Assembly: GCA_963737655.1 (NCBI GenBank)
Contig: CAVTTN010000002.1
Coordinates: forward strand, 4,672,001-4,736,000
Length of the DNA: 64,000 nt
Origin: an uncultured Planctomycetota bacterium
Lineage (GTDB): Bacteria > Planctomycetota > Planctomycetia > Isosphaerales > Isosphaeraceae
Direction of reading: 5' to 3'
In this document: piece after piece, positions 1 through 64,000 of the stretch
Layout of the letters: each line of letters begins with the position of its first letter
How positions within the stretch are numbered: position 1 is the stretch's first letter
Made by a program: the position numbers and the translations under genes
The notes under the pieces: model-generated
Database searches by the model: none
What the model saw: the letters and a program-made list of their open reading frames with translations, nothing else
Told to the model about the DNA's origin: nothing

Positions 1-968
1 TGCTTCTCGCTCGGGAACCGCCCCACGTCGCCGCCGAGCTCGGCCAGGATCACCGTCGCCGTCGTCGCGTCGATCCCCTCGATGGCCGTCAGGTCCACGC
101 CGATCGCCCGGGCCAGCTTGGCCGGGGCGTCGAACCGCACGTCGTTGGCCTTGCGGCCCCTCTTGCGCGGCCTCGGGGCGACCGGCCCGCCCCCGGAGCG
201 GTCGGGCAGGCGGTCCAGCTCCTCGGCGATCCGGGCGTCGCACTCGTCGACCTGGCGGTGGAGGTAGTGGTACAGGTCGGACGCCTGCTTCAGGGCGAAC
301 AGGTGCTCGGGCCGCCAGGTGCCCTCCAGGGCCCGGGCGATCTCCGCCTCGTCCCGGGCGCACCGCTCGTGCCGCAGCGCGGCCAGCTTCGCCGGGTGGC
401 GCTCGCCGGCGAGGATGGCGGCGATGATCGCCGTGCCGGTGACGCCCGTGATGCTGCTGACGACCTCGGTCAGCTTCACATTCATCTGCTCCAAAGCCTT
501 CTGCATGTGCTGGACGTGGTGCGAGGCGTACCGCACGAGCATCTGCCGCTGCCGCCAGTAGCCGCGCAGGGCCAGGACGGCCCCGGGCGGGCGGAAGGAC
601 GGGCGGAGCAGGCCGCAGGCGTGGAGGCGCTGGAGCCACTGGCAGTCGAGCCGGTCGGTCTTGGGCCGGGCGCCGCAGTGGCTGGCCTGGCTCGGCTCGA
701 TGAGGAAGACCTCGAAGCCGCGCGATTCGAGCAGCTCGAACAGGGGGATCCAGTAGACGCCGGTGGACTCCAGGACCACCGAGGTGACGCCCTCGGCCCG
801 GAACCAATCGGCCAGGGCGTGGAGGTCGGCCGAGCAGGCGCCGAAGGTGCGGACCCGTCCGGGCCCGACGCAGGCGACGTGGTTGTCGGAGTGGACGTCG
901 ACGGCGGCGGCGTGGGGGTGGACGACCGGCAGGGACGCGTCGGGATCGGGGGGCGTGCGGCGACTCAT
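1..968 (-). CDS. IS110-family DEDD transposase/recombinase (3' end runs off window; absent from the ORF track)
   Basis: Manual translation from ATG 968: MSRRTPPDPDASLPVVHPHAAAVDVHSD...VVLESTGVYWIPLFELLE...RPKTDRLDCQWLQRLH...HMQKALEQMNVKL...LTAIEGID...ELGGDVGRFPSEK. D-E-D-D catalytic motifs are present and the frame is open to the window edge. Confidence 0.93.
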   Translation of the reverse strand, partial: MSRRTPPDPDASLPVVHPHAAAVDVHSDNHVACVGPGRVRTFGACSADLHALADWFRAEGVTSVVLESTGVYWIPLFELLESRGFEVFLIEPSQASHCGARPKTDRLDCQWLQRLHACGLLRPSFRPPGAVLALRGYWRQRQMLVRYASHHVQHMQKALEQMNVKLTEVVSSITGVTGTAIIAAILAGERHPAKLAALRHERCARDEAEIARALEGTWRPEHLFALKQASDLYHYLHRQVDECDARIAEELDRLPDRSGGGPVAPRPRKRGRKANDVRFDAPAKLARAIGVDLTAIEGIDATTATVILAELGGDVGRFPSEK

Positions 969-984
969 GGCGAGGGCTCCGGCG

Positions 985-1175
985 GGTGGGGGGCCAAGCC
1001 GTCGCGGGCCGAGAGGGGGTCCGGGGACGAGGTAGTCTCCCCGACGGGAACGTCGCGGGGCCGTGTTGACACGGCGCCGCGGGTCACCAATGATGGGGCC
1101 ACGGCCTCTCGGGCCAGGCTAACCTGCGGGCGGCGAGCACCAGGGAGATGACGGCCGGGAGGCTCGCGACGGCGT
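985..1175 (-). ncRNA. Candidate IS110 bridge/seek RNA in the non-coding end (boundaries approximate)
   Basis: Lies upstream of the transposase. Sequence blocks and hairpin positions are conserved with the two mini-elements. Contains CTAACCTG (1119-1126) matching the attC target. A TAnnnT -10-like hexamer (TACGCT, minus strand) sits at 1181-1186. Confidence 0.6.
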
Positions 1176-1253
1176 GCCCCAGCGTATCGCGCCCGGTGGT
1201 CGGGGCCACCCCCGGTTCACGTCCGTCGGGGAGCGGTCGCAGGCCGCGCGGAG

Positions 1254-1352
1254 AGTTAACCTGGCGCTGCAGCGGACCCGGCCACGCGGGCGGTTCTGGG
1301 AATGCGGATGTCGCTGGGATGTGGCCGGGTCCGCTGAGCTTGGCTGTTAGGC
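1254..1352 (+). other. attC site 1 (integron cassette recombination site)
   Basis: TAAC (1257-1260), GCTGCAGCGGACCCGGCCAC ... GTGGCCGGGTCCGCTGAGC, GTTAGGC (1346-1352). R''/L''/L'/R' layout with an extrahelical G in L''. Confidence 0.9.
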
Positions 1353-1374
1353 GGCGTCAGCCGAGCGTGGGGGC

Positions 1375-1806
1375 ATGATGGGCATCGAGCACGTTGACGG
1401 GACCGTCCCCCATCGGACGCGGAAGATGCCCTTTGTGCGCTTCCGCCTTCGCACGCTGATCGCCGTGGTCGCCCTGCTCGCCGGGCTGCTCGCGACATGG
1501 CGAGCCGTCTCCTATCACCTCGCTTACGCTCGCAAGGTCGAATACTCCCGGGATTGGGCGAGGAGCAGCCTGCTCGCGGCGGAGTCCTACCGCAAGCGGG
1601 CTTCCGAACCGGACTGCCCGGCGAAGGATGCCGCCGAGTTGCGATGGCTGGCCAGGAAGGAGGAGCTGATCTCGCGGAGATACGCCGAGATCGCCGCTCA
1701 GCCTTGGCGCCCCTACCCGACGGCGAGTGCCCCTCTTCTGACGCGCCAGGACTGGGACCAGCTCGGAGCCTTCCCGGGCCGGCCACCCGCCCAAGCCGGG
1801 CGCTGA
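1375..1806 (+). CDS. Gene cassette 1: hypothetical protein with N-terminal membrane anchor (start may be 1426)
   Basis: Single ORF between attC1 and attC2. RFRLRTLIAVVALLAGLLA is a basic-hydrophobic N-terminus common in planctomycete small proteins. Confidence 0.7.
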   Translation: MMGIEHVDGTVPHRTRKMPFVRFRLRTLIAVVALLAGLLATWRAVSYHLAYARKVEYSRDWARSSLLAAESYRKRASEPDCPAKDAAELRWLARKEELISRRYAEIAAQPWRPYPTASAPLLTRQDWDQLGAFPGRPPAQAGR

Positions 1807-1842
1807 TCCGAGTCCATCAGCCTTCGGTCGAGACGCTCTCCT

Positions 1843-2221
1843 CTTCGTGAACTCTTTGGCTGGGAACGGCCATCGACGCGCGACACTACCCCAACCCCAG
1901 GCTTTGTGGCCGGGCAGCGGCGAGGTCCGGGTAGCAAACCGACGGATTCAAGAGCGGCGGACGAGGCGCGGGCCGAGAGGGGAGTCGGTTACGCTTGCAG
2001 TCTCTTCGACGGGAACATCCCCGCGAGTCGGCTCGCGGGGCGTCGCCAATGACCGGATCACGACCTCTCGGGCCAGGCTAACCTACGGGCAGGGAGCACC
2101 AAGGTGGAGACGGCCGGGAGGCCCGCGCCACACTCAGGCTACGCCGCGCCGGGTCGGCGGGCAAGTCGTCCCCGACCCCCGTTCACGCCCCGTCGGGAGC
2201 GGACGAAGGCCGCAGGATGGT
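1843..2221 (-). mobile_element. Non-autonomous IS110-derived mini-element, copy 1 (379 bp), in R'' of attC2
   Basis: 376/379 identical to 2643-3021. Segment 1967-2225 is homologous to IS non-coding end 1003-1260. Removing it restores TCCTAAC. Confidence 0.85.
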
Positions 2222-2318
2222 TAACCTCGCGCTGCAGCGGACCCCGCACCGCCGCGGCGTCTCTCGTGGTATCATCATCTTCTCGGCGGTGCGGGTCCGC
2301 TGAGCTTTGTCGTTAGGC
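2219..2318 (+). other. attC site 2
   Basis: TAAC (2222-2225), GCTGCAGCGGACCCCGCACCGCCG ... CGGCGGTGCGGGTCCGCTGAGC, GTTAGGC (2312-2318). Confidence 0.9.
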
Positions 2319-2341
2319 GGCGTTCATCGCGGGGGGTGCGC

Positions 2342-2650
2342 ATGCCCGATCCGAGTTCGCTCCTGATCTTCAGCGAGGACGAGGCGCGGCCGCTTGAGGC
2401 ATACAATCGCTTCGTCGGGACGCTCCCCCCGGAATTGCAGCAACAGCTAAGGGCGGTGCTGATGAGCTATCTGGGCGCTTACGGCCCCGTGGAGACTCTG
2501 GAGCGATTCCGCGGCCGTACCCTCGCCCAAGTGCTGGAGGATTACCATCCGCCCAGCGAGCCGCCGGTCGTGAAGTCCGGCGAACTGGACGGGGTGCGTT
2601 ATACGCTGGACGATCGGCCCGGTTCCGGTGGCAACCCCGCCTCTTCGTGA
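2342..2650 (+). CDS. Gene cassette 2: hypothetical protein
   Basis: Single ORF filling the interval between attC2 and attC3. The inferred original stop is the TAA in the reconstructed GCCTAAC R'' box. Confidence 0.7.
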   Translation: MPDPSSLLIFSEDEARPLEAYNRFVGTLPPELQQQLRAVLMSYLGAYGPVETLERFRGRTLAQVLEDYHPPSEPPVVKSGELDGVRYTLDDRPGSGGNPASS

Positions 2651-3021
2651 ACTCTTTGGCTGGGAACGGCCATCGACGCGCGACACTACCCCAACCCCAG
2701 GCTTTGTGGCCGGGCAGCGACGAAGTCCGGGTAGCAAACCGACGGATTCAAGAGCGGCGGACGAGGCGCGGGCCGAGAGGGGAGTCGGTTACGCTTGCAG
2801 TCTCTTCGGCGGGAACATCCCCGCGAGTCGGCTCGCGGGGCGTCGCCAATGACCGGATCACGACCTCTCGGGCCAGGCTAACCTACGGGCAGGGAGCACC
2901 AAGGTGGAGACGGCCGGGAGGCCCGCGCCACACTCAGGCTACGCCGCGCCGGGTCGGCGGGCAAGTCGTCCCCGACCCCCGTTCACGCCCCGTCGGGAGC
3001 GGACGAAGGCCGCAGGATGGT
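2643..3021 (-). mobile_element. Non-autonomous IS110-derived mini-element, copy 2 (379 bp), in R'' of attC3
   Basis: Direct repeat of copy 1 at an 800-bp offset with 3 substitutions (2720, 2724, 2809). Removing it restores a perfect GCCTAAC. Confidence 0.85.
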
Positions 3022-3117
3022 TAACCTCGCGCTGCAGCGGACCCGGCCACGCGGGCGCGTTATGATCGTGCGGAGCATCCCGGTATGTGGCCGGTCCGCT
3101 GAGCTTATGCGTTGTAC
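3019..3117 (+). other. attC site 3 (last in array)
   Basis: TAAC (3022-3025), GCTGCAGCGGACCCGGCCAC ... GTGGCCGGTCCGCTGAGC, GTTGTAC (3111-3117, non-consensus after GTT). Confidence 0.85.
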
Positions 3118-3231
3118 CTCGTCGGTCGGGCCCTCGCGTGGGTCTCCGGTAAGACGCTCCGAATGGAAGGGGACGGGTGGAGTTTCGAGAGTTTTCGGCC
3201 CGTTCTCCCCGCTGCTATCAGGGCTGGATTC

Positions 3232-3516
3232 TCAAAACCGGACCCGGCCCAGGACGACGAAATCGGTCAGGGCCCGGCCCATCACGGCCCCCCGCTCGGC
3301 ACCCAGGACGGCCCTTGCGAACGGCTCGAACCCGGGCTCGCCCGCCCGGCCCCTCTGGAGCCATCGGTAGAGCGTCGAGGCCCCGACGCCGGACGCCTCC
3401 GCCGCGGCCTCGCGGGACTTCCCCTCGGAGATCGCCGCCACGATCGACAGGGCGGCCCCGGGGGTGAACTTCGAGGGCCGCCCTCCCCTATGCTGCTTCG
3501 GTTTCGCTCTCGGCAT
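3232..3516 (-). CDS. HTH protein, terminase-small-subunit-like
   Basis: GGRPSKFTP...AAAEASGVGASTLYRWL: GRPSK plus HTH, a pattern seen in TerS N-termini. Confidence 0.55.
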   Translation of the reverse strand: MPRAKPKQHRGGRPSKFTPGAALSIVAAISEGKSREAAAEASGVGASTLYRWLQRGRAGEPGFEPFARAVLGAERGAVMGRALTDFVVLGRVRF

Positions 3517-3524
3517 GGCCCGGT

Positions 3525-3830
3525 TCACCTCTGCCTCGGGCCGATCTTGTCCGTCCACTTGCCCCGGTAGTCGGCCAGCCATCCGGCGATCACCGCGTCC
3601 ATCGCGTCGGCGTCGGGCCCCTTGAGCCGGGCCTGGAGGTCGTCCAGGGCCGCGGCGCCGTCGGTGCCTCGGGGGACTTCGACCACCCCGGAGCGGATCG
3701 TCAGGACCACCCCGGCCCGCTCGCACTCGGGCCTTCCTCGGGTCACGGCCAGGGCGTGGAGGAGCTGCCCGCGCCTCGCCCCCCCGGCGGCCCGCTCCAG
3801 GCGCCCGAGCCTGCCCTGGAGACTCGCCAT
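3525..3830 (-). CDS. Hypothetical protein of the element
   Basis: MASLQGRLGRLER N-terminus; tightly packed in the minus-strand gene run. Confidence 0.55.
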   Translation of the reverse strand: MASLQGRLGRLERAAGGARRGQLLHALAVTRGRPECERAGVVLTIRSGVVEVPRGTDGAAALDDLQARLKGPDADAMDAVIAGWLADYRGKWTDKIGPRQR

Positions 3831-3855
3831 CAAGTTGCCTCCCCAGGAACCCCGG

Positions 3856-4068
3856 TCAGTCGATGATGCCGTGCCGCCTGAACGCCGCGACCATCAGCCG
3901 GGCGGCCTCGACGTCGCTCCGGTCGAAGGCATCCGCCACGGCCAACAGCTCCTCATTGGTCAGGGCCCGGATGCCCCGGAGATACTTCCGCCGGGACAAC
4001 CTGCGGACGATGCCGACGGGGCTCCAGGAGTCCTCCAGGCGCCGGACGCGCCCCTCGGCCCGGCTCAC
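3856..4068 (-). CDS. Small hypothetical protein
   Basis: GTG start, SRAEGRVRRLED...; same RxxRLE N-terminal pattern as its neighbour. Confidence 0.45.
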   Translation of the reverse strand: MSRAEGRVRRLEDSWSPVGIVRRLSRRKYLRGIRALTNEELLAVADAFDRSDVEAARLMVAAFRRHGIID

Positions 4069-4465
4069 GACTCGTCTCCCCCTCGTGCTTCTGGTCGGCC
4101 GCGACCTGCTCCAGGAAGGCGATCCGGGCGTCCAGCTCGACGTGGGTCCGTAGCTTGACGGCGGAGTCCAGGACGGCGACAGCGGCCCGGAGCCGGATGG
4201 CCGGGGACGGGTCGGCCAGGAGCTTGTCGAGGGCGGCGGTGGCCCTGGCGGCAGAACGGGCGAGCCGACCGACGGACCGCTCGAAGATGTCGCCACGAAC
4301 CCGGGCGACATAGGAGCAGAACTCGGGCTTGTCCAGCCAATCGTAGACCGTCCGCTCGCCGGCCTTGACCGCCTTGGCCGTGGCCCGGACGGGCCTGCCC
4401 GAGGCGAGCAGCAGGGCGGCCCTCTGCTGCTTGGGGGTCCAGTCTGCGGTGGCATGCGGTGGCAT
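3953..4465 (-). CDS. HTH protein (phBC6A51/TerS-like); true stop may be near 4065
   Basis: WTPKQQRAALLLASG...TAKAVKAGERTVYDWL...PAIRLRAAVAVLD...ELDARIAFLE. Confidence 0.6.
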   Translation of the reverse strand: MPPHATADWTPKQQRAALLLASGRPVRATAKAVKAGERTVYDWLDKPEFCSYVARVRGDIFERSVGRLARSAARATAALDKLLADPSPAIRLRAAVAVLDSAVKLRTHVELDARIAFLEQVAADQKHEGETSREPGRGARPAPGGLLEPRRHRPQVVPAEVSPGHPGPDQ

Positions 4466-4721
4466 GCGGAAATCTCGCATCAGATCGATAACCGGCCAAC
4501 CTCTGCATGCTTGATCGTACAAGCCAGGTTGCGGTTCGTCCAATGGCGACTTGGCCGCCCACCCGCTCGCCGGTCCGATGGACGGAAGCGGTCGGAGGCC
4601 ATAGAGTGGGAAGCATCGGGTCGGTCTCGGGGGTGGCCACCCCCGGGCCTCACGGTCCCGGTCGTCGCGTCGGCCCCACTCCGCCGCGACGGGCGGGACC
4701 GGCCCGAGAGGAGTGGGGAAC

Positions 4722-6120
4722 ATGCCCGAACCCTGGCATCGGCCTCTGGCCGTGCTGCGCGACGAATTCGCCCGACGCTCGGCCGACCTCCGGCATCTGT
4801 TGGTCAGGATCGAACGGAATTCCTACATCGTGCCCCCCGAATGGTGGCAGGCCAGGCCCGGCGAGGAATATTCGCGCCGGGGCCTCCCCGACGAGGCCAT
4901 GTGGCGGATCGAACCCGGCGGGCGCGCCCCCCGTCCGGTCATCATACAACAGACCGAGGACGGTTCGTCCTTCATGTGGAAGCACACGTTCTATGGCCAT
5001 GCCCCCGAGGCTCGAGACTTCTTCATCGACCTCGCCTACCGGGCGTTCCGATGCCTCGCCTCCGCCCCCGCAGGTGAATTTGCACGGCTCGCGGAAGTCC
5101 TAAGAATGTCCATCGATCCGCCGGACCTCGACTACCATAGCCCGGATCTTTGGTGGTTGCGTGCGGTTCACGAGATTGCACGGCGGCGGCATGAAGGCTC
5201 CTCCCTCTGGTCACTCAGCGGGCCGTCCAGTCAATTCCATAGCGTGGAACAAGACCTCCAGTCCCAACGACGTGCCCGAGAGCGAGGGGAAACGGTCGGT
5301 TACGACTTCGGCTACTCGATCCTGCACGGACGTTTTCACTTGCTCGGCGGAGGCCATCGACCTCACCCTCAAGGCCGCCCCGCCCCAGCATTACCCGGCG
5401 ATCGACCGATTCGCCTTCCGGTTTCTCCTGGAGACGATCGATGGCCGTTACTTCCTGTTGGGTGCTCTGCATGATTCTTGGGAGCGCTCCGGGGAGGGAA
5501 CTGGCCCGCCCCAATTTCAGTATCGAGAGATCGCCGACGACGCCGCCCTCGCCTTGCTCGTGGAATCGGGGCTCGCCGACGACCTATCGATTCATCTCCG
5601 AGACGTCCTCGAATGGAACCTCGATCCTTCACGATTGGGTGAACGCGCTGGCTTGTCGGTTGACGCGGGACCAGTGATCCCATCGATTCCGACCGAAGGT
5701 GGAACGGTCCGTCCGCTCAATCCGACAGGGGCCCGCTCTCAGGCCGAAGCGGGCGACTCGCGGGAGGAGGGCGAAGAGCCCGGGCGGGGAGCCGATCTTC
5801 CGGGGATCAGCGCGGCGCCGGGCCTCCCGTCGCCAGATGAGGCCCCGGGCTCCAGCCTCAGGACCCGGTCGAAGCCCGATTCTTTGAACCCGGGCGTGAA
5901 AGCCGTCGCCGCCGCTTACGCATTGCAGGAAGAGGGGTTACCGGTGTCGCTCAAAGCCGCCTGTGAACGCGCAGGAGTGGATCGGAAGAACGTCCGGGAG
6001 CGATACCCGGAGCAAGTCCGCGTGATTCGAGCCCTATCCGCCCCCGATGGTGACGCACGGCGGGGGACGATCGATCGGAGGAGCGGGAATATCGACGCTG
6101 GATATGAGGACGACGAATAG
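4722..6120 (+). CDS. Hypothetical protein with C-terminal HTH-like segment, split over two frames (shift near 5300-5340)
   Basis: Overlapping ORFs 4713-5474 and 5161-6120 each look protein-like in only one half; C-terminal SLKAACERAGVDRKNVRERYP. Confidence 0.45.
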
Positions 6121-6275
6121 GCCCCACCCCACGAAAACACCCCACGGAATTTTCTTGTAGCCCGGAAATCAAGGCGAATGGATGACCCTCCACCCCCCAC
6201 GGCCCCCCCACCCCGCCGGTAGGTCGTGGCCGTCGCGATTGTGACGATGGCCCCGCCCCGGGAGACCCGTGGATC

Positions 6276-6467
6276 ATGGCCAAAGCCCGTCCGCCCGATG
6301 ATTTCAACAACTCCCCGATCGCGTGGTTCGCCGAATTTCTGCATGCTTTGGATGGACGAGACGTCGAGCAAGCCGCCCGAGCGAAGGCCGAACTGACCCG
6401 CTTGGGCTGGACTTTCCGGTATCGGAAGCCCCGCCCCGAGGCCGATGGCCAGGCGGTGGCCCGATGA
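6276..6467 (+). CDS. Small hypothetical protein
   Basis: 63-aa ORF immediately before the AlpA-like gene. Confidence 0.5.
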   Translation: MAKARPPDDFNNSPIAWFAEFLHALDGRDVEQAARAKAELTRLGWTFRYRKPRPEADGQAVAR

Positions 6468-6765
6468 CTCCCCGTCCCGGCCGCCGGACCCGACCGACCG
6501 CCAATCTGATCCAAGAGGCCAATCGACCAAAGGCGGCCGAACCGCCCCTCGGGGCGCCCCCCTCGGACCTGACATCCCTGCCCTGGGCGGTAGGCTCACG
6601 GTCCGCCTGGACGAATTACCCGCTGCCCTCGGAGTGTCGCGGCGGACCATCGAACGCGAGAGGTCCGCCGGCCGATTCCCCAAGCCCGACCTGACGATCG
6701 GGAAGATGCCGCTCTGGCAGCCCCAGACGATCCGAGATTGGATCGCGGGGGGTGGGCGTTCATGA
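6445..6765 (+). CDS. AlpA/Xis-like HTH (excisionase candidate); start uncertain
   Basis: VRLDELPAALGVSRRTIERERSAGRFPKPDLTIGKMPLWQPQTIRDWI; ATGA-coupled to the helicase. Confidence 0.8.
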   Translation: MARRWPDDSPSRPPDPTDRQSDPRGQSTKGGRTAPRGAPLGPDIPALGGRLTVRLDELPAALGVSRRTIERERSAGRFPKPDLTIGKMPLWQPQTIRDWIAGGGRS

Positions 6766-7994
6766 TCCGCCCCTATGACGCCTGGATCCTCGCCCGCCTC
6801 GTCTGCGGCCATTCGCTCAACGGCGAACTGGAATCGGTTTCCCCGGCCCTACGGGGAATCGCCGATCATCTGGCCGGGCTTCCCGACGAAGACCGCCAGA
6901 CGGCCCTCGGGGGATTCCGTTGCTCGCCCGCGATCGACGGCCCCGCCTTGATCAAGGCGATGACCGCTCACCACCCCGATGGACCGGCCCCCGAGTCGGT
7001 CCATGAGCGATGCTATGCAACCCTCGACGACATCGCCCGGGTCGTCGCCGATCAAGCGTGGCTCTGGGGAGACTGGCTCGCCCGGGGCGTCCTGAACGTG
7101 GTGGCCTCCGAGCCGGGGACGGGCAAGACCCGATTCGGACTGGACCTGGCCCGTCGGCTCTGGTTTGGCTTGTCGTGGCCTGACAACCAATTGAATGTGA
7201 TGCCCGGGGGGACGCGGACCCTGTGGATTCAGGGCGACCGCAACTTCGCCGAGATGCTCCAAGCCGCCCGCGACTTCGGACTCCCCGGCGACGCCGTGTC
7301 CCTGGGATCGGCCCCCGACGACCCGACCGGGGCGCTCGACCTGGACGACCCGGGAACGCTGGCGGCCATCGGGGGGAGGATCCAGGCCGCCGCCCCGGCC
7401 CTCGTGGTGATCGACACGGTAGGCATGGTGACCGATCGGAACCTCTGCCGCCCCGAAGAAGCCCGCGCATTCTTCGCCCCGATCATGGAACTTGCCGCGA
7501 GGACGGGCGTGGCCTTCCTCGGTCTGACCCATTTGTCGAAGGACAAGGAGGCCCTGGGTCGGCGGATCGTCGAGAAGGCCAGGGTGGTCATCAAGATGAC
7601 GCAGCCCGATCCCGAAGGCAAGAAGGACCGCCGGAGGTTGTGGGTGGACAAGTCCGCCGTTGTGAAGCCCCCGCCCTTGGGGATCACGATGGGGGACGCG
7701 GGCAACAATTACGACTTCACTCCGCCGACGGAGCCCGAGCCGAATCGGGGGGGACGGCCGCCGGAGAAGCTCGGCAAGGCCATCAAGTTCCTGGCGGAGA
7801 AACTGACCGAGGGAGACCGCAAATGGTGCGATCTGGTCAACGAATGGGAAGCGCTCGGGGGGGCCAAGGGGACCCTCTTCAATGCCTGCAAGGCGATGGT
7901 CGACGACGGTCGGATGGTCGTTGATGAGTCCAAGAAGCCCAAGTTCTGCCACCTGGTCAAGGACTCCGAGGAAGGTCAAGAACACGGTTCCTGA
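6762..7994 (+). CDS. AAA_25/RepA-type replicative helicase-ATPase
   Basis: WLWGDWLARG, Walker A ASEPGTGKT, Walker B LVVIDT, LTHLSK. Confidence 0.85.
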   Translation: MIRPYDAWILARLVCGHSLNGELESVSPALRGIADHLAGLPDEDRQTALGGFRCSPAIDGPALIKAMTAHHPDGPAPESVHERCYATLDDIARVVADQAWLWGDWLARGVLNVVASEPGTGKTRFGLDLARRLWFGLSWPDNQLNVMPGGTRTLWIQGDRNFAEMLQAARDFGLPGDAVSLGSAPDDPTGALDLDDPGTLAAIGGRIQAAAPALVVIDTVGMVTDRNLCRPEEARAFFAPIMELAARTGVAFLGLTHLSKDKEALGRRIVEKARVVIKMTQPDPEGKKDRRRLWVDKSAVVKPPPLGITMGDAGNNYDFTPPTEPEPNRGGRPPEKLGKAIKFLAEKLTEGDRKWCDLVNEWEALGGAKGTLFNACKAMVDDGRMVVDESKKPKFCHLVKDSEEGQEHGS

Positions 7995-8070
7995 CGGTTC
8001 TTGACCCTTGAAGAACCCTTTTCGTGAGCGTCAGGAACCCCGCCCCCCTATGGAGAACCGGGTTGTTGAC
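7975..8070. repeat. Iteron-like GGTTCYTGAC repeat cluster, candidate origin of the element
   Basis: Direct copies at 7986, 7996 and 8061 (1 mismatch); inverted copies at 7975, 8009 (degenerate) and 8030. Confidence 0.5.
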
Positions 8071-8101
8071 CCGAACCGAGGCCCTCCGAGACCCGCGAAC
8101 G

Positions 8102-9276
8102 ATGAAACTCCCTGCCCCCGGACGACACCGGATCGACTGGCAAACCGAGCGCGAGCGGATCGACCTGGCCGCCGTCGCGACCCGCCTACTCGGCCCCGCC
8201 CCGGGACGAAGGGGGATCGTGGCCGGAAGCTGTGGTGGTCCTGCCCCCTCGGGACGCACCCCGACGCGAATCCGTCCTTCGCGGTCGAAACCGGCAGGCC
8301 TTTCTGGCGGTGTTTCGGCTGCGGCGAGTCGGGGGACGCCGCGAACCTCGTGATGAGCCTGGAGTCGTTGACGTTCCCCGAAGCCCTGGACTACCTGACC
8401 GGCGGTGCGACTTCCACAAAGCCGCGAGGCCCGAGCAAAGCCGCCCCGAGACCGGCGAACAAGGCCCTGGCCGGCCCATCCGGGATGCCCGAGGCCGACG
8501 CCCTGGCCCTCGTGGAAGCCGCCGCCGCCCGGCTGTGGACCCCCGAGGGGGCCGACGGAATGGCGTATCTGACCGGCCCCGAGCGCGGCCTGGCCCCCGA
8601 GACGATCCGGGCGGCCCGGCTGGGGTGGACGCCTCGGGCGGAAGGGGTGGCGTGGAGGCCGCCCGGCGTGGTCGTTCCGTGGTTCGTGGGCGAGCGTCTT
8701 GCACTGGTCAAGATCCGGCCCCCGGACGAGTGGAGGAAGCGATTCCCGCCTGAGAAGCGCCCTCCGAAATATCTGGAGGCGTTCCGCGATCCAGCTCGCG
8801 TCGTCTGCTACCCCGGCCTATCGACGATCCGCGCCGGCCTTCCCCTCATCGCCGTGGAGGGGGAGTTCGATTGCCTTGCCCTCGGGGAGGCTCTGGACGA
8901 AATGGCTAGCGTGGTGAGCCTGGGAAGCGCCTCGGCCGAGCCGACCCCCGACATCCTCGGCCGGTTCCTGGCCGCGAGCCCGTGGTTCATCGCCACGGAT
9001 GCCGATCCGGCGGGGGAACAGGCCGCCGCCAGGTGGCAAGCCTACCCCCGGGCTCGGCGGGTCCGCCCTCCGGCCCCTTACAAGGATTGGACCGAGGCCC
9101 GCAACGATGGCGTGAACCTCCGCCGCTGGTGGGGGGACATCTACGCCGGCAACGACCACCCTCAGCTATTCACCGATGAGGAAGCGGCCGAGTGGCGGTG
9201 GGGACCGGCCGTCGGGGACGGTTCGCCCGGGATTATCGTTCCCGCGATACGTCGGACGGAGAGCCCGGAAAAATGA
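8102..9276 (+). CDS. DnaG-like primase (CHC2 zinc finger + Toprim); apparent frameshift near 8213
   Basis: IDWQTERERIDLAAVA is in one frame, then WSCPLGTHPDANPSF...CFGC, AVEGEFD and ATDAD in another; a G run lies at the switch. Confidence 0.8.
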
Positions 9277-9297
9277 CCCAATTGGGTTAGTGAACTA

Positions 9298-9325
9298 TTG
9301 TAACATAACCCGAACGGGATATAAT
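9298..9325 (+). promoter_or_regulatory. Sigma70-type promoter for the HTH-integrase unit
   Basis: TTGTAA-16 nt-TATAAT in an AT-rich patch; imperfect palindrome GGGTTA...TAACCC (9284-9311) overlaps the -35. Confidence 0.6.
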
Positions 9326-9381
9326 CCGGGTGAGGTGGAGGAGGAACGGGGCGAGGATCGGACCGAGTGGGACCTACCTCG

Positions 9382-9650
9382 ATGGCCAAGGAAGAGACGA
9401 ACCCACCGACGATGACCGGGACGATCCGCGAGACGATCCTGGCCCGGTCCCTGACCGCATACCGGGTGGGTCAGGCGATCGGGACTCGTTCCCATGTCAT
9501 CCAGAGATTCCTCAACGGGGAGCGAGACCTACGGGCGCGACCCTCAACAAGCTGGCCGCCGCCCTCGGGTTGACGCTGACCCAGACGGAGGCCGGTCATC
9601 CCGACCTGAAAGGAGCAGCGGATGGCGTCGTTCCGCAAGATCGGTCGTAA
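9382..9650 (+). CDS. XRE-family HTH regulator; apparent frameshift near 9535
   Basis: LTAYRVGQAIGTRSHVIQRFLNGERDLR continues as ATLNKLAAALGL in another frame. Confidence 0.7.
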
Positions 9651-11079
9651 TTGGTTCTTCCGGTATATCACCGCGGAGGGCATCCAGCGCGAACGAAAAG
9701 GGTGCCCCGACCGTCGGGAAACCGAGGCGATGGCGAACGCCTGCGAAGCCGAGGCGGCCCGGATTCGGTCCGGCCTCTCGGACTCGAAGGAAGAGGCCCG
9801 CCGCCGGTATGAGTCGCGACCGCTCGCCGATCACCTGGCCGAATGGCACAAGGCGATGCTCGCCCAGGCGGCGACCCCGAAGCATGCCAATCAGTGTCGA
9901 GGGCGGGTCGATTCGCTCCTGAAGCTGTCCAGGTCGGATCGCGTCTCCGACCTGACGGTCTTCAGGGTCCAGACGGCCCTCGGCATTCTCCGCGACAAGG
10001 GGGACGGCCTGGCCCTTCGGACGCTCCACCACTACGTCCGCAACGCCAAGGCGTTCTCCCGATGGCTCTGGCGGGACGGGCGGACGACGGAAGACAAGCT
10101 CGCCCATCTCCAACCCCCGGCGAACCCTGACACGGACCGCCGCCGCGAGCGTCGTGCCCTGACACCCGAGGAAGTCTCGGCCCTGCTCCGAGCCGCCGAA
10201 TCCGGCCCCGTGGTCTTCAAGATGTCCGGCGTCGATCGGGCCGCCATGTACCGGCTGGCCCTCGGGACGGGATTCCGAGCCGGCGAGTTGCAATCGCTCC
10301 GGCCCGAATCCTTCGACCTGGACTCCGACCAGCCGACCGTGACCGTCGAGGCCGGGCACTCCAAACGCCGCCGTCGCGACGTCCAGCCGATCCGGGGCGA
10401 CCTGGCCACGTCCCTCGGTCGATGGCTCTCCGGGAGGCCCGCCAAGGCCGCGCTATTCCCCGTATCGAGCTACCACACGGCCGAGATGTTCCGTGCCGAC
10501 CTGGAACGGGCAGGAATCCCCTTCCGGGACGACTCGGGGCGAGTGGCCGACTTCCACGCCCTGCGACACACCTTCGTCTCGACGCTGGCCCGGAGCTCCG
10601 CCTCGGTCAAGGTCGTCCAGACGCTCGCCCGGCACTCGACGCCCGTCCTGACCCTCGGGACCTACACGCATTTGGGATTGTGCGACCAGAGGGCCGCCCT
10701 GGAAGCCCTGCCCGCCGAGCAGCCCCCCGGCCCCGGGGCCGAGTCGGCGACCCAGGCCGCGACAGGAACGCATGGCCGTATGAACAATCATCCTTCCCTA
10801 CGCCTTCCCTACGGAGGGGACGGGACAGGGCGGATTGTGTCGGAGCCTGACGGTTCGGGCGAGGCGAGCACCCTCGAATTTACCGGATCGTCGTCGAACC
10901 ATAACCCCCTTACAAAGTCGGCAGTTGTCGCGTCGAGTCGGTCCCTGTCGGACCCTGACGGAAGCGGAGGGGGTGGGATTCGAACCCACGGACGTTTTGA
11001 GGCGTCAGCGGTTTTCAAGACCGCCCCGATCGGCCACTCCGGCACCCCTCCGATCGGTCGACTCGACTCGATTCATTGA
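9622..11079 (+). CDS. int: Tyrosine recombinase/integrase
   Basis: GTGFRAGEL (R), HSKRRR (K), DFHALRH (HxxR), LARHS, GTYTH (Y); adjacent to and overlapping the tRNA. Confidence 0.92.
   Translation: MASFRKIGRNWFFRYITAEGIQRERKGCPDRRETEAMANACEAEAARIRSGLSDSKEEARRRYESRPLADHLAEWHKAMLAQAATPKHANQCRGRVDSLLKLSRSDRVSDLTVFRVQTALGILRDKGDGLALRTLHHYVRNAKAFSRWLWRDGRTTEDKLAHLQPPANPDTDRRRERRALTPEEVSALLRAAESGPVVFKMSGVDRAAMYRLALGTGFRAGELQSLRPESFDLDSDQPTVTVEAGHSKRRRRDVQPIRGDLATSLGRWLSGRPAKAALFPVSSYHTAEMFRADLERAGIPFRDDSGRVADFHALRHTFVSTLARSSASVKVVQTLARHSTPVLTLGTYTHLGLCDQRAALEALPAEQPPGPGAESATQAATGTHGRMNNHPSLRLPYGGDGTGRIVSEPDGSGEASTLEFTGSSSNHNPLTKSAVVASSRSLSDPDGSGGGGIRTHGRFEASAVFKTAPIGHSGTPPIGRLDSIH
10965..11051 (-). 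tRNA. tRNA-Ser(TGA), CCA not encoded
   Basis: GGAGGGG/CCCCTCC acceptor stem, anticodon arm GCGGT-CTTGAAA-ACCGC, long variable arm, GGTTCGAATCC T-loop, discriminator G. Confidence 0.95.
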
Positions 11080-11468
11080 CCGACCTCGTCCAGGACCTCC
11101 TCGGAGACGAAGATCGGGACGTCCACCGTGACGGCCACGGCGATGGCGTCGCTGGGTCGGGAATCGACCTCGATGATCTCGCCCTCGTGCTTGATTCGGA
11201 GCTTGGCGTAGTAGGTGTGCTCGCGGAGCTCGCTGATGTAGATGTCCTGCAATTCGCCTCCGAGCAGCTCGATCGTGTTCGCCAGGAGGTCATGGGTCAG
11301 GGGGCGGGGCGTGGACTGGCCCTTGACCCGGCGGTCGATGCTCGTGGCCTCGAACATGCCGATGACGATCGGGAACGTGCGGTCGCCCTCGACCTCGCGG
11401 AGGTAGATGATCTGCTGGTCGTTGGTCTCGGAGATGATGATCCGGGACAGTTCCATCTGCACGGCCAC
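11073..11468 (-). CDS. Bifunctional nuclease family protein (DUF151)
   Basis: FPIVIGMFEA, PRPLTHDL, DSRPSDAIA. Confidence 0.88.
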   Translation of the reverse strand: MAVQMELSRIIISETNDQQIIYLREVEGDRTFPIVIGMFEATSIDRRVKGQSTPRPLTHDLLANTIELLGGELQDIYISELREHTYYAKLRIKHEGEIIEVDSRPSDAIAVAVTVDVPIFVSEEVLDEVGQ

Positions 11469-11671
11469 GGCGTTCCCCTCGTCGGTCCGGCCCGCCTCGT
11501 CGGCTCGGGCCCGGGGGCGAATGTCTCTTTCGATGATAGAGGGCCCGGCGCGGGGCGTCAACGCGGGGGATCGGCCTGGCGGGGCGAGTGCGGGTTCGGG
11601 GCGGCTTGTCGCGAGGATTGGGGGTTGTGGGCGGCCTCTCGGCCGCCTCTGGTGGGGGTCTTTCCTGCACC

Positions 11672-14494
11672 CTACAGGGCTTCGATTCGCTTGAGGACCG
11701 CTTCTCTCTGCGCGGAGAGTTCCGCTTCCTTGGCCGTCTGGGCGGCGACGACCTCGGCCGGGGCCCGGGCGACGAACGATTCGTTGCCGAGCTTCGCCCG
11801 GATCGCCCCGAGCTGCTTGTCCAGGTCCGTCAATTGCTTCTTCAGCCGGGCGGTTTCGGCCTTCTTGTCGATCAGGCCCTCCAGGGGGAGGATGACCTCG
11901 ACCTCCGCCAGGATCGCCGAGGCCGATTCCCCGGGGCGTTCGGCCTCCTCGGCGATCGTCAACGACGTCGCCCCGGCGAGGCCCGCGATCAGAGAGCCTC
12001 CCGATCGCAGGCGGTCGGCCGCCCGGCCCTTCGCCACGAGGATCGGATGGACCTGCGCCTCCTTCGGCAGGTTCTTCTCGGCCTTGAGGTTGCGGATCGC
12101 CGACACCACCTCCCGCCAGAGGCCCACCACGGCCGCCGGCTCGTCGTCCGGAGACATCGGATACGACGGCCATTCCGCGATGCAGACGCTCTCCTCGGCG
12201 GGCTTCGGCGAGGGGAACCCTCGGCTCGGTGCGACCGTGCCCAGGGCCTGCCAGACCGCCTCCGTGACGAACGGCATGATCGGGTGGAGGAGGCGGCAGA
12301 GGCCGTCGAGCACCGCCGCGAGCACTTTTTGGGCGGTCGGGCGCGCCTCGGGCTCCTTCAGGCGGGCCTTGAGGAACTCGACGTACCAGTCGCAGAAGTC
12401 GTTCCAGGTGAAGTCGCGGAGCCTCTTCGTCGCGTCGGCGAAGTGGAAGGCGTCGAGGTCCGCCGTGGCGTCGGCGGCGACCCTGGCGAGCTCGCCGAGG
12501 ATCCAGCGGTCCTCGATCGGCAGGGCCTCCACCTCGATCGGCCCCGGCTCGTACCCTTCCAGGTTCATCATCGCGAACCGCGAGGCATTCCAGAACTTGT
12601 TCGGGAACGTCCGGCCCTGCTCGAACCGCTCGGACGTGTTGACCGATCGGCCGTCGGGAAGCGTGGTGGCCTCGACCGGCATCCGAAGGTCCTGCGTCTC
12701 GGTGGCGGCGGAGGCGAGCGTGAACCGGAGGGCATCGGCGCCGTAGAGGTCGATGATGTCCACCGGATCGATGCCGTTGCCGGCGCTCTTGGACATCCTT
12801 TTCCCATTGCCGTCCTGGATCACCGGATGGATCACCACGTCCTTGAACGGCACGTCCCCCATGTTGAACTGGCCGAAGATCACCATCCGGGCCACCCAGA
12901 GGGTGATGATGTCCCGGGCCGTCGAGAGCACGCTCGTCGGGTAGTAGCCGGCGAGCTCCGTCGTCGACTCGGGCCACCCGAGGGTCGAGTGGGGCCAGAG
13001 CGCGGAGGAGAACCAGGTGTCGAGGACGTCGGGATCTTGCGTCAACACATGATCGGGCCCGAGGGCGTCGGCGGCGAGGTCCTCGCCGTCCGAGCAGACG
13101 AGCCAGCCTCCGGAATCGGCCGGCTGCCAGGCGATGTCGGGGCGATCGCCGAACGCTCGCCGCAAATCGGCCTCGGTGCAGGTGGCGCAGTGCCAGATCG
13201 GGATGCGGTGGCCCCACCAGAGCTGACGGCTGATGCACCAGTCGCGCTTCTCGCCGAGCCAGTCGAGGTAGCTCTTGGCGTAGCGGTCGGGGTGGATCTC
13301 GATGGCGCCGGAGGTCACGGCGTCCATCGCCTGCTGGGCGAATCCGGCGGTGCCTTCGGGCCCGTCGCCCATCTTCACGAACCACTGATCGGAGAGGTAC
13401 GGCTCGATGGGCGTCTTGCTGCGGTCGGAGAGTCCCACGCGGTTGGTGTAGGGCTCGACCTTCGCGAGCAGGCCGCCGGCTTCGAGGTCCGAGACCACCC
13501 GTTTCCGCACCTCGCGGCGGTCGAGGCCGGCGTAGGGGCCGGCGTTCTCGTTGTAGGTGCCGTCGGGGTTCAGGAGGTTGATCATTTCGAGATGATTGCG
13601 GAGGCCCGTGGCGTAGTCGTTCGGGTCGTGGGCCGGGGTGACCTTCACGCAGCCCGTGCCGAACTGGGGATCGACCAGGATCGCGTCGCCGATGATCGGG
13701 ATGTTTCGGCCGATCAGGGGGAGCGTGACGGCCTTTCCCAAAAGATGCTTGTATCGCGGGTCCTCGGGATGGACGGCCACGGCGGTGTCGCCGAGCATGG
13801 TTTCGGGCCGGGTCGTGGCCACGAGGAGGCTCTCGTCCGAGCCGGCCACGGGGTAGCGGATCGTCCAGAGGTGCCCGGCCGTCTCCTGGTACTCGATCTC
13901 GTCGTCGGCCACGGCCGTGCGGAGGTGGGTGTCCCAGTTCACCAGCCGCTTGCCCCGGAAGATCTTGCCGGCGGCGAAGAGGCGGAAGAACGTCTCGCGG
14001 ACGGCCCGGGCGCAGATCGGGTCGAGGGTGAACCGGGTGCGGTCCCAGTCGCACGAGCAGCCCATCAGCTTCAACTGGCCGAGGATGCGTTTCTCGTATT
14101 CATCCTTCCAGGCCCAGATTCGTTCGACGAGCCCCTCGCGGCCGACGTCGTGGCGGGTCTTGCCTTCTTCCTTGCGCAGGCGGGTCTCGACGACGGCCTG
14201 GGTGGCGATCCCGGCGTGGTCGGTGCCGGGCATCCAGAGGGCGTCGAACCCCTGCATCCGCTTCCAGCGGATCAGGATGTCTTGCAGCGTGTTGTTGAGC
14301 GCGTGACCAAGGTGGAGGGCGCCGGTCACGTTCGGCGGGGGGATCACGATGCAATACGGCCGCTTCGGCTCGGCGGGGGCGTGGAAATAGCCCTTTTCGA
14401 GCCATAAGGCGTAGTAACGACGCTGGGCGTCGGCCGGGTCGTACTGCTTGGGGAGATCTTGGAGGCTCATTCCGGGTCCAGTGGCGTCGGGCAT
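11672..14494 (-). CDS. valS: Valine--tRNA ligase
   Basis: PPPNVTGALHLGHA, DHAGIATQ, DWCISRQLWWGH, RMSKS, C-terminal coiled coil. Confidence 0.97.
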   Translation of the reverse strand: MPDATGPGMSLQDLPKQYDPADAQRRYYALWLEKGYFHAPAEPKRPYCIVIPPPNVTGALHLGHALNNTLQDILIRWKRMQGFDALWMPGTDHAGIATQAVVETRLRKEEGKTRHDVGREGLVERIWAWKDEYEKRILGQLKLMGCSCDWDRTRFTLDPICARAVRETFFRLFAAGKIFRGKRLVNWDTHLRTAVADDEIEYQETAGHLWTIRYPVAGSDESLLVATTRPETMLGDTAVAVHPEDPRYKHLLGKAVTLPLIGRNIPIIGDAILVDPQFGTGCVKVTPAHDPNDYATGLRNHLEMINLLNPDGTYNENAGPYAGLDRREVRKRVVSDLEAGGLLAKVEPYTNRVGLSDRSKTPIEPYLSDQWFVKMGDGPEGTAGFAQQAMDAVTSGAIEIHPDRYAKSYLDWLGEKRDWCISRQLWWGHRIPIWHCATCTEADLRRAFGDRPDIAWQPADSGGWLVCSDGEDLAADALGPDHVLTQDPDVLDTWFSSALWPHSTLGWPESTTELAGYYPTSVLSTARDIITLWVARMVIFGQFNMGDVPFKDVVIHPVIQDGNGKRMSKSAGNGIDPVDIIDLYGADALRFTLASAATETQDLRMPVEATTLPDGRSVNTSERFEQGRTFPNKFWNASRFAMMNLEGYEPGPIEVEALPIEDRWILGELARVAADATADLDAFHFADATKRLRDFTWNDFCDWYVEFLKARLKEPEARPTAQKVLAAVLDGLCRLLHPIMPFVTEAVWQALGTVAPSRGFPSPKPAEESVCIAEWPSYPMSPDDEPAAVVGLWREVVSAIRNLKAEKNLPKEAQVHPILVAKGRAADRLRSGGSLIAGLAGATSLTIAEEAERPGESASAILAEVEVILPLEGLIDKKAETARLKKQLTDLDKQLGAIRAKLGNESFVARAPAEVVAAQTAKEAELSAQREAVLKRIEAL

Positions 14495-14500
14495 CGTGTA

Positions 14501-14521
14501 GTAGGGTGCATGAAATGAACC
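14501..14521 (+). repeat. REP family B, single copy
   Basis: GTAGGGTGCATGAAATGAACC, 1 mismatch to the copy at 39606. Confidence 0.7.
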
Positions 14522-14575
14522 ATCTTCTCCGGGCCTCGGTCGATCATCAAGGCCACCGCGGACGGAGAGGCCGGG

Positions 14576-14980
14576 TCAGCCCATCATGGCGTAGACCGTC
14601 GCGATCAGGATCAGGATGCCGACGGCGAACCGGATCAGGGCCCGTCGCCACCTCCATCGGAGCCGGTCGGGGACGGAGAGGAGCATCACGATTCCGCTGG
14701 TCCCGCACAGGAAGCCGCGGAGGGCCGGCCTCCAGACGAGGCTCGTCGAACTGTTCCGACCGAACGGCCCGCCGGGATGCAAAGAACGGAATCGGACCAT
14801 CTTCCCGGCCTCGATCAGATCGAGCCCCCCGAGGAGGACCAGCCCGCCTCCGTAAAAGCCCGCCATGACCAGCGGCAGGTAGCGAAGGCCGAAGAACCTC
14901 GGGCGAGGTTTGGCCGGGGGCGCCTCCGGGGCGGCCTTCGGGGCCTCGAACGGGTTGATCGGGGCCTCCTCGTTCATCAC
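14576..14980 (-). CDS. Hypothetical membrane protein
   Basis: NPFEAP N-terminal motif and three hydrophobic segments. Confidence 0.6.
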   Translation of the reverse strand: MMNEEAPINPFEAPKAAPEAPPAKPRPRFFGLRYLPLVMAGFYGGGLVLLGGLDLIEAGKMVRFRSLHPGGPFGRNSSTSLVWRPALRGFLCGTSGIVMLLSVPDRLRWRWRRALIRFAVGILILIATVYAMMG

Positions 14981-15690
14981 GGCTTCCTCGCCCCGAACGC
15001 TGCGAACGTGGTGTTCATGTGGAGGACGTCCACCTCGGCGAAACCCGCCTCTCTCAGCCGATCGAGCTGAAAACGGAGCGATTGCGGGGTGTCTTCCTTC
15101 TCGATGTAGGCGAAGACGGAGTCGCGGTACGAGGCGTCACGGAACCCGGTGAGATAGTCGCCGTATCGCTCCCGCTGGAGCTTTTCGACGGCCTCGATCT
15201 CGTGCTTGACCATATCGGCGATCCAGACGGAGCCCCCGGGCCTCAGGCTTCGGAAGAAGGCGGCGAAGACGGCCCGCCATTCGTCGTCGGTCCTCAGGTG
15301 GTGGAGGACCATCGCGGCCAGGATCACGTCGAATCGCCCCTCGCCCAGGTCGATCGAGCGGACGTCCCCCTGGATCGTCTCGACCCGACCTTGCGTCGTC
15401 GAGGACACCCGCCCGTGGGCGCGATCCAGCATCGGAAGGCTCAGGTCGATCAGGGTGCAATCGAGCCCGGGCAGGCGCTCCAGGAGCTTCAGCGAGTAAT
15501 TCCCCGCCCCGCAGCCGACGTCCAGGAGCGATCGGGCATGCGGCGAGGTCGCGGCGGCGGCACTCGCGATCAGGTCGAGCATCAGCGGGGAATCGATCGT
15601 GGCGGTCTGGCCGGTCTCGAGGTTCGAGAACCGTTCGACGTCATGGTCGAACCGTTCGCGGATCTCGTCGAGAGAGGATTTCTGGTTCAT
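14977..15690 (-). CDS. Class I SAM-dependent methyltransferase
   Basis: LLDVGCGAG, VLHHL, LRPGG. Confidence 0.9.
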   Translation of the reverse strand: MNQKSSLDEIRERFDHDVERFSNLETGQTATIDSPLMLDLIASAAAATSPHARSLLDVGCGAGNYSLKLLERLPGLDCTLIDLSLPMLDRAHGRVSSTTQGRVETIQGDVRSIDLGEGRFDVILAAMVLHHLRTDDEWRAVFAAFFRSLRPGGSVWIADMVKHEIEAVEKLQRERYGDYLTGFRDASYRDSVFAYIEKEDTPQSLRFQLDRLREAGFAEVDVLHMNTTFAAFGARKP

Positions 15691-15696
15691 GGGTGC

Positions 15697-17031
15697 TCAA
15701 CTCGCCGCGAGCGCCGCCCCGGGCTTCGGGGCGACCATCGCCGGGGCCTTTCCGTAGGTCAGCGTCCTCCAGAGCCATTCCATCGGGCCGAACCGGAAGA
15801 ACGACATCCAGATGTTACTGTAGACGACCTGGACGGCGTAGATCCCGAACGCGATCAGGACCCCCGCCGCCGGGCCGACCCTCGCGTAGTAGCCCAGGCC
15901 GTAGCCGTAGAAGAGGAACGAGGCGATCACCGATTGCATCAGGTAATTGGTCAACGGCATCCGGCCCACGCTCGCCAGCGGGGCGAACAGCGGCCGGAGC
16001 GCGGGGCGTCGCGAGAGCAAGACGATCGCGCAAACATAGAACGCCGCCAGGACCGGCCGGTTCAGGACGTAGAACATCCCGGAGAGCAGGCCGAGGACGG
16101 TCGGCGTCTCGCTCCCGTGGTCCTGGAGCAGCGAGAACGCCGCGAACGCCGGGGCGAGCACGAACCCGACGATTCCGGTCCACACCGCCGCCCGGCGGAT
16201 CGTCGGCAAATGGCGGTCGAGGTCCTGGAACAGCCGACGGCGCCCGGCGAGGAAGCCCAGGACCATCGTCGTCCCCAGGATCGGCCAGAACCACGCCTCG
16301 CCGTGTTCGAGGTAGCCCTCCCGCGTCTCCCGGAAACGTTCCTTCACCGCCAGGGGGTAGGAGCCCAGGCCCTCGACGTGCCTCGGGGGCGTCGGGGCCG
16401 TCTTCGTGAAGGGGGCCACGAAGTCGTCATACGAGCCTTTCCCAAAGACCCGCAACTGGTTCTCGGCGCGCTCGCGATAGTAGGACGGCGGATGCTCCCG
16501 GGGCTTCTTCTGGACGAACTTCCAGGTCTCGTAGCCCATCGGCAAGACGAGCAAGAGCACCGCGATCCCCCAGAGCCAGCGGTCCGACAGCTTGCGGACG
16601 AACAGCAGGGGCAGGCCGATCAACGCGTAGATGTGGAGGACGTCCCCGTTCCAGATCAAAAGGCAATGCGCCACGCCCATCGCCAGGAGGACCAGCAACC
16701 GGCGGACGTAGATCCCCGCGAACGGGGCGCCCTTGCCCTCGGCGCGCTCCAACTGGATCGCGAACCCCAGCCCGAACAGGAACGAGAACAGCGAGTTGAA
16801 CTTGCCCGAGCCGAAGAGGTCCACCAGGAACATGGCCAACTGGTCGCGTCGGTGGGGATAGAGGTCCTCCCCGGCCGCATAGAAGAAGAAGGGCATGAAG
16901 AAGCCCTGCAAGTTGATCACGCAGATCCCCAGGAGGGCGAACCCCCGGAGGATGTCGAGCGTCTCGATCCGCTCGCCCGGCTGGGTCGGCCCGAACGACG
17001 GCGGCCTCGGGTCGTCGGCTAATGTGGCCAT
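15697..17031 (-). CDS. DUF418 (YeiB-like) membrane protein
   Basis: RIETLDILRGFALLGI, KFNSLFSFLFG, GRMPLTNYLMQS, GPMEWLWR. Confidence 0.9.
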   Translation of the reverse strand: MATLADDPRPPSFGPTQPGERIETLDILRGFALLGICVINLQGFFMPFFFYAAGEDLYPHRRDQLAMFLVDLFGSGKFNSLFSFLFGLGFAIQLERAEGKGAPFAGIYVRRLLVLLAMGVAHCLLIWNGDVLHIYALIGLPLLFVRKLSDRWLWGIAVLLLVLPMGYETWKFVQKKPREHPPSYYRERAENQLRVFGKGSYDDFVAPFTKTAPTPPRHVEGLGSYPLAVKERFRETREGYLEHGEAWFWPILGTTMVLGFLAGRRRLFQDLDRHLPTIRRAAVWTGIVGFVLAPAFAAFSLLQDHGSETPTVLGLLSGMFYVLNRPVLAAFYVCAIVLLSRRPALRPLFAPLASVGRMPLTNYLMQSVIASFLFYGYGLGYYARVGPAAGVLIAFGIYAVQVVYSNIWMSFFRFGPMEWLWRTLTYGKAPAMVAPKPGAALAAS

Positions 17032-17119
17032 CGGCGCGCCTCCTGGCGCGGAAATTCGTTGTGAGGCGAGAGTTGATCAGGCAGAACACGTCGAAAACCC
17101 GGTCGATGCGACCCCTCGA

Positions 17120-17187
17120 GTAGGCCCGACTTCAGTCGGGCCTACGAAGCGCAATCCCCTGGTAGGCCCGACTGAAGTCGGACCTAC
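17120..17187. repeat. REP family A doublet
   Basis: GTAGGCCCGACTTCAGTCGGGCCTAC (17120-17145) and GTAGGCCCGACTGAAGTCGGACCTAC (17162-17187). Confidence 0.8.
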
Positions 17188-17248
17188 TCCATCCCTCGAC
17201 CTCCCCGGAGTCACGACAGAGTCCAACGAAAATTCGAAAGCCTCCCCG

Positions 17249-18817
17249 TCATCCGGATTTCTCGTCCCTGGAGAGCTTGTGCTCGATCGCATCGACGAGG
17301 GCGAGCCAGCTCGCGGCGATGATGTTCTCGCTGACGCCCACCGTGCCCCAGACCGAATCGGCGTCCTTGGACTCGATCACCACGCGGACCCTCGCCGCCG
17401 TGCCGGCCCGTTCGTTGATCACGCGGACCTTGTAATCGACGAGCTGCATCTCCCGGAGCCGGGGGAAGTGGGCGTCGAGGGCCTTTCGCAGGGCGCCGTC
17501 GAGGGCGTTGACCGGCCCGTCCCCCTCGCTGACGGTGTGCTCGACCGACTCGCCCACGCGGACCTTCACCGTGGCTTCGGTCAGGGGCGTGCCGTCGGGG
17601 CCTTCCTCGACGCTGACCCGGTAGCTCAGCCTCTCGAACCACGGCCGATAGCGGCCGGCGATCTTCTGGACGAGCAGGAGGAACGACGCCTCGGCCGCCT
17701 CGAACTGGTAGCCCTCGTTCTCCAGGTCCTGGACCCGGTCCAGGACGCGAGACAGGAGCGCCTGGTCCCCTTCCAGCCCGTATTCGCCGAGCTTCTCGGC
17801 CACGTTGGACTTGCCCGAGAGCTCGCTGACCAGCACCCGGCGCTCGTTGCCGACCAGGGTCGGGTCGATGTGCTCATAACTGCTGGCGATCTTGCGGACG
17901 CCGTGGACGTGCATCCCGCCCTTGTGGGCGAACGCGCTCGAACCGACGAACGGCTGGCCCGGCCGGAAGTTCATGTTGGCCGTCTCGTACACGTAGCGAG
18001 ACACCTCGGTCAACCGGGCGAGGCTGCCGGGCCTCAAGAGCTCGTAGCCGCGATACTTGATCGCGAGGTTGGCGATCGCCGAACCCAGGTCGACGTTGCC
18101 GCACCGCTCGCCGATGCCGTTGATCGTCCCCTGGACCTGCGAGGCGCCCCGGAGGACGGCCGCCAGCGTGTTGGCGACGGCCAGGTCGCCGTCGTTATGC
18201 GTGTGGATGCCGATCGGGACGTCCGAGATCGCGCGGACCGCGTCGACGGCCCTGGCGACCTCCTCGGGCAGGGCCCCGCCGTTGGTGTCGCAGAGGATCA
18301 GCCACCGGGCCCCGGAGTCGGCCGCCGCCTTCAGCGACTTCAGGGCGTAATCGGGATTGTGCTTGAAGCCGTCGAAGAAGTGCTCGGCATCGTAAACGAC
18401 CTCGGGGACGTTCGCGGCCAGGAACGCCACCGAATCGGCGATCATCTTGACGTTCTCTTCCAACGACACGCCCAGGACCTCGCGAGCATGGAGGTCCCAG
18501 CTCTTGCCGACGACCGTGATCACCTCGGTCCCGGCGGCGACCAGGGCCTTCATCCCGCCGTCGTCCTCGGCCGAGATGTCGCGACGGCGGGTCATCCCGA
18601 ACGCGGCGATCCTGGCGTGGGCGAGGTCCAGGTCGCGGACGGCCCGGAAATATTCCGCGTCCTTGGGGTTGGAGAGCGGATAGCCGCCCTCGACGTAATC
18701 GACCCCCAGCTCATCGAGGCGGACGGTGATCAGCAGCTTGTCCTGGAGCGAGAAGTTGACGCCCTCGCCCTGGCTGCCGTCTCGCAAGGTGGTGTCGTAG
18801 ATCGAGATGCGGGTCAT
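17249..18817 (-). CDS. cimA: Citramalate synthase
   Basis: YDTTLRDGSQGEG, YDAEHFFDG, HTHND, GERCGN, AHKGGMH, GDGPVNALD. Confidence 0.9.
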   Translation of the reverse strand: MTRISIYDTTLRDGSQGEGVNFSLQDKLLITVRLDELGVDYVEGGYPLSNPKDAEYFRAVRDLDLAHARIAAFGMTRRRDISAEDDGGMKALVAAGTEVITVVGKSWDLHAREVLGVSLEENVKMIADSVAFLAANVPEVVYDAEHFFDGFKHNPDYALKSLKAAADSGARWLILCDTNGGALPEEVARAVDAVRAISDVPIGIHTHNDGDLAVANTLAAVLRGASQVQGTINGIGERCGNVDLGSAIANLAIKYRGYELLRPGSLARLTEVSRYVYETANMNFRPGQPFVGSSAFAHKGGMHVHGVRKIASSYEHIDPTLVGNERRVLVSELSGKSNVAEKLGEYGLEGDQALLSRVLDRVQDLENEGYQFEAAEASFLLLVQKIAGRYRPWFERLSYRVSVEEGPDGTPLTEATVKVRVGESVEHTVSEGDGPVNALDGALRKALDAHFPRLREMQLVDYKVRVINERAGTAARVRVVIESKDADSVWGTVGVSENIIAASWLALVDAIEHKLSRDEKSG

Positions 18818-18932
18818 GAACAATGCGGCCCCGTCGTCCCCGGCTCGGAAGGTTCGCCTCGACGCCGCCCCGATCGTAGCAGAGGAAGCGCGGGCCTGAA
18901 CAGTCCGACGGACACGCCCGGGGCCGCCAGGT

Positions 18933-19912
18933 TCACGACCCGGCCGGAGATCGGCCGGGGCGACGACGGACCAGCCGGGACGCTCCCAGCCCGCCCAGGC
19001 CCAGCAAGACCCACGAGGAAGGCTCGGGCACGGCGTTCACCCCGGCCCGATACCGCATGGCCCCGTTGTAACTGAAGGTAAGCTTGTTGGAACCCCGAGC
19101 GAGCGTCGGGAACAGGGTCGCCGTGACCGTCACATCGCTCGTCAACGTGTGGACGCCATCGACATCCGAGACCAGTCCTGCGAATTCCTGGTCGATCACC
19201 GCGTCATTCAGGCCGAGCGACGGGTTGCTCTGGAAGCTGAAGACGGAAGAACCTGGATCGGCTGAGTCGGCCGTCCAGGAGAAGGACCAGAACGCCCCGG
19301 CGGCGTGGGTCGCCGGATCGGGCGTCAGGCTGGAGGTGAAGGTTCCCTGAATGCTCGCCTCGGCCTGAACCATGTGCGGGTCGGTCCCAAGGGCGGTCAA
19401 CTGCATGCCCTGCTCGAATTTCAGGGTGATCTCGACCTCCGGGAGCTTGCCGGGCGAGACGTGGAGGGTCTGGCGGGAGGACTCATCGACCCGGGACATC
19501 GAGCCGGCGTGCTCCCCGAAGATCGGCGTCAAGCCGGTGCGGGAGATCGCGGCGATCGTCCCGGCCGAGTCCCAGCGACCCGGCGCATTGTTGAGGACCG
19601 AGGCCGGGCTGGCGATCAACCCGATGCCGGGGTCGGTCGCGGAAGTCCTCGAGACCCCCGCTGCGATCGGCGCGGGCGAGCCGCCGGTATTGGGTGCTGT
19701 GGTCTGGACCCGGGCGCCTTCCCCATGTTGTCCGATGCCTCGGCCGTGAGGAGCAAGCGGCCGGTGGGCCCGACGACCGCATGGCCTCCCGGTCCCGTGA
19801 AGCTCGAGGAGACGCCGCCCCCAGAGCTGGCGATGTCGTAATCGGCTTTCGCGGGAGCGGGCAGGAAGGCTCCCAGGGCCAGGAGCAGGACCGGGGCGCG
19901 AGATCGCATCAT
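18933..19912 (-). CDS. PEP-CTERM sorting-domain surface protein; apparent frameshift near 19705
   Basis: Signal peptide MRSRAPVLLLALGAFLPAPAKA in one frame; C-terminal VPEPSSWVLLGLGGLG...RRR in another. Confidence 0.75.
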
Positions 19913-20179
19913 ATCTCCCCTTTCTGCGGCCTGGGACTCGCCCTCGACCCGGCCCGTCTTCCGACGAGGGGACCGGACCGGCGGACTCGCCGGCCAGGGC
20001 CCTTGCCGTTCGGGCGTCGGGCGAGCGAGAATCGGTCCCCCGAGCTTCATCCTCGGGGACACTCCGCGACGCTCGACTCGGGCGTCTCGGCTTCGCTTCG
20101 CCGACTATCGCCGTTGGAGCGGCCGAATTCAAGTGTCTTTTGAATTCTTAGTTCTTTCCAACCCTCGCCGATCACCGCG

Positions 20180-20863
20180 GTGACCTCGATGGCCACATCC
20201 TCGCCAGAAATCCCGATGCTCCTGGCCGCGGTCCGGCGGGAGGCCGCCCGCGCCGAGTTCCCGATCGACCGGCCCGTTTATGAGAAGGCGGGGAAAGACC
20301 CGCTCGACCCGATCCTCTTCGGCGGGTCGCTCGAGGCCCCCGTGGCCGTCCTCGGCCGGGACCTGGGCAAGGACGAGGTCGCCCACGGCCAGCCGTTGAT
20401 CGGCGCGGGAGGGCGGCTGGTCCGCCAGGGGTTGTTGAAGGCTCGAGGACTTTCGCCTTCGAAGGCCGAAGACCCGTGGCTCGAATCGGCCTTGAAATTC
20501 GCCTTGCTGACCAACACGGTGCCGTTCAAGCCGCCGGGGAACAAGGCGTATCCCGATCGCGTGAAGGAGCGGTTCCGCCCGTTCGTGGCCGAGCTGCTGG
20601 TGGGCTTCTGGACGGGAGATCGCGTCCTGACCCTCGGCACCGAGGCCTTCCAGTGGTTCGCCCGATACGCCGATCCGGGAGCCTCCGAGGCATTCTGGGC
20701 GAGGGAAGATCGCTACGAGGCCGATTTCCCGTGCACGGTCGTGGCCGGTGCGCAGAGCAAGCCCGTGATCGTGGCCCCCCTGCCCCATCCGTCGCCCTTG
20801 AACCAGCGATGGTACGCGAAATTCCCGGACCTCCTGGCGGCCCGGCTGGCAAATTCGGCCTGA
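20180..20863 (+). CDS. Uracil-DNA glycosylase superfamily protein
   Basis: GRDLGKDE...GQPLIGAGG, LTNTVPFKPPGN, LPHPSP. Confidence 0.8.
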   Translation: MTSMATSSPEIPMLLAAVRREAARAEFPIDRPVYEKAGKDPLDPILFGGSLEAPVAVLGRDLGKDEVAHGQPLIGAGGRLVRQGLLKARGLSPSKAEDPWLESALKFALLTNTVPFKPPGNKAYPDRVKERFRPFVAELLVGFWTGDRVLTLGTEAFQWFARYADPGASEAFWAREDRYEADFPCTVVAGAQSKPVIVAPLPHPSPLNQRWYAKFPDLLAARLANSA

Positions 20864-20974
20864 ACGGACCGCGGCGAGGATTTCGCCGAGAACGAGGTTC
20901 TTCGGGGTTGCCGAACCGTTGGGTGGACGGTACGTTATGAGCACGAGGGGCTCTCGTTTTCCCGGGAGGTCGAA

Positions 20975-21397
20975 GTGCGTAAAGTCCAGATGGTCACCGA
21001 CCGTGAGCTGGAAATCTTGAAGGTGCTCTGGGTTCGGGGCAAGGCGAGCGTCCGGGAGGTCCAGGAGGACCTGGTCAAGTCGGCCGGCCCGGTCGCCTAT
21101 AGCACGGTGCAGACCCTCCTGAACATCATGGAAGAGAAGAAGGGGCTGGTCCGCCACGTCGTCGAGGGTCGGACGTTCATCTACGTCCCCAAGAAGAGCC
21201 CGGATCGCACGATCCGCGAGCTGACCCAGAGGTTCGTCGATCGGGTCTTCGACGGGGCGTTGGACCGGGTGATGGTCGCCCTGCTCGACACCAAGAGCCC
21301 CAGCCCGGAGGAGTTCGAGAAACTCCGGGCGATGATCGACGAGGCCCAGCGCCAGACCGAGGCCGGAGGCGCGACCGCCCCGGCGACGCCGGAATAA
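20975..21397 (+). CDS. BlaI/MecI/CopY family repressor
   Basis: TDRELEILKVLW...SVREV...AYSTVQTLL. Confidence 0.9.
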   Translation: MRKVQMVTDRELEILKVLWVRGKASVREVQEDLVKSAGPVAYSTVQTLLNIMEEKKGLVRHVVEGRTFIYVPKKSPDRTIRELTQRFVDRVFDGALDRVMVALLDTKSPSPEEFEKLRAMIDEAQRQTEAGGATAPATPE

Positions 21398-21521
21398 TTC
21401 CGATCGATCCGATCGGCCGGACGGGCTTCCTCAGGGCCCGCCCGGCCCGACGGTTCGCCCCAGGCACGTCCGCCCCCTCCTTCGAGGGGATGGGCCGTCG
21501 TCGGCGGGAGGCGTTCGGCCC

Positions 21522-22943
21522 ATGGGCGGAGTGGTCGATCGGCTCGGGATGCTCCTGCTCGACGGGGCGGTCGCGACGACCCTCCTGGTCGGCCTCGTCG
21601 CGCTCGGGATGATCGCCTGCGGCCAGCCGGCCCGCCGCCTGTTCCTCGCCCGGGGGGCGATCCTCGCCTCGCTGGCCGTCGTGCCGTTGGCCGCCTTCGC
21701 GCCGATCCCCCGCTTCCCCCTGGCCGAGCCGATGTTCGCCCTCGCCCCTCCGGCCGAGGCCGGGCGCGGGGCCGACGAGCCTCGCCCCCCGAGACCCGGG
21801 CCGCTCCGCCCGCGGTGGACTCGCGGGCTGGTGCTGACGAGCCTGATCGGGACGACCTCGGGCCTGATCTGGCTGGCCCTCGGCTGGCTCGGGACGGTCC
21901 GGCTCGTGGCGGGCACCGTCGAGGCGTCCCCGGAGAGCCTGGCGGTCTTCGACGCCCTGCCGTTTCGAGGCCCGGCCCGCCGACCTCGGCTCCGGGTGAC
22001 CCCTCGGCTGGCCCGGCCGGTCTTGCTCGGGTTCGTTCGCCCAATCATCCTGATCCCGACGGATCTGGACCAGCCCGACGCCTCCGGGCCTCTCCGCCTC
22101 GGCCTCCTCCACGAGCTGGCCCATGCCGGCAGGCTCGACCCCCTGTTCGCCACGATGGGCGCGCTGGCCCAGGCCCTCTGGTTCTTCGTCCCTCCGGTCT
22201 GGTGGGTCCGAAGGCAGATGAGGCTCGACGCCGAATTCCTGGCCGATCGGCTGGCCACCGACGGTTTCGGCCCGGCGGTCTCCTATGCCTCCGGACTCGT
22301 CGGGATGGCCGCCCCCGACGGGGTCGCGAACCCCGCCCCAACGCTCCTTCCGGGCCCGCCTTCTGCCGGCTCGGCGCTGTTCCAGCGGGTCTTGATGCTC
22401 GTCCGGTGCCCGTTCCCGGTCGAACCTCGACCGCCCTGGGCCTGGCGGCTCCTGATGGTTCCGATCCTCACCGGAGGAACGGTCCTGGCCTCTGGGATCA
22501 CGCTTCGAGGGATCGCGACGTCCTTTCACCAATGCTTCGGCGGCGGTCCGAGACACGATCACGGCCGGTTCACGATCGCCAGGCTCTCGCTCCACCCGCC
22601 CCAGCCCGGCCCCGATGGCCAGGTCCGCCCGTTCACGCTGGTCCCCCACCTTCCGGATCGGTTCGAGCTCACGGTGAACGTCTGGGCCGCCCGGGCCGAC
22701 CTGCCCCAGATCGCCCTGGCCGGTCGATGGCTCGGCCCGGCCGAGGTCGAACCCGAGGACGCCGCCGGGGAGGAGTCGTTCCACGAGGTCCGGCTCGTCC
22801 GAGAGGGCGCCGGCCTGGCCCTCTGGGTCGATGGACGCCTCGTCCCTCCGGGGCCTCGCGACCTCCCGCCGACCCCGTTCCTGACCGTCCAGTCGGCCCC
22901 TCCTCACTCGGTCCGGCTCCGCGATCTCACGCTGGTCTGGTGA
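21522..22943 (+). CDS. M56 (BlaR1-like) membrane metallopeptidase
   Basis: LLHELAH, WFFVPPVWW, EFLAD; follows blaI-like gene. Confidence 0.85.
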   Translation: MGGVVDRLGMLLLDGAVATTLLVGLVALGMIACGQPARRLFLARGAILASLAVVPLAAFAPIPRFPLAEPMFALAPPAEAGRGADEPRPPRPGPLRPRWTRGLVLTSLIGTTSGLIWLALGWLGTVRLVAGTVEASPESLAVFDALPFRGPARRPRLRVTPRLARPVLLGFVRPIILIPTDLDQPDASGPLRLGLLHELAHAGRLDPLFATMGALAQALWFFVPPVWWVRRQMRLDAEFLADRLATDGFGPAVSYASGLVGMAAPDGVANPAPTLLPGPPSAGSALFQRVLMLVRCPFPVEPRPPWAWRLLMVPILTGGTVLASGITLRGIATSFHQCFGGGPRHDHGRFTIARLSLHPPQPGPDGQVRPFTLVPHLPDRFELTVNVWAARADLPQIALAGRWLGPAEVEPEDAAGEESFHEVRLVREGAGLALWVDGRLVPPGPRDLPPTPFLTVQSAPPHSVRLRDLTLVW

Positions 22944-23060
22944 TCGAGCCGCGCCGACTCGGCCGGGAATCGCGGTTGACGGTTCCGGCCCCGGCGGCGA
23001 TAACGCGGCCCGATCTCGGGAGCGCGCCGCGACCCGTCCGGCCCGGGAGGCCGCCTCGCC

Positions 23061-24620
23061 ATGACGCCCGCCGATCCCTCCTCGTCCTCGACCCGACCGG
23101 CCTCCACCCGCCCGAGCCGGGGGCTGCGACGAGTCCCCGTCAGGGCCGAGCCCGGCGGCCGGGCCCTCGATGCGCTGGGCCTCGGGCTGGTCCTCGTCGG
23201 CCTCGCCCTGTGCCTCCGGGCCACGTCCCGATTCGGGCTCGCCCCTTCGATCGGCCTGATCCTGCCGGGGCTTCGGCTCGTCGGCTCGAAGCCCTATCGA
23301 ACTCGGGCTCTCGCATTCCTCGGCAGGAGGCTCGCCGAGGTCTCGGCCTTCGCGAACGGGGGCGGCCCGGTGCCGTGGCTGGCGGCGGTCGTGTTCGTGG
23401 CCATCCCGTTCTTCCTGATCGACGCGTCCAACGGCCGGACCCTCGGCGCCGTCGATACCAAGCCCGTGATGATGACCGCCGCGAGCCTGGTCCGCGACGG
23501 CGACCTCGACGTCTCCGAATTCGGCCGGGACGGGCGATCCAGCCTCCTCCTGGACCGCATCGGCCGGCTCTTACCCTGCTTCCAGAGAACCGGTTCGGGC
23601 ATCTACTCGGCGTTCCCGCCGGGGATGCTGCCGTTCGCGGCGCCGGTGGCCGGGCTCGCCCGGCTCGTGGGGACGGACCTCGATTCCCGGCTCGTCCTGA
23701 TCCGGCTGGAAAAGGTCGCGGCGTCGGCGACCGGCGGGCTGGTCGTGGCCCTGTTCTTCCTGAACGCCCTGTGCCTGGGGCCCCCCCGGGCGGCGGCGGT
23801 GGCGACCGCGTTGCTCGCCTCGGGATCGGCGATCTTCACGACGGTCGGCCTGGGGATGTGGCAACACGGCGGGGTCTCGGCGTGGCTGCTCGCGGCCCTC
23901 CTGGTCGAGCTCAAGACGCGAGGGACGCCGACCCCTCGCGGGGTGATCGCCCAGGGGATCGCCTGCGGGATGCTCCTGACCTGCCGGCCGACGGCGGCCG
24001 TCCTGGTCGTCGGGTTCGGCCTGTGGGTCCTGCTCCGAAGCCCCAAACGGGCCGTGGCGATGGCGAGCGTCGCCGTGGTGGCGTATCTCCCGTGCGAGGC
24101 GCTCTATCTGAGCGTCTACCGCAACCCGCTTGGCCCGGCGACGATCGCCATGAACGCGTCGGGGCCATTCTGGAACTTCGGCCGGCTCGAAACGCTCGCC
24201 GGGGTGTTGGTCTGCCCGGCCCGGGGGCTGTTCGTGTATCAACCCTGGGCGGTCCTCGCGGTGGCGGCCGTCTTCCTCCGCAAGCCGAACGCACCGAATG
24301 GGTTCCGGGCGTTCGTTCTGGGCGTCTCGGCGGTCCACATCGCCTTGATCGCCGCGTGGCACGACTGGTCGGGCGGCTATTGCTGGGGTTCGCGACTGCT
24401 CACGGAGATCGTCCCTCTTCTCGGCTTGCTCGCCGTCGGGCCGATCGGCGGGATGCTCCCATCGCGATGGGGGCGGGCCGCCCTGGTGATTCTGGGCCTG
24501 CTCGGCGCGGCGGTCCACCTGCCGTGTGCCTATCTCGACGCCAACCGATGGAATTATGTGACGGACCACGACCGCGATTTGTGGTCGTGGAGCCGCGCCC
24601 CCTTTCTTTATCGGAAGTGA
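23061..24620 (+). CDS. Polytopic membrane protein, possibly GT-C glycosyltransferase-like
   Basis: More than 10 hydrophobic segments; RGLFVYQPW and WSGGYCWGSRLL motifs. Confidence 0.6.
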   Translation: MTPADPSSSSTRPASTRPSRGLRRVPVRAEPGGRALDALGLGLVLVGLALCLRATSRFGLAPSIGLILPGLRLVGSKPYRTRALAFLGRRLAEVSAFANGGGPVPWLAAVVFVAIPFFLIDASNGRTLGAVDTKPVMMTAASLVRDGDLDVSEFGRDGRSSLLLDRIGRLLPCFQRTGSGIYSAFPPGMLPFAAPVAGLARLVGTDLDSRLVLIRLEKVAASATGGLVVALFFLNALCLGPPRAAAVATALLASGSAIFTTVGLGMWQHGGVSAWLLAALLVELKTRGTPTPRGVIAQGIACGMLLTCRPTAAVLVVGFGLWVLLRSPKRAVAMASVAVVAYLPCEALYLSVYRNPLGPATIAMNASGPFWNFGRLETLAGVLVCPARGLFVYQPWAVLAVAAVFLRKPNAPNGFRAFVLGVSAVHIALIAAWHDWSGGYCWGSRLLTEIVPLLGLLAVGPIGGMLPSRWGRAALVILGLLGAAVHLPCAYLDANRWNYVTDHDRDLWSWSRAPFLYRK

Positions 24621-24722
24621 GGCGAATCTGCGCGAGGACCGGTCCATCCCGGTCGTCCAAGAAAGGGACTCTTCGGACGAATCCCCCCTGAATCGCACCC
24701 TTGGACCCGGAGGACCACGACC

Positions 24723-25415
24723 ATGAACCGCATCCGGACGATGATGCTCGCCTCGGCGGCTCTCGGGCTGATCGGCCCGGCGGCGCGGGCCCAGTTCGGC
24801 GGAGGGGCTCCGAATCCCGGCGGTATTGGCCGCTATCAAATGCACATCTCGGCAGACAATCGCATCTTCGTGATCGACTCCGTCACCGGGCAATGCTGGA
24901 GCAAGCAGCTCACCGGCTCCTGGGAAAACCTGGGCAGCCCGGCGGCGGCGAAGGCCGCTCCGGCCAATCCGGCGCCCGCTCCCGGAGCGGCCGAGGCCCC
25001 GAAGCCGGGCGGAGAGAGCGTCAACGGCCAGGCCGTGACGACCGGCAATCCCCAGTTCACCCTCACCTGGGACACCAAGACCGACCTGGACCTCCACGTG
25101 ATCGAGCCGGGCGGCAAGGAGGTCTACTGGGAGCAGCGCAACGGCGGCAAGGGCGGCTCGATGGACGTCGATGACGTGGACGGATTCGGGCCCGAGAACA
25201 TTTTCTGGCCGGAGGGGCCTCCGGGCACCTACAAGTGGTTCGTCCAGTATTACGGAGGGTTCGGCGCGAGGAACGTCCCAACTCGCTGGAAAGTCCGAAT
25301 CCGCCAGAACGGGCGGGAGTCGGTGGTCGAGGGGACCCTGGAGCAGCTCGGCCAGAGGAGCCGGACGGCCTCGGTCGAATTCGCCCCCGAGAAGCCGGCC
25401 CCGGCGGCGAGATGA
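24723..25415 (+). CDS. Secreted YfaP/DUF2135-like protein
   Basis: Signal peptide; LTWDTKTDLDLHVIEP...DDVDGFGPENIF. Confidence 0.75.
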   Translation: MNRIRTMMLASAALGLIGPAARAQFGGGAPNPGGIGRYQMHISADNRIFVIDSVTGQCWSKQLTGSWENLGSPAAAKAAPANPAPAPGAAEAPKPGGESVNGQAVTTGNPQFTLTWDTKTDLDLHVIEPGGKEVYWEQRNGGKGGSMDVDDVDGFGPENIFWPEGPPGTYKWFVQYYGGFGARNVPTRWKVRIRQNGRESVVEGTLEQLGQRSRTASVEFAPEKPAPAAR

Positions 25416-25581
25416 TCGCGAAGACCGGCCCGGAGGCCGATTCGCCCGAAGTTCGTCTCCGCGAAATTGATCCGTTCGGATAACCTACCCCGATCCCGGT
25501 CCTCCTCGGCATGCGTTTCGCAACGATGGGTGGCCGGGCCCCGGCCGCCCGAGCCGGCCGGGATCGGGGAGGGTCCGTCTC

Positions 25582-28500
25582 ATGAAGGGTCTGTCCGGTG
25601 GCTGGCGGTGGGTCGCCCTGGGGGGCGTCGCGGTGGTCGGGGTGGCGATCGGAGCGATGCTCTGGATCGTCCCCAGGGTGATCGCCGGTCAGGTCCGTTC
25701 GCGGTATGACGGCCAGGTGAACATTTCCGGCTGGTGGATCGGCGGGTCGTCCTCGGGTGTCAAGGGGCTGACGCTCCACGAATCGAGCGACCCGACTTCG
25801 CCGGTCTGGGCCCGGGCCGAGGCCGTCGAGACCGATTTGACGATCGGCGGCCTGCTCTCGGGCCGGACGTCGCCGAAGAAGATCACCCTGGTCCGCCCGG
25901 CGCTCGTCTTCCGGATCGATCGCGACGGCAGACCGCTGACTCGCCCCTCGATCAGGGGCGGAAGCGGTCAGGCCGGGGCGATGCCCGAGGTGATCGTCCG
26001 GGACGGGACCGTCACCCTGAAGCAGGAAGGGCGGCCCGAGATGGTCGTCGCCGGGGTCTCGGGACGGCTCGGCCCGCCCGATGCCGACGGCTCGGAGAGC
26101 TTCCGGGCCGATTCCGGCGACTCGACCTGGGGCGCGTGGGAAGCCACGGGCCAGTTCGCCCCGGGATTCGCCACGGGCCGGATCACGCTCAAGAGCGTCT
26201 CGGGACTGGTCGCCGACGCCGACAAGACGGCCCGCATCCCGTTCGTGCCGAAGGAGGTCTGGGACCACGTCCGGCCCTCGGGTCCGATGGGCGTGGCCAT
26301 GACCGTGACCCTCGGCAAGGCCGCAACCGTCGTCACCGATCTGAGCTACGGGGAGACGACGCTCGGACTGCCCAGCCTCGGCCTGGTCACCACCGGCACG
26401 ACGGGCGGGATGACCATCGAATCGGCCATCGTGACGTTGAAGGGGATGCGGGGCCAGAGCCTGGGCGGGGAGGTCCGGGCCGACGGCACCCTGGATTTCT
26501 CGAAGAATCCCTCGCAATTCGACCTCACGCTGGGCCTCGAAGGGATCGACGTGACGAAGGCCCCGACGAGCTGGCAGTTGGGCGAGGCCGAGATCACCGG
26601 GAAGCTCTCGGGGCGGGCCGACCTGGTCGTCGCCCTGAAGGAGAGCGGGGCCGACCTGACCGGCTCGACGGGCCAGGCGACCGTCTCCGGCGGGTCGATC
26701 GGCGGCATACCGATGAAGTCGATGAAGCTCGCCATGAAGGCCGAGGGCGACGACCTCCAGTATAAGACGGCCGAGGAGCGGGGCGCGATGCTCGACCGCC
26801 TCGCGCCGATCTTCCTCGCCATTCAGGCCCCGGCGTCGAAGGACGACGCGAAGCCCACTCCCGAGAAGAAGGCCGGCGGCTTGATCCTGCCGAAGACGAT
26901 CTCCACGAGCGTGGAATTCGAGGACGTGGACCTCGTCCAGTTGATCGCCCGCGCCGAGGCGATGGGGATTCACCTGCCGGTCCCGGTGGCGGGCAAGCTG
27001 TCCCTGAAGGCCAATGCGACGATCCCTCTCGGGGCCTTGAAGGACGTGAAGCAGTACGCCTTCCACGGCGAGGCGACCCTGAAGGGGGCGGCGATCGACA
27101 ACGTGGACCTGGGACGGGTCTCGGCCAGGCTCGACCTGGAAAACGGCGTCCTGGACCTCACCGACTTCCGCGGCCGGATCGTCGATCGGCCCGACGGAGG
27201 GACGGCCAACCCTCCGCCTCCGACCGAGGCGGAAAAGCCCGATGCGCCCCTGCCCCCGGGCGGGTTCCTCGGCCGGGTCCATGCGGAGATCAGCCCCCAG
27301 GGCGCCCTGACGGCCCATTTCGAGGGGAACGCCCTGCCCGTGGGCGAGCTGGCGGCGCCCGCCCTGCCCCATCCCAGCCCGCTTTCGGGCCTGGTCACGT
27401 TCCACCTGGACGCCTCGGGCCAGGTGGCGAAACTCTCCGACACGTCCCAGTGGACGGCCTCGGGCCGGGCCGAGAGTCGGAAGATCACCTATCGAGGGAC
27501 CGTCCTGGACGCCTTTTCCTCGACCTTCCAGCTCAAGAACGATCACCTTGAGATGCCCGACATGGCCGCGACCCTGGGAGGCCAGCCGCTCAAGGCGGGG
27601 ATCGCCCTGGGGCTGGCCGCCCCGAATGACTTCTCGGCCCATCTGGACGTGGCCGGCTGGGACCTCTCGGATATCCTGGCCTTCGTCCCCTCCGCGCCAG
27701 ACCGGCCCCCGTGGCGGGCAAGGTCACCGCGAAGGCGGAGGCGAAGGGGACGTTGCAGCCGTTCGACGTGACGAGCAACGGCCAGGGGCATCTCCTCGGG
27801 TTCCGAGCCGGCCCGGTCCCCCTCGGCAACATCCCGTTGAAGTGGGAGACCAGGGGGGACGTGATCGCGATCTCCGCCACCGAAGCCCGGCCGTTCGGCG
27901 GCGAGGTCTCGGCCGAGGCGACTGTCCCGGTGAAGGGGGACCGGCCGATCTCCGGGACCCTGACGATGAAGAAGGTGGACGTCGCCCAGCTCTCGGCGGC
28001 GACCGGAGACAGCGGGCTGAAGCTCTCGGGCAAGGCCGACGGCAAGGCCTCATTCACGATCCGGCCGAACCCCCCGGCCGGTCAATCGCCGATCGTGGCC
28101 GAGGTCAGCCTCCGCGCCCCCGATCTGACCGTCCAGGGCATCCCGGCCGAGGGGGTCCAGGCGACCGTCTCGCTGCACGGCGGGGCGCTGAAGTACGACC
28201 TGTTCGCGCAGAGCCTCGGCGGCAAGATCAAGTTCACCGGAGACGTGCCGCTCGGGGCGACATCGCCGTCGGATCGGCCGGAGATCAACGCGACGCTCCA
28301 GGCCGTGGGGTTCCGCCTGGAATCGCTGTGGAAGCCCCTGGGCATCTCCGGGGCGGTGGCGAAGCTCCGGGGGCTGGCGGCGATCGACGCGAATTTGCGG
28401 ACCCATCGCGACAACCCCGACCTCCGGGCCCGCGGGATCGCCGAGGTCCGCGAACTGGCCTGGGGGCCGAACTTTCCGATCGGCTCGATGAAGGGGACCG

Positions 28501-29564
28501 TGACGATCTCGCCCCAGGGCTGGGCGGTCTCCCTGATCGCCGCCGAGATCCTCGGGGGGACGGCCCAGGGCGAGCTCTCCGGGGGGCCGGAGGTCGAGGG
28601 GGTCCGACCCATCGATTTCCGCCTGGAAATGGACCGCGCCTCGCTCCGCCGAGTCCTGGCGTTCGCGCCCGGAGTGGCCGAGCAGGTCGACGGCTCGGGG
28701 ACGGTCCGGGCCTCGGGCCGGCTGGGCGAGACGTTCCGGGCCGACGGCGAGGCGATCGTGCCGGTCGGCCGGCTGTTCGGGATGCCCGTGGCGGACCTCC
28801 GCGCCCGGCCGAGCTCCAGTATTCGCCCGGGGGCGGGCTCGGCAGCCTGAACGTCCGGCGATGGTCGGCCCGGTTCGCCGGAGGACGGATCGCCGGGGAC
28901 GCCAAGCTCGGGCTCGGCAACGAACGGACCTTCGCCGTCGATGCCACGCTCGCCGCGGTCGATCTGGAGAGCCTGATCCGCCTGTTGACCGAGGTCAGGA
29001 AGCCCGCCTCGGGCAAGATCTCCGGCAAGGTCGCCCTCCAGGGACCGGACCTCGATCGCGCCGAGCGCTATCGAGGCCGGATCGACCTGGACCTGGACGA
29101 TGCCTCCCTCGTCGACCTCCCGCTCTTTCGCGGAGCTCGACCGGTTCCTCGGCGCCGCCCGGGGCGGAGTCTTCGAGGACGGCGACCTCCACGCCTCGAT
29201 CGCCAATCGCCAGATGCTGGTCGAGGAATTCACCCTGGTCGGCCGCCTGGTCCAGCTCCACGCCACCGGCACGGTGGGCTTCGATTCGAAGCTGGACCTC
29301 GAAGTCCTCATCAACACCAACCAGATCATCTCCCAGACCGGCCAGGCGCTGGCGGGGATCATCCCCAGGGCCTCGGGGGGAGGCCGAGACGCCGCCGGGT
29401 CCGCCCGGTTCGCCGGCTTCCTCGCCAATCGCCTGCTCAAGTTCCACGTCGGGGGGACGCTCTCCGCCCCGTCGGTCAACTTCGACCCGACCATCGCCGT
29501 CGGCGAAGGGGCCGTCGGCTTCTTCGCCGGAGTCCTCAAGCTCCCCCTGGAATTGCTGAGGTGA
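25582..29564 (+). CDS. Large AsmA-like beta-repeat protein; apparent frameshifts near 27710, 28835 and 29125
   Basis: N-terminal membrane anchor then repeated LGGEV/FGGEV/LSGKA amphipathic strands continuing across four frames. Confidence 0.7.
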
Positions 29565-29626
29565 GACGGAGTCGGGACCGCCACAACGCCAGAATCCTGG
29601 CGTCCCGGCGGTTCTTCCTCCCGGTC

Positions 29627-30463
29627 TCATCGCATCCGGGTGGCCCCGTTATCGACCATCGCCGGACGGCCCGTGAAGGCGCCGGCCCGTCGGGTTTGAT
29701 CGACGATCTGGACGAACCCGGCGCGGGTTTCGGCGGGGATCTGGGCCTGCTTCGTCGCCACGGACTTGGCCCAGTCGGGATAGGTCTCGACGAGCCGGCC
29801 CATCAACGAGACGAACATCCCGGCCTCCTGGACCTGGTCTTCCAGGAGCTTCTCGATCAGGGGGCGGAGCGTCACGCCGACGGCCTTCCACCCCCGCGAA
29901 TCGACCCTCACGAACGCCTCGACCTCGTGGCGGACCCACAATTCCCCGTTCGCCGCCTCCTTCTCGCGGAAGAACCCGGTGCGGACGATCAGGACGATTC
30001 GCCCCTGGAGCCTCGCGCCGCCCCGGGGGGCGGAATAGTCGAGGTCGCACAGCAAGATGTTCAGCCGGGGGGATCGCAACGCATACTCCCACGTCGCCGA
30101 AGTCCCCGCGCCGTCGGTCCCCTGGAAGCGGTTGGGCCCGACCTGTTGAAGCTTCGCCGAGGTCGGCCCGAGGTCTTGCCAGAGCGCCAGGGTCAGCGCC
30201 GGCTCGCTGAGCAACTTCATGTACAGCCGAGGGTTGCACGGGAACGTATCGGGCTTGCCCTGGCGATGGAAATGGGCGTCGCGGATCACCTCGGCCACCG
30301 GGTCGCGCAGGGGAGGCGCGACCTGATCGAGCGGGACGACCGCCGCCGGGTCCACGCGGCGGACCCCGGCCCGGGCGTCGTCATCGCGGCCGGGAAGCGG
30401 GGCGAGAACCCCGACGATCCCGGCCAGGACGCCCATCCATCGCCTTGAGGAGCGGGGATTCAT
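29627..30463 (-). CDS. Hypothetical exported protein
   Basis: Protein-like composition with a hydrophobic N-terminus. Confidence 0.65.
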   Translation of the reverse strand: MNPRSSRRWMGVLAGIVGVLAPLPGRDDDARAGVRRVDPAAVVPLDQVAPPLRDPVAEVIRDAHFHRQGKPDTFPCNPRLYMKLLSEPALTLALWQDLGPTSAKLQQVGPNRFQGTDGAGTSATWEYALRSPRLNILLCDLDYSAPRGGARLQGRIVLIVRTGFFREKEAANGELWVRHEVEAFVRVDSRGWKAVGVTLRPLIEKLLEDQVQEAGMFVSLMGRLVETYPDWAKSVATKQAQIPAETRAGFVQIVDQTRRAGAFTGRPAMVDNGATRMR

Positions 30464-30890
30464 CGAGCCCTCCGTGGAGCAGTCCATCCGCTATCGATGA
30501 AGGCCCGAGCCGACCCGGCATCCTCGTCCGAGGGCCTCGCGCCATGCCCCTTCCATCGGCCGGAATCGGCCCTGTCCTGTCGCCGAAGCCGACAATCCGG
30601 GCAATTTCCGAGGTCGTCGCGAAAGCGGGGGATCTGGGCAAAATCCCCGATGCGCCCGGCCGCTCCGCGAACCTCGGCCGGCGGATTTCGACGAGTTCCG
30701 GGGTCGCGAAACGCGGCCCGGAAGTCGGCCCGCTCGGGCTGGTCATCGCCGGCAAGGGCCTCGGTCGGGCCATCGCCCGAAGGGAATGCCGGGCGAACTG
30801 GCCTTGTCGCCCTCGGCGATGGGGTTAGGATGTCGCGCCATGATGGGCAAGGGCGTCGAACGGATTCGGCCGAAGAGGGAGGATGCCTCC

Positions 30891-32093
30891 ATGACGGGAC
30901 GTCGTCGGATCAGGGCCTGGATCGTCGCGGCGGGGGTCCTGGGGATCGCCGGGGTCGGGTTCCTCGGGTTCAAGAGCCTGGGGGGTCGCCGGGGCAAGCC
31001 CGGCGCCTCCGGGGCGACGGCCGAGGCGCCTGCCGAGAAGGCGCAGGGCCTTCGGGGGCTGGCGTCCTCCGTGGTTCGGGGCGACGGGCTCGCCCTGGCC
31101 ACCTTGAAGGCCCGGATCGAGGCCGACGCCAAGGCCGGCAACGCCCAGGCGTTGAAGCCCGACGAGGCCGCCGACTGGTGCGCCGTGATCGCGGGCCTGC
31201 GTTCCGGGTTCCCGCGATTCTCGCCCTATGGCCGGGCTTCGGCCCTGGGCGTGGTTTCGGCGATCCTGGAGAAGTTCCGGATCTCGCCCGCCCCGGTCGT
31301 CTGGAGGAACGAGCTCCTCGGGCCGTCGGCCGACCTGCTCGGGTCGGCCCTGGCCGATCAGTCCCCCTCGGTCCGCATCGCCGCGATGGCGGCCCTCAAG
31401 GACCTCTGGAACTGGACCCCCGGCTACGAGCTGAACAAGTCCGACCTCGAACAGATCGGCGCGTGGAAGGAAGGGTTTGGCCCGGGAGTGATCCGCCGGC
31501 TGAGCGACCCCGAGCCCGAGTCCCGGGCCTCGGCCGTGGCCTGCCTCGGCGCCCTGAGGGTCCCCCAGATCGCCGGACCCGCGGTGGCCCTGCTCAAAGA
31601 CAAGGACCCCACCGTCCGCGCCCAGGTCTTGCTGAGCTTCCTGGATCGCCCCCTGATCCTGACCGAGGAGGCGATCCTCCCCTTGCTGAACGACCCGAGC
31701 CCGGTCGTCGCCCCGCTGGCCAAGAGGACGTTGAAGGCCCGAGGGCTCTCCGACGACCTGATCGGCCTGGCGAAGTTCATCGTCCACCCCCGGGCCGACC
31801 TCCGCCTCTCGGCCATCGGCATGCTCAAGGGCCGGACCGACATCGACCCGGTCGTCTGGCTGTCATATCTCTCCAACGACGTCGAGGAAACCATCCGCCA
31901 GAAGGCGATGGAAGCCCTCTCCGCGAACAACGGCCCCGAGGCCCGGACCCGCCTGACCGAAATGGCCCTGGGCGACCCCTCCGCCGCGATCCGCAAGCAG
32001 GCCAAGGCCCTCCTCGGACGCGACGAAACCGCCGACGCCCTGCCCCCCCTGCCTCCCACCAGCACGCCCGGCTTGAAGCTCAAGGCGAACTGA
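30891..32093 (+). CDS. HEAT-repeat protein with N-terminal anchor
   Basis: Repeated LxDxxPxVRxxA units. Confidence 0.8.
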   Translation: MTGRRRIRAWIVAAGVLGIAGVGFLGFKSLGGRRGKPGASGATAEAPAEKAQGLRGLASSVVRGDGLALATLKARIEADAKAGNAQALKPDEAADWCAVIAGLRSGFPRFSPYGRASALGVVSAILEKFRISPAPVVWRNELLGPSADLLGSALADQSPSVRIAAMAALKDLWNWTPGYELNKSDLEQIGAWKEGFGPGVIRRLSDPEPESRASAVACLGALRVPQIAGPAVALLKDKDPTVRAQVLLSFLDRPLILTEEAILPLLNDPSPVVAPLAKRTLKARGLSDDLIGLAKFIVHPRADLRLSAIGMLKGRTDIDPVVWLSYLSNDVEETIRQKAMEALSANNGPEARTRLTEMALGDPSAAIRKQAKALLGRDETADALPPLPPTSTPGLKLKAN

Positions 32094-32107
32094 CGAACTG
32101 TCCGGGT

Positions 32108-32218
32108 GCAGGAAATGCCCCGTCATGTCGGGTGCATGAAATGCACCATCTTCCATCGCCTTGAATGGGGTGGAAGATGGTGCATTTCATGCACCCGACA
32201 TGACGGGGCATTTCCTGC
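32108..32218. repeat. 111-bp palindrome (REP family B, REPIN-like); probable bidirectional terminator
   Basis: Perfect 48-bp arms 32108-32155 and 32171-32218 between convergent genes. Confidence 0.85.
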
Positions 32219-32220
32219 GG

Positions 32221-35200
32221 TTACGGGGCCGTCGCCGCCGTGATGGCGATCAGGGCCGGGACGCCCCTCCGGTCCTTGCCGTAGACGAGATCGAGGCTCT
32301 CGATCGCCACGTCGGGCCTCGGGTTCGGCCAGGGCTTCACGTAGGCCACGGCCGAAACGTCGGAATTCGGGTAGGCCCGGGTCCAGCCGATCATCGCGCC
32401 GGGGACGGCGGCGGGGGTCTTCTGCCGGTAGTCGTCCACGTCGATCTCCGAGACGATCGGCACGTCGATCGTCTTGCCGTCGGCGTAGTGGACGACGTAT
32501 CGGGCCATCTCGTACCGCTTCTTCTCGCGGATTTCCTGGTCATTGCGGCGGGCGTCGATCCTCGCGGCCTGGAGGAAGAACAGGGCGTCGGCCTTCCTTC
32601 CGACCGGAATTCCCCGAACTTCTTCGGCCGGCCCGTTCGGCACGCCGGGGCCGCCGAGCATCACGACCGTCGGCACGGGCGAGGTCTTGAAGTCGAACAC
32701 CTCGAACGGCACGCCCGCGAACGTCTGCCGGCCGGTGGGCAGGTCCTTGAACGTGGCGTTCGAGTCGCCGAACCAGCCGCGTTCGGTCCGGTACTGGTTG
32801 GCCTTCTTCGAGAGGTCCACCGGCGAATAGGCGAGGTCGGCCCCCGCCACCACGGTCTTGCCTCCGGCGAACGGGGCCTTGAGGTTCCTCAGGACCCCGG
32901 CGAGCACGGCCCTCTTCTTCTCGGCATTCTCGGGCGCCTCCTCGCTCCCCGAGAACTTCAGATTCGCCAGGACGATCCCGCCCGGCCCCTTCGGATAGTG
33001 CATCAGCCCGCCCACGCTCACCATCGGCCGGACCTTCTCCAGGAACTCGGGCGACCGCCTGGCCTTCAGCCGGATGTTGTCCAGCCCCGTGACCTGCCCC
33101 TTGCCCGGCAGCTTCTCCCACTCGGCCAGCCGGAGGGTGATCTCCCGGCCTTTTTTCCCCGGAGGGACCGCGAACGTCTGCGGGTCGGTGTTCGCCTTCA
33201 CCGCGAACGTCGTTTCGTCCTTGCCGTCGAAGAGGAGCGAGAACTTCGTGACCGGCATGTAGAACGTGTTGCCGATCCATTCGACCTCGACGATCTCCTC
33301 GGCCCTCGGCAGGGGCAGAGCGAAGTCCAGGGGCGGGGAATCGGGCGCCGGGACGTTCACGATGTACTTCCAGGCGTCGGCCGAGACCATCCCGTTGACC
33401 ATGTTCTCCAGGAACGAGTTGGCGAACTTCGCGAACGGGGCGACGTCGTCGTAATCGACCACGAAGGCGAAGACGTCCGAGGCGACGTAATTCCCCTCCT
33501 GCCAGGGGAAGATCCGTTCGGACGAGTACATGGCCACGTCGGCCAGGGACAGGCCCGACATCAGCGGGTCCTTCACCGCGGGGAACGAGATCCGTTCGCG
33601 GCGGAACGGCCGGATCAGGTGCTCGACGCCCACGAGCTTGTTGAAGTCGGCGAGGCCCTCGGGCGTCAGGCCGTTCAGGACGACGTACCCGCCGGCCTTC
33701 GCGAACGCCTCGACCTCGGCCTGATTTCCGGCCAGCGCCTTCAGGTTCGCGGGGCTGGCCGAGATCACCGCGAGCTTCACCCCGGGCGCCCGGAGGGCCG
33801 AGAGCGGGTCGCTGAGCTTCTCGGCGCGGAGGCCGATGGCGTCGAGCGCCTCGGCGAGCCTCGGGGCGTCGTTCGCGGCCACGGCCACCGGGCGGAATTC
33901 CTGATTGTAGGTCGCCGCATGCTCGATCAGGTTCGCGAGCAGGTGTTGAGCAACGGCATTCGTCTCCAGGGTCTCGCCCACCCTCATCTGCGACAGGAGG
34001 AGCAGCCCCGGGCCGACCGGGACCTCGACGAGCCCGCTATTCTTCAAAGACTCGCCGCACTGGACGATCGAACGGGCGCCCCGAGAGGGCTTGAAATAGG
34101 CGTCGCGATAGACGACTTCGCCGGGGTTCCAGGTGAAGAAGTCTTTTTGCTTCAACCCCTTCACGGCCGGATGGGTGAGGTCCTCGATGAACGCGGTCCG
34201 GCCCTCGTTCTGGGCGCTCTCCATCTCGGCCGGCGCGATCGCCTGATACTTCAATGGATTCTTCTGTTCAAGGACGATCACGCGCTTGCCGCTCGACGCC
34301 AGGGCGGCGAGGCGGGTCGAGGTGCTCTCGGCCGGGTCGAGCGCGTCCTTGCCCACGAGGACGATCTTCGCCGAATCGGGGACGGAGGCGACGTCCTTCG
34401 CGGCCGCGAACGGGACCGATCGGGCCTTCAGGAAGGCCGAGGCGGAGCCGTGCGGGTCGATCACGGCCAGGTCGCCCGGCTTGAGGCCCGCGATCGACCG
34501 GACGGGCGGGAGGATCGACACGGCCTTCACGTCGCGGAAGACCTCCTTGCCGCCGACCTCCAGCGTCAGGACGAATTCTCCCTCGGCCCTCTCGGCCACT
34601 TCGGGGATCGCGAGCGGCTCGCGGTGGACCCACGATTCGCCGGGCTTCACCTTCGTCACCGCCCTCGGGAGATGCCTCGTGGCCCCGCCGATCTTCAGGA
34701 CGCGGTCCGCGATGATCGGCTCGTCCGAGCGGGTATCATTGAAGATGCCGAACGTCCTCGGGACCGTCTGCCCCGAGCCGAACGTCCAGTCCCACTCGCG
34801 GCAGAAGACCGCGCGGGGGGCGTTGGCGACGTACTGGCCGGTGGCCACGTCCTGATTCTGCCAGAAGTGGATCGCCCCGTAGCCGTTCCACCGGGCGCCC
34901 TCGGTCAGCATCCTCGCGACGATCCCGACGGCCCTCCGCGAGCCTCTGCTGGCCGAGGAAGACCTCCTCGCCGCCGAAGTAGCTGTACGCGGGATTATGC
35001 CCCTGCGCGAACAACTCCTCGCCGATGAACCTCGGCCGCTTCAGGTCCCACTCCCACCGCCCTCGGCCCCCGCCCTTCGTGTTCGGCTCGTAGGCGAGCG
35101 TCGGGTACTGAGGGAACGGGCCGGTCGTGTAGTGGTCGCCGTGGACCGGCATCCGGTTCGACTTCGTGGCCCCCCCGCCGTCGGTCATCGACGGACGGGT

Positions 35201-37189
35201 CGGGTCGGCGTCGCGGACGGCCTCGGCCGTCTTGATCGTCTCGGCCTCGAACAGGTCCATCAGGCCTCCGTAGAGGTTGATGCAGTTGATGTACAGATAC
35301 TCGTTCTCGATCGACCACAGCATGACCGACGGATGGTTGCGCTCGCCTTTGACCTGCGCCACCACCTGATCTCGCCAGTTTTGCATCAGGTCCATCTTGA
35401 TTTCGGACTTGTACTTCGCCTTGAGCTTCGGGTCGTTCTCGATGGCCATGTAGCCGATCCCCTCGCCGTCGAGCATCCCCGACCGGCGGACGACCACGCC
35501 GTTCCTGTCGAGGAAGTCGAGGGCCGGATCGGGCGGCATGTCCATCCACGACGTCCCCCAGAATCGCATGAACGTCTGGTTCGACTTGCGATAGAAATCG
35601 ACCCATTCTTTCGGGGTCGCGTGATTGTGGGTGTCGGCCCAGCCGTGCCAGGGGACGCCGTTCAGGAGGAAGTCCTTGCCCGAGATCGTCCACTCGCGGA
35701 AGCCGAACGGGACCTCGCCGACGTCGATCGGCTTGCCGCCCTCGCGGACCGTCGTCCGGAGCCGGTACATGGTCGGGTCGTCGGGCCACCAGGGCTTCGC
35801 GTCGGGCCAGGGGAACGCGGCCTTGATCACCGAATCGCTCGGCTTGATGGGGACCGGCGGGAACGCCCTGGCGACCCGGCCCGAGGCGTCGATCGCCTCG
35901 CAGATCACCTCGCCCTTCGTCCCGCGGTTCACCGAGACCTCGACGCCCAGCTCCTTCCTGGCGATCGACGGCTTGCAGAAGACGTCCGACGCATAGGTCG
36001 GCCCCGCGCAGACCAATTCCGGCGTGACGAGGATTCCCGACTCGGGATGGGCCCAGACCGGATAGGCCATGTCCTGGAAGCCGTCGCCGAAGAACTTCCT
36101 GGGCAGGTTGAACGCCTTGCGGAGCTTCATCGGATCCTCGGGGTCGGCCGCCCGGCCGTACCAGGCGTCCCGAATCCCGACCCAGACCTCGTTCACCCCC
36201 GGCTTGATCCCCTTCGTCACGTCAATCTGCACTCGCGCGAATGGATTCTTGTCGAAACCACAATAGACCCCGTTCACGAACACCGTCGTGTTCAGATTAT
36301 TCTGAGGGAACACAAGAAAGAACGACTTGCCGACAGCCGAGGCCGGCACCTCGACGCGCGTCCGATACCAGAGGCGATGGGCGAAGACGAGGTCGGGCCT
36401 CAGCGTGTTCTTGTCGCCGGGGACCGGGATGCCTTTCCAGAACGTGGTTTTCGGGAGGTTTTTCAGGGGTTCCGCGACCTCGCCGGGCATCTGCTCGTCG
36501 TCCCGGCAAACCTCCCAGAGGCCCTTGAGCTCGACCGACGATCGCCGCCCGTCGGCGGCCGGTTCGGGGAGGCGGAAGACGACCTTCTCGGCCTGGCGAT
36601 CGCGGGCGTCGCGGCCGTCGTCGCCGGGCCGGAACGGGCCGTTGGGGGTAAACTTGCCGGGATGAAGACAGAGGGCGTCGAGCGCCACGAGGATGCGGGC
36701 GGTCTGCCCCTTGTCGTCCTTCGTCTTCGGGGCGCGGATTTCCAGGGTGTGCTCGCCGGCCGTCAGGCGACGGTCCCCCAGCTTCAGCCAGGCGACCTCG
36801 CAGAAGAAGTCGATCTCCATGAGGTCGGTCGTGAGCTCGTCGGGATTCGAGCGGGTCCAGGCCCCGCCATCGATCCGCCAGTCGATCGGGGAGCGGACGA
36901 ACTCGAATCCGAGACGCGCCCAGACCTCATAAGACGCCTCACCCTTGGAGGTGAGCTTATAAGAAAACAGGGCCCCGTCGGCCGGGACGTCCTTCTCGAC
37001 CTTGTCGGCATCGATCGACAGATGCAGCCATTTTTCGCCGGAAAGGAACGTCTTGTTCCCCCATCCGGCGAGGTTCGCCTTGACGTTGGAGGCCGTCGGG
37101 GCCTCGCCCTCGATCCAGACGGGTTCGTGGGCCCGCGTCGGCGAGGCGAGGCAGGCCGCGACCAGGGCGGCCGGGAGGAGCGATCTCAT
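32221..37189 (-). CDS. Large secreted glycoside hydrolase family 2-like protein; apparent frameshift near 34935
   Basis: Signal peptide, WWPDDPTMYRL, FGFREW, RNHPSVMLWSIENE, RFIGE; continues in ORF 32221-34911. Confidence 0.75.
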
Positions 37190-37407
37190 GGCAGGGGCGC
37201 CGGGGTGGGTGCTCGGGGAGTCGATCGACGCGAGCGCGGATTGTAGGAGACCGACCGAGTCGATGCAATGATGCAGCCTCGGCCGCCGAGGCGGGACCGA
37301 AGCCGGGGGCACCATCGGCCATCCGGACTCAGCGGGCCGGACCTTGTCGGCTCGATCGGCTTCGGCCACAATCCGGGAGACATCCGACGAGGGGAGACCG
37401 GCGCGTC

Positions 37408-37800
37408 ATGGCGACGGAGAAGGGCGCGAACCTGGGCGGGGCCCGAAGCAGGGCGGCGCGGTTCCGGCGCGATCCCGGATCGGGCCCGTTCCCGCCTCCC
37501 CATCGGCTCGAGGGCGGGCGAGGCGACGCCCGACGACCGGCCCTGGGTACCCCCAAGTCCGACGAGGAGGAGTCCAGGCCGAAGGGACGCCGCCTCTCGC
37601 GGGGCCAGGTCGTCCACCTCGTCCTGTTCCTCGGACTGGCCGGGGTGTTCGTGGCGAGCTCGGCCGTCCTGCTGGACCCTTCCGCCTCGGCCGAGGCCCG
37701 ACGCAAGGCCGGGATCGTCTGGCCGAGCTTCCCCGGCTATTGCGGAGGCTACCTTTTGGGCCGATCCAATCGGACGCGTCGGCCCGATCCGGCAAAGTGA
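37408..37800 (+). CDS. Hypothetical membrane protein
   Basis: One clear TM segment, VVHLVLFLGLAGVFVASSAVLL. Confidence 0.4.
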   Translation: MATEKGANLGGARSRAARFRRDPGSGPFPPPHRLEGGRGDARRPALGTPKSDEEESRPKGRRLSRGQVVHLVLFLGLAGVFVASSAVLLDPSASAEARRKAGIVWPSFPGYCGGYLLGRSNRTRRPDPAK

Positions 37801-38084
37801 CGGGTCGTTGCGCCCTTTGTCCGCTCGATCAGCCCGATCCGGGGATTTTCGCCCCCTCGCGATTTCGGGCGCGAACCGTCACGCCGCTGGACCCGTCCGT
37901 ATTTCGATTGTCGAAGAAATCCGGGCGAACTTCGAGGCCGAAGCTGTCGTATGATTGGGGACGGAACGTCCGAGCCGGGCCCGGTTTTTCCCGGGTGAGA
38001 TGGTGGCAAATGGCGTCAGGATGGCGACTTCGGGCGATTTGTGGCCGGATTCGGGCGGTTTTTTCGCCCGGCGGGAGAATTTCT

Positions 38085-38112
38085 TTGACTTCCTAGACGA
38101 CCGGTCTAATAT
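38085..38112 (+). promoter_or_regulatory. Possible sigma70 promoter of the sigma-factor gene
   Basis: TTGACT-16 nt-TAATAT. Confidence 0.45.
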
Positions 38113-38393
38113 CTGACGATAAGGATCGGATGTGTGGCCCGGGGCGTCGGCGACGCTCTGCTTGAGGCCGGGGTGGGCGAGGGGCGGGGCCGGGTGTTCC
38201 CGGGATTGGCCCGCGATTGGCCCGATTTTCGGATAGAGAGAGACGGAACAGAGTCCGGGGGCGCGACCCCGGGCCGGGCGGGACGCTCGACAGACGCCCC
38301 CCGGCCCCAGGGCCTCGCAGACACCGATTTCATCGAGCCGGGCCGGCCGTTGCGAGAGGATCGCGGGCCCGGCCGATCAGGAGAGCGAGTCCC

Positions 38394-39493
38394 ATGAGCA
38401 CCTCCCACGCGATTCGCCAGAGAACGGGCGCCCAGGCGCCCCTCGCCTTGCCGACGAGCCAGGCCCCCGCCTCGGCCATCGGCCCCCGGATCGCGGTCGG
38501 CCCGCTCGACGAGGCGACCAAGGCCGAGGTCGACAAGCTCAGCCGCCGAGGGGTCTCCTTCGACGTCCTGGCCACCCAGTTCGGGCGGACCCGGGCGTCG
38601 ATCGTCAAGGCGGCCACCGAGATGAGGGCGAGGCGAGCCCGGGAAACCAAGCTGGAGTTCATGCCCCACCCCAGCTTCGACGACCCCAGGGCCCAGCCCG
38701 AGATCCTCGCCGAGATGCCGGCCGCCGAACCCGGCAAGGCCCCGAGGAAGGTCCGCGCCCGGAAGGGCTGCCCCCCTACCTCGCCGACCTGTACGACGCC
38801 TTGCTCCTGACCCGCGAGCAGGAGGCCCACCTGTTTCGCAAGATGAACTTCCTCAAGGCCCAGGCGTCCAAGCTCCGCGAGACCATCGACCCGGCGAAGG
38901 CCCGGGCCTCGGACCTCGACAAGTTCGATCGCCTGATGGAGCTGGCCCTGGCCGTCAAGAACCAGATCATCAAGGCGAATTTGCGCCTGGTCGTCTCGAT
39001 CGCCAAGAAGCACGTCGGACCCAGCAACGACTTCTTCGAGCTGGTCTCCGACGGCAACATGGCCCTGATCCGGGCCGTCGAGAAGTTCGACTTCGCCCGG
39101 GGCAACAAGTTCAGCACGTATGCCTCCTGGGCGATCATGAACCGGTTCGCCCGGTCGATCCCCGAGGAGAACCACCGCCGGGACCGGTTCGTCACCGGCC
39201 ACGAGGCGATGTTCGACGCCGCCGCCGACACCCGGACCGACGAGTTCGAGTCCGAGAGCGCCGCCCGGAGGGTCCGCGAGGCCGTCCACGGCCTGCTCGG
39301 CCGGCTCGACGCGAGGGAGCGGCGGGTCCTGGAGAGCCGGTTCGGCCTCGGGGGCGCCAACGAGCAGACCCTGGAGCAACTCGGCAAGGAACTCGGGATC
39401 ACCAAGGAACGGGTCCGCCAGATCGAGTCCCGCGCCCAGGACAAGCTCCGCAAGATCGCCGGAGAGGCCCGCCTGGACCCCGCCGCCATCTAA
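38394..39493 (+). CDS. Alternative RpoD/SigA-family sigma factor; apparent frameshift near 38760
   Basis: ANLRLVVSIAKK, LIRAVEKFD, KFSTYASW, TLEQLGKELGITKERVRQIE. Confidence 0.88.
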
Positions 39494-39605
39494 GCCAACC
39501 TGCCAGATTGGCAGGACGGATCGATCCATACTCAACCCCCTCGCCCGCCGCAAACCGCGACGGACGAGGGGGTTCTCGCATCGTTTCCACGATGGTACGC
39601 GAAAT

Positions 39606-39791
39606 GTAGGGTGCATGAAATGCACCTTCTCCCGCGCGGGCCAGGCCCGCCAGCCTCGTCCTCTCTGATTGCCGAGCCCCCTTGGATTGCCGAGCGGCCG
39701 GAGGAGGAGGCGGTTGCGGTTGCGGGCTTCGCCCGCGCGGGGTTGGTGCATTGCATGCACCCTACACGACGGTGCATTTCATGCACCCTAC
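39606..39791. repeat. REP family B cluster (three copies)
   Basis: GTAGGGTGCATGAAATGCACC at 39606-39626; inverted copies at 39745-39765 and 39771-39791. Confidence 0.8.
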
Positions 39792-39803
39792 GGGACTTCG
39801 TCG

Positions 39804-41678
39804 ATGCCGACTTCCAGCGAATACACGTTCCAGGCCGAGATCAAGCAGCTCCTGCACCTCCTGTCGCACTCGCTCTACCAGAGCCGGGACATCGCCGTCC
39901 GAGAGCTGGTCTCGAACGCTTCGGACGCCCTCGACAAGATGCGCTATCTGGCCCTGACCGAGGAGCGATACCGCGACGAGGCCCCTCTGGAGATCGTCCT
40001 GGAAGGCAAGCCCGACGCGAAGGAGCTGGTCCTCCGCGACAACGGAGTCGGGATGACCCGCGACGAGCTCGTCACCAACCTCGGCACGATCGCCCACAGC
40101 GGATCGCGGAAATTCCTCGAAGACGTCGCCTCGGCCTCCTCGGGGAAGAAGGCCGACCTCTCGCTGATCGGCCAGTTCGGCGTCGGGTTCTACTCGGCCT
40201 TCATGATCGCCGATTCGGTGACCGTCCGCACGCGGAGCTATCGCGAGGAGGCCGGCTGGGAGTGGAAGTCCGACGGCACCGGCACCTTCACCGTGACCGA
40301 GGCCGCCGGCCTCCCCCGAGGCACCGAGATCACCCTCCACCTCAAGGACGACGCCTCCGAATACGCCCAGGATTGGAAGCTCCGCGACGTCGTGGGCCGC
40401 TACTCCGGCTTCGTCCCCCATCCCATCAAGGTCGGCGGCGAGGTCGCCAACGCCCAGAAGCCGATCTGGGTCGAGCCGAAGTCGCAGGTCACCGAGGAGC
40501 AGTACACCCAGTTCTATCAGCATTTGAGCGGCCATCTCGAAGAAAAGCCGCTCTGGCACCTCCACCTCGCCGCCGATTCGCCGATCCAGTTCCGCGCCGT
40601 CCTGTATGGCCCGCCGACGAACCTCGAAGCCCTGGGCCTGGGCCTGACCGACCACGGCCTGAGCCTCTGCGCCAAACGGGTCCTCGTCCAGCCCGACTGC
40701 CGGGACCTCCTGCCCGAGTTCCTCCGGTTCGTCCGGGGCCTGGTCGATAGCGAAGACCTGCCTTTGAACGTCTCCCGGGAGACCCTCCAGGACAACTCGG
40801 TCATCCGCAAGATCCGCGGGTCCCTGGTCAAGGGCGTCCTGGACCTCCTGACCAAGATGGCCGAGGAGGAGCCCGACCGCTATCGCGAATTCTACAAGAC
40901 CTTCGGCGTCTATCTGAAGGAGGGCGTGGCCCGGGACTTCGCCAGCCGGGACCGCCTGGCCAAGCTCCTGCGGTTCCCGTCGTCGAGGTCCGAAGGGGAC
41001 TTGCCGACCGTCTCCCTCGACGATTACGTCGGCCGGATGGTCACCGACCAGCAGCGCATCTATTATCTGGGAGGCCCGGACCTCTCCGCGCTGAAAAAGA
41101 GCCCGAACCTGGAGGTTTTTCGGAGGAAGGGGATCGAGGTCCTGTTCCTGACCGAGGCCGTCGACGAGTTCGTGATGAACGCGCTCCACAAGTTCGCCGA
41201 CAAGGAGCTCACCTCGATCGACTCGGCCGACCTGGACCTCCCGGGCGACCCGGCCGAATCGGCCAAACCGAGCGAGGAGGGCGGATTCGGCCGCGTTTTG
41301 GAGCTGTTCCGCAAGGCGTTGGGGGATCGGGTGAAGGAAGTCCGCGGCTCGAAGCGGCTGACGGATAGCCCGTGTTGCCTGGTCTCGGCCGAGGGCGGGA
41401 TGAGCACCCAGATGCACCGGATCTTGCAGATGGCCGGCAAGGGCGTGCCCGAGCCGCCGAGGGTCCTGGAAGTGAACCCCGATTCCCCGTTGATCGCCCG
41501 GCTGGCGACCCTCTCGGCGAACCCCGCCCACGACGGCTTCATCGGCGAGTGCGGCCTCCAGCTCTGGTCGGGCGCCATGTTGCTCGAAGGCAGCGTGCCC
41601 GAGCCCCAGGACCTCGCCTCCCGGATGCAGAAATTCGTCGAGCAGGCCGCCGAGGCGAGGTCGCCGATCATCGTCTGA
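39804..41678 (+). CDS. htpG: Molecular chaperone HtpG (Hsp90)
   Basis: FQAEIKQLL, RELVSNASDA, NLGTIAHSG, IGQFGVGFYS, DLPLNVSRE. Confidence 0.96.
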   Translation: MPTSSEYTFQAEIKQLLHLLSHSLYQSRDIAVRELVSNASDALDKMRYLALTEERYRDEAPLEIVLEGKPDAKELVLRDNGVGMTRDELVTNLGTIAHSGSRKFLEDVASASSGKKADLSLIGQFGVGFYSAFMIADSVTVRTRSYREEAGWEWKSDGTGTFTVTEAAGLPRGTEITLHLKDDASEYAQDWKLRDVVGRYSGFVPHPIKVGGEVANAQKPIWVEPKSQVTEEQYTQFYQHLSGHLEEKPLWHLHLAADSPIQFRAVLYGPPTNLEALGLGLTDHGLSLCAKRVLVQPDCRDLLPEFLRFVRGLVDSEDLPLNVSRETLQDNSVIRKIRGSLVKGVLDLLTKMAEEEPDRYREFYKTFGVYLKEGVARDFASRDRLAKLLRFPSSRSEGDLPTVSLDDYVGRMVTDQQRIYYLGGPDLSALKKSPNLEVFRRKGIEVLFLTEAVDEFVMNALHKFADKELTSIDSADLDLPGDPAESAKPSEEGGFGRVLELFRKALGDRVKEVRGSKRLTDSPCCLVSAEGGMSTQMHRILQMAGKGVPEPPRVLEVNPDSPLIARLATLSANPAHDGFIGECGLQLWSGAMLLEGSVPEPQDLASRMQKFVEQAAEARSPIIV

Positions 41679-41963
41679 ACCGCCCGAGGCGAGAGATTGG
41701 ACGCTCGGCGACCGAGGAAGCTTCGAAGGAATCTCGCTCGCGATTCGAGCTCGGCCGACGCCATGCCCACGACGAGGTGGGCAGGCCGCCCGGACCGAGG
41801 CATCCCCGGCGATTTTTTGGGCCGAGCCGTCACGAGGGCGAGCCTCGGGCGACTAATCCCCCGGAGCCGCGGTCATGGAGGCCGTGAATAAAGGGACCGG
41901 GGCGGGCGTCTGACCGGGAGAAGATCGGTGGAACCCACACTTCTCCATGCGGATATCCCTCCC

Positions 41964-42560
41964 ATGACTGCCCCCGGCACCGGCACCGCCACGGACCCCG
42001 AGACCTGGCTCGATCGTCATGGCGACGCCCTCTATCGGCTCGCCCTCCTCCGGGTGGGCGATCCCGACATCGCCTCGGAGCTCGTCCAGGAAACGTTCCT
42101 GGCGGCCCTTCGCGGCCGGGCGACGTTCTCGGGCCGATCGACCGAGCGAACGTGGCTCGTGGGCATCCTCAAGCACAAGGTCCTCGACCGCCGGAGGAAG
42201 TTCGGCCGGGCTCCCCAGGTCCTCGAAGGCCCCGCCGTCGAGGACGCCCTGGCCGGCCCGTTCGACGCCCGGAAGCACTGGAAGAAGTTCCCCGGCCGGT
42301 GGCCAAACGACCCGAGCCGGACCCTGGAGGACCAGGAGTTCTGGGCGGTCCTGAGCGGCTGCCTGGACGGCCTGCCCCGCCCCCTGGCCGAGGCCTTCGT
42401 CCTGACCGAGATCGACGACAGCGACCGCCGGGCCGTCTGCGACGACCTGGAGATCACCCCCGCCAACCTCTCCGCCCGGCTCCACCGGGCCCGGATGCTC
42501 CTCCGAGGGTGCCTCGAATCCCGATGGTTCCGCGCCGGCGAGGAACCCAGCCCGTCGTGA
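41964..42560 (+). CDS. ECF sigma-70 factor
   Basis: ELVQETFLAA, RTWLVGILKHK, LSARLHRAR. Confidence 0.9.
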   Translation: MTAPGTGTATDPETWLDRHGDALYRLALLRVGDPDIASELVQETFLAALRGRATFSGRSTERTWLVGILKHKVLDRRRKFGRAPQVLEGPAVEDALAGPFDARKHWKKFPGRWPNDPSRTLEDQEFWAVLSGCLDGLPRPLAEAFVLTEIDDSDRRAVCDDLEITPANLSARLHRARMLLRGCLESRWFRAGEEPSPS

Positions 42561-42589
42561 CCCGACCCCCGACCCTTCCGAGGACGTTT

Positions 42590-42874
42590 ATGGACCGGCC
42601 CCTCTCGCTCGCCCAGCTCCTGACGCTGCCTTGCGAGGACGCCGCCCACCTCGCGTCCGACGCCCTCGACCGCGACCTGGAATTCCCCGAGAGGTTCGCC
42701 GTCCGCCTCCACGAAGTCTACTGCCTGGGCTGCCGCCGCTACCGCAAGCAGCTCGGCTTCCTCCGGGACGCATCCCGGAAACTCCTCGCCGGGGACGCCG
42801 AGACCGCGGCCCTCCCCGCCGAGGCGAAGGAAAAAATCCGAGAGGCCCTCCGCCGGGCCGACGACCCCTCCTGA
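42590..42874 (+). CDS. zf-HC2 anti-sigma factor
   Basis: CEDAAHLAS...RLHEVYCLGCRRY (HxxxCxxC), downstream of the ECF sigma. Confidence 0.85.
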   Translation: MDRPLSLAQLLTLPCEDAAHLASDALDRDLEFPERFAVRLHEVYCLGCRRYRKQLGFLRDASRKLLAGDAETAALPAEAKEKIREALRRADDPS

Positions 42875-43004
42875 GCGAGGCGCGACGACCCCCAGCCCCC
42901 CAACCCGCGATCGCCCGGCGTTCGCCGAGTGGGGCCTCGTCTGGCTCTTTTTGTGAAAATCTTTATATAAGTTCACACATTTCTGAGAGAAGAAAGGACG
43001 GCGC

Positions 43005-44504
43005 ATGAGCGTTCGAACGATCCTCGGGGCGGTGCTCGCCTCCTCGGCGATCTCGGGAGCGGCCCTGGCGGCCGACCCCCCTCTGGCCGATCAACTCGTC
43101 GGGCTCGGCCTCCAGGCTCGGAAGGCCGGGCAGGCCGGGCAGGCCGAGCGGTTCTATCGCCGGGCCCTGGAACTGAGTCCCGGACATCCCGAGGCGCATC
43201 GAGGGATCAACCAACTCCGGCTCGTCGTCCGGGCCCGGGGGACGGCGGAGAGCGCCTCGGCCCCCGGGCCGGGCCAGGCCACCCTCGAACGCGCGGAGCA
43301 ATTCCGGAGGATCCTGGTCCAGCAACTCACCGCGGCCACCGGGGAGAGGATCGCCCAGGCCCGCGACGAGCTCGATCGCTACAATCCCGAGGGCGCCCTG
43401 AATCTCCTCCGACTGGGAATGACGGCCGTCTCGGGCGACGACCAGGTGCCGGCCTCGGTTCGAGACGCCCTGATCGGCCGCCTTCGGGCCGAGTATGCCG
43501 CAACGGTCCGGCGAGAGGAGGACGTTCAACTCCACCAGGCCGAGACGTTCCGCCTCCAGCAAGTCGCCCAGCAACGTGCCCGCGTCCTGGAACAGCTTGA
43601 GACGAACCAGGAGACCGTCAACGCCCTGATGACGCGATTTGATTCCTTGATGGCTCAGGGTCAGTACAACGTCCTGTTCAACGGCGGCACCGGCAACATC
43701 GCCAGGGCCATCGCCCCGTTCGCCGAGGCCCACCTGTTCGCCCAGCAGGCTCGCGCCCTCGACCCCAACGACCCAACCCCCGCCGTCGGCCTCGACGTCA
43801 GCCAGTTCATCGGCTCGCTGGCCAATGAGCTCTCGTTCGAGGAACTGAAGGAATATCGATTCCTCCTGACCATGAACGACGTGACGCGAGCCAGCGTCCC
43901 ATTCCCCGACACCATCACCATCGAGTACCCGGACGCCGAACATTGGCGAGAAATCTCCGAGAAACGCATCAAGCGGTACGAGAGCGTGTCGCTCGACTCC
44001 CGGGACGCCAGGAGCCAGGCCATCCTCGCCAAGCTGGATCAGCCCGTGTCGATGCCTTTCGGCAACGAGACGCCTCTTGAGGACGTGATCAAGTACGTCA
44101 AATCCTCAACCACGGATGCGGCAATGCCCCAGGGCATCCCGATTTACGTCGATCCGGTCGGCCTCCAGGAAGCGGAGAAGACGATGGCCTCGCCCATCAC
44201 TCTGAACCTCGATGGCGTCCCCTTGAAGAAGTCGTTGAAGCTCTTGCTGAAGCAGTTGGACCTGACCTACACGGTCAAGGACGGGCTGCTGACCATCACC
44301 TCGACGGCCTCGAAGGACCAGCCGACCGAGATCCGCGTCTACCCCGTGGCCGACCTCGCCATCATCCCGTTCTCGCTCCTGGGAGGCGGAGGCGGTGGTG
44401 GTGGCGGATTCGGCGGAGGTGGAGGCGGGTTCGGCGGCGGAGGACTCGGGGGCGGAGGCGGAGGACTCGGAGGCGGAGGCGGGTTCGGCGCCGGGGCCCG
44501 GTGA
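43005..44504 (+). CDS. Exported TPR + STN-like domain protein with Gly-rich tail
   Basis: Signal peptide, YRRALELSPGHPEA, TPLEDVI...IYVDPVGL...LKLLLKQLDLTY...VYPVADL, poly-Gly end. Confidence 0.75.
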   Translation: MSVRTILGAVLASSAISGAALAADPPLADQLVGLGLQARKAGQAGQAERFYRRALELSPGHPEAHRGINQLRLVVRARGTAESASAPGPGQATLERAEQFRRILVQQLTAATGERIAQARDELDRYNPEGALNLLRLGMTAVSGDDQVPASVRDALIGRLRAEYAATVRREEDVQLHQAETFRLQQVAQQRARVLEQLETNQETVNALMTRFDSLMAQGQYNVLFNGGTGNIARAIAPFAEAHLFAQQARALDPNDPTPAVGLDVSQFIGSLANELSFEELKEYRFLLTMNDVTRASVPFPDTITIEYPDAEHWREISEKRIKRYESVSLDSRDARSQAILAKLDQPVSMPFGNETPLEDVIKYVKSSTTDAAMPQGIPIYVDPVGLQEAEKTMASPITLNLDGVPLKKSLKLLLKQLDLTYTVKDGLLTITSTASKDQPTEIRVYPVADLAIIPFSLLGGGGGGGGGFGGGGGGFGGGGLGGGGGGLGGGGGFGAGAR

Positions 44505-44585
44505 TCGATGGCCGATTTCGTCCCCGATTCCCAGAGGCACTATCGAGAGTCAGTTGACCTCAGATCACCAGAAAGGCAGGGATCG

Positions 44586-46223
44586 ATGAACACACATGGG
44601 AAGACGATGGGCCTGGCCGTGGCGATCGCGGCGGGCCTGGCGGCGACGAGTTGGGGAGGCGACCGAAACGCCCCGGCCGAGCTGCCGCACGTTTCGGTGG
44701 TCCACGGTCTCCGCTCCGGGGTCCTGGAGGTGAGGGCCGAAGGCCGGGGAGACGGCCGGATGACTCTCTCGATCACCAATCGTTCGCGCCGGGCCCTGAG
44801 GGTCGTTCTGCCGCCGGGCCTGGTGGCCTCGGGTCCGTCGGGCCAGTTCGGCGGCGGAGGATTCGGGGGAGGCGGCGGAGGATTCGGGGGAGGAGGACTG
44901 GGAGGCGGCGGCGGCCTCGGGGGAGGTGGCGGCGGTCTCGGCGGAGGAGGACTGGGCGGCGGCGGTCTCGGTGGATTGGGAGGCGGTGGACTGGGCGGCG
45001 GTGGTGGACTGGGCGGCGGTGGCGGTGGAGGACTCGGTGGCGGAGGAGGCGGGTTCGGCGGAGCCGGAGGAGGTGCGGGAGCGGCCGTCCTCCCCGCGTC
45101 GTCGGGCATGATCCTCCTGGGGCGGATCATCATGAACCTGGCCGGCGAAAAGGATAGCTGGGACTTTACCTCGCTGACCTCGGGAGGACTCGGAGGAGGC
45201 GGAGGACTCGGCGGCCTGGGCGGAGGCGGAGGACTCGGCGGGGGCGGCCTCGGTGGTGGAGGAGGATTCGGGGGCGGGGGCGGAGGGTTCCGCTCGGTCG
45301 ATCCCGCCGGACCCGCCTCGGCGGTGCTGGCTCCGGGGCAAACGCGCGACCTCCCCACCCGACTGGTCAGCCTGAATCCCCCGGGCGACGAGGGCCGGGT
45401 CGTGATGCCGGCCCAGGGGGAACGGCTGGAGATCGGCGACGTTCAGGATCTGGACCTCGACCCCAGGCTCCGGGCCACCCTGATCGACCTGGGTTCGAGC
45501 CAGGCGCCGGTGACCGTGGCCCAACTCGTCCTGTGGAATCAGGCTGGAAGGCTGGACTGGGACGCCCTGGCGGCCCTGAGCCGTCCGTGGGCGAACGCTC
45601 ACGAGATCACCCTGGCCCGCGCGTTCGCCGAACGAGGCACGGCGGACCGGCCCCGAGGGTCGATCCACCTGGCCATCGAAGGGAACGACCCGGAGGCCGC
45701 CGCTCTGGGGTCGGCCCTGAGCGGTCGGACCGTCCTGGGCCTCCCGGTCGATCCGCGGATCCCCGATTCGCCCGACGGCCCCGCGATCGCCGCGAGGGCC
45801 CGGTTTGTGGGCCGAGAGATGTCGGTCCAGGTCAAGGTCAGCGACCCGTCCGGCTCGGCCTGGGCCTCCGCCGGGAAATTCACGATCGCCAGGTTCGACC
45901 CGAAAGGCGAGGCCCTTTCGCCCGAGGTCCTGGCCGACCGCCTGGCCGGCGGAGTGCTCGACCGCCTGGTGATCGCCCGGGTCGTCCGGGGCGCCAAGGC
46001 CCGGGGGAAGGACGGATTCACGATCCGAATCGAGAACGCCTCGCCGATGATTCTTCGAGGAATCACGATCGCCGGCGCGAACGACCAGCGGCCCTCGACG
46101 GTCTCCGGCCTCGGCCTCCCGCCGCGGAAGGCGCTTTCGGTGCCGATCTCGTCCGAGGCCCTCGAACGGCTCGGCCTGAAGGGCGGGGCCCGAGTCCGGG
46201 CGGCGGAGCTCGGATCCTTGTAA
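44586..46223 (+). CDS. Exported protein with two Gly-rich tracts
   Basis: Signal peptide; GGGG(F/L) repeats at ~44850-45075 and ~45180-45290. Confidence 0.75.
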   Translation: MNTHGKTMGLAVAIAAGLAATSWGGDRNAPAELPHVSVVHGLRSGVLEVRAEGRGDGRMTLSITNRSRRALRVVLPPGLVASGPSGQFGGGGFGGGGGGFGGGGLGGGGGLGGGGGGLGGGGLGGGGLGGLGGGGLGGGGGLGGGGGGGLGGGGGGFGGAGGGAGAAVLPASSGMILLGRIIMNLAGEKDSWDFTSLTSGGLGGGGGLGGLGGGGGLGGGGLGGGGGFGGGGGGFRSVDPAGPASAVLAPGQTRDLPTRLVSLNPPGDEGRVVMPAQGERLEIGDVQDLDLDPRLRATLIDLGSSQAPVTVAQLVLWNQAGRLDWDALAALSRPWANAHEITLARAFAERGTADRPRGSIHLAIEGNDPEAAALGSALSGRTVLGLPVDPRIPDSPDGPAIAARARFVGREMSVQVKVSDPSGSAWASAGKFTIARFDPKGEALSPEVLADRLAGGVLDRLVIARVVRGAKARGKDGFTIRIENASPMILRGITIAGANDQRPSTVSGLGLPPRKALSVPISSEALERLGLKGGARVRAAELGSL

Positions 46224-46229
46224 CCAAAA

Positions 46230-47018
46230 TCACTCGACGGCGATCAGGTCCTTGATCTTGCCGAACTGGGCGTCCTTGATCCCCTTGACCTTCTTGATGT
46301 CTTCAATCGAGGAGAAGGGGCGGGCCTCGATGATCAGCCTGGCCTTCGCCGGGCCGATGCCGGGAAGCTCGTCGAGCTCGGCTTCCGAGGCGGTGTTGAT
46401 GTTGATTTTCGTCCCGAAGGGGGCGGCCGGGGCCGTGTTCGCCCTGGCCTTCGACTTCGTCTTCGTCTTCGCCTCGGGAGCGGCGGCGGCCTCCATCTTC
46501 GGACGGGTCGCCGCCCCTTTCGTCGTGGCCTTCCCGGCGGCTTTCTCGGGGAATCCGCCGAATTTCAGCCGGCCCCGGAGCGCGTCGATCTTCGCCTCGG
46601 CCAAACCCGGCACCTTCGCCAGATCGTCGTAACCCGAGACCGGCCGGGCCTCAACGATCGCTCGGGCCAAGGCTGCGGTGATCCCGGGAAGGGTCTGGAG
46701 CCGCTCGACCGGGTCGGCATTCGCGTCCACCGGACTCGGCAACGGGCGGACCGTCACCATCGCCCGGAACTTCGCCAGGGTCGCCGCCGAAACGCCGCTC
46801 CGGGTCAGATCCTCGACGCTCGCGAAGGGACGGCCATCCAGGATCTTCCTCGCCGTGGCCGGCCCCACGCCCGGAAGCGCGATCAATTCGGCCTTCGTCG
46901 CCGAATTCAGGTCCACCGAAGGGGCCGGAGCGTCCTCGTCCGTCGCCTGGGCCCTCGCCGACGGCGGGACGAGCAGGCAGAACGCCAGGGCCAGGAAGAA
47001 TCGCTTCGTCGCGAGCAT
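46230..47018 (-). CDS. ComEA-like triple helix-hairpin-helix DNA-binding protein
   Basis: Signal peptide; VDLNSA...LPGVGP, LPGIT, ININTA...LPGIGP. Confidence 0.85.
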
Positions 47019-47841
47019 GAAACACCTTCTGGGCGATCGGGACGACGATCGGGGAGCATTCGGGGTGAAATTTTATCCATCCCCCGCCGTCGCCGCAAGC
47101 CTCCGGCGGTGGACTTTCAGGGCCGTTCCTTCTCGATGCAACTTCTGCCGCAAGGTCCTGGGGTAGCACGGGTTCCGAGGACGCAACCCGTGCCAATCAC
47201 GAAAGTTACGGCTCGGTTTGACCCGACAACGAAACGGGTTCGGGTGGGCCTCCGGGGCGTTCGACCGCCGGGAGGAACGCATGGGAACATTTTAGTACCG
47301 AAAGGACGATCGCGGGGGGTCGAGTCCTGGAATTTGGGACTTTCTGGGGTGGCCCCGGCTCGAGTTTAGCGCCGACCGTGTCGGACGGCGTTTTCGTAGG
47401 GTCCGCTCTTGCGGACCTCTTCAATCACCCTTCGTCTCGAAGAGGTCCGCAAGAGCGGACCCGACGAAAACGCCGTCTTTCCCGCTCAACACGAACCGGT
47501 TCGGGAGCGACACCCGATCGCAGGCCGGAAGGGCCGCCGCATCGACCGCAACTTACCCCGACAACACCATCGGGACCGAGGCACCGGGCGATCACTCGAT
47601 CCCAAAAACCGCCCCCAAGTCCCTCGGCCCGGCCCGCCCGTTCGCACCCCCGAAGTGCGCAGGGTTTCGGACGCGAAACGAGGAAAATCGGCGAGAAAGA
47701 CGCTCTCCATAAACCCATGCGATTTGACGGGTTGCGAGTCAAATAACAACAATCTATCATGTTTGCACTCGAATGGCGCGCACGGCGACTGCGCACGCGG
47801 AAATGGCGGAAAAACGGCCCTCCGAGGCACTTTTCGGGGGG

Positions 47842-47878
47842 AAAGTGTAGTCAAGTTCGGGAAAAGTGTAGTCAAGTT
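47842..47878 (+). repeat. 16-bp direct repeat, 21-bp period
   Basis: AAAGTGTAGTCAAGTT at 47842 and 47863. Confidence 0.8.
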
Positions 47879-48212
47879 TTCCTCAAGATCCATGCCGATT
47901 TGCATGATAATCTGGCAAACTTCTTCGCAATTTCTCATGCGGATGCCACGATCGCCACACGACCGACGGCCCGCCTCCGCCGAGATCGGGCGTACCCGTC
48001 GCCCGTTTGCACGCTAATTTTTATCGAACACATCGTAATATTTCATCCACGTGTCGCCGAGACACCGAGTTCGATTTCGCTTGACGACCCGCCCGGCGCC
48101 GGTCAAGCTTGCATGCGTTCGGGGCGAGGGACCGGGCCGACCAATCGACGGACCCCGCCCCAACTTCATCGAATATTCTTCTGTTGATTTCATGTCATTT
48201 CAAGGACAAGGG

Positions 48213-48581
48213 ATGCGATCGGCCGACCGGACCGGAGTTGCCCGGAGGCTCGGGGGGTTGGGCCTCCTCCATCTTTCTCGCCTCCTGGTTGCGGCGACGA
48301 TGGCGGCCGGCTGCGGCCGGGGCGCGAGCCCGGCCCCTCGGCCCTCGGCGCCGATCGCCGCCGAATCCGGCCCCCTCGACGAGGCCGGGGTCCTGGCGAT
48401 CGCCCGTCGAGCCGTGGCGACGAACGAGGACTGGCTCGAGCAGGCGGTCTTCGACCCGCCCCGACGCGACGGCTCGGGCTGGAGCGTGCTCGTCCGGGAG
48501 TCGCCGGCGGCGCCCGGGGGCCACCGATTGATCCGGATCGACCGGGACGGCAAGATCCTGCAATACCTGCGAGGAAGTTGA
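48213..48581 (+). CDS. Putative lipoprotein
   Basis: Hydrophobic stretch ending in MAAGC lipobox. Confidence 0.55.
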   Translation: MRSADRTGVARRLGGLGLLHLSRLLVAATMAAGCGRGASPAPRPSAPIAAESGPLDEAGVLAIARRAVATNEDWLEQAVFDPPRRDGSGWSVLVRESPAAPGGHRLIRIDRDGKILQYLRGS

Positions 48582-48688
48582 GCGGGGATGGGACGATCCA
48601 ATCAACGATCGCAAGAATTTTCCCGAAACATACACCACAACCTGATCCCGCGATCCGCCGGCCTGGTCTTCCCGGGAGTTTCGATCCG

Positions 48689-49207
48689 ATGCAACCGATC
48701 GCCGTTTATGAGGAGAGGCGGCCCGAGCGGCGGTTCCGGTTCGAGCTCTTCCCCGAGGCCATCGAGGTCCGCGGATCGACGACCCAGACGGACGTGGAGA
48801 TCTCGATCCCCCTGGTCCAGCTCCATCCGTCGATCGCCCGGGTCTGGTCCTTGCCGTACTGGTTCCACGTGGGGGTCTGGGTATTCCTCCTCGGGATCGT
48901 TTCGCTCATGGCCCTCGTCGTGTACGTGATGAGCCAGGAGCTTCGGATCGTCCCCCCGGTATGGATGGGCTTCACGGCCCTGGGCGTGACGGCGGGGATC
49001 GTGGTGATGGTCTGGAACCGGCGGAAGACCGAGACCGCCCGGTTCCAGTCCGACGCGGGGATCACGATCCTGGCGATCGCGAAAACGGCCCGGAACGCCG
49101 AGGCGTATGACGAGTTCCTCGCCCTCCTCCAGAAGCAAATCCGGATCGCCCGGGGCGGGGCGGGCCTCCGCAACCCCTCGCTCCCGATCGCGGACGTCGA
49201 TTCCTGA
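48689..49207 (+). CDS. Hypothetical two-TM membrane protein
   Basis: Two long hydrophobic segments. Confidence 0.65.
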   Translation: MQPIAVYEERRPERRFRFELFPEAIEVRGSTTQTDVEISIPLVQLHPSIARVWSLPYWFHVGVWVFLLGIVSLMALVVYVMSQELRIVPPVWMGFTALGVTAGIVVMVWNRRKTETARFQSDAGITILAIAKTARNAEAYDEFLALLQKQIRIARGGAGLRNPSLPIADVDS

Positions 49208-49412
49208 CACCTCCCGGCGCATGGATTCCGGTCAAGCCCTGACCGGCGGCCGGGGAGAGGGGGTCGGCCATGCCCGACGGGCCCTCCTCACCCCTCCGAC
49301 CCGGAAAAACTCGAGGACCGGCGAGATTCCGCGGAATGCTCGGCCCGGCCGGCCGTATCTGGGATGTGGCCCGGAGGCCGATTCCCCCCAAGCCCCACGA
49401 GGGACGGCTCGC

Positions 49413-50208
49413 ATGTCGCCGAAGGATTTCCAGCAGAGGTACAAGGAGCTCGCCCCGGACCTGACCTCGGTCACGGGCCTGCACGTGGACAAATATGCCA
49501 TGTACAAGGACTCCGATACCGACATGCACAACAAGATCGACGCCGTGAAGTCGGCCGCGATCGCCTTCAACCACGAGTTCCAGACCTCGGGGCCGTCGTC
49601 GAAGGGGTACGCGGTGGGCGTGAGCGACCGGGCGTTCGCCTTCGCCAAGATCAGCCGGGCCTCGCCCGCCCAGCTCGAGAGCATCCTGACCGCCGGGGTC
49701 GTCTCCGGCCACCTGAAGGACGACTCCACGGCCCTCCAGAGCTTCGTGGACGACTGCTTCCGCACCGACTGCGTGGGGTTCGTGGAGCTCGTACTTCCGA
49801 ACTGAGAGGGGCGAGGACTTCTTCTCGGTGGACAACGTGGCCAACCACGGCTGCGGCCCGTTCTTCGACAAGGCGAAGTCGAATGGCCAGTTCATCTGGG
49901 ACCCGGCGGACATCCGGCAGAGGGACGTGATCCTCTGGATGCTGGAGGACCGCTCGGAGACGAGGAAGCCGGTCGGGCACATCTCCCTGATCGACAACGT
50001 CGTGGCCCCGGGCGAGGCGGGCGGGGCGTTCACGCTCAACTGCGCCGAGTCCAACGGCTCCACGGGCGCGGACCCCAGGCTGACCGCCCGGGAACTCAAG
50101 GCGAGCAAGGCCGCCGACGGCTCGTCCTCCTACGTCCAGGGGGCGGCCGGCAAGCGGTATCTCCTCCTCGGAGACGACTCGAAGGTCATCATCATCCGCA
50201 TGAATTAG
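49413..50208 (+). CDS. Hypothetical protein, probably one gene with a frameshift near 49805-49815
   Basis: Two abutting ORFs (49413-49805, 49828-50208) with similar GC3-rich codon usage. Confidence 0.5.
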
Positions 50209-50333
50209 AGCCGTTCACGATCGGATGGCGCACGACGGGTCCGGTAGGGCAGGCCGAGGCCTGCCGTCTGCGCGGGTCTCGGCAGGCCAGGGCCTGCCCT
50301 ACGGGGGGCGCCATCCGACCGAGGAACGCTCTA
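50206..50333. repeat. 128-bp TA-ended MITE-like palindrome containing a REP family C doublet
   Basis: 26-nt imperfect terminal IRs TAGAGCCGTTCACGATCGGATGGCGC / GCGCCATCCGACCGAGGAACGCTCTA; inner GTAGGGCAGGCCGAGGCCTGCC (50244-50265) and an inverted copy (50281-50302). Confidence 0.7.
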
Positions 50334-51698
50334 TCGGGCCGCCTTGAGGCCGAGCGCGATGTCCTCGGAGAATTTCGGGGCCTCCAGCGTGACGTCGTTT
50401 CCGCCCTCGATCGTCCCGGACGGCCCGGCGTGGCCGGTCTTCGGGTCGAGCCATTCGAAGCGGTATTTTCCCGGCGGCAGGGCGAGGGTGATCGTCGCGG
50501 CGGGGCCGCCCCTCAGGTAGACGGCGTATTGCCCCCCCTTCTTCGAGAGGACGCGGGCGGACGCCCCCTTCACTCGCTTCGCGGCCTCGACGTCGGGGGC
50601 CATGTGGAGGAAGTCGAACCCTTCGAGGAACGTCTTGAGCGTGGCGAGCTGCGAGCGGAGGGCCGGGCCCCCGCCTCCGGGCGTGGGGTCCTTGACCGGC
50701 TCGGTCCCATCCTCGTGGGCCGTGGTGAACGAGTAGTCGAGATTGTCATAGGTCGAACCTCCGGCGAGGAGGAATTCCCAGGCCTCGACGCGATAGGGGA
50801 GGTCGGCCGTCCCGCGGAAGCCGGTCTCGTCGTCGCCGATCGCGGCCCGGATGTTGGCGTTCATCGCGATCGTGTCGGGCGGCGTGGCGTAGTGGAAATT
50901 GAACAGGCCGACGTCCGGGTGCGCCGGCTCGACCTTCGCCTTGCCGTTGGCGACGTTCTGGGCGATCAGGTGCTTCCCGGGCCGGTCGCGCTCGGCCTCG
51001 ACGATCGCCTCGGCCACTCGTTTCTGCCAGGGGATCGTCACCCCGCCGAAATAGGGCTCGTTGCAGATCTCGAACACCAGGTTGTCGAATCCGGCCAGCT
51101 CCTTGACGGCCCGGTCCACGAACGCGAGCTGCTTGCCGAGCAAATCGGGATGCTTGAGCGTGTAGACCTCTTCCCTCGGGCAGTTGCCGACGCCATTCGC
51201 ATTGTTCCTGGCGTTCATGGGATTGACGGCCCAGAGGGAGTCGTCGTACAGGGGGCAGAACAGCGTGTACTCGACGACGATCCCGCGGTCCCCGGCGTCG
51301 GCGACGAACGCCTTGAGGCGGCGGAAATAGGCGTCGTCATATTTGTCCAAATCGAACCGTTCCGGCTTGCCCGGCTCGCCGACGATCGCCCACGGGCAGG
51401 CGAACCGGCCTGGCCTGGGGGCGAGGGTGTTGTCCTTGATGGAGAACGAGCCGGGGACCTCGCGATACGTGCCCGAGAACGTCCGGGTGAAGTTGAAGCC
51501 GCGTCGGTTCAGCTCGTCGAGGTAGGGTTTCGGGTCGAAATCGAGGTTCAGGACGGCCCCGTAATGCTCGCCGGAGGTCAGGAGGAAGGCGGGCTTGTCG
51601 CGGAAGAGGAAATAGCGGGGGTTCTCGGGATGGAGGCGGATCGGCCCGGCCGGGCCGGGGAGGGCGACGGCCCATGCCAGGGATAAGGCGGCGATCAT
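50331..51698 (-). CDS. Secreted glycoside-hydrolase-like TIM-barrel protein
   Basis: Signal peptide, LHPENPRYFLF, FEICNEP, GDDETGF. Confidence 0.65.
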   Translation of the reverse strand: MIAALSLAWAVALPGPAGPIRLHPENPRYFLFRDKPAFLLTSGEHYGAVLNLDFDPKPYLDELNRRGFNFTRTFSGTYREVPGSFSIKDNTLAPRPGRFACPWAIVGEPGKPERFDLDKYDDAYFRRLKAFVADAGDRGIVVEYTLFCPLYDDSLWAVNPMNARNNANGVGNCPREEVYTLKHPDLLGKQLAFVDRAVKELAGFDNLVFEICNEPYFGGVTIPWQKRVAEAIVEAERDRPGKHLIAQNVANGKAKVEPAHPDVGLFNFHYATPPDTIAMNANIRAAIGDDETGFRGTADLPYRVEAWEFLLAGGSTYDNLDYSFTTAHEDGTEPVKDPTPGGGGPALRSQLATLKTFLEGFDFLHMAPDVEAAKRVKGASARVLSKKGGQYAVYLRGGPAATITLALPPGKYRFEWLDPKTGHAGPSGTIEGGNDVTLEAPKFSEDIALGLKAAR

Positions 51699-51750
51699 GG
51701 GAGAGGGTCCTCGGGTTCTCGGGATTCCGGGGCGAGCTTCGCGCGGAGGC

Positions 51751-52280
51751 TCAGCCGGCGTTCGGCCCCTCGGCCGGGCGCAGAGGGCTTCGGCCTCCCG
51801 ACGGCGCTGGAGGTCCCGGTAGAAGCCGATCTCCAGGCGGTTGCTGCGGAGGGCGGCGTGGGCCTCGCGGACGAGGTTCACGCTGGCCCCCAGGAGCAGG
51901 GCCACGCCGGCCATCGAGAGGCTCGTGGGGACGAATTCCAGGCGGTTGCCCACCAGGATGTCCAGGGCGACGGTCAGGCTCGCGCCGACGAACGCGGCGA
52001 AGGCCAGGTAGAGCATGGTCAGGGCCAGGCGGACTCGGTCGCTCCGCCACTGGAGGCGGTCGAGCTGGTCCGAGGCGTGGGCGATCCGCGAATGGACGTA
52101 ATCCACGCCGAGGGCCCCTCGGCAGAGGGCGTCCCCCTGGTCGTTCAGGACGCGGATTCGGTCCACGATCCGGGACATGCGATTGGATGTGGAGATGATC
52201 AAGGAGCCATTGGCCGAAAGGAAGATGGCCGGGGTGATCATGGCCGAGAGCGTGCTATAATTCACGGCGGAATCCGTCAT
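51751..52280 (-). CDS. DUF2721 membrane protein (3' end uncertain)
   Basis: LSAMITPAIFLSA...STSNRMSRIVDRIR. Confidence 0.75.
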
Positions 52281-52391
52281 GGGAGAGTCCTCGGGGCCGA
52301 CCCGGCTTCCCGGGCGGAAATCCGGAGATAGGACGATAGCCGCCCCGGCCTCCCTCCGCTAGAATGGTCCCCGACGCGCGGACGATCGCCG

Positions 52392-53912
52392 ATGAGAGAG
52401 GCCCGCCCGCGCGACCCGCCCCCGCCGACGCCGCATCGCGGTCTACACCATCGACCGAGCGAGACGACACCCCATGCGACCCAGGGCGAAACGCGCCTTC
52501 CCGCGCCCCGTCTCGAAGCGCTGGAGACGCGCCGGATGCTGAGCGGGGGCGCCGCCGGCCCCGCCCCGTCGGCGGTCCAGGCCGTGCCCCCGGACCCCTC
52601 GACGGGCGTCCTGGTCGGGTTCCTGTCCGGGACGTCGTCGCTGGTGGAGCAAAAGCTCCTCAACTCGGTTCATGCTCAGTGGATCACGTCGTATCCCGGG
52701 GGCCCGAGCCTGGCCGAGGCCGCCTCGACGGCCGCCCGGGACGCCGCGATCGCCGAGCTATCGCGCGCGCCGGCCGTCCGGTACGCCGAGCCCGACTCGA
52801 CGATCCACGTCGATGCCACGATCCCCGACGACCCGGCCTTCTCCAAGCAATGGGGCCTGGACAACCCCAACGACGTGGACATCGACGCCCCCCAGGCCTG
52901 GGACACCACCACCGGCAGCGCCTCGACGATCGTCGCCGTGATCGACAGCGGGATCGACACGTCCCATCCCGAGTTCGCCGGGAGGATCTGGACCAATCCC
53001 AGCCCCGACACCTCCGGGCCCTACGCCGGGGACGTCAACGGCTGGAACTTCCTGGACAACAACGCCGACATCACCGACGACAACGGCCACGGCAGCCACG
53101 TCTCGGGCATCATCGCCGCCTCCGGGAACGACGGCATCGGCGTGGCCGGGATCGACTGGCACGCCCGGATCATGCCCTTGAAGTTCATCGGCGCCGACGG
53201 CAACGGCTCGGTCGACGACGCGGTCCGGGCGATCTATTTCGCCGTCGATCACGGGGCCCGGGTGATCAACGCGAGCTGGGGCGGCAACGACCACGTCCAG
53301 GCCCTGACCGACGCGATCTCCTACGCCAACTCCCACAACGTCGTCTTCGTGACCGCCTCGGGCAACGACGGCACCAACAACGCGAACAACCGCAGCTACC
53401 CGGCCGACGACCGCCTGCCGAACCTCCTGTCGGTCGCGGCGATCGACCAGAACGGGGCGCTCGCGTCGTTCTCGAACTTCGGGGCGACGACGGTGGACCT
53501 GGCGGCCCCCGGCGTGAACATCCGCAGCACCGTCCCGGGCGGCTATGCGACGTATTCCGGGACGTCGATGGCCGCGCCCTTCGTCACCGGGGTCGTCTCC
53601 CTGCTGGTCGGCCTCCATCCCGAAGACTCGGCGTCGCAGCTCGTCCAGCGGATCCTGGCGACGGTCAAGCCCCTGCCCGGCCTCCAGAAGAAGGTGATCT
53701 CCGGCGGGATCGTCGATGCCGCCAACGCGGTGTCGGACGCCTATTACGAGGCCCATCAGGGCTTGCTCGCGCCCAAGGCGGGCAAGCTGAAGCTCCACCG
53801 GGCGAAGGTGGTGAAGATCCACCACGTCTCGCCCGCAACCAGGCCGCACGCGACCAAGGCCACGGCCCACTCCAGGGCCGAGGCGATCCCGGTTCGCCTC
53901 GCGATCGGCTGA
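52392..53912 (+). CDS. S8 subtilisin-family serine peptidase (start uncertain; possibly ATG 52474 with an indel near 52500)
   Basis: VIDSG, HGSHVSG, GTSMA triad; N-terminal LEALETRRML (LEPR-XLL-like). Confidence 0.9.
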   Translation: MREARPRDPPPPTPHRGLHHRPSETTPHATQGETRLPAPRLEALETRRMLSGGAAGPAPSAVQAVPPDPSTGVLVGFLSGTSSLVEQKLLNSVHAQWITSYPGGPSLAEAASTAARDAAIAELSRAPAVRYAEPDSTIHVDATIPDDPAFSKQWGLDNPNDVDIDAPQAWDTTTGSASTIVAVIDSGIDTSHPEFAGRIWTNPSPDTSGPYAGDVNGWNFLDNNADITDDNGHGSHVSGIIAASGNDGIGVAGIDWHARIMPLKFIGADGNGSVDDAVRAIYFAVDHGARVINASWGGNDHVQALTDAISYANSHNVVFVTASGNDGTNNANNRSYPADDRLPNLLSVAAIDQNGALASFSNFGATTVDLAAPGVNIRSTVPGGYATYSGTSMAAPFVTGVVSLLVGLHPEDSASQLVQRILATVKPLPGLQKKVISGGIVDAANAVSDAYYEAHQGLLAPKAGKLKLHRAKVVKIHHVSPATRPHATKATAHSRAEAIPVRLAIG

Positions 53913-54033
53913 ACGCGAACGCCACCCGCTTCGCCTCGCCGCCAGGGGTCCGGCATGGCGGTTGCAAGCCCGATCGCGCCTTCGAGGGACGTCCTGGGAC
54001 GGTCCATCGAGCGACACCGGGAGAGGCGCGATC

Positions 54034-54801
54034 ATGGCCAGCGTCGAGGCGATCAGGACGACGGAGACGGGCCGGGGGAACATCGGCCATGTCGGGTCGG
54101 AGCCGATTAACGTGGGGGAAGCCGAGCGGCTGGCGTCGCAGGTCGGCGGAGGCGTGCTCGTCGGGGTGGGTTTGCTCCGCGGAGGGATCGGCGGGCTGAT
54201 CCTGGCCGGGCTCGGCGGCGCCCTGTTCTATCGAGGGAAGACCGGCCATTGCCACCTCTATGAAGCCCTCGGCGCCGATACGTCGGACGAGCGGGGGACC
54301 ATGGACAGCGTGCCGGCCGGCGCGGGGGTCCGCGTCGAGGAAGCGATCACCATCGACCGCCCGGCGATGGACATCTACCACTTCTGGCGAGACTACGCCA
54401 ACCTGCCCCGATTCATGGGCGACATCGAGTCCGTGACCGGCTCGGGATCGCATTCCCACTGGGTCGCCAAGGAGCCCCTGGGGGTCTCGCTGGAGTGGGA
54501 CGCGGAGATCCACAACGACGTCCCGGGCGAGCTCATCGCCTGGCGTTCTACCGGCGGGCAGGTGGAGACCGCCGGCTCGGTCCACTTCGCCCCGGCCCCG
54601 GGAGGGCGAGGGACGGAGGTCCGCGTGAACCAGAAGTTCAACCCGCCGGGAGGCCGGCTCGCCGTGGCCGCGGCCCGGCTCCTGGGGCACGACCCGGCCT
54701 CGCTGACCCGGGCCAACCTGAGACGGCTGAAGGCCCTGATGGAAGCCGGCGAGATCGCCACCGTGACAGGGCAGACGCGGGGCAACCTCTCGCGAGGATG
54801 A
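54034..54801 (+). CDS. SRPBCC/cyclase family protein with YgaP-like N-terminus
   Basis: NVGEAER...[38 protein letters not shown]. Confidence 0.85.
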
Positions 54802-54868
54802 ACCGCCGAGACGCCCCGCGATGATCCGTGTTCCCCGGCCTTCCCCACCTTTTCGGAGCCTCCCCTCC

Positions 54869-56038
54869 ATGAGAGCCCTGTGCTGGTACGGCAAGCATGA
54901 CGTGAGGGTCGAATCCGTGCCCGACCCGAAGCTCCTGAACCCTCGGGACGCCATCGTCAGGGTCACCGCCACGGCGATCTGCGGGTCGGATCTGCACCTT
55001 TATGACGGCTACATCCCCACGATGGAAAAAGGGGACATCCTCGGCCACGAGTTCATGGGCGAGGTGGTCGAGGTCGGCCGCGAGGTGGCCAACCTCAAGG
55101 TCGGCGACCGCGTGGTGGTGCCGTTCCCGATCTCGTGCGGCCGGTGCTTCTTCTGCAAGAAGGGGCTCACGTCGCTCTGCGACAACTCGAACCCCAACGC
55201 CGGGATGGCCGAGATGATGTACGGCTACTCGTCGGCCGGGATCTTCGGCTACTCGCACCTGTTCGGCGGCTATTCGGGCGGGCAGGCGGAGTACGTCCGC
55301 GTCCCCTATGCCGACTTCGGCCCCTTCAAGGTCCCCGACGGGATGGAGGACGAACAGGTCCTGTTCCTCACCGACATCCTCCCCACCGCGTTCATGGCCG
55401 TGGACAACTGCAACATCCAGCCCGGAGACATCGTGGCGATTTGGGGGGCCGGGCCCGTGGGGATGCTCGCCGCCCATTGCGCGTTCGTCCTGGGCGCCGA
55501 GCGGGTGGTCTCGATCGACCACTATCCCCACCGATTGCGGCACGTCCGCGAGAAGACCGGCGCCGAGGTCATCAACTTCGACGAGCAGGACGTGTACGAG
55601 ACGCTCCGCGACCTGACCGGGGGCCGGGGGCCCGACGCCTGCGTCGATTGCGTGGGCCTGGAGGCCCACGGCCACGGCCTGGGCGCGATCTACGACTACG
55701 CCAAGGCCAAGATGTTCCTGGCCACCGACCGCCCCAACGCCCTCCGCCAGGCGATCAACTCCTGTCGCAAGGGCGGGACGGTCTCCGTCCCGGGCGTCTA
55801 CGGCGGACTCCTCGACAAGTTCCCCTTCGGCGCCGCGTTCTCCAAGGCCCTGACGTTCCGGATGGGCCAGACCCACGTCCACAGCTACCTGCCCAGGCTG
55901 ACCGAGCTGATCGCCAAGGGGGACATCGATCCCAGGTTCATCATCACCCACCGGATGAACCTGGACGACGCCCCGGGCGGCTACCGCGAGTTCCACGACG
56001 CCCAGGACTCCTGCTTCAAGATCGTCCTGAAGCCGTGA
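54869..56038 (+). CDS. Zinc-dependent alcohol/formaldehyde dehydrogenase-like protein
   Basis: ICGSDLH, GHEFMG, CGRCFFC...C, GAGPVG. Confidence 0.92.
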
Positions 56039-56060
56039 CGTTCGGCGCATCGTGTGCTCC

Positions 56061-56175
56061 GTAGGGGGGATGAAGTCCACCGCCGCGTAGGGCGGGTGAA
56101 ACCCGCCAACCGGCGGAGGCCGACAGGCCGCCGACCGACCCAAGCACGCGGCGAGGTGGGTTTCACCCGCCCTGA
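56061..56175. repeat. REP family D cluster
   Basis: GTAGGGCGGGTGAAACCCGCC (56087-56107), inverted copy 56155-56175, degenerate copy 56061-56081. Confidence 0.75.
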
Positions 56176-56188
56176 TGGAGGCGCAATC

Positions 56189-56407
56189 ATGTCCGAGAAG
56201 ATCGAGCCGATCCGGCACAAGCTGACCGAGGCGATCCCCGATCCGAAGGACCACCCCGCGAACCCCATCGACTCGGGCGGCCCCCCGCCTCCGGTCGATC
56301 CGGCGATCGACGTGAAGCTGCACAACGCCGAGGTCCATCCCTCGAGGAAAGAGCACATGGTCGACATCGGCCGAGGCGAGCAGACCAAGGGCCGGGGGCC
56401 GTCCTGA
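56189..56407 (+). CDS. Small hypothetical protein
   Basis: GGAGG RBS before ATG; 72 aa. Confidence 0.5.
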   Translation: MSEKIEPIRHKLTEAIPDPKDHPANPIDSGGPPPPVDPAIDVKLHNAEVHPSRKEHMVDIGRGEQTKGRGPS

Positions 56408-56463
56408 TCAATCGTCCCCGACCGACGTTCCCCGACCCGAACCCTTTTCGGAGAGACCGCATC

Positions 56464-57338
56464 ATGGCCCAGGGCGTCCAGCACGAGCCGTCCCCGCCGT
56501 TCCCGGCGCAACATCAGGACAAGCCGGGACTGGACTCGGCGATGTCCCCCAAACCGAAGCACACCGCCCCGCATTACAAGGGGGCCGACAAGCTCAAGGA
56601 CAAGGTCGCGTTGATCACCGGGGGCGACTCGGGGATCGGCGCCTCGGTGTCGATCCTCTTCGCCCGCGAGGGCGCGGACGTCGCCATCGTCTACACCCCT
56701 CCGGAGCAGTCCGACGCCGAGCACGTCAAGCGACACGTCGAAAAAGAGGGCGCAAGTGTCTCTTGATCCCCGGCGACGTGAAAAGCTCCTCCTTCTGCAA
56801 GGATGCCGTGGAGAAAACCGTGAAGGAATACGGCAAGCTCGACATCCTGGTGAACAACGCCGCCGTGATGAGCCAGAGGCAATCGATCGACGAGGTCACC
56901 GACGAGGCCCTCGACGAGACGTTCCGCACGAACATTTTCGGCTATTTTTACATGGCCCGCGCCGCGTTGAAGCACATGAAGGAAGGCGCCACGATCATCA
57001 ACACCGGGTCGGTGGCGGGCCTGGAGGGCCCGGCGAAGCTCCTGGACTACTCGGCCACGAAGGGGGCGATCCACACCTTCACCAAGGCCCTCGCCGGCAG
57101 CCTGATCGACCGCAAGATCCGGGTCAACTGCGTGGCCCCGGGGCCGATCTGGACGCCCCTGAACGCCTCGGACCGCACCCCCGAGGACATGGCCCAGTAC
57201 GGCGGGAAAGTCCCGATGGGCCGGCCCGGCCAGCCCGAGGAGCTCGCCCCGGCCTACGTCTTCTTCGCCAGCGAGGCCGATAGCAGCTACATCAGCGGAG
57301 AGGTGCTGTCGGTCTACGGAGGCAAGACGACGGCGTGA
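56464..57338 (+). CDS. SDR oxidoreductase (YhdF/YghA-like); apparent frameshift near 56755
   Basis: ITGGDSGIG in one frame; LVNNA, YSATK and VAPGPIWTP in the next. Confidence 0.85.
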
Positions 57339-57386
57339 GCCGGGTGGCCCGGCTCCGTGGAAAACCCCTTCGAAGGATCGAGAGGA

Positions 57387-57453
57387 GTCGGTCCGGCTTC
57401 AGTCGGGCCTACAAGAATCCTTTTTTCGTAGGCCCGACTGTAGTCGGACCGAC
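57387..57453. repeat. REP family A doublet (degenerate)
   Basis: GTCGGTCCGGCTTCAGTCGGGCCTAC and GTAGGCCCGACTGTAGTCGGACCGAC; same family as 17120. Confidence 0.75.
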
Positions 57454-57534
57454 TCGTTTCCTCACTCTCGATGGGGTTTTCTACAGGGCACGGGCCACCC
57501 TCATTGCGTCCGAGCCCGGCCTCTGCGGTCAGGT

Positions 57535-58181
57535 TCACGACGAGCCTTCGGCCCCTCCCCGACGTTTCTTCCGGGACCGCTTCGGCCAGCGGTCGGCCGC
57601 TCCGAAGAGGAGGGCCATCGGCAGCTCGAATCCCGGCAAGAGCGGCGTCCGATAGACCCCGTCGGCCGGGATCACGAGTCCGGCCAGGTCTGGCCGGAAG
57701 ACGGTCATCGTCCTGGCGAAGCGGTCGATGATCCAGTATTCGAGGATGCCCAAGGCGAGGTACTCCGCCCGTTTCTCCTCGTAGTCTCGCAACCAATCCC
57801 GCTTCGATTTCGACACGAATTCGATCGCGATGGTCGGCAGGTCGAGCTCGAAGTCGGCGCGCGGCCCAGGCCGATCCAGACGAGGCGGTCGGCCCGCCGC
57901 CGGTCCTTCCCGGAATAGACGTACCGCTTGGGCAGGGTCGCATCGATCACCCCGCCCTGGGGATGGTTCCGTTTGTATTCACGGAGGAGGGACCCCAATT
58001 CCTCGTTCGGGTCGCCCTCGGCGACCGAGGGCAGGCGCGACACGACGAGGACTCCCCGGATCAACTCATAGCGCAACCGCGGATCGAACTCGCCGATCGA
58101 GTCGAACTCCTCGGGCGTCATCGAGAGGCCCGCGCAGCCCAGGTCGAGCTTCTTCCGGCGTGTTTTGCGGATCGTGCTCAT
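57535..58181 (-). CDS. Uma2 (DUF820) family endonuclease; apparent frameshift near 57850
   Basis: RYELIRGVL, RRADRLVW, then RDYEEKRAEY...EYWIID, PLLPGFEL. Confidence 0.8.
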
Positions 58182-58210
58182 CGCGAAGACCCTCCCGGTC
58201 CGGTCCCATC

Positions 58211-59124
58211 CTACCTCGCGGGGACGCTCGTGCAGGGGATCTTGCGATCGATCCGCTTGAGGAGGCCGGTCAAGACCCGTCCCGGGCCGATCTCGAAGAA
58301 CTCGGTGAAGCCGTCGGCGATCATGGCTCGCATCGAGTCTTCCCAGCGGACCCCGTGGGTGACCTGCATGGCCAGTTTCTGGCGGATCGCGTCGGGGTCG
58401 GGGTCGTGAGGCCGGGCGTCCACGTTCGAGTAGACGGGGATCGTGGGCGAGACCATCGCCGAGGCGGCCAAAGCCTCGGTCAGCCGGTCGTCGGCCGGCT
58501 TCATCAGGGGAGTGTGGAAGGCTCCGGCGACCGCCAGGGGAATGACCCGCGAGGCGCCCAGCTCCGAGGCGATCGGCCCCGCGTGCTCCAGGGCCGATTT
58601 GTCGCCCGAGACGACGATGTTGCCCGGCCCCAGCAGGTTCGCCTTCCACAACCGCCCGTGAGGCGCGACCTGGTGGCAAAGCTCGTCGATCTTCGCCTCG
58701 TCCAGGCCCAAAATACTGGTCATCCCGCTCGGCGAGGCGACGGCGGCGGCCTGCATCGCCTGGCCGCGTTTCTGGACGACTCGCAGGCCCGCCTCGAACC
58801 CCATCGCCCCGGCGAAGACCAGCGCGGTGTACTCGCCCAGGCTCAGGCCGGCGGCCCCGGCGCAGGAGGCGACGACGTCGGGCCTGGTTTCCTTCAGGTC
58901 TTCCAGGGCGGCCAGGCTCGCCACGAAGATGGCCGGCTGGCTGACGTCGGTGGCCTCCAGGGCCTCCGCCGGGCCGTCGAAGCAGACCTTGCGGAGGTCG
59001 AAGCCGAGGACCTCGGCGGCGTGGTCGAACAGGCTCCGGACGGCCGGGCGGTCCCGGTCGAGCTCTCGGGCCATCCCCACGGCCTGGGCCCCTGGCCGGG
59101 GAAGAGGAACGCGATCTTGGCCAC
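58211..59124 (-). CDS. fabD: Malonyl-CoA:ACP transacylase; apparent frameshift near 59090
   Basis: AFLFPGQG, GLSLGEY, AGAFHT, EIGPG; downstream of plsX. Confidence 0.92.
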
Positions 59125-59170
59125 GGTGAGGAGTCCTTTCGCGATCGATCGGCGGAGACGAGACGCCCGA

Positions 59171-60193
59171 TCACTCGGCCTTCGGGGCGTCGGACAAACC
59201 CTTGAGGATCTCCTCGGCGATGGTGGCCGCCCCCATGATCGCGGCGACCCGGAGCGCGTTCTTGATCGCCCGGGCGTCGCTGGAGCCGTGGCAGATGATG
59301 CACCCGCCCTTGATCCCCAGCAACGGGCCCCCGCCGAACTCCTTGTACTCGTAGCGGGCCTTGATCCCCTTCAGGCCCCCGGCGATCCTCGCGGCGGCCT
59401 CGGGCGGCAAGTCGGGCAGCACTTTGCCCAACTCGATCTTGAGCTGCGAAAACAGGAACTCGACGGCCCCCTCGCCCATCTTGAGCAGGACGTTGCCGGT
59501 GAACCCCTCGCAGACCACCACCCGGGCCTTGCCCTCGTACAGGTCGCGGCCCTCGACGTAGCCGACGAATCGGCCGGCCAGCGGGCTCTTGAGGAACAGG
59601 CTGCGGGCCTCGCGGACCAGGTCGGTCCCCTTCTCTTCCTCGCTGCCGACGTTGAGGATGCCGACCGTCGGCGCGGTCACGCCCAGGACGTGCTCGGCGT
59701 AGACGGCGCCCATCACGCCATACTGGTAGAGGTCCTCGGGCTTCGCGGCCATGTTGGCGCCGACGTCCAGGATGGCCACCGGGCCTTGATGCGAGGGCCA
59801 GACGGCGGCGATCCCCGGCCGGCGGACGCCCGGCAGGAACATCTTGGCGTTGAACAGGGCCGAGGCCACCATCGCGCCGGTGCTCCCGGCCGAGACCACG
59901 GCGTCCACCTCCCCCTGCGCCAGCAGGAGCCACGATCGGGAGATCGAGTTGTCGCGCTTCTTGCGGAGGGCCTCGACGGGCTTCTCGTCCATGCCGATGA
60001 CCTGGCTGGCGTGGACGATCGGCAGGCGGTCGCGGGGGGCGTCGGCGGCCTTGGCCAGCTCGGCCTCGACCTGGGCCTGGTCGCCCACCAGCACCACGGT
60101 CAACGCGGGGTCGGCCCCGACCGCCTCGACCGCCCCGGCGACGATCGGTCCGGGGGCGTCATCGCCGCCCATGGCGTCCAGGGCGATCTTCAT
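59171..60193 (-). CDS. plsX: Phosphate acyltransferase PlsX
   Basis: IALDAMGGD, VSAGSTGA, DVGAN, GFTGNVLLK, HGSS. Confidence 0.95.
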   Translation of the reverse strand: MKIALDAMGGDDAPGPIVAGAVEAVGADPALTVVLVGDQAQVEAELAKAADAPRDRLPIVHASQVIGMDEKPVEALRKKRDNSISRSWLLLAQGEVDAVVSAGSTGAMVASALFNAKMFLPGVRRPGIAAVWPSHQGPVAILDVGANMAAKPEDLYQYGVMGAVYAEHVLGVTAPTVGILNVGSEEEKGTDLVREARSLFLKSPLAGRFVGYVEGRDLYEGKARVVVCEGFTGNVLLKMGEGAVEFLFSQLKIELGKVLPDLPPEAAARIAGGLKGIKARYEYKEFGGGPLLGIKGGCIICHGSSDARAIKNALRVAAIMGAATIAEEILKGLSDAPKAE

Positions 60194-60470
60194 GAAAGAG
60201 ACTCCGAATCGGAAGGGGGACCCATCTCGGAAACCGAGGGCGGAAACGCAGAAAGGACGGGGCGATCCCCCCGTCCTCCTAGCACGGATCGTTCCGGGCC
60301 GGGCCGTATCGTAGGAGATCGCTTCGGGGGCTGTCAAGTTCCTTGACGGGGGCCGTCGCGGTATCCTGGGCCCGCGATTTGCTCGCGTCTTGACCCGACC
60401 GGCGCGACGCCGGATTCGCGCCGCCCTCGCCGACGAGACCGAGCTTCCCCACGATCCAGGAGCCCCAGTC

Positions 60471-60983
60471 ATGGCCGCGACGCGTTCGCCCAGGACCCGC
60501 CAGTTCCCGACCCACATCGAGATCCCCGCCGACAAGCGCGAGGCGCTGATCGAGAAGCTCAACGCCTCCCTGGCCGACACCTTCGACCTCTTCAGCCAGA
60601 CCAAGCAGGCCCACTGGAACGTCAAGGGGAAGGACTTCTACCAGCTCCACCTGCTCTTCGACGAGATCGCCGGGGAAATCGAGGAATTCGTGGATATGAT
60701 CGCCGAGCGCTGCACCAGCCTCGGCGGCTACGCCACGGGGACCGTCCGGATGGCCGCCCAGAGCTCGAGCCTGCCGGAATATCCGACCGACGCGATCGCC
60801 GGGATGGACCACGTCGCCGCCCTGGTCGAGCGGTTCTCGCTCTACGCCGCGAAGGTCCGTCGCGAGATCGACGAGACCGACGACCTGGGCGACCCCTCGA
60901 CGGCCGACCTCTTCACCGAGATTTCCCGGGTCGTCGACAAGCGGCTCTGGTTCCTCGAAGCCCACATCCAGGACCAGGAATAA
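60471..60983 (+). CDS. dps: DNA starvation/stationary-phase protection protein Dps
   Basis: KQAHWNVKG...LHLLFDE, DMIAER, LWFLEAH. Confidence 0.93.
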   Translation: MAATRSPRTRQFPTHIEIPADKREALIEKLNASLADTFDLFSQTKQAHWNVKGKDFYQLHLLFDEIAGEIEEFVDMIAERCTSLGGYATGTVRMAAQSSSLPEYPTDAIAGMDHVAALVERFSLYAAKVRREIDETDDLGDPSTADLFTEISRVVDKRLWFLEAHIQDQE

Positions 60984-61067
60984 GGCCCGAGACCGCCTGA
61001 CCGGCGACCGCTCTTGACGCCCGCCTCCCGGATTTGCAAAATTCTTCGCAAATCCGGGAGACTCGCG

Positions 61068-61096
61068 TTCACAACCGGGCGGGGATATTGTATAGT
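61068..61096 (+). promoter_or_regulatory. Sigma70-type promoter of the XRE gene
   Basis: TTCACA-17 nt-TATAGT, followed 7 nt later by the ATG. Confidence 0.55.
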
Positions 61097-61103
61097 GACT
61101 GTC

Positions 61104-61541
61104 ATGAAAATCGACGAAAAGCTCCGCAAACAGATGCTGGACAAGGGCTTCAATCAACAGAAGCTCGCCCGAGCGTCGGGTGTGAGCGACTCGGAAGTCT
61201 CCCGCATCCTCGGGGGGAAATCCCAGCCGGGGCTGGAGAACGCCCTCCGATTGGCCCGCGCCCTGGGCGTCTCGCTCGACTATCTGGCCGATCAGGCGCT
61301 CGACCACGAGGCCGGGGCGCCCCGGGACGCCGGCGGATCGATCGAGGCCGAGATCCTCGAATCGGCCCGGAGCCTCGGGGTTCGGCACGCCCGCCGGATC
61401 CTGGAGACGGCCGCCGACCTCGGCTACGAGGTCGCGATCCGCCGCCTCCTGGAGATCAAGCCGCTGATCGAGGTCGGCGAGCCCCCGAGAGTCGCCCCGA
61501 TCCCGACGATCATGCCCGATCGCCGGGCCTCGACCGGTTGA
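61104..61541 (+). CDS. XRE-family transcriptional regulator
   Basis: QQKLARASGVSDSEVSRILGG...LARALGVSLDYL. Confidence 0.88.
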   Translation: MKIDEKLRKQMLDKGFNQQKLARASGVSDSEVSRILGGKSQPGLENALRLARALGVSLDYLADQALDHEAGAPRDAGGSIEAEILESARSLGVRHARRILETAADLGYEVAIRRLLEIKPLIEVGEPPRVAPIPTIMPDRRASTG

Positions 61542-61580
61542 CCTCGGCGGAACCGCGGCCCCGGCCCCCTCGATGCCTCG

Positions 61581-62999
61581 TCAGAATTGCTTCCGCTGCC
61601 GGCTGGAGGGGATGCGGAGGGCCTTGCGATACTTGGTCACCGTCCTCCGGGCGACGGGGAAGCCGCTTTGCGCCAGGGCATCGACGATTTCTTCGTCGGA
61701 CAACGGGCTCTGCTTGTCTTCCTTGGCGATGATTTCCAGCAATTTCTGCTTGATCGTCTCCCAGGCCACTTCCTCGCCGTCGGTCGTGGTGGTCCCCCCG
61801 CCGAAGAAACGCTTCAGGGGGAAGATGCCCCGGGGGGTCTGGACCCACTTGTCATCGACGGCCCGGCTGACCGTGGTCACGTGGACGTGGACCTGGTCGG
61901 CGATCTGCTGCATCTTCAGCGGCTCGATCCACTCCGGGCCCTTGTCCAGGAAGTCCTTCTGGTGCTCGATGATCGCCCGGGCGACCTTGAGCAGGGTATT
62001 CCGCCGTTGCTCGATCGATTCGATCAGCCAGCGGGCGGACTGGATCTTCTTCTGGATGAACTCGCGGGCCGCGGCGTCGCCCTGCTTGTTCTTCAGGAGC
62101 TTCTGGTAGTATCGCGAGATGGCGAGCTGGGGGGTGTGCTCGTCCTGGAGCCGGACCTGATAGACGCCGTGTTCGTCGGCCTCGACGACCAGGTCGGGCA
62201 GGACGTACTGGGCGCCGGTGGCGATGAACCGGGAGCCGGGGCGGGGGTCGAGGTGGCGGAGGTGGCCGATGGCTTCCTTGATCTGATCGATCGACAGGCC
62301 GGTCTTCTTCTCGATGGCCGGCAGGCGGTTCTGCTGGAGGTCGTCGATGTGATTGGAGATCAGGACGTAGAGGGTCTCTCGGCTGGGGGTCTCGGGCGTG
62401 AGCTGCAAGAGGAGGCATTCACGGAGGTCTCGGGCGCCGACGCCCAGCGGGTCGAGCTTCTGGACCAGGCGGAGGGCCTCGTCGGCCTCGGCCATCGTGG
62501 CGTCTCCGGCGAAGTCGCGAAGGGCCTCCTGCAGGCTGACTTTCAGGTAGCCATTCTCGTCCAGGTTGTGGATCAGGTATTCGGCCAGGGCGCGGACGGT
62601 GGGATCGGTGTCGAGGAAGGCGAGCTGATCGGCCAAATCGTCGTGGAGGGACCGGGGGCGTGAGGCCATGTTCTGCATGGCGTCGTGCTTGCGGTCGGCC
62701 TCCTCGCTGAGGGCGGCCCGGCTGGGGCGGTGGGCGTCCTGGAACGAGTCATTCCAGTCGTCGCCGTCCTCGAACGGGGCCTCTTCGGCCGGGGCTTCGA
62801 CCGGGGCGGGTTCCTCGCCGTCGGTCTCCCCCGGGGCGGTCTCGCGAAGCTCCAGGACGGGGTTCTCGCTCAGCTCCTGGTCGATTCGCTCCTGGAGCGC
62901 CATCAGCGGCAGTTGGAGGATTTCCATCGACTGGATCATCCGCGGCGCCATGCGAAGCCGCATGTCGGTCCGCATCTGCTGCGAGGTGTCGAGACGCAT
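61581..62999 (-). CDS. rpoN: RNA polymerase sigma-54 factor
   Basis: MIQSMEILQLP, GARDLRECLLLQL, TTVSRA, RpoN box ARRTVTKYR. Confidence 0.95.
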   Translation of the reverse strand: MRLDTSQQMRTDMRLRMAPRMIQSMEILQLPLMALQERIDQELSENPVLELRETAPGETDGEEPAPVEAPAEEAPFEDGDDWNDSFQDAHRPSRAALSEEADRKHDAMQNMASRPRSLHDDLADQLAFLDTDPTVRALAEYLIHNLDENGYLKVSLQEALRDFAGDATMAEADEALRLVQKLDPLGVGARDLRECLLLQLTPETPSRETLYVLISNHIDDLQQNRLPAIEKKTGLSIDQIKEAIGHLRHLDPRPGSRFIATGAQYVLPDLVVEADEHGVYQVRLQDEHTPQLAISRYYQKLLKNKQGDAAAREFIQKKIQSARWLIESIEQRRNTLLKVARAIIEHQKDFLDKGPEWIEPLKMQQIADQVHVHVTTVSRAVDDKWVQTPRGIFPLKRFFGGGTTTTDGEEVAWETIKQKLLEIIAKEDKQSPLSDEEIVDALAQSGFPVARRTVTKYRKALRIPSSRQRKQF

Positions 63000-63150
63000 A
63001 ATCCTGGGTCCCGCCGCGAAGGAGAGAGGGAAGCGGTCGTCCACGATGGCCTAGACGGCCCGGCCGGACCTCGGCGGAAAGGCGTTGGGGCCGTCAGCCC
63101 ACGGTGCAAATCTTATACCAAGACTCGCGTCAGGGCAAGAGGGGACCGCC

Positions 63151-63771
63151 TCAGAACCGCTGGCGACCGGCGAGGGCGTCGGCCAGCATCTCCTTGTTGG
63201 CGAACTCCAGGGCGCCGCCGGAGGCCAGCCCGCGCGCCAGTCGCGTCACGGGAACTCCTGTCTCGGAAAGGGCTTGTGCCACCAGGAGCGCCGTGCCGTC
63301 GCCTTCGAGGTTCGGGTTCGTGGCCAGGATCACCTCGGAGACTCCGCCGGCCCGGACGCGATCGGCCAGCGCCTCGATGGTGAGCTGCTCGGGCCCGAGG
63401 CCTTGCAACGGCGCGAGCCGGCCGAGCAGGACGTGGTAGACCCCGCGGTAGGTTCCGGCCTTTTCCAAAGCGAGGAGGTCGCGAGGCTGTTCGACCACGC
63501 ACACCAGCGACGCCTCCCGCCGCGGATCTCGGCAGACGCTGCACAGCTCGTGGTCGGATTCGGTCAGGTGGAAGCATCGGGTGCAGTGGCGGATGCGGTC
63601 CTTGGCGTCCCGGATCGCGTCGGCCAGCGCCAGCGCCTCTTCCGGCGGGCACTTGAGGAGATGATGCGCGAGCCTCTCCGCGCTCTTGGCGCCGATGCCC
63701 GGGAGCCGGCCCAGGGCGGCGACCAGGCGATCCACGGCCGAGCTGACCCCGCCTCCGTCCTGGATCGCCAC
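63151..63771 (-). CDS. recR: Recombination mediator RecR
   Basis: LPGIGAKSAER, C4 zinc finger, CVVE, YHVL, ATNPNLEGD. Confidence 0.96.
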   Translation of the reverse strand: MAIQDGGGVSSAVDRLVAALGRLPGIGAKSAERLAHHLLKCPPEEALALADAIRDAKDRIRHCTRCFHLTESDHELCSVCRDPRREASLVCVVEQPRDLLALEKAGTYRGVYHVLLGRLAPLQGLGPEQLTIEALADRVRAGGVSEVILATNPNLEGDGTALLVAQALSETGVPVTRLARGLASGGALEFANKEMLADALAGRQRF

Positions 63772-63774
63772 GGC

Positions 63775-64000
63775 TCAGGCCCCTCCGCCCATCAGGCCCG
63801 AGAGGCCGGGGATCGGCAGGCCGCCGGCCACCCCCTGGATCGATTTGGCCGCCGCTTCCCTCGCCTTGGTCATCGCCTGGTTCACGGCGGCCGTCACGAG
63901 GTCCTCGAGCAATTCGCGGTCGCCGTCGGCCAGGAGCTTCGGATCAATCCTCACCGAGAGCAGCTCCATCCGGCCGTTGGCCTTCGCCGTGACGACCCCT
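63775..64000 (-). CDS. ybaB: YbaB/EbfC nucleoid-associated protein (5' end outside window)
   Basis: VTAKANG...IDP...DRELLEDLVTAAVNQA, directly upstream of recR. Confidence 0.88.
   Translation of the reverse strand, partial: GVVTAKANGRMELLSVRIDPKLLADGDRELLEDLVTAAVNQAMTKAREAAAKSIQGVAGGLPIPGLSGLMGGGA

What the first reader, a model, noticed from the sequence alone, without database searches (positions are those of the whole stretch)
1037..2884. Candidate target and donor guide segments are readable in the non-coding ends
Seen: within a conserved frame GGGCCAGG-[x]-CGGGC, the minis carry CTAACCT (2078-2084, 2878-2884), identical to their reconstructed target. The IS carries CTAACCTG (1119-1126), and its attC1 continues TAACCTG. 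In a second frame AGT-[x]-RCGGGAAC, the minis carry CTCTTCG (2002-2008, 2802-2808), identical to their own left junction (1841-1847, 2641-2647), while the IS has CTCCCCG (1037-1043). Both segments begin with CT, a plausible shared core. AGGCG (1964-1968) could be the second target guide. Inference: these are bridge-RNA target- and donor-binding guides. Caveats: the matches are only 7-8 nt; the right junction reads TT rather than CT; and IS CTCCCCGACGG also has an inverted copy near 1223-1233, so it could be structural.
Basis: partly seen in the sequence, partly recalled or inferred. Interest (0 to 1): 0.85.

Follow-up and report, generated by a model that had tools for sequence, protein, structure and literature searches.

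The report
Self-guided mini-transposons targeting integron sites
The short segments look like real RNA 'address labels' of an RNA-guided jumping gene and of its gene-less miniature, which carries its own label for its own end; together they have filled many gene-cassette junctions in this bacterium, a new variant of a known system.

Summary
Largely confirmed. Across homologous IS110 elements the target 7-mer matches the insertion flank (33.9 of 48 distinct guides; swapped null 0.36) and the donor 7-mer matches the element end (13.9 of 16; null 0.02). All 36 copies sit at attC R''. Corrections: AGGCG (1964-1968) lies in a stem; the second target guide is 2101-2110 (IS 1142-1151); no second donor guide was found. 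The CT/TT mismatch is fixed in 36 of 36 copies and across a 34-protein group, as expected if one strand only is transferred. Closest known: ISPpu9/MITEPpu9. Bridge RNAs, attC-targeting IS1111s and an sRNA-carrying mini are already known, and the scan noted IS110 minis on other DNA before. New here: a mini whose donor guide changed with its own end, a one-armed donor loop, and a fixed core mismatch. Expression and activity are untested.

The parts
1..968 (-). IS110-family transposase, 5' part; 450 aa in all, runs on past the left window edge. DEDD at D24/E67/D105/D108 and Ser337 in place
   Evidence: Pfam DEDD_Tnp_IS110; NCBIfam NF033542 251 bits over cut-off 140; aligned to IS621 8wt6; residue positions. 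Distal end at G000:C2:4671454, 547 bp left of the window
995..1173 (-). Predicted bridge-type RNA of the IS, upstream of the transposase, same sense; ends approximate
   Evidence: alignment A2, pair counts; expression not shown
1037..1043 (-). IS donor guide (3' arm of donor loop; RDG equivalent), + strand CTCCCCG = IS distal end
   Evidence: covariation
1089..1098 (-). 5' arm of the IS donor loop, where a second donor guide would lie; no match to the donor found
   Evidence: negative
1117..1118 (-). Handshake-like dinucleotide after the IS target guide; 1 of 2 bases match the IS's own proximal end in this copy
1119..1125 (-). IS target guide (3' arm of target loop; RTG equivalent), + strand CTAACCT
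1142..1151 (-). Second (5') target guide of the IS (LTG equivalent); weak match here, covaries across homologues
1215..1219 (+). Inner arm (GTTCA) of the 5-bp inverted repeat; partner TGAAC follows the terminal 7-mer at the distal end
   Evidence: 53 of 53 elements, swapped control 0 of 1229
1256..1257 (+). IS proximal junction dinucleotide TT (donor-derived core)
1258..1352 (+). attC1 from the AAC of R'' to R' GTTAGGC; left whole by the insertion
   Evidence: attC HMM; integron integrase elsewhere in genome
1841..2222 (-). Mini element 1, 382 bp with both core dinucleotides, no transposase; one of 28 in the genome
1841..1852 (+). Mini 1 distal end: CTCTTCG (read by its donor guide) plus TGAAC repeat arm
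1960..2132 (-). Predicted bridge-type RNA of mini 1; AGGCG 1964-1968 lies in the 3' strand of its closing helix
2002..2008 (-). Mini 1 donor guide, + strand CTCTTCG; 2 changes from the IS guide, matched by 2 changes in its own end
2076..2077 (-). Mini 1 handshake-like dinucleotide; equals the GG before the TT of its own proximal end
2078..2084 (-). Mini 1 target guide, + strand CTAACCT
2101..2110 (-). Second (5') target guide of mini 1; AGGTGG at 2102-2107 against the usual target reverse complement AGGCGG, 5 of 6
2136..2164 (-). Candidate promoter of the mini RNA: TTGCCC, 17 nt, TAGCCT (read by eye; below the scan's threshold)
   Evidence: sequence; same in G080 mini; TAnnnT starts 59-61 nt before the target guide 58 times in 109 left ends; not found
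2223..2318 (+). attC2 from AAC to R' GTTAGGC
2641..3022 (-). Mini element 2, 99% identical to mini 1; guides at 2802-2808, 2878-2884, 2901-2910
3023..3117 (+). attC3 from AAC to a degenerate R' (GTTGTAC)

Best explanation
A minus-strand RNA of about 175 nt, encoded upstream of an ISPpu9-like IS110 transposase and also by 28 transposase-less minis, works as a bridge RNA. It has two pseudo-symmetric loops, each built as 5' arm, hairpin, 7-nt 3' arm. With the + strand as 'top' in IS621 terms, the target loop reads attC R'' CGC-CT-AACCT (7-nt arm on CT-AACCT, looser 5' arm on the left half). The donor loop's 7-nt arm reads the element's own distal end. The proximal end is read only by a handshake dinucleotide and, by inference, by protein at a 5-bp inverted repeat. 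The + strands are cut 3' of the core and swapped. That gives CGC-CT-CTTCG on the left and GATGG-TT-AACCT on the right and hands the donor's TT on at each round (copy-out, one-strand paste-in). The mini borrows the IS transposase but supplies its own RNA, whose donor guide changed together with its own end. Shown by sequence: guide identity, covariation, target, junction pattern. Inferred: transcription, transposase binding, strand order, mobilisation in trans.
For: Distal IS end as predicted, 8 of 8; mini ends 28 of 28. Target guide matches flank in 101 of 130 testable loci; one per guide 33.9 of 48 vs null 0.36, max 3. Donor guide matches end in 88 of 100; 13.9 of 16 vs null 0.02. 5' target arm 3.26 vs 2.14 of 5, sd 0.12, 52 distinct arms. 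Handshake base equals the element's own second base in 42 of 68 vs null 16.8, max 30. 34 unique occupied sites all CTAACCT against 17 of 38 unique empty attC, p 4e-8; last base alone 34/0 vs 17/5, p 0.007. Helices hold in 86% of cells, 22 of 33 pairs change on both sides, guides fall in loops. CT left and TT right in 36 of 36 copies, reverse never. Two natural end-to-end joins carry the predicted AA core (L035, L146). IS621 is cut 3' of the core on the top strand (PMC11208158); top-strand-only excision and insertion reported for CazIS110, single-strand excision for IS621.
Against: No second donor guide in any register or column. The 5' target arm fits in two registers, and own-genome matches are only 2-3 of 5. 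29 of 130 loci lack a perfect left match and 12 of 100 a right match. The 7-mer alone does not explain the target: 37 non-attC CTAACCT sites are empty. Single-sequence folds are not better than shuffles (z -1.5, -1.3), and RNAalifold found only 9 pairs; the rest were drawn by eye. No expression data. The donor-loop handshake shows no signal.
Confidence: 0.82

Rival explanations
1. Same guides, but both strands are exchanged with a 1-nt overlap (the shared T). The CT/TT pattern then reflects a shifted cut, not one-strand transfer.
For: It gives the same final sequences. The 5' target arm often pairs in a register that includes the second core base (2.68 vs 1.83).
Against: Sister elements with the same RNA frame keep a full AG/AG core (31 of 101 junctions; tree). 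Guides in the AA group still end in AG. One-strand transfer is reported for other IS110s.
Confidence: 0.25
2. The mini's RNA is a passenger or regulator (like the sponge role proposed for Ssr9), and the minis are moved by the IS's RNA despite two donor mismatches.
For: Ssr9 was not needed for ISPpu9 transposition and pairs with the antisense RNA Asr9. The IS here has an antisense promoter-like site at 1066-1094. Four RNA-less copies of the IS-type end exist.
Against: Mini guide and mini end changed at the same two positions and are kept in a second genome at 83% identity. A third mini (L035) has yet another guide, TGAAGAG, equal to its own end.
Confidence: 0.12
3. The matches are by-products: the donor 7-mer is part of an RNA or DNA stem with the inverted copy at 1223-1233, and target choice is by protein reading the attC hairpin.
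For: Inverted copy present in own IS. All 36 insertions are at attC and none at 37 other CTAACCT sites. A target stem-loop adds specificity for ISPpu10 (abstract).
Against: The inverted copy is not conserved. Relatives with 48 different guides follow their own, mostly non-attC flanks. The hairpin may add to the guide but cannot replace it.
Confidence: 0.04

Closest known systems
ISPpu9 and MITEPpu9 (ssr9 module), Pseudomonas putida KT2440 (PMC12288879, PMC8450116)
   Same: IS110 family, long upstream non-coding region, AG dinucleotide in element sense, 43-bp left box with a hairpin, 16-bp right box, an inverted repeat 7 nt from the right end and about 37 nt inside the left end (my reading of Table S2), a transposase-less partner with its own small RNA, tandem B-A joins. 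IS and MITE right ends differ inside the terminal 7-mer there too.
   Different: Target is attC R'' rather than REP; core is mismatched (AG vs AA); minis outnumber the IS 28 to 8. A primer labelled ssr9 shows the same donor frame holding the IS-type 7-mer, not the MITE-type (my inference from one primer), whereas here the mini guide matches the mini end. In the parts read, the papers treat Ssr9 as regulator or hitchhiker and map no guides. Transposase identity to ISPpu9 not tested.
IS621 bridge RNA (PMC11208160, PMC11208158, PMC13626964)
   Same: DEDD plus catalytic Ser; two loops with 5' arm of about 9 nt, hairpin, 3' arm, handshake dinucleotide; CT core on the cut strand; junctions fit a cut 3' of the core.
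   Different: Guides are reversed relative to the transposase gene; natural 7-nt 3' target arm (4 nt in IS621); no detectable 5' donor guide; donor core TT; 450-aa transposase vs 328.
IS1111-attC elements ISKpn4 and ISPst6 (PMC11187229; Post and Hall 2009 seen only as a reference)
   Same: RNA-guided insertion at one end of attC; guide order (complement of the sense strand first) is the IS1111 order given in PMC11187229; GL-P----S motif.
   Different: Non-coding region upstream, not downstream; no 11-13-bp subterminal repeats at 7 and 3 bp; longer transposase. Looks like a separate route to attC; related elements with the same guide sit at attC in G082, G038, G080 and L178, but not in L120 or L173.

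Membership tests
IS110 family (RNA-guided DEDD recombinase) | DEDD RuvC domain and C-terminal catalytic serine | tested here: met
IS110 family (RNA-guided DEDD recombinase) | One target site, one orientation, many copies | tested here: met
   36 of 36 copies at the same base of attC R'', same orientation
Bridge RNA, IS621 type | Conserved two-loop structure with variable guide segments | tested here: met
   on 68 sequences; structure partly drawn by eye, so it leans towards itself
Bridge RNA, IS621 type | Target loop with two arms that follow the target | tested here: met
   3' arm 33.9 of 48 vs 0.36; 5' arm 3.26 vs 2.14 of 5
Bridge RNA, IS621 type | Donor loop with two arms that follow the donor | tested here: not met
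   3' arm 13.9 of 16 vs 0.02; 5' arm flat in 8 registers and in an all-column scan
Bridge RNA, IS621 type | Same core dinucleotide in target and donor | tested here: not met
   CT in target, TT at donor side in 36 of 36; 57 of 101 homologous junctions alike
Bridge RNA, IS621 type | Handshake dinucleotide matching the partner DNA | tested here: inconclusive
   Target loop yes, 42 of 68 vs 16.8; donor loop no signal, 7 and 15 of 42
Bridge RNA, IS621 type | RNA expressed, bound by the recombinase, reprogrammable | not testable with these tools
   Only one RNA run with share 0.06, one 175-nt contig under 90% alike, no strand information
IS1111-attC group | Non-coding region downstream of the transposase | tested here: not met
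   RNA model lies upstream
IS1111-attC group | 11-13-bp subterminal inverted repeats 7 and 3 bp from the ends | tested here: not met
   5-bp repeat, 7 nt from one end and 34-42 nt inside the other
IS1111-attC group | Insertion at one end of attC | tested here: met
ISPpu9/MITEPpu9-like | A/B-box end layout and a transposase-less partner with an RNA | tested here: met
   searches compared by eye with Table S2 of PMC12288879
ISPpu9/MITEPpu9-like | Transposase in the ISPpu9 lineage | not tested
   No ISPpu9 sequence came up; plasmid hits (44-50% at best) carry only the generic IS110 name
ISPpu9/MITEPpu9-like | Circular intermediates of IS and mini, transposase-dependent | not testable with these tools
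   No circle junction in the assembly; end-to-end joins in L035 and L146 are only indirect

The most novel reading that the evidence does not exclude
The mini is a self-addressed parasite of a bridge recombinase: it makes its own bridge RNA with a private donor address, so transposase loaded with mini RNA moves only minis. The clade works with a one-armed donor loop and a built-in core mismatch that records, and may enforce, one-strand transfer. By inserting just before the AAC of R'' it leaves attC whole and rides in integron cassettes.
Probability: 0.4. Interest if true: 0.8.

Novelty: new variant of a known kind. Interest (0 to 1): 0.62.

Why it matters
It offers a natural pair of orthogonal donor addresses for one recombinase and a readable guide map for a large-transposase IS110 lineage with at least 48 natural targets. 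The fixed core mismatch is a built-in strand marker for the open question of Holliday-junction exchange against one-strand copy-and-paste. It makes a sharp prediction for the lab-tractable ISPpu9/Ssr9 system. It also shows a second IS110 route into integron arrays: 35 of 86 attC-like sites in this genome are occupied without losing the attC hairpin.

Tried and rejected
AGGCG as second target guide: in a stem, not shared by the IS. Eighth guide base: 3 of 8 and 0 of 28. Inverted copy at 1223-1233 as conserved partner: 3 of 81 left ends. Second donor guide: none. Donor-loop handshake: none. Rfam: 0 matches at E up to 1 in 900-3200. Single-strand folds not significant. Promoter scan found only a + strand site. 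Expression: one run, share 0.06, one diverged contig, no evidence either way. Six TTCTTCGTGAAC and two TTCCCCGTGAAC sites and one extra GGAGAGTTAAC are unrelated sequence, not element ends. No ISfinder name from plasmid hits. The two cassette ORFs have no Pfam match. The careful tree did not finish; only the quick tree is cited, and no clade test was run. No Infernal model was built; a nucleotide HMM was used. Sequence look-up in earlier findings gave nothing.

Full report
1. Observation. Every quoted segment is at its coordinates. The context is an IS110-family transposase on the minus strand (450 aa; DEDD and Ser337 present), followed by three attC-like sites. The first is preceded by the IS, the other two by a 382-bp element 99% identical between copies. 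The window is G000:C2:4672001-4736000. The genome has one integron integrase over the TIGR02249 cut-off, beside another array, and 86 attC-like hits. The host looks like a planctomycete: identical relative loci are titled Planctomycetota or Isosphaeraceae (inference).

2. The IS's far end lies 547 bp left of the window and reads CCGC-CTCCCCG-TGAAC, as predicted. All 8 IS copies (6 with a full transposase; 2 broken) have this end, and all 28 minis have CTCTTCG-TGAAC. The 7 IS copies that keep the donor loop carry the guide for CTCCCCG and all 28 minis the guide for CTCTTCG. Guide and end differ between IS and mini at the same two positions.

3. Covariation. I gathered 233 loci plus two window slices. 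A nucleotide HMM of the RNA hit 162 places in 156 of these 235 sources; 79 had no hit, 67 of them from the pattern scan. After removing duplicates 148 remained. Target guide: its first five bases plus A occur in the expected 55-nt window in 101 of 130 loci with enough flank; one locus per distinct guide gives 33.9 of 48, against 0.36 (max 3) with guides swapped. Donor guide: it follows the end motif in 88 of 100 loci; 13.9 of 16 distinct guides against 0.02. Windows and the end motif were set after a first look, but the null uses the same rules. Own-genome copies are in the set, and kin are not independent; one-per-guide sampling limits this. Of the misses, many are one base off, and some are sister copies with each other's target variant.

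4. In-genome test. 35 of 86 attC-like hits are occupied, plus one mini before a truncated attC. Four hits lacking the left end were dropped. All 34 unique occupied sites rebuild to CTAACCT; only 17 of 38 unique empty sites do (p 4e-8). For the last guide base alone the counts are 34/0 against 17/5 (p 0.007). The eighth base is not guide. The 7-mer is not enough, though: 37 CTAACCT sites outside attC are empty. The second arm, the attC hairpin (as for ISPpu10, abstract) or selection must add to it.

5. Anatomy, with corrections. In 68 of 78 non-redundant RNAs (10 divergent or gappy ones left out) both loops have one build: 5' arm, TGG(T)G hairpin closing on CCCG, 7-nt 3' arm. RNAalifold gave 9 pairs, all in the target loop. 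My 33-pair structure, the rest drawn by eye, is kept in 86% of cells with 22 pairs changed on both sides, above all 500 shuffles and all slid controls. AGGCG (1964-1968) is in the closing helix and the IS lacks it. The second target guide is the 5' arm (2101-2110; IS 1142-1151): 3.26 against 2.14 of 5 over 52 distinct arms, best of two registers, and the four top cells of an unbiased column scan fall there. The 5' donor arm shows nothing. The second base after the target guide equals the second base of the element's own left end in 42 of 68 (null 16.8, max 30), and the target's own base in only 12 of 42: a post-exchange handshake as in IS621. A 5-bp inverted repeat, 7 nt from one end and 34-42 nt inside the other, covaries in 53 of 53 elements.

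6. The CT/TT caveat is a signal. Empty sites have CT; occupied ones have CT left and TT right in 36 of 36, the reverse never. In homologues 57 of 101 left junctions have AA with AG guides, 31 have AG. A quick tree of 61 transposases holds a 34-row group, all AA, SH-aLRT 100 (midpoint root, careful search unfinished, two rows have an AA guide). Two natural end-to-end joins show right end, AA, left end (L035, L146). IS621 cuts the top strand 3' of the core. Applied to the + strand this gives exactly the two junctions seen. Two-strand exchange of a 2-nt overlap should leave both product types. So I infer one-strand transfer, in line with two preprints. A 1-nt overlap gives the same sequences and remains a rival.

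7. Minis. They keep both ends, a candidate promoter and the whole RNA. A relative at 83% identity with the same guides sits at attC in G080, where no transposase match was found (77% complete). Another mini in L035 has donor guide TGAAGAG, equal to its own end. Repeated joint change of guide and end argues that mini RNAs are used on mini ends; mobilisation in trans is inferred.

8. What is known. Bridge RNAs and their diversity: PMC11208160 (passages, section 12). attC-targeting IS1111s and guide order: PMC11187229 (abstract and passages). Handshake and cut site: PMC11208158 (passages), PMC13626964 (abstract, passages). One-strand models: 10.64898/2026.08.31.748434 (abstract, section 6), 10.1101/2025.10.25.684509 (abstract, section 7). 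ISPpu9/MITEPpu9: PMC12288879 (passages, section 13, first part of section 18, part 1 of 3 of the supplement), PMC8450116 (passages, supplement search). Also passages of 10.64898/2026.08.14.744561 and 10.64898/2026.10.21.760802, and the abstract of 10.64898/2026.03.19.712850. Post and Hall 2009 was seen only in a reference list. The attC terms R'' and R' are recalled. Seven searches showed no paper on an upstream-RNA IS110 at attC, on a mini with its own matched donor guide, or on a fixed core mismatch. The library lacks most subscription papers, figures are not held (Extended Data Fig. 10c of PMC11208160 could show this lineage), and the closed supplements of 10.64898/2026.10.21.760802 may hold a model of this RNA. 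Earlier scan notes report IS110 minis in two other genomes, one also naming MITEPpu9; I had reached that paper before and did not check those notes.

9. Verdict. It works like a bridge RNA (about 0.9 for the two 7-mers being guides; 0.82 for the mechanism as stated). It is an IS110-family member, ISPpu9-like in its ends, and not an IS1111-attC member. It fails two IS621 features: two-armed donor loop and shared core. New variant of a known kind; interest 0.62.

Noticed in passing
window 2639-2650: The cassette ORF 2336-2650 would end GCC TAA on the R'' of the empty site; the mini end supplies TCT TCG TGA in frame, so the protein gains only two residues. The IS end has TGA in the same place.
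   Followed up: no
window 1066-1094 (+): TTGACA-17-AATGAT, 10 of 12, pointing antisense into the IS target loop; absent from minis. Could make an Asr9-like antisense RNA; the TGTCAA loop recurs in L035, L036, L114, L155.
   Followed up: partly
G000:C2:290834, 291157, 1118571, 1119605: Four more IS-type ends (CTCCCCG-TGAACTT) with no RNA model hit and no proximal end found; remnants or RNA-less derivatives.
   Followed up: partly
G000:C2:1680650-1681647 and 6791944-6792593: Two IS copies have internal deletions filled by the same short repeat module bounded by AAAAGGGGACGG units.
   Followed up: no
G000:C2:290950-291115 and well over 100 other BLAST places: An abundant palindromic repeat (GTAGGTCCGACTTCAGTCGGGCCTAC core), REP- or MITE-like.
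   Followed up: no
L035:1801-2220: A mini joined directly to the right end of an IS through AA, like the B-A' tandem of ISPpu9 and MITEPpu9.
   Followed up: partly
L110 left flank: A distant relative with guide TTGTTAG sits after GAGTTGTTAG, which resembles an attC R' end; only 23 nt of flank, no attC model hit listed.
   Followed up: partly
G000:C2, attC hits: attC arrays lie at several places (largest 22, 19, 10, 9 and 8 sites) with one integrase gene; the window's three-site array has none nearby.
   Followed up: partly
left ends of homologues, about 10-25 nt inside: A GC-rich hairpin is conserved between the junction and the inner repeat arm, as in the ISPpu9 A box.
   Followed up: no
G000:C2:4669001-4671070 (just left of the window): An IS66-like gene set appears to lie beyond the IS's far end, judged by eye from the sequence (label recalled, not tested).
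   Followed up: no
window 3232-9276: Small HTH-like genes, an AAA-type ORF (6738-7994) and a primase-like ORF (8008-9276) suggest an integrated element next to the array (labels by eye).
   Followed up: no

What the first reader, a model, noticed from the sequence alone, without database searches (positions are those of the whole stretch)
985..1256. Structure is conserved while sequence diverges between the IS end and the mini-elements
Seen: both have a long-range pairing of GGCCGAGAGG with CCTCTCGGGCC. Between GGGAAC and GTCRCCAATGA both have a hairpin of unrelated sequence (IS CCGTGT-TG-ACACGG; mini CCCCGCGAG-TCGG-CTCGCGGGG). Both have a minus-strand TAnnnT at the equivalent position (TACGCT 1181-1186; TAGCCT 2136-2141). 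Inference: a transcribed ~190-nt structured RNA in which the donor-matching segment is nested inside the stem next to the target-matching segment, unlike the two side-by-side loops of the IS621 bridge RNA. The divergence also implies that the minis derive from a related IS, not from this copy.
Basis: partly seen in the sequence, partly recalled or inferred. Interest (0 to 1): 0.7.

Follow-up and report, generated by a model that had tools for sequence, protein, structure and literature searches.

The report
Bridge RNA shared with parasitic mini-elements
This stretch encodes the guide ("bridge") RNA of an IS110 jumping gene that inserts into integron cassette sites, and small transposase-less copies carry their own version of that RNA, with a guide rewritten to match their own end, which may let them borrow the enzyme and outnumber it.

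Summary
The features are real: 985-1256 is the left end of an IS110 element and encodes, on the minus strand, a ~178-nt bridge RNA with conserved, covarying structure and a conserved -10-like box (53 of 62 aligned sequences). The long guides lie on the 3' strand of each loop (IS1111 order) and covary with insertion flanks (24 of 28) and element ends (43 of 50); the 5' donor strand matches nothing. All 8 IS ends and 28 minis in the genome sit at the R'' box of attC sites. Minis are a separate lineage, not deletions of this copy, and their donor guide and right end differ from the IS by the same two bases. The IS hairpin loop also forms a plus-strand TTGACA-17-AATGAT promoter facing the next cassette. 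Closest known: ISPpu9/MITEPpu9 (Ssr9). Expression is untested. The scan noted attC-targeting IS110 bridge RNAs on other DNA before; I saw no note on such minis.

The parts
1..968 (-). IS110 transposase, N-terminal 322 of 450 aa (runs off the window; whole ORF intact in the genome)
   Evidence: PF01548; translation; E67, D105, D108 and S337 align with the IS621 catalytic residues
969..1257 (-). Left end (upstream non-coding region) of the IS, up to the 2-nt core at 1256-1257
   Evidence: 8 copies end at the same base before TAAC
998..1173 (-). Predicted bridge RNA core, closed by stem P1 (1163-1173 with 998-1008)
   Evidence: 9 of 11 P1 pairs compensatory; fold z=-3.0
1143..1151 (-). Target loop, 5' strand (weak guide for the right flank)
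   Evidence: weak covariation, register unresolved
1119..1125 (-). Target loop, 3' strand: 7-nt guide AGGUUAG matching attC R'' and the core
1105..1111 (-).
1090..1098 (-). Donor loop, 5' strand; no match to the left end found
   Evidence: p=0.43, n=23
1060..1075 (-). Variable hairpin capping the donor arm
1037..1043 (-). Donor loop, 3' strand: 7-nt guide CGGGGAG, identical to the IS right end plus core
1181..1186 (-). -10-like box; predicted start about 1174
   Evidence: transcription not shown
1066..1094 (+). Outward sigma70-type promoter candidate TTGACA-17-AATGAT, overlapping the donor arm and facing the next cassette
1215..1247 (-). Conserved left-end box: small hairpin (1233-1247), 11-nt complement of the donor-guide region (1223-1233) and GTGAAC (1215-1220), inverted to GTTCAC in the right end
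1257..1352 (+). attC site interrupted at its R'' box by the IS
   Evidence: integron integrase elsewhere in the genome
1375..1806 (+). Cassette ORF (143 aa, no Pfam match) downstream of the outward promoter candidate
1841..2222 (-). Mini-element 1 (382 bp with both cores): left end, complete bridge RNA (about 1963-2130), right end, no transposase
2002..2008 (-). Mini donor guide CGAAGAG, identical to the mini's own right end (1841-1847)
2078..2084 (-). Mini target guide AGGUUAG
2222..2318 (+). attC site carrying mini 1
2641..3022 (-). Mini-element 2 (99% identical to mini 1), also at an attC R'' box

Best explanation
The region is the bridge-RNA gene of an IS110-group element of the ISPpu9 type that targets integron attC sites. 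A promoter inside the left end (-10 at 1181-1186; inferred) makes a minus-strand RNA that folds into a three-way junction: an outer stem closes two arms of the same build, each an internal loop framed by CCG and UGG motifs (shown by covariation). The 3' strand of the first loop spells the left flank plus core, the 3' strand of the second spells the element's right end plus core (shown by covariation with flanks and ends). The transposase uses these loops to excise or copy out a circle and to insert it just before TAAC of the attC R'' box, antisense to the cassettes (chemistry inferred from IS621; the junctions fit a crossover 3' of an NT core when the plus strand is taken as the IS621 'top' strand). 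The left end is probably recognised by protein or by its DNA hairpin/GTGAAC box, not by RNA pairing (inferred from the lack of a match). The minis are non-autonomous elements from a related, unsampled IS lineage; they keep a whole bridge RNA whose donor guide matches their own right end and most likely borrow the resident transposase in trans (inferred).
For: Structure: 91.6% of cells paired vs 85.3 shuffled, 16 of 36 pairs compensatory, slid controls 38-49%; on 38 further model hits 92.0% vs 71.6, 27 of 35 pairs (alignment fitted to the model). Target guide: 19 of 28 distinct guides match the flank 6/6 and 24 of 28 at least 5/6, vs 0.76 and 3.5 in shuffles. Donor guide equals right-end 7-mer in 43 of 50. 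In this genome all 35 occupied attC hits read AGGTTA; 13 GGGTTA sites (5 distinct) are empty. One cassette is present both filled and empty, fixing the junction. Integron integrase above cut-off beside one array. Minis form their own branch (100/100), the IS is nearer to elements of other genomes. ISPpu9 has a 43-nt left box with a hairpin, an AG core, an internal promoter starting about 85 nt in, and a MITE with a changed right end (PMC12288879, PMC8450116).
Against: No transcript data. Neither -10 box has a -35 and the consensus scan does not call them. Unaided RNAalifold recovered only the outer stem and the target arm, not P3 or the donor arm, and the single-sequence MFE of the IS RNA differs from the model (the mini's agrees in outline). 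The CCG/UGG stems are nearly invariant and give little covariation on A1. Right-flank pairing is weak and the 5' donor strand matches nothing. Homologues are related, so shuffle counts are not probabilities. No parent IS with mini-type ends was found, and trans-mobilisation was not shown.
Confidence: 0.85

Rival explanations
1. One reading: the donor segment is tucked inside a stem belonging to the target segment, a topology distinct from two side-by-side loops.
For: The donor guide does lie inside the P3 stem, and P3 follows the target arm with almost no linker.
Against: The extension that would merge the two has 0 compensatory changes and 8 unpaired rows at its outer pair; those bases covary with the 5' strand of P1. 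Both loops have the same CCG-9nt / 9nt-UGG frame, 100% paired in the inner stems. A guide in an internal loop of a stem-loop is also the IS621 arrangement (PMC11208160, passages).
Confidence: 0.1
2. The mini RNA is mainly a regulator or decoy (as proposed for Ssr9, a sponge of an antisense RNA); minis move with the IS's own bridge RNA, which could read the mini end through two G-T wobbles.
For: Ssr9 is not needed for ISPpu9 transposition and anneals to Asr9 (PMC12288879 abstract and discussion; PMC8450116 passages). The IS has a plus-strand promoter candidate that would make an antisense RNA. A G opposite T is common at the core in this family (20 of 24 left junctions AA, 19 of 24 guides AG).
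Against: The mini's donor guide carries exactly the two changes found in its right end, in both genomes that hold it; a pure decoy has no need for that, though it could be inherited from the parent.
Confidence: 0.25
3. The IS hairpin and the 5' donor strand are conserved for a DNA function, an outward promoter that drives the next cassette (or an antisense RNA), as well as or instead of RNA structure.
For: TTGACA(G)-17-AATGAT in 9 of 10 distinct left ends of the close attC clade vs 0 of 84 others, with different spacer sequences; outward promoters are functional in group IIC-attC introns (PMC3001079, passages).
Against: Those 10 are related and 3 come from this genome; the group was drawn after the motif was seen; minis (0 of 10 variants) and other attC-targeting lineages (L222, L060) lack it; hairpins at this place are kept in elements without it. 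It is compatible with, not an alternative to, the bridge RNA.
Confidence: 0.5
4. The functional RNA comes from a circle-junction or read-through transcript and is processed; the TAnnnT box is not the promoter.
For: IS621 and ISEc21 use junction promoters. A -10-like hexamer lies about 40 nt inside the right end of this IS and some relatives.
Against: That hexamer is absent from the related genome's mini; the internal box is conserved at a fixed distance in 53 of 62; a transcript across the left end would fold 1223-1233 onto the donor guide; ISPpu9 uses an internal promoter at the same distance.
Confidence: 0.2

Closest known systems
ISPpu9 and MITEPpu9/Ssr9 of Pseudomonas putida KT2440 (PMC12288879; PMC8450116)
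   Same: IS110 group, AG core on the coding strand, 43-nt left box with a hairpin, short inverted motif shared by both ends, internal promoter about 85 nt in, ~180-nt RNA, a transposase-less MITE carrying a similar RNA and a changed right end. Two published primers fit the same guide frame: one ends CCCG-C-GTAGGA (matches the REP flank), one reads as a 7-mer equal to the ISPpu9 right end followed by TGGCCC (compared by eye).
   Different: Target is attC, not REP; minis outnumber the IS 28 to 8 and aim at the same target as the IS; the parts of those papers I read treat Ssr9 as a regulator or hitchhiker and do not map guides in it. Transposase identity to ISPpu9 was not measured.
IS621 bridge RNA (PMC11208160; PMC11208158)
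   Same: Upstream RNA, two internal loops, 9-nt 5' strand and 7-nt + 2-nt 3' strand, NT core with invariant T, catalytic residues aligned.
   Different: Outer closing stem instead of a 5' stem-loop; element inverted relative to the recombination polarity; long guides on the 3' strands; 5' donor strand unmatched; 450-aa transposase; internal rather than junction promoter (inferred).
IS1111-attC group (ISKpn4, ISPst6, ISPa21, ISPa25) and their seekRNAs (PMC11187229; PMC3001079)
   Same: Insert near the 5' end of attC, antisense to the cassettes; top-strand match 5' of the bottom-strand match.
   Different: Their RNA lies downstream of a 330-350-aa transposase; here it lies upstream of a 450-aa one.
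Group IIC-attC introns (PMC3001079)
   Same: Antisense insertion into attC with an outward promoter embedded in a structured RNA gene.
   Different: Retroelement chemistry; their promoters were assayed, this one is only predicted.

Membership tests
IS110 family bridge recombinase system | DEDD RuvC-like domain plus Tnp domain with catalytic serine | tested here: met
   PF01548, PF02371, alignment to IS621; D24 assigned by motif only
IS110 family bridge recombinase system | Non-coding end with conserved two-loop RNA structure | tested here: met
IS110 family bridge recombinase system | Target loop pairs with both halves of the target | tested here: inconclusive
   one half strong, the other weak with unresolved register
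IS110 family bridge recombinase system | Donor loop pairs with both halves of the donor | tested here: not met
   right end matched in 43 of 50; no match to the left end (p=0.43). This lowers 'IS621-type donor loop', not 'bridge RNA'
IS110 family bridge recombinase system | Site-specific insertion at a 2-nt core without target duplication | tested here: met
   36 ends at one position; filled/empty pair
IS110 family bridge recombinase system | RNA is expressed, binds the transposase, circular intermediate forms | not testable with these tools
   no reads were laid; needs RNA-seq, pull-down, junction PCR
IS110 group (vs IS1111 group) | Long non-coding region upstream of the transposase | tested here: met
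   288-nt left end holds the RNA; right end about 165 nt
IS1111-attC group | seekRNA downstream of a 330-350-aa transposase | tested here: not met
   RNA upstream, 450 aa
IS1111-attC group | Insertion in attC, antisense to cassettes | tested here: met
   exact base compared with ISPst6/ISKpn4 not checked (primary paper not held)
ISPpu9-like subgroup | AG core, 43-nt left box with hairpin, internal promoter | tested here: met
   core and box by sequence; promoter position only
ISPpu9-like subgroup | Transposase similarity to ISPpu9 | not tested
   no ISPpu9-labelled record among the listed rows
MITE (non-autonomous IS derivative) | Short, multicopy, both ends kept, no transposase | tested here: met
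   28 copies of 382 bp, 26 distinct right flanks
MITE (non-autonomous IS derivative) | Mobilised in trans by a resident transposase | not testable with these tools
   6 full-length transposase ORFs with matching end motifs exist in the genome

The most novel reading that the evidence does not exclude
The minis are RNA-level parasites: they supply their own bridge RNA to the IS's transposase, and because their donor guide meets the IS end with two A-C mismatches, every transposase loaded with mini RNA can move only minis. This would explain 28 minis against 8 IS ends in one finite pool of attC sites, and would make Ssr9/MITEPpu9 the same thing (there aimed at the IS's own end). In the IS, the same donor arm doubles as an outward promoter that keeps the next cassette expressed.
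Probability: 0.35. Interest if true: 0.75.

Novelty: new variant of a known kind. Interest (0 to 1): 0.52.

Why it matters
It gives a covariation-backed guide map for a large group of long IS110 transposases (ISPpu9-like) whose RNA I did not find mapped in the papers read: 7-nt guides on the 3' strands and a donor loop that reads only one end, a natural case of the 'half-match' seen in vitro for IS621. The IS/mini pair is a natural orthogonality experiment (same target guide, donor guides two bases apart) that makes competition between guide RNAs for one recombinase directly testable, and it suggests a reinterpretation of Ssr9. About half of the TAAC-bearing attC sites of this genome are occupied, so these elements may shape cassette mobility and expression.

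Tried and rejected
Rfam: no match in 900-3200 at E<=1. RNA runs: no RNA holder listed; no reads were laid. Parent IS with mini-type ends: pattern found in 2 of 121 genomes of the family, all minis or contig ends; the single viral hit is not a bridge RNA; none of the 145 parsed rows has that donor guide, 42 loci were not parsed; the mini right end has no significant match among homologue right ends. A right-end -10 as main promoter: not kept in the related genome's mini. A donor guide for the left end: none; pairing of that strand with the right end was inspected by eye and fails in the minis and distant groups. Handshake pairing: first base C opposite an invariant G in 22 of 24, but both invariant, second base unrelated, so no evidence. 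Sequestration of the donor guide by 1223-1233: mean duplex -14.1 vs -10.1 kcal/mol for shuffles over 44 pairs, a few mis-parsed; perfect in few elements, left open. Literature searches without a description of this architecture or of guide-bearing minis: (open-licence library only). Figures, including the six bridge-RNA structures of PMC11208160 Fig. 6d and the 86 models of 10.64898/2026.10.21.760802, and bioRxiv supplements could not be seen and may already hold this fold.

Full report
What is there. Window 968 to the left edge is the start of an intact 450-aa IS110 transposase on the minus strand; E67, D105, D108 and S337 align with catalytic residues of IS621. The finding covers its upstream non-coding end. 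The genome holds 8 such left ends (6 with full-length ORFs) and 28 copies of a 382-bp element without transposase that is about 70% alike over this region. All 36 left ends abut TAAC of a 93-96-bp imperfect palindrome ending in a GTTRRRY-type box; an integron integrase above the curated cut-off lies beside one array, so these are attC sites (consensus recalled, not from a call). A profile search found 87 attC-like hits: 35 occupied, 35 empty with TAAC, 17 without TAAC at that place; one mini site was missed. One cassette occurs both with and without a mini (400-nt body 99.5% alike), which fixes the junction. Left junctions have the core AA and right junctions AG on the element's strand. Read on the plus strand these are TT and CT, and the junctions fit IS621 chemistry (cut 3' of an NT core with invariant T; PMC11208158, passages) with the element inverted.

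The observation. All three features are in the sequence (see observation check). To test them I gathered homologues, parsed 115 upstream regions at 55% or more transposase identity, reduced them to 63 at 90% and aligned 60 of these with the IS and mini 1 (A1; left out: the genome's own copy and two rows with a bad parse or long insert). A named three-way-junction model gives 91.6% paired cells against 85.3 in shuffles and 38-49% in slid controls, with 9 of 11 outer-stem pairs compensatory. The model was drawn from these sequences, so the slid control is lenient. Single-sequence folds have z=-3.0 for both RNAs; the mini's MFE resembles the model, the IS's does not.

The guides. Each arm is an internal loop framed as CCG, about 9 nt, UGG, the same spacer-between-boxes build described for tigRNAs and bridge RNAs (PMC12045711, passages). 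The 3' strand of the first loop repeats the left flank and core: of 28 distinct guides 19 match 6 of 6 bases and 24 at least 5, against 0.76 and 3.5 in shuffled pairings. Here it is AGGUUAG; all 35 occupied hits read AGGTTA, while 13 sites reading GGGTTA (5 distinct) are empty, as are 20 AGGTTA sites. The 5' strand pairs weakly with the right flank (z 2.4-4.3 on two neighbouring diagonals, n=53). The 3' strand of the second loop equals the last 7 bases of the right end in 43 of 50 elements; two of the seven misses are parsing errors. Its 5' strand shows no relation to the left end (p=0.43, n=23). So the top-strand match lies 5' of the bottom-strand match, the order reported for IS1111 seekRNAs and opposite to IS110-type ones (PMC11187229, passages), although the RNA is upstream. 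[quoted passage not shown] A later preprint reports 86 models, many deviating from IS621 (10.64898/2026.10.21.760802, section 2.4 and passages).

Promoters. TAnnnT sits 26-36 nt before the target arm in 53 of 62 rows (shuffled mean 5.7, maximum 14; 1.9% in coding windows). The predicted start, about 83 nt into the element, matches the mapped ISPpu9 start about 85 nt in (PMC8450116, passages). No -35 is evident and no expression data were obtained. It is present in 9 of 10 distinct left ends of the close attC clade and 0 of 84 others, in 7 of 8 IS copies here and 0 of 10 mini variants; the clade is small, related and was delimited after I saw the motif. It faces the next cassette, like the functional outward promoters of group IIC-attC introns (PMC3001079, passages), or could make an Asr9-like antisense RNA.

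The minis. They keep left box, -10, the whole RNA and a right end. Their donor guide is CGAAGAG where the IS has CGGGGAG, and their right end has the same two changes. A genome of the same genus holds an 83% identical mini with the same ends and guide, also at attC. In a tree of 64 RNA cores the three mini rows form one branch (100/100); the IS is 0.21-0.35 from elements of other genomes, and the nearest non-mini row to the mini is 0.66 away; the deeper branching is unresolved. So they are not deletions of this copy. No parent was found (see tried and rejected). The major mini type here shares a short stretch before the target arm with the resident IS, where 3 minor copies and the other genome's minis differ, which hints at exchange between them. 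Of 14 other loci inspected, 3 are independent transposase-less minis that keep the RNA but have the common donor guide. Only two IS110 types occur in the genome and only this one shares the minis' end motifs, so it is the likely helper (inference). By pairing rules alone, the mini guide meets the IS end with two A-C mismatches, the IS guide meets the mini end with two G-T wobbles; this asymmetry is the basis of the parasite model and is untested. 26 of 28 right flanks are distinct, so most copies are separate insertions.

Comparison. The closest system is ISPpu9 with MITEPpu9/Ssr9 (PMC12288879: abstract, introduction, sections 13, 17, first part of the discussion, supplement part 2; PMC8450116: passages and supplement): AG core, 43-nt left box with hairpin, internal promoter, and a MITE whose right box differs in the last bases. 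Two primers in the supplement fit the guide frame found here, suggesting that Ssr9 is itself a bridge RNA aimed at the ISPpu9 end; this rests on 17-21 nt compared by eye. attC targeting is known for the IS1111-attC group; this scan has noted IS110-group attC elements elsewhere (unchecked notes). One-sided recognition has in vitro precedent (10.64898/2026.08.31.748434, first part). Also consulted: PMC13626964 (abstract), 10.1101/2025.10.25.684509 and 10.64898/2026.08.14.744561 (first parts), 10.64898/2026.03.19.712850 (passages).

Verdict. Observation confirmed; interpretation partly supported. Interest 0.52.

Noticed in passing
G000:C2:4847047-4848545 (L002), and a partial copy at C2:286890-287602: A second IS110 type (about 410 aa, 32% identical, plus strand) sits just after a sequence resembling the attI beside the integrase; its RNA has the same target-arm frame with guide GTGTTAG and a 7-mer equal to its own right end. 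Possibly an attI/R'-targeting IS110.
   Followed up: partly
L060/L267 and L025 (G438), L222: attC R'' targeting with an AGGTT-type guide also occurs in lineages only 57-61% identical to this transposase, so the target seems to have been acquired more than once; G438 holds both an IS and its deletion-type mini.
   Followed up: partly
L270 (G426), L271 (G431): Independent transposase-less minis of about 500 bp that keep the full RNA and both ends.
   Followed up: partly
window 1223-1233 and 1037-1047: An 11-nt perfect inverted repeat between the left-end box and the donor-guide region; a transcript from further upstream would sequester the guide.
   Followed up: partly
G000:C2:284332, 284664, 1673813, 1674144, 1674475, 1969903, 1971777, 1972566, 6778517, 6787364: One short GC-rich cassette is repeated about ten times over four arrays; its attC has the GGGTTA variant and is never occupied.
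   Followed up: no
G000:C2:4298601 and 819744: Two unoccupied attC sites have GGT before TAAC, like a filled site; the first resembles a decayed mini end.
   Followed up: no
G000:C2:1971444 vs 6787901: Insertion changes the R'' box and weakens the folded attC (-30.0 vs -35.6 kcal/mol); two pairs of minis share flanks, so filled cassettes have been copied or moved with the mini.
   Followed up: partly
G000:C2:286713-286890 and the broken IS copy near 6792400: A repeat with AAAAGGGGAC / GTCCCCTTTT arms interrupts an attC and one IS left end; REP- or MITE-like, not studied.
   Followed up: no
G000:C2:4669000-4671100 (just left of the window): Reading frames that look like an IS66-type element precede the IS (label recalled, not tested).
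   Followed up: no
window 3232-7994: Small helix-turn-helix-like ORFs and an AAA_25 protein follow the last attC, suggestive of an integrated element's replication module.
   Followed up: no

What the first reader, a model, noticed from the sequence alone, without database searches (positions are those of the whole stretch)
1843..3021. Transposase-free IS110 mini-elements (candidate bridge-RNA-only MITEs) inserted at the same base of successive attC sites
Seen: two 379-bp copies (1843-2221, 2643-3021; 3 differences) with no credible ORF. Each sits at the T of the attC R'' box, and removing them restores TCCTAAC and GCCTAAC. About 255 bp of each is homologous to the non-coding end of the IS110 (1003-1260), which occupies the same position in attC1. 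Known: IS110-family elements encode a bridge/seek RNA in their non-coding end that specifies donor and target, and IS1111-attC elements target attC sites. Inference: these are non-autonomous elements that kept both ends and their own guide RNA, lost the recombinase gene and borrow it in trans, homing into cassette arrays. I am not aware of a description of such an element, but I could not search the literature.
Basis: partly seen in the sequence, partly recalled or inferred. Interest (0 to 1): 0.92.

Follow-up and report, generated by a model that had tools for sequence, protein, structure and literature searches.

The report
Guide-carrying mini-transposon homing to integron cassettes
A 380-base piece of selfish DNA with no gene has copied itself 28 times into the same spot of the gene-cassette junctions of a bacterium, apparently by keeping its own RNA guide, tuned to its own ends, and borrowing the cutting enzyme from a related jumping gene; a similar hitch-hiker is known from Pseudomonas.

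Summary
The element is 380 bp, counting one core T. It has 28 full-length copies in this genome, all at the same base of an attC R'' box, and one empty allele rejoins exactly. It is the two ends of an IS110 plus an intact bridge-RNA-like region. The target guide reads the attC hexamer: 35 of 53 matching attC sites are occupied (27 minis, 8 IS110) against 0 of 26 variant sites. The donor guide differs from the resident IS110's at two bases, and these mirror two changes in the mini's own end. Related minis in two other genomes (75-85% identical) form one clade apart from the co-resident IS110s, so this is an old lineage, not a fresh deletion. Six intact transposase genes are available as helpers. 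RNA expression, circles and mobilisation in trans are untested. It is not categorically new: MITEPpu9/ssr9 is a published RNA-bearing IS110 MITE, and this scan has noted gene-less IS110 minis on other DNA. My nine literature searches found no attC-homing one, nor one with a donor guide matched to its own ends. Verdict: new variant of a known kind.

The parts
3..968 (-). 5' part of the IS110-group transposase gene (450 aa in full; the element begins 546 bp before the window, G000:C2:4671455-4673256). Likely helper recombinase.
   Evidence: PF01548 and PF02371; aligns to IS621 transposase 8wt6 with the E, D, D and S catalytic positions kept; 6 of 8 genome copies have the full 450-aa ORF
969..1256 (-). 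Non-coding end of the IS110, upstream of tnp, encoding its predicted bridge RNA (target guide at 1119-1125, donor guide at 1037-1043)
1066..1094 (+). Sigma-70-like promoter (TTGACA-17-AATGAT) antisense to the IS bridge RNA; the minis lack it
   Evidence: 10 of 12 matches; 1 found against 0.2 in shuffles; present in 7 of 8 IS copies; that loop is shortened in the minis
1257..1352 (+). attC1, with the IS110 inserted in its R'' box
1375..1806 (+). Cassette 1 ORF (143 aa, no Pfam hit)
1842..2221 (-). Mini-element copy 1, 380 bp including one core T; identical to 14 other genome copies
1960..2130 (-). Predicted bridge RNA of copy 1 (about 170 nt; the ends are inferred)
   Evidence: consensus fold and pair counts; most conserved interior part among four mini variants
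2002..2008 (-). Donor guide; complementary to the element's own left junction (1841-1847)
   Evidence: covariation in 37 of 37 rows, four haplotypes
2078..2084 (-). Target guide; complementary to CTAACCT of the empty attC
2136..2164 (-). Promoter-like motif TTGCCC-17-TAGCCT upstream of the predicted RNA
   Evidence: found in 28 of 28 copies (3 with TAGCCC) and in the G080 and L037 relatives; too weak for the consensus scan, which did not list it
2222..2318 (+). attC2
2336..2650 (+). Cassette 2 ORF (104 aa). Its original stop was the TAA of R''; it now ends Ser-Ser-stop inside the mini's end
2642..3021 (-). Mini-element copy 2 (guides and promoter motif at +800)
3022..3117 (+). attC3 (degenerate R' box GTTGTAC)

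Best explanation
The element is a non-autonomous IS110-family transposon: both ends, an internal promoter and a bridge-RNA gene, but no recombinase. It makes its own RNA, which loads onto transposase made in trans by the resident 1.8-kb IS110. The donor loop recognises the mini's own junction and the target loop reads CTAACCT at the R'' box of attC. The element is excised or copied out as a 380-bp circle and inserted at that base of another cassette. The insertion keeps TAAC of R'' and supplies a replacement stop codon, so it costs the cassette little, and it has reached about a third of the attC sites. SHOWN by sequence: copy number, site specificity, empty allele, guide matches, covariation, separate lineage, intact helper genes. 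INFERRED: transcription, RNA binding, circle, supply in trans, low cost.
For: 28 of 28 copies at the same base and orientation. Empty allele at C2:6787901 is 98.8% identical across the rejoined site of filled C2:1971065. Occupancy follows the guide: 35 of 53 attC starting TAACCT are occupied against 0 of 26 others; on distinct attC bodies 33 of 49 against 0 of 17, Fisher p=9e-7, and minis alone p=6e-6. The target guide tracks the insertion site across 12 distinct guides (mean 4.5 of 5 against 1.75 shuffled, p=5e-5). The donor guide equals the element's own end in 37 of 37 rows with four haplotypes, and both GAAG types occur only in transposase-free elements. Fold conserved: 97.8% of cells paired, 24 cells with double changes, 0 of 500 shuffles as high. 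Both guides intact in 28 of 28 copies. Minis form one clade, support 99/98, apart from the co-resident IS110s. Six intact tnp genes. Transposase-dependent circles of an analogous element were shown for MITEPpu9 (PMC12288879 section 15).
Against: No RNA or circle data exist here. The helper's donor guide could read the mini's end through two G:T wobbles (inference), so the mini's RNA may be dispensable. The mini and helper target guides are the same over the 7 matched bases, so site choice cannot tell them apart. The 5'-side target guide of the mini matches the flank well only when slid by one base, and a 5'-side donor guide was not found. The L037 mini's target guide does not match its site without a 2-base slide. 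The handshake dinucleotide fits the element's own end in 21 of 24 cases but varies among G000 IS copies that share one end, so it is weak evidence. G080 has minis but only a 3' fragment of a close transposase in a 77% complete assembly. Related elements are not independent, so the permutation p-values overstate.
Confidence: 0.72

Rival explanations
1. Passive MITE: only the ends matter. The helper IS110 supplies both protein and guide RNA, reading the mini's end by wobble, and the internal RNA is a relic or supplies only one loop of a split guide.
For: The two target guides are the same over the matched bases. G:T wobble is possible (inference). The L037 mini's target guide does not fit its site. 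Ssr9 was not required for ISPpu9 transposition (abstract of PMC12288879). Split or truncated loops work in other IS110 systems (PMC13626964 legend; abstract of 10.1101/2025.10.25.684509).
Against: The two-base change in the donor guide mirrors the change in the end, and a third base covaries between G000/G080 and L037. The donor domain is more conserved among four mini variants (81 of 105 columns) than the linker (53 of 109). A relic would not keep this.
Confidence: 0.17
2. The RNA's main role is regulatory, as proposed for Ssr9: a sense copy of the transposase leader that soaks up an antisense RNA and tunes helper expression. Mobility is incidental.
For: The IS carries a strong antisense promoter inside its bridge region that the minis lack. 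This is the Asr9/Ssr9 layout (PMC8450116 passages). L037 has a mini directly behind an IS, as ISPpu9-ssr9 does.
Against: A sponge would stay close to the helper's sequence, but the mini is only 70% identical and differs exactly where its own end differs. The two roles can coexist.
Confidence: 0.08
3. The copies spread with cassettes by integron integrase or by duplication, or are an assembly artefact, without element-level transposition.
For: An integron integrase is present. One mini-bearing block is duplicated from an exact G|TT border, and one mini-cassette-mini block is duplicated.
Against: Only 2 pairs of minis share a left flank; the rest sit in different cassettes. An exact empty allele exists. 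Ten sequence variants occur, and the family is in attC sites of another genome.
Confidence: 0.03

Closest known systems
MITEPpu9 (ssr9 module) of ISPpu9, Pseudomonas putida KT2440 (PMC12288879: abstract, sections 4, 13, 15, passages; PMC8450116: passages)
   Same: Transposase-free IS110-family element bounded by both IS ends with a few mismatches. It carries a sense small RNA related to the tnp leader with its own promoter, occurs alone and in tandem behind the IS, uses the same target as its IS, and forms transposase-dependent circles.
   Different: It targets REP, not attC. It has 8 copies against 7 IS, here 28 against 8. In the text I read, Ssr9 is treated as an antisense sponge and not analysed as a bridge RNA, and no guide/end covariation is reported. 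It is known from three near-identical strains, whereas this lineage spans 73-88% identity. Supplements were not read and may hold the Ssr9 sequence comparison.
IS621 and the IS110 group with bridge RNA (PMC11208160, PMC13626964: passages)
   Same: [quoted passage not shown]
   Different: No recombinase gene in the mini. The 3'-side guides carry the clear signal, the 5'-side guides are weak or unresolved. The donor core is TT, not CT. The promoter appears internal rather than formed at the circle junction (inference).
IS1111-attC group: ISKpn4, ISPst6, ISPa25 (PMC11187229 section 9 and passages; Tetu and Holmes 2008 and Post and Hall 2009 seen only as references)
   Same: RNA-guided insertion at one fixed position of integron attC sites.
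   Different: Those are autonomous IS1111-type elements with the RNA downstream of a 330-350 aa transposase. Here the helper is IS110-type (450 aa, RNA upstream) and the main occupant has no transposase. Whether the exact base in attC is the same was not checked, because the original paper is not held.

Membership tests
IS110-family non-autonomous element (MITEPpu9 kind) | Both ends homologous to an IS110 and no transposase gene | tested here: met
   Ends align with the IS ends; no conserved ORF and no Pfam hit
IS110-family non-autonomous element (MITEPpu9 kind) | Many dispersed copies with precise ends at the cognate IS target; empty site restored | tested here: met
   28 of 28 at the same base as 8 of 8 IS copies; empty allele
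IS110-family non-autonomous element (MITEPpu9 kind) | Intact cognate transposase in the same genome | tested here: met
   6 full 450-aa ORFs with catalytic positions aligned to IS621; that it acts on the mini is inferred
IS110-family non-autonomous element (MITEPpu9 kind) | Transposase-dependent circular intermediate | not testable with these tools
   Only two low-share contig sets were available
Bridge RNA (IS621 type) | Conserved structure with two internal-loop domains | tested here: met
   the double-sided changes lie almost all in one hairpin
Bridge RNA (IS621 type) | Target guide covaries with the target | tested here: met
   3'-side guide 4.5 of 5 against 1.75 shuffled; occupancy test
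Bridge RNA (IS621 type) | Donor guide covaries with the element's own junction | tested here: met
   37 of 37 rows, four haplotypes; some loci were fetched twice
Bridge RNA (IS621 type) | All four guide segments present | tested here: inconclusive
   5'-side target guide weak (2.37 of 5 against 1.8 shuffled); 5'-side donor guide not significant at any of 6 offsets
Bridge RNA (IS621 type) | RNA is expressed and binds the recombinase | not testable with these tools
   No RNA holder listed
IS1111-attC group | Non-coding region downstream of a short transposase | tested here: not met
   The helper's non-coding guide region is upstream of a 450-aa gene; the mini has no gene
Integron attC (target) | R''/R' boxes, bottom-strand hairpin, cassette arrays, integrase in the genome | tested here: met
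   79 sites by motif; hairpin fold; TIGR02249 hit at 474 bits beside one array; a duplicated block starts at G|TT
Classical MITE (terminal inverted repeats, target-site duplication) | Terminal inverted repeats and a duplicated target | tested here: not met
   Only a 7-bp sub-terminal repeat (1846-1852 and 2181-2187) and one shared T

The most novel reading that the evidence does not exclude
An old lineage of RNA-only parasites of IS110. The mini has re-coded its donor end and donor guide together, so its RNA mobilises only itself (two A:C clashes with the helper's end), while the helper's RNA can still serve the mini by G:T wobble. With its own promoter and no antisense brake, it captures the helper's recombinase, outnumbers the helper 28 to 8, and competes for the same attC base. 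This would be a natural orthogonal donor/guide pair and a one-way exploitation written in base pairing.
Probability: 0.4. Interest if true: 0.82.

Novelty: new variant of a known kind. Interest (0 to 1): 0.62.

Why it matters
It gives a natural test of whether bridge RNAs act only for the element that encodes them or in trans, and of how selfish elements evolve private donor/guide pairs. That bears on IS110 biology and on designing orthogonal bridge recombinase tools. It suggests that Ssr9 of P. putida may itself be a bridge RNA. It also shows a third of a genome's attC sites carrying a hitch-hiker, which may change cassette mobility or expression and will mislead attC-finding programs, since R'' is split from the cassette by 380 bp.

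Tried and rejected
Two pattern scans of metagenome contigs for GAAG-type minis: 0 hits each. Viral contigs: 6 pattern hits, none confirmed by the profile, treated as chance. Plasmids: no match. Class-wide pattern search: only G000 (28) and G080 (3) of 401 genomes, not found in the others searched. A covariance-model search of 121 family genomes hit 28; the loci I then examined gave no further GAAG-type element, but not every match was examined and only 23 candidates a genome were scored. Rfam: no match. Sequencing runs: no RNA holder listed; two low-share contig sets covered attC-like and partial mini-like pieces and gave nothing on circles or expression. My first assignment of guides took the minus strand as top and put a second target guide inside the donor domain; the consensus fold overturned it. 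The first permutation test misplaced the junction in 7 rows and was redone. The second, distant IS110 at C2:4847312 (32% identical protein) was set aside as helper because its ends and leader differ; this is not excluded by test. A junction-formed promoter was looked for by eye and not seen. Tetu and Holmes 2008 is not held. Earlier-finding look-ups by place gave nothing.

Full report
OBSERVATION. The two window copies are real: 379 nt, three differences. The mobile unit is 380 bp, because a T stands on both sides and removing only 379 nt leaves it doubled. BLAST of the element against the whole genome gives 28 full-length copies at 87-100% identity, in 10 sequence variants of which one has 15 copies, in 8 clusters. 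All 28 have the same termini and lie at the T of an attC R'' box in one orientation; one of them is followed by a truncated attC. The host has an integron integrase (TIGR02249, 474 bits) beside one array. It is probably a planctomycete; this is an inference from the named records that hold related elements.

TARGET. A motif scan found 79 attC sites: 27 with a mini, 8 with the IS110 or a truncated piece of it, 44 empty. A profile search added 10 degenerate sites, none preceded by an element end, which I left out of the counts. All 35 occupied sites begin TAACCT; none of the 26 sites with another hexamer is occupied (13 of these are TAACCC, many being copies of one cassette). On distinct attC bodies the split is 33 of 49 against 0 of 17, p=9e-7. 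The hexamer alone is not enough, since it occurs 317 times in the chromosome. One cassette occurs both empty (C2:6787901) and filled (C2:1971065), 98.8% identical across the exact rejoined base; a second pair at 86% has the empty member carrying the non-matching hexamer.

HELPER. The neighbouring IS is 1.8 kb with a 450-aa DEDD transposase. It aligns to IS621 with the catalytic positions kept. Six of eight copies have the full ORF. Its guide region lies upstream of the gene, so it is IS110-type, not IS1111-type. It inserts at the same base as the mini. The mini consists of a shortened version of the IS's far end plus the whole near end.

THE RNA. I collected relatives by DNA search of 121 family genomes (16 with a match) and a transposase scan (79 loci), and kept those with a clearly alignable leader; five distant rows were dropped before alignment. 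The consensus fold of 15 leaders has two enclosed domains; 97.8% of cells pair, and no shuffle of 500 reached the observed covariation, though most double changes lie in one hairpin and the sequences are related. Taking the window + strand as top, the 3' side of the first loop is complementary to the target right of the junction in 12 distinct guides (4.5 of 5 against 1.75). The 3' side of the second loop is complementary to the element's own end in 37 of 37 rows, some fetched twice, in four haplotypes: CCCCA (30), CCCCG (3), CTTCG (3), CTTCA (1). The two CTTC types occur only in transposase-free elements. So the mini's end and its donor guide changed together at two bases relative to every autonomous relative examined. 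This is the strongest sign that the mini's RNA is used. Against it: the 5'-side target guide is weak, no 5'-side donor guide was found, the L037 mini's target guide does not fit its site in register, and the handshake bases, which fit in 21 of 24 cases, vary among IS copies with the same end. Both clear guides are intact in 28 of 28 copies, and a TTGCCC-17-TAGCCY motif precedes the RNA in 28 of 28 and in both outside relatives. That motif is too weak for the consensus scan, which found only an antisense promoter inside the IS leader that the minis lack.

LINEAGE. A same-genus genome (G080) holds the family at 83-85% identity: one full copy and three at contig ends, and the three whose flank I saw are in attC. 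A third relative, 391 bp and 75% identical, lies directly behind an IS that is 84% identical in protein (L037). These four form one side of a branch with support 99/98, on a long stem, apart from the co-resident IS110s (24 rows, midpoint root only). Other gene-less derivatives of 470-490 bp with ordinary ends were seen in G038, G005 and G026; the two placed in the tree sit beside autonomous elements, so loss of the gene with retention of the leader has happened more than once.

COST TO THE HOST. Insertion keeps TAAC of R''. The bottom-strand hairpin of a filled site keeps its body and loses the outer R-box pairs (-30.0 against -32.8 kcal/mol); whether it still recombines is unknown. The element's end reads Ser-Ser-stop in the frame of the R'' TAA, and an ORF of 60 or more codons runs into that frame at 14 of 28 sites against 6 and 4 in the other frames (some will be chance ORFs in GC-rich DNA). 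One mini-bearing block is duplicated from an exact G|TT border, so some copies may travel with cassettes.

MECHANISM. Most likely the mini transcribes its own bridge RNA, loads it on helper transposase, leaves as a circle or copy, and inserts at the R'' T (0.72). The steps after transcription follow from IS621 and ISPpu9 work and are not shown here. By base-pairing logic the helper's guide could read the mini's end with two G:T wobbles, but the mini's guide cannot read the helper's end; this predicts one-way exploitation and also leaves open the rival in which helper RNA does the work.

WHAT IS KNOWN. MITEPpu9/ssr9 is a close precedent (abstract, sections 4, 13, 15 and passages of PMC12288879; passages of PMC8450116). 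attC targeting by RNA-guided IS1111 elements is established (section 9 and passages of PMC11187229). A MITE review had no IS110 or attC passage (PMC10969869). Nine full-text searches listed no paper on an attC-homing IS110 MITE or on a MITE whose guide covaries with its own ends; most listings were judged by title and abstract start, the library lacks most subscription papers, ISfinder could not be searched and no supplements were read. This scan has noted gene-less IS110 minis in other genomes; I did not check those. The attC box names and the integrase crossover position are recalled from general knowledge.

VERDICT. Real, well supported, and a new variant of a known kind. Interest 0.62; 0.82 if the one-way private-guide model holds (probability 0.4).

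Noticed in passing
window 3118-11051: An integrated element follows attC3: phage integrase (9622-11079, PF00589), AAA_25 protein (6738-7994), CHC2/Toprim primase-like gene (8008-9276), ending at tRNA-Ser 10964-11051. It looks like a phage satellite or small prophage.
   Followed up: partly
L001:11524-14075 (just upstream of the window): Three ORFs that look like an IS66-type element (family name recalled, not scanned) lie left of the array.
   Followed up: no
window 1066-1094 (+): A near-consensus antisense promoter sits in a hairpin loop of the IS bridge region; the same loop sequence is seen in L037 and L038. It may make an Asr9-like RNA or drive downstream cassettes.
   Followed up: partly
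G000:C2:284000-284664, 1673484-1674475, 1969903-1972566, 6778517, 6787364: One cassette of about 331 bp is repeated many times, in tandem and across arrays; its attC begins TAACCC and is never occupied.
   Followed up: partly
G000:C2:4847312-4848527 (L004): A second, single-copy IS110 (32% identical protein) with its own upstream leader heads another attC array.
   Followed up: partly
G000:C2:1680651-1681646 and 6791945-6792592: Two single-copy internally deleted IS110s (996 and 648 bp) keep both ends; the shorter has lost its donor loop.
   Followed up: partly
L178 (G038), L180 and L213 (G026), L015 (G005): Other gene-less derivatives of 470-490 bp with ordinary ends; three share a similar deletion pattern, and each target guide matches its own site, so this may be a second mini lineage.
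   Followed up: partly
L047 / L129 and L037: Tandem insertions: IS behind IS, and mini behind IS, as in ISPpu9-ssr9.
   Followed up: partly
G115:C1 (nine places, e.g. 328120-328222): A nine-copy repeat of about 100 bp gave borderline hits to the RNA model; the nucleotide profile did not confirm it.
   Followed up: no
G000:C2 near 286720 and 6792400: A short repeat with a GGGTCAAAAAGGGGACG motif interrupts one attC and one truncated IS; probably another small mobile element.
   Followed up: no
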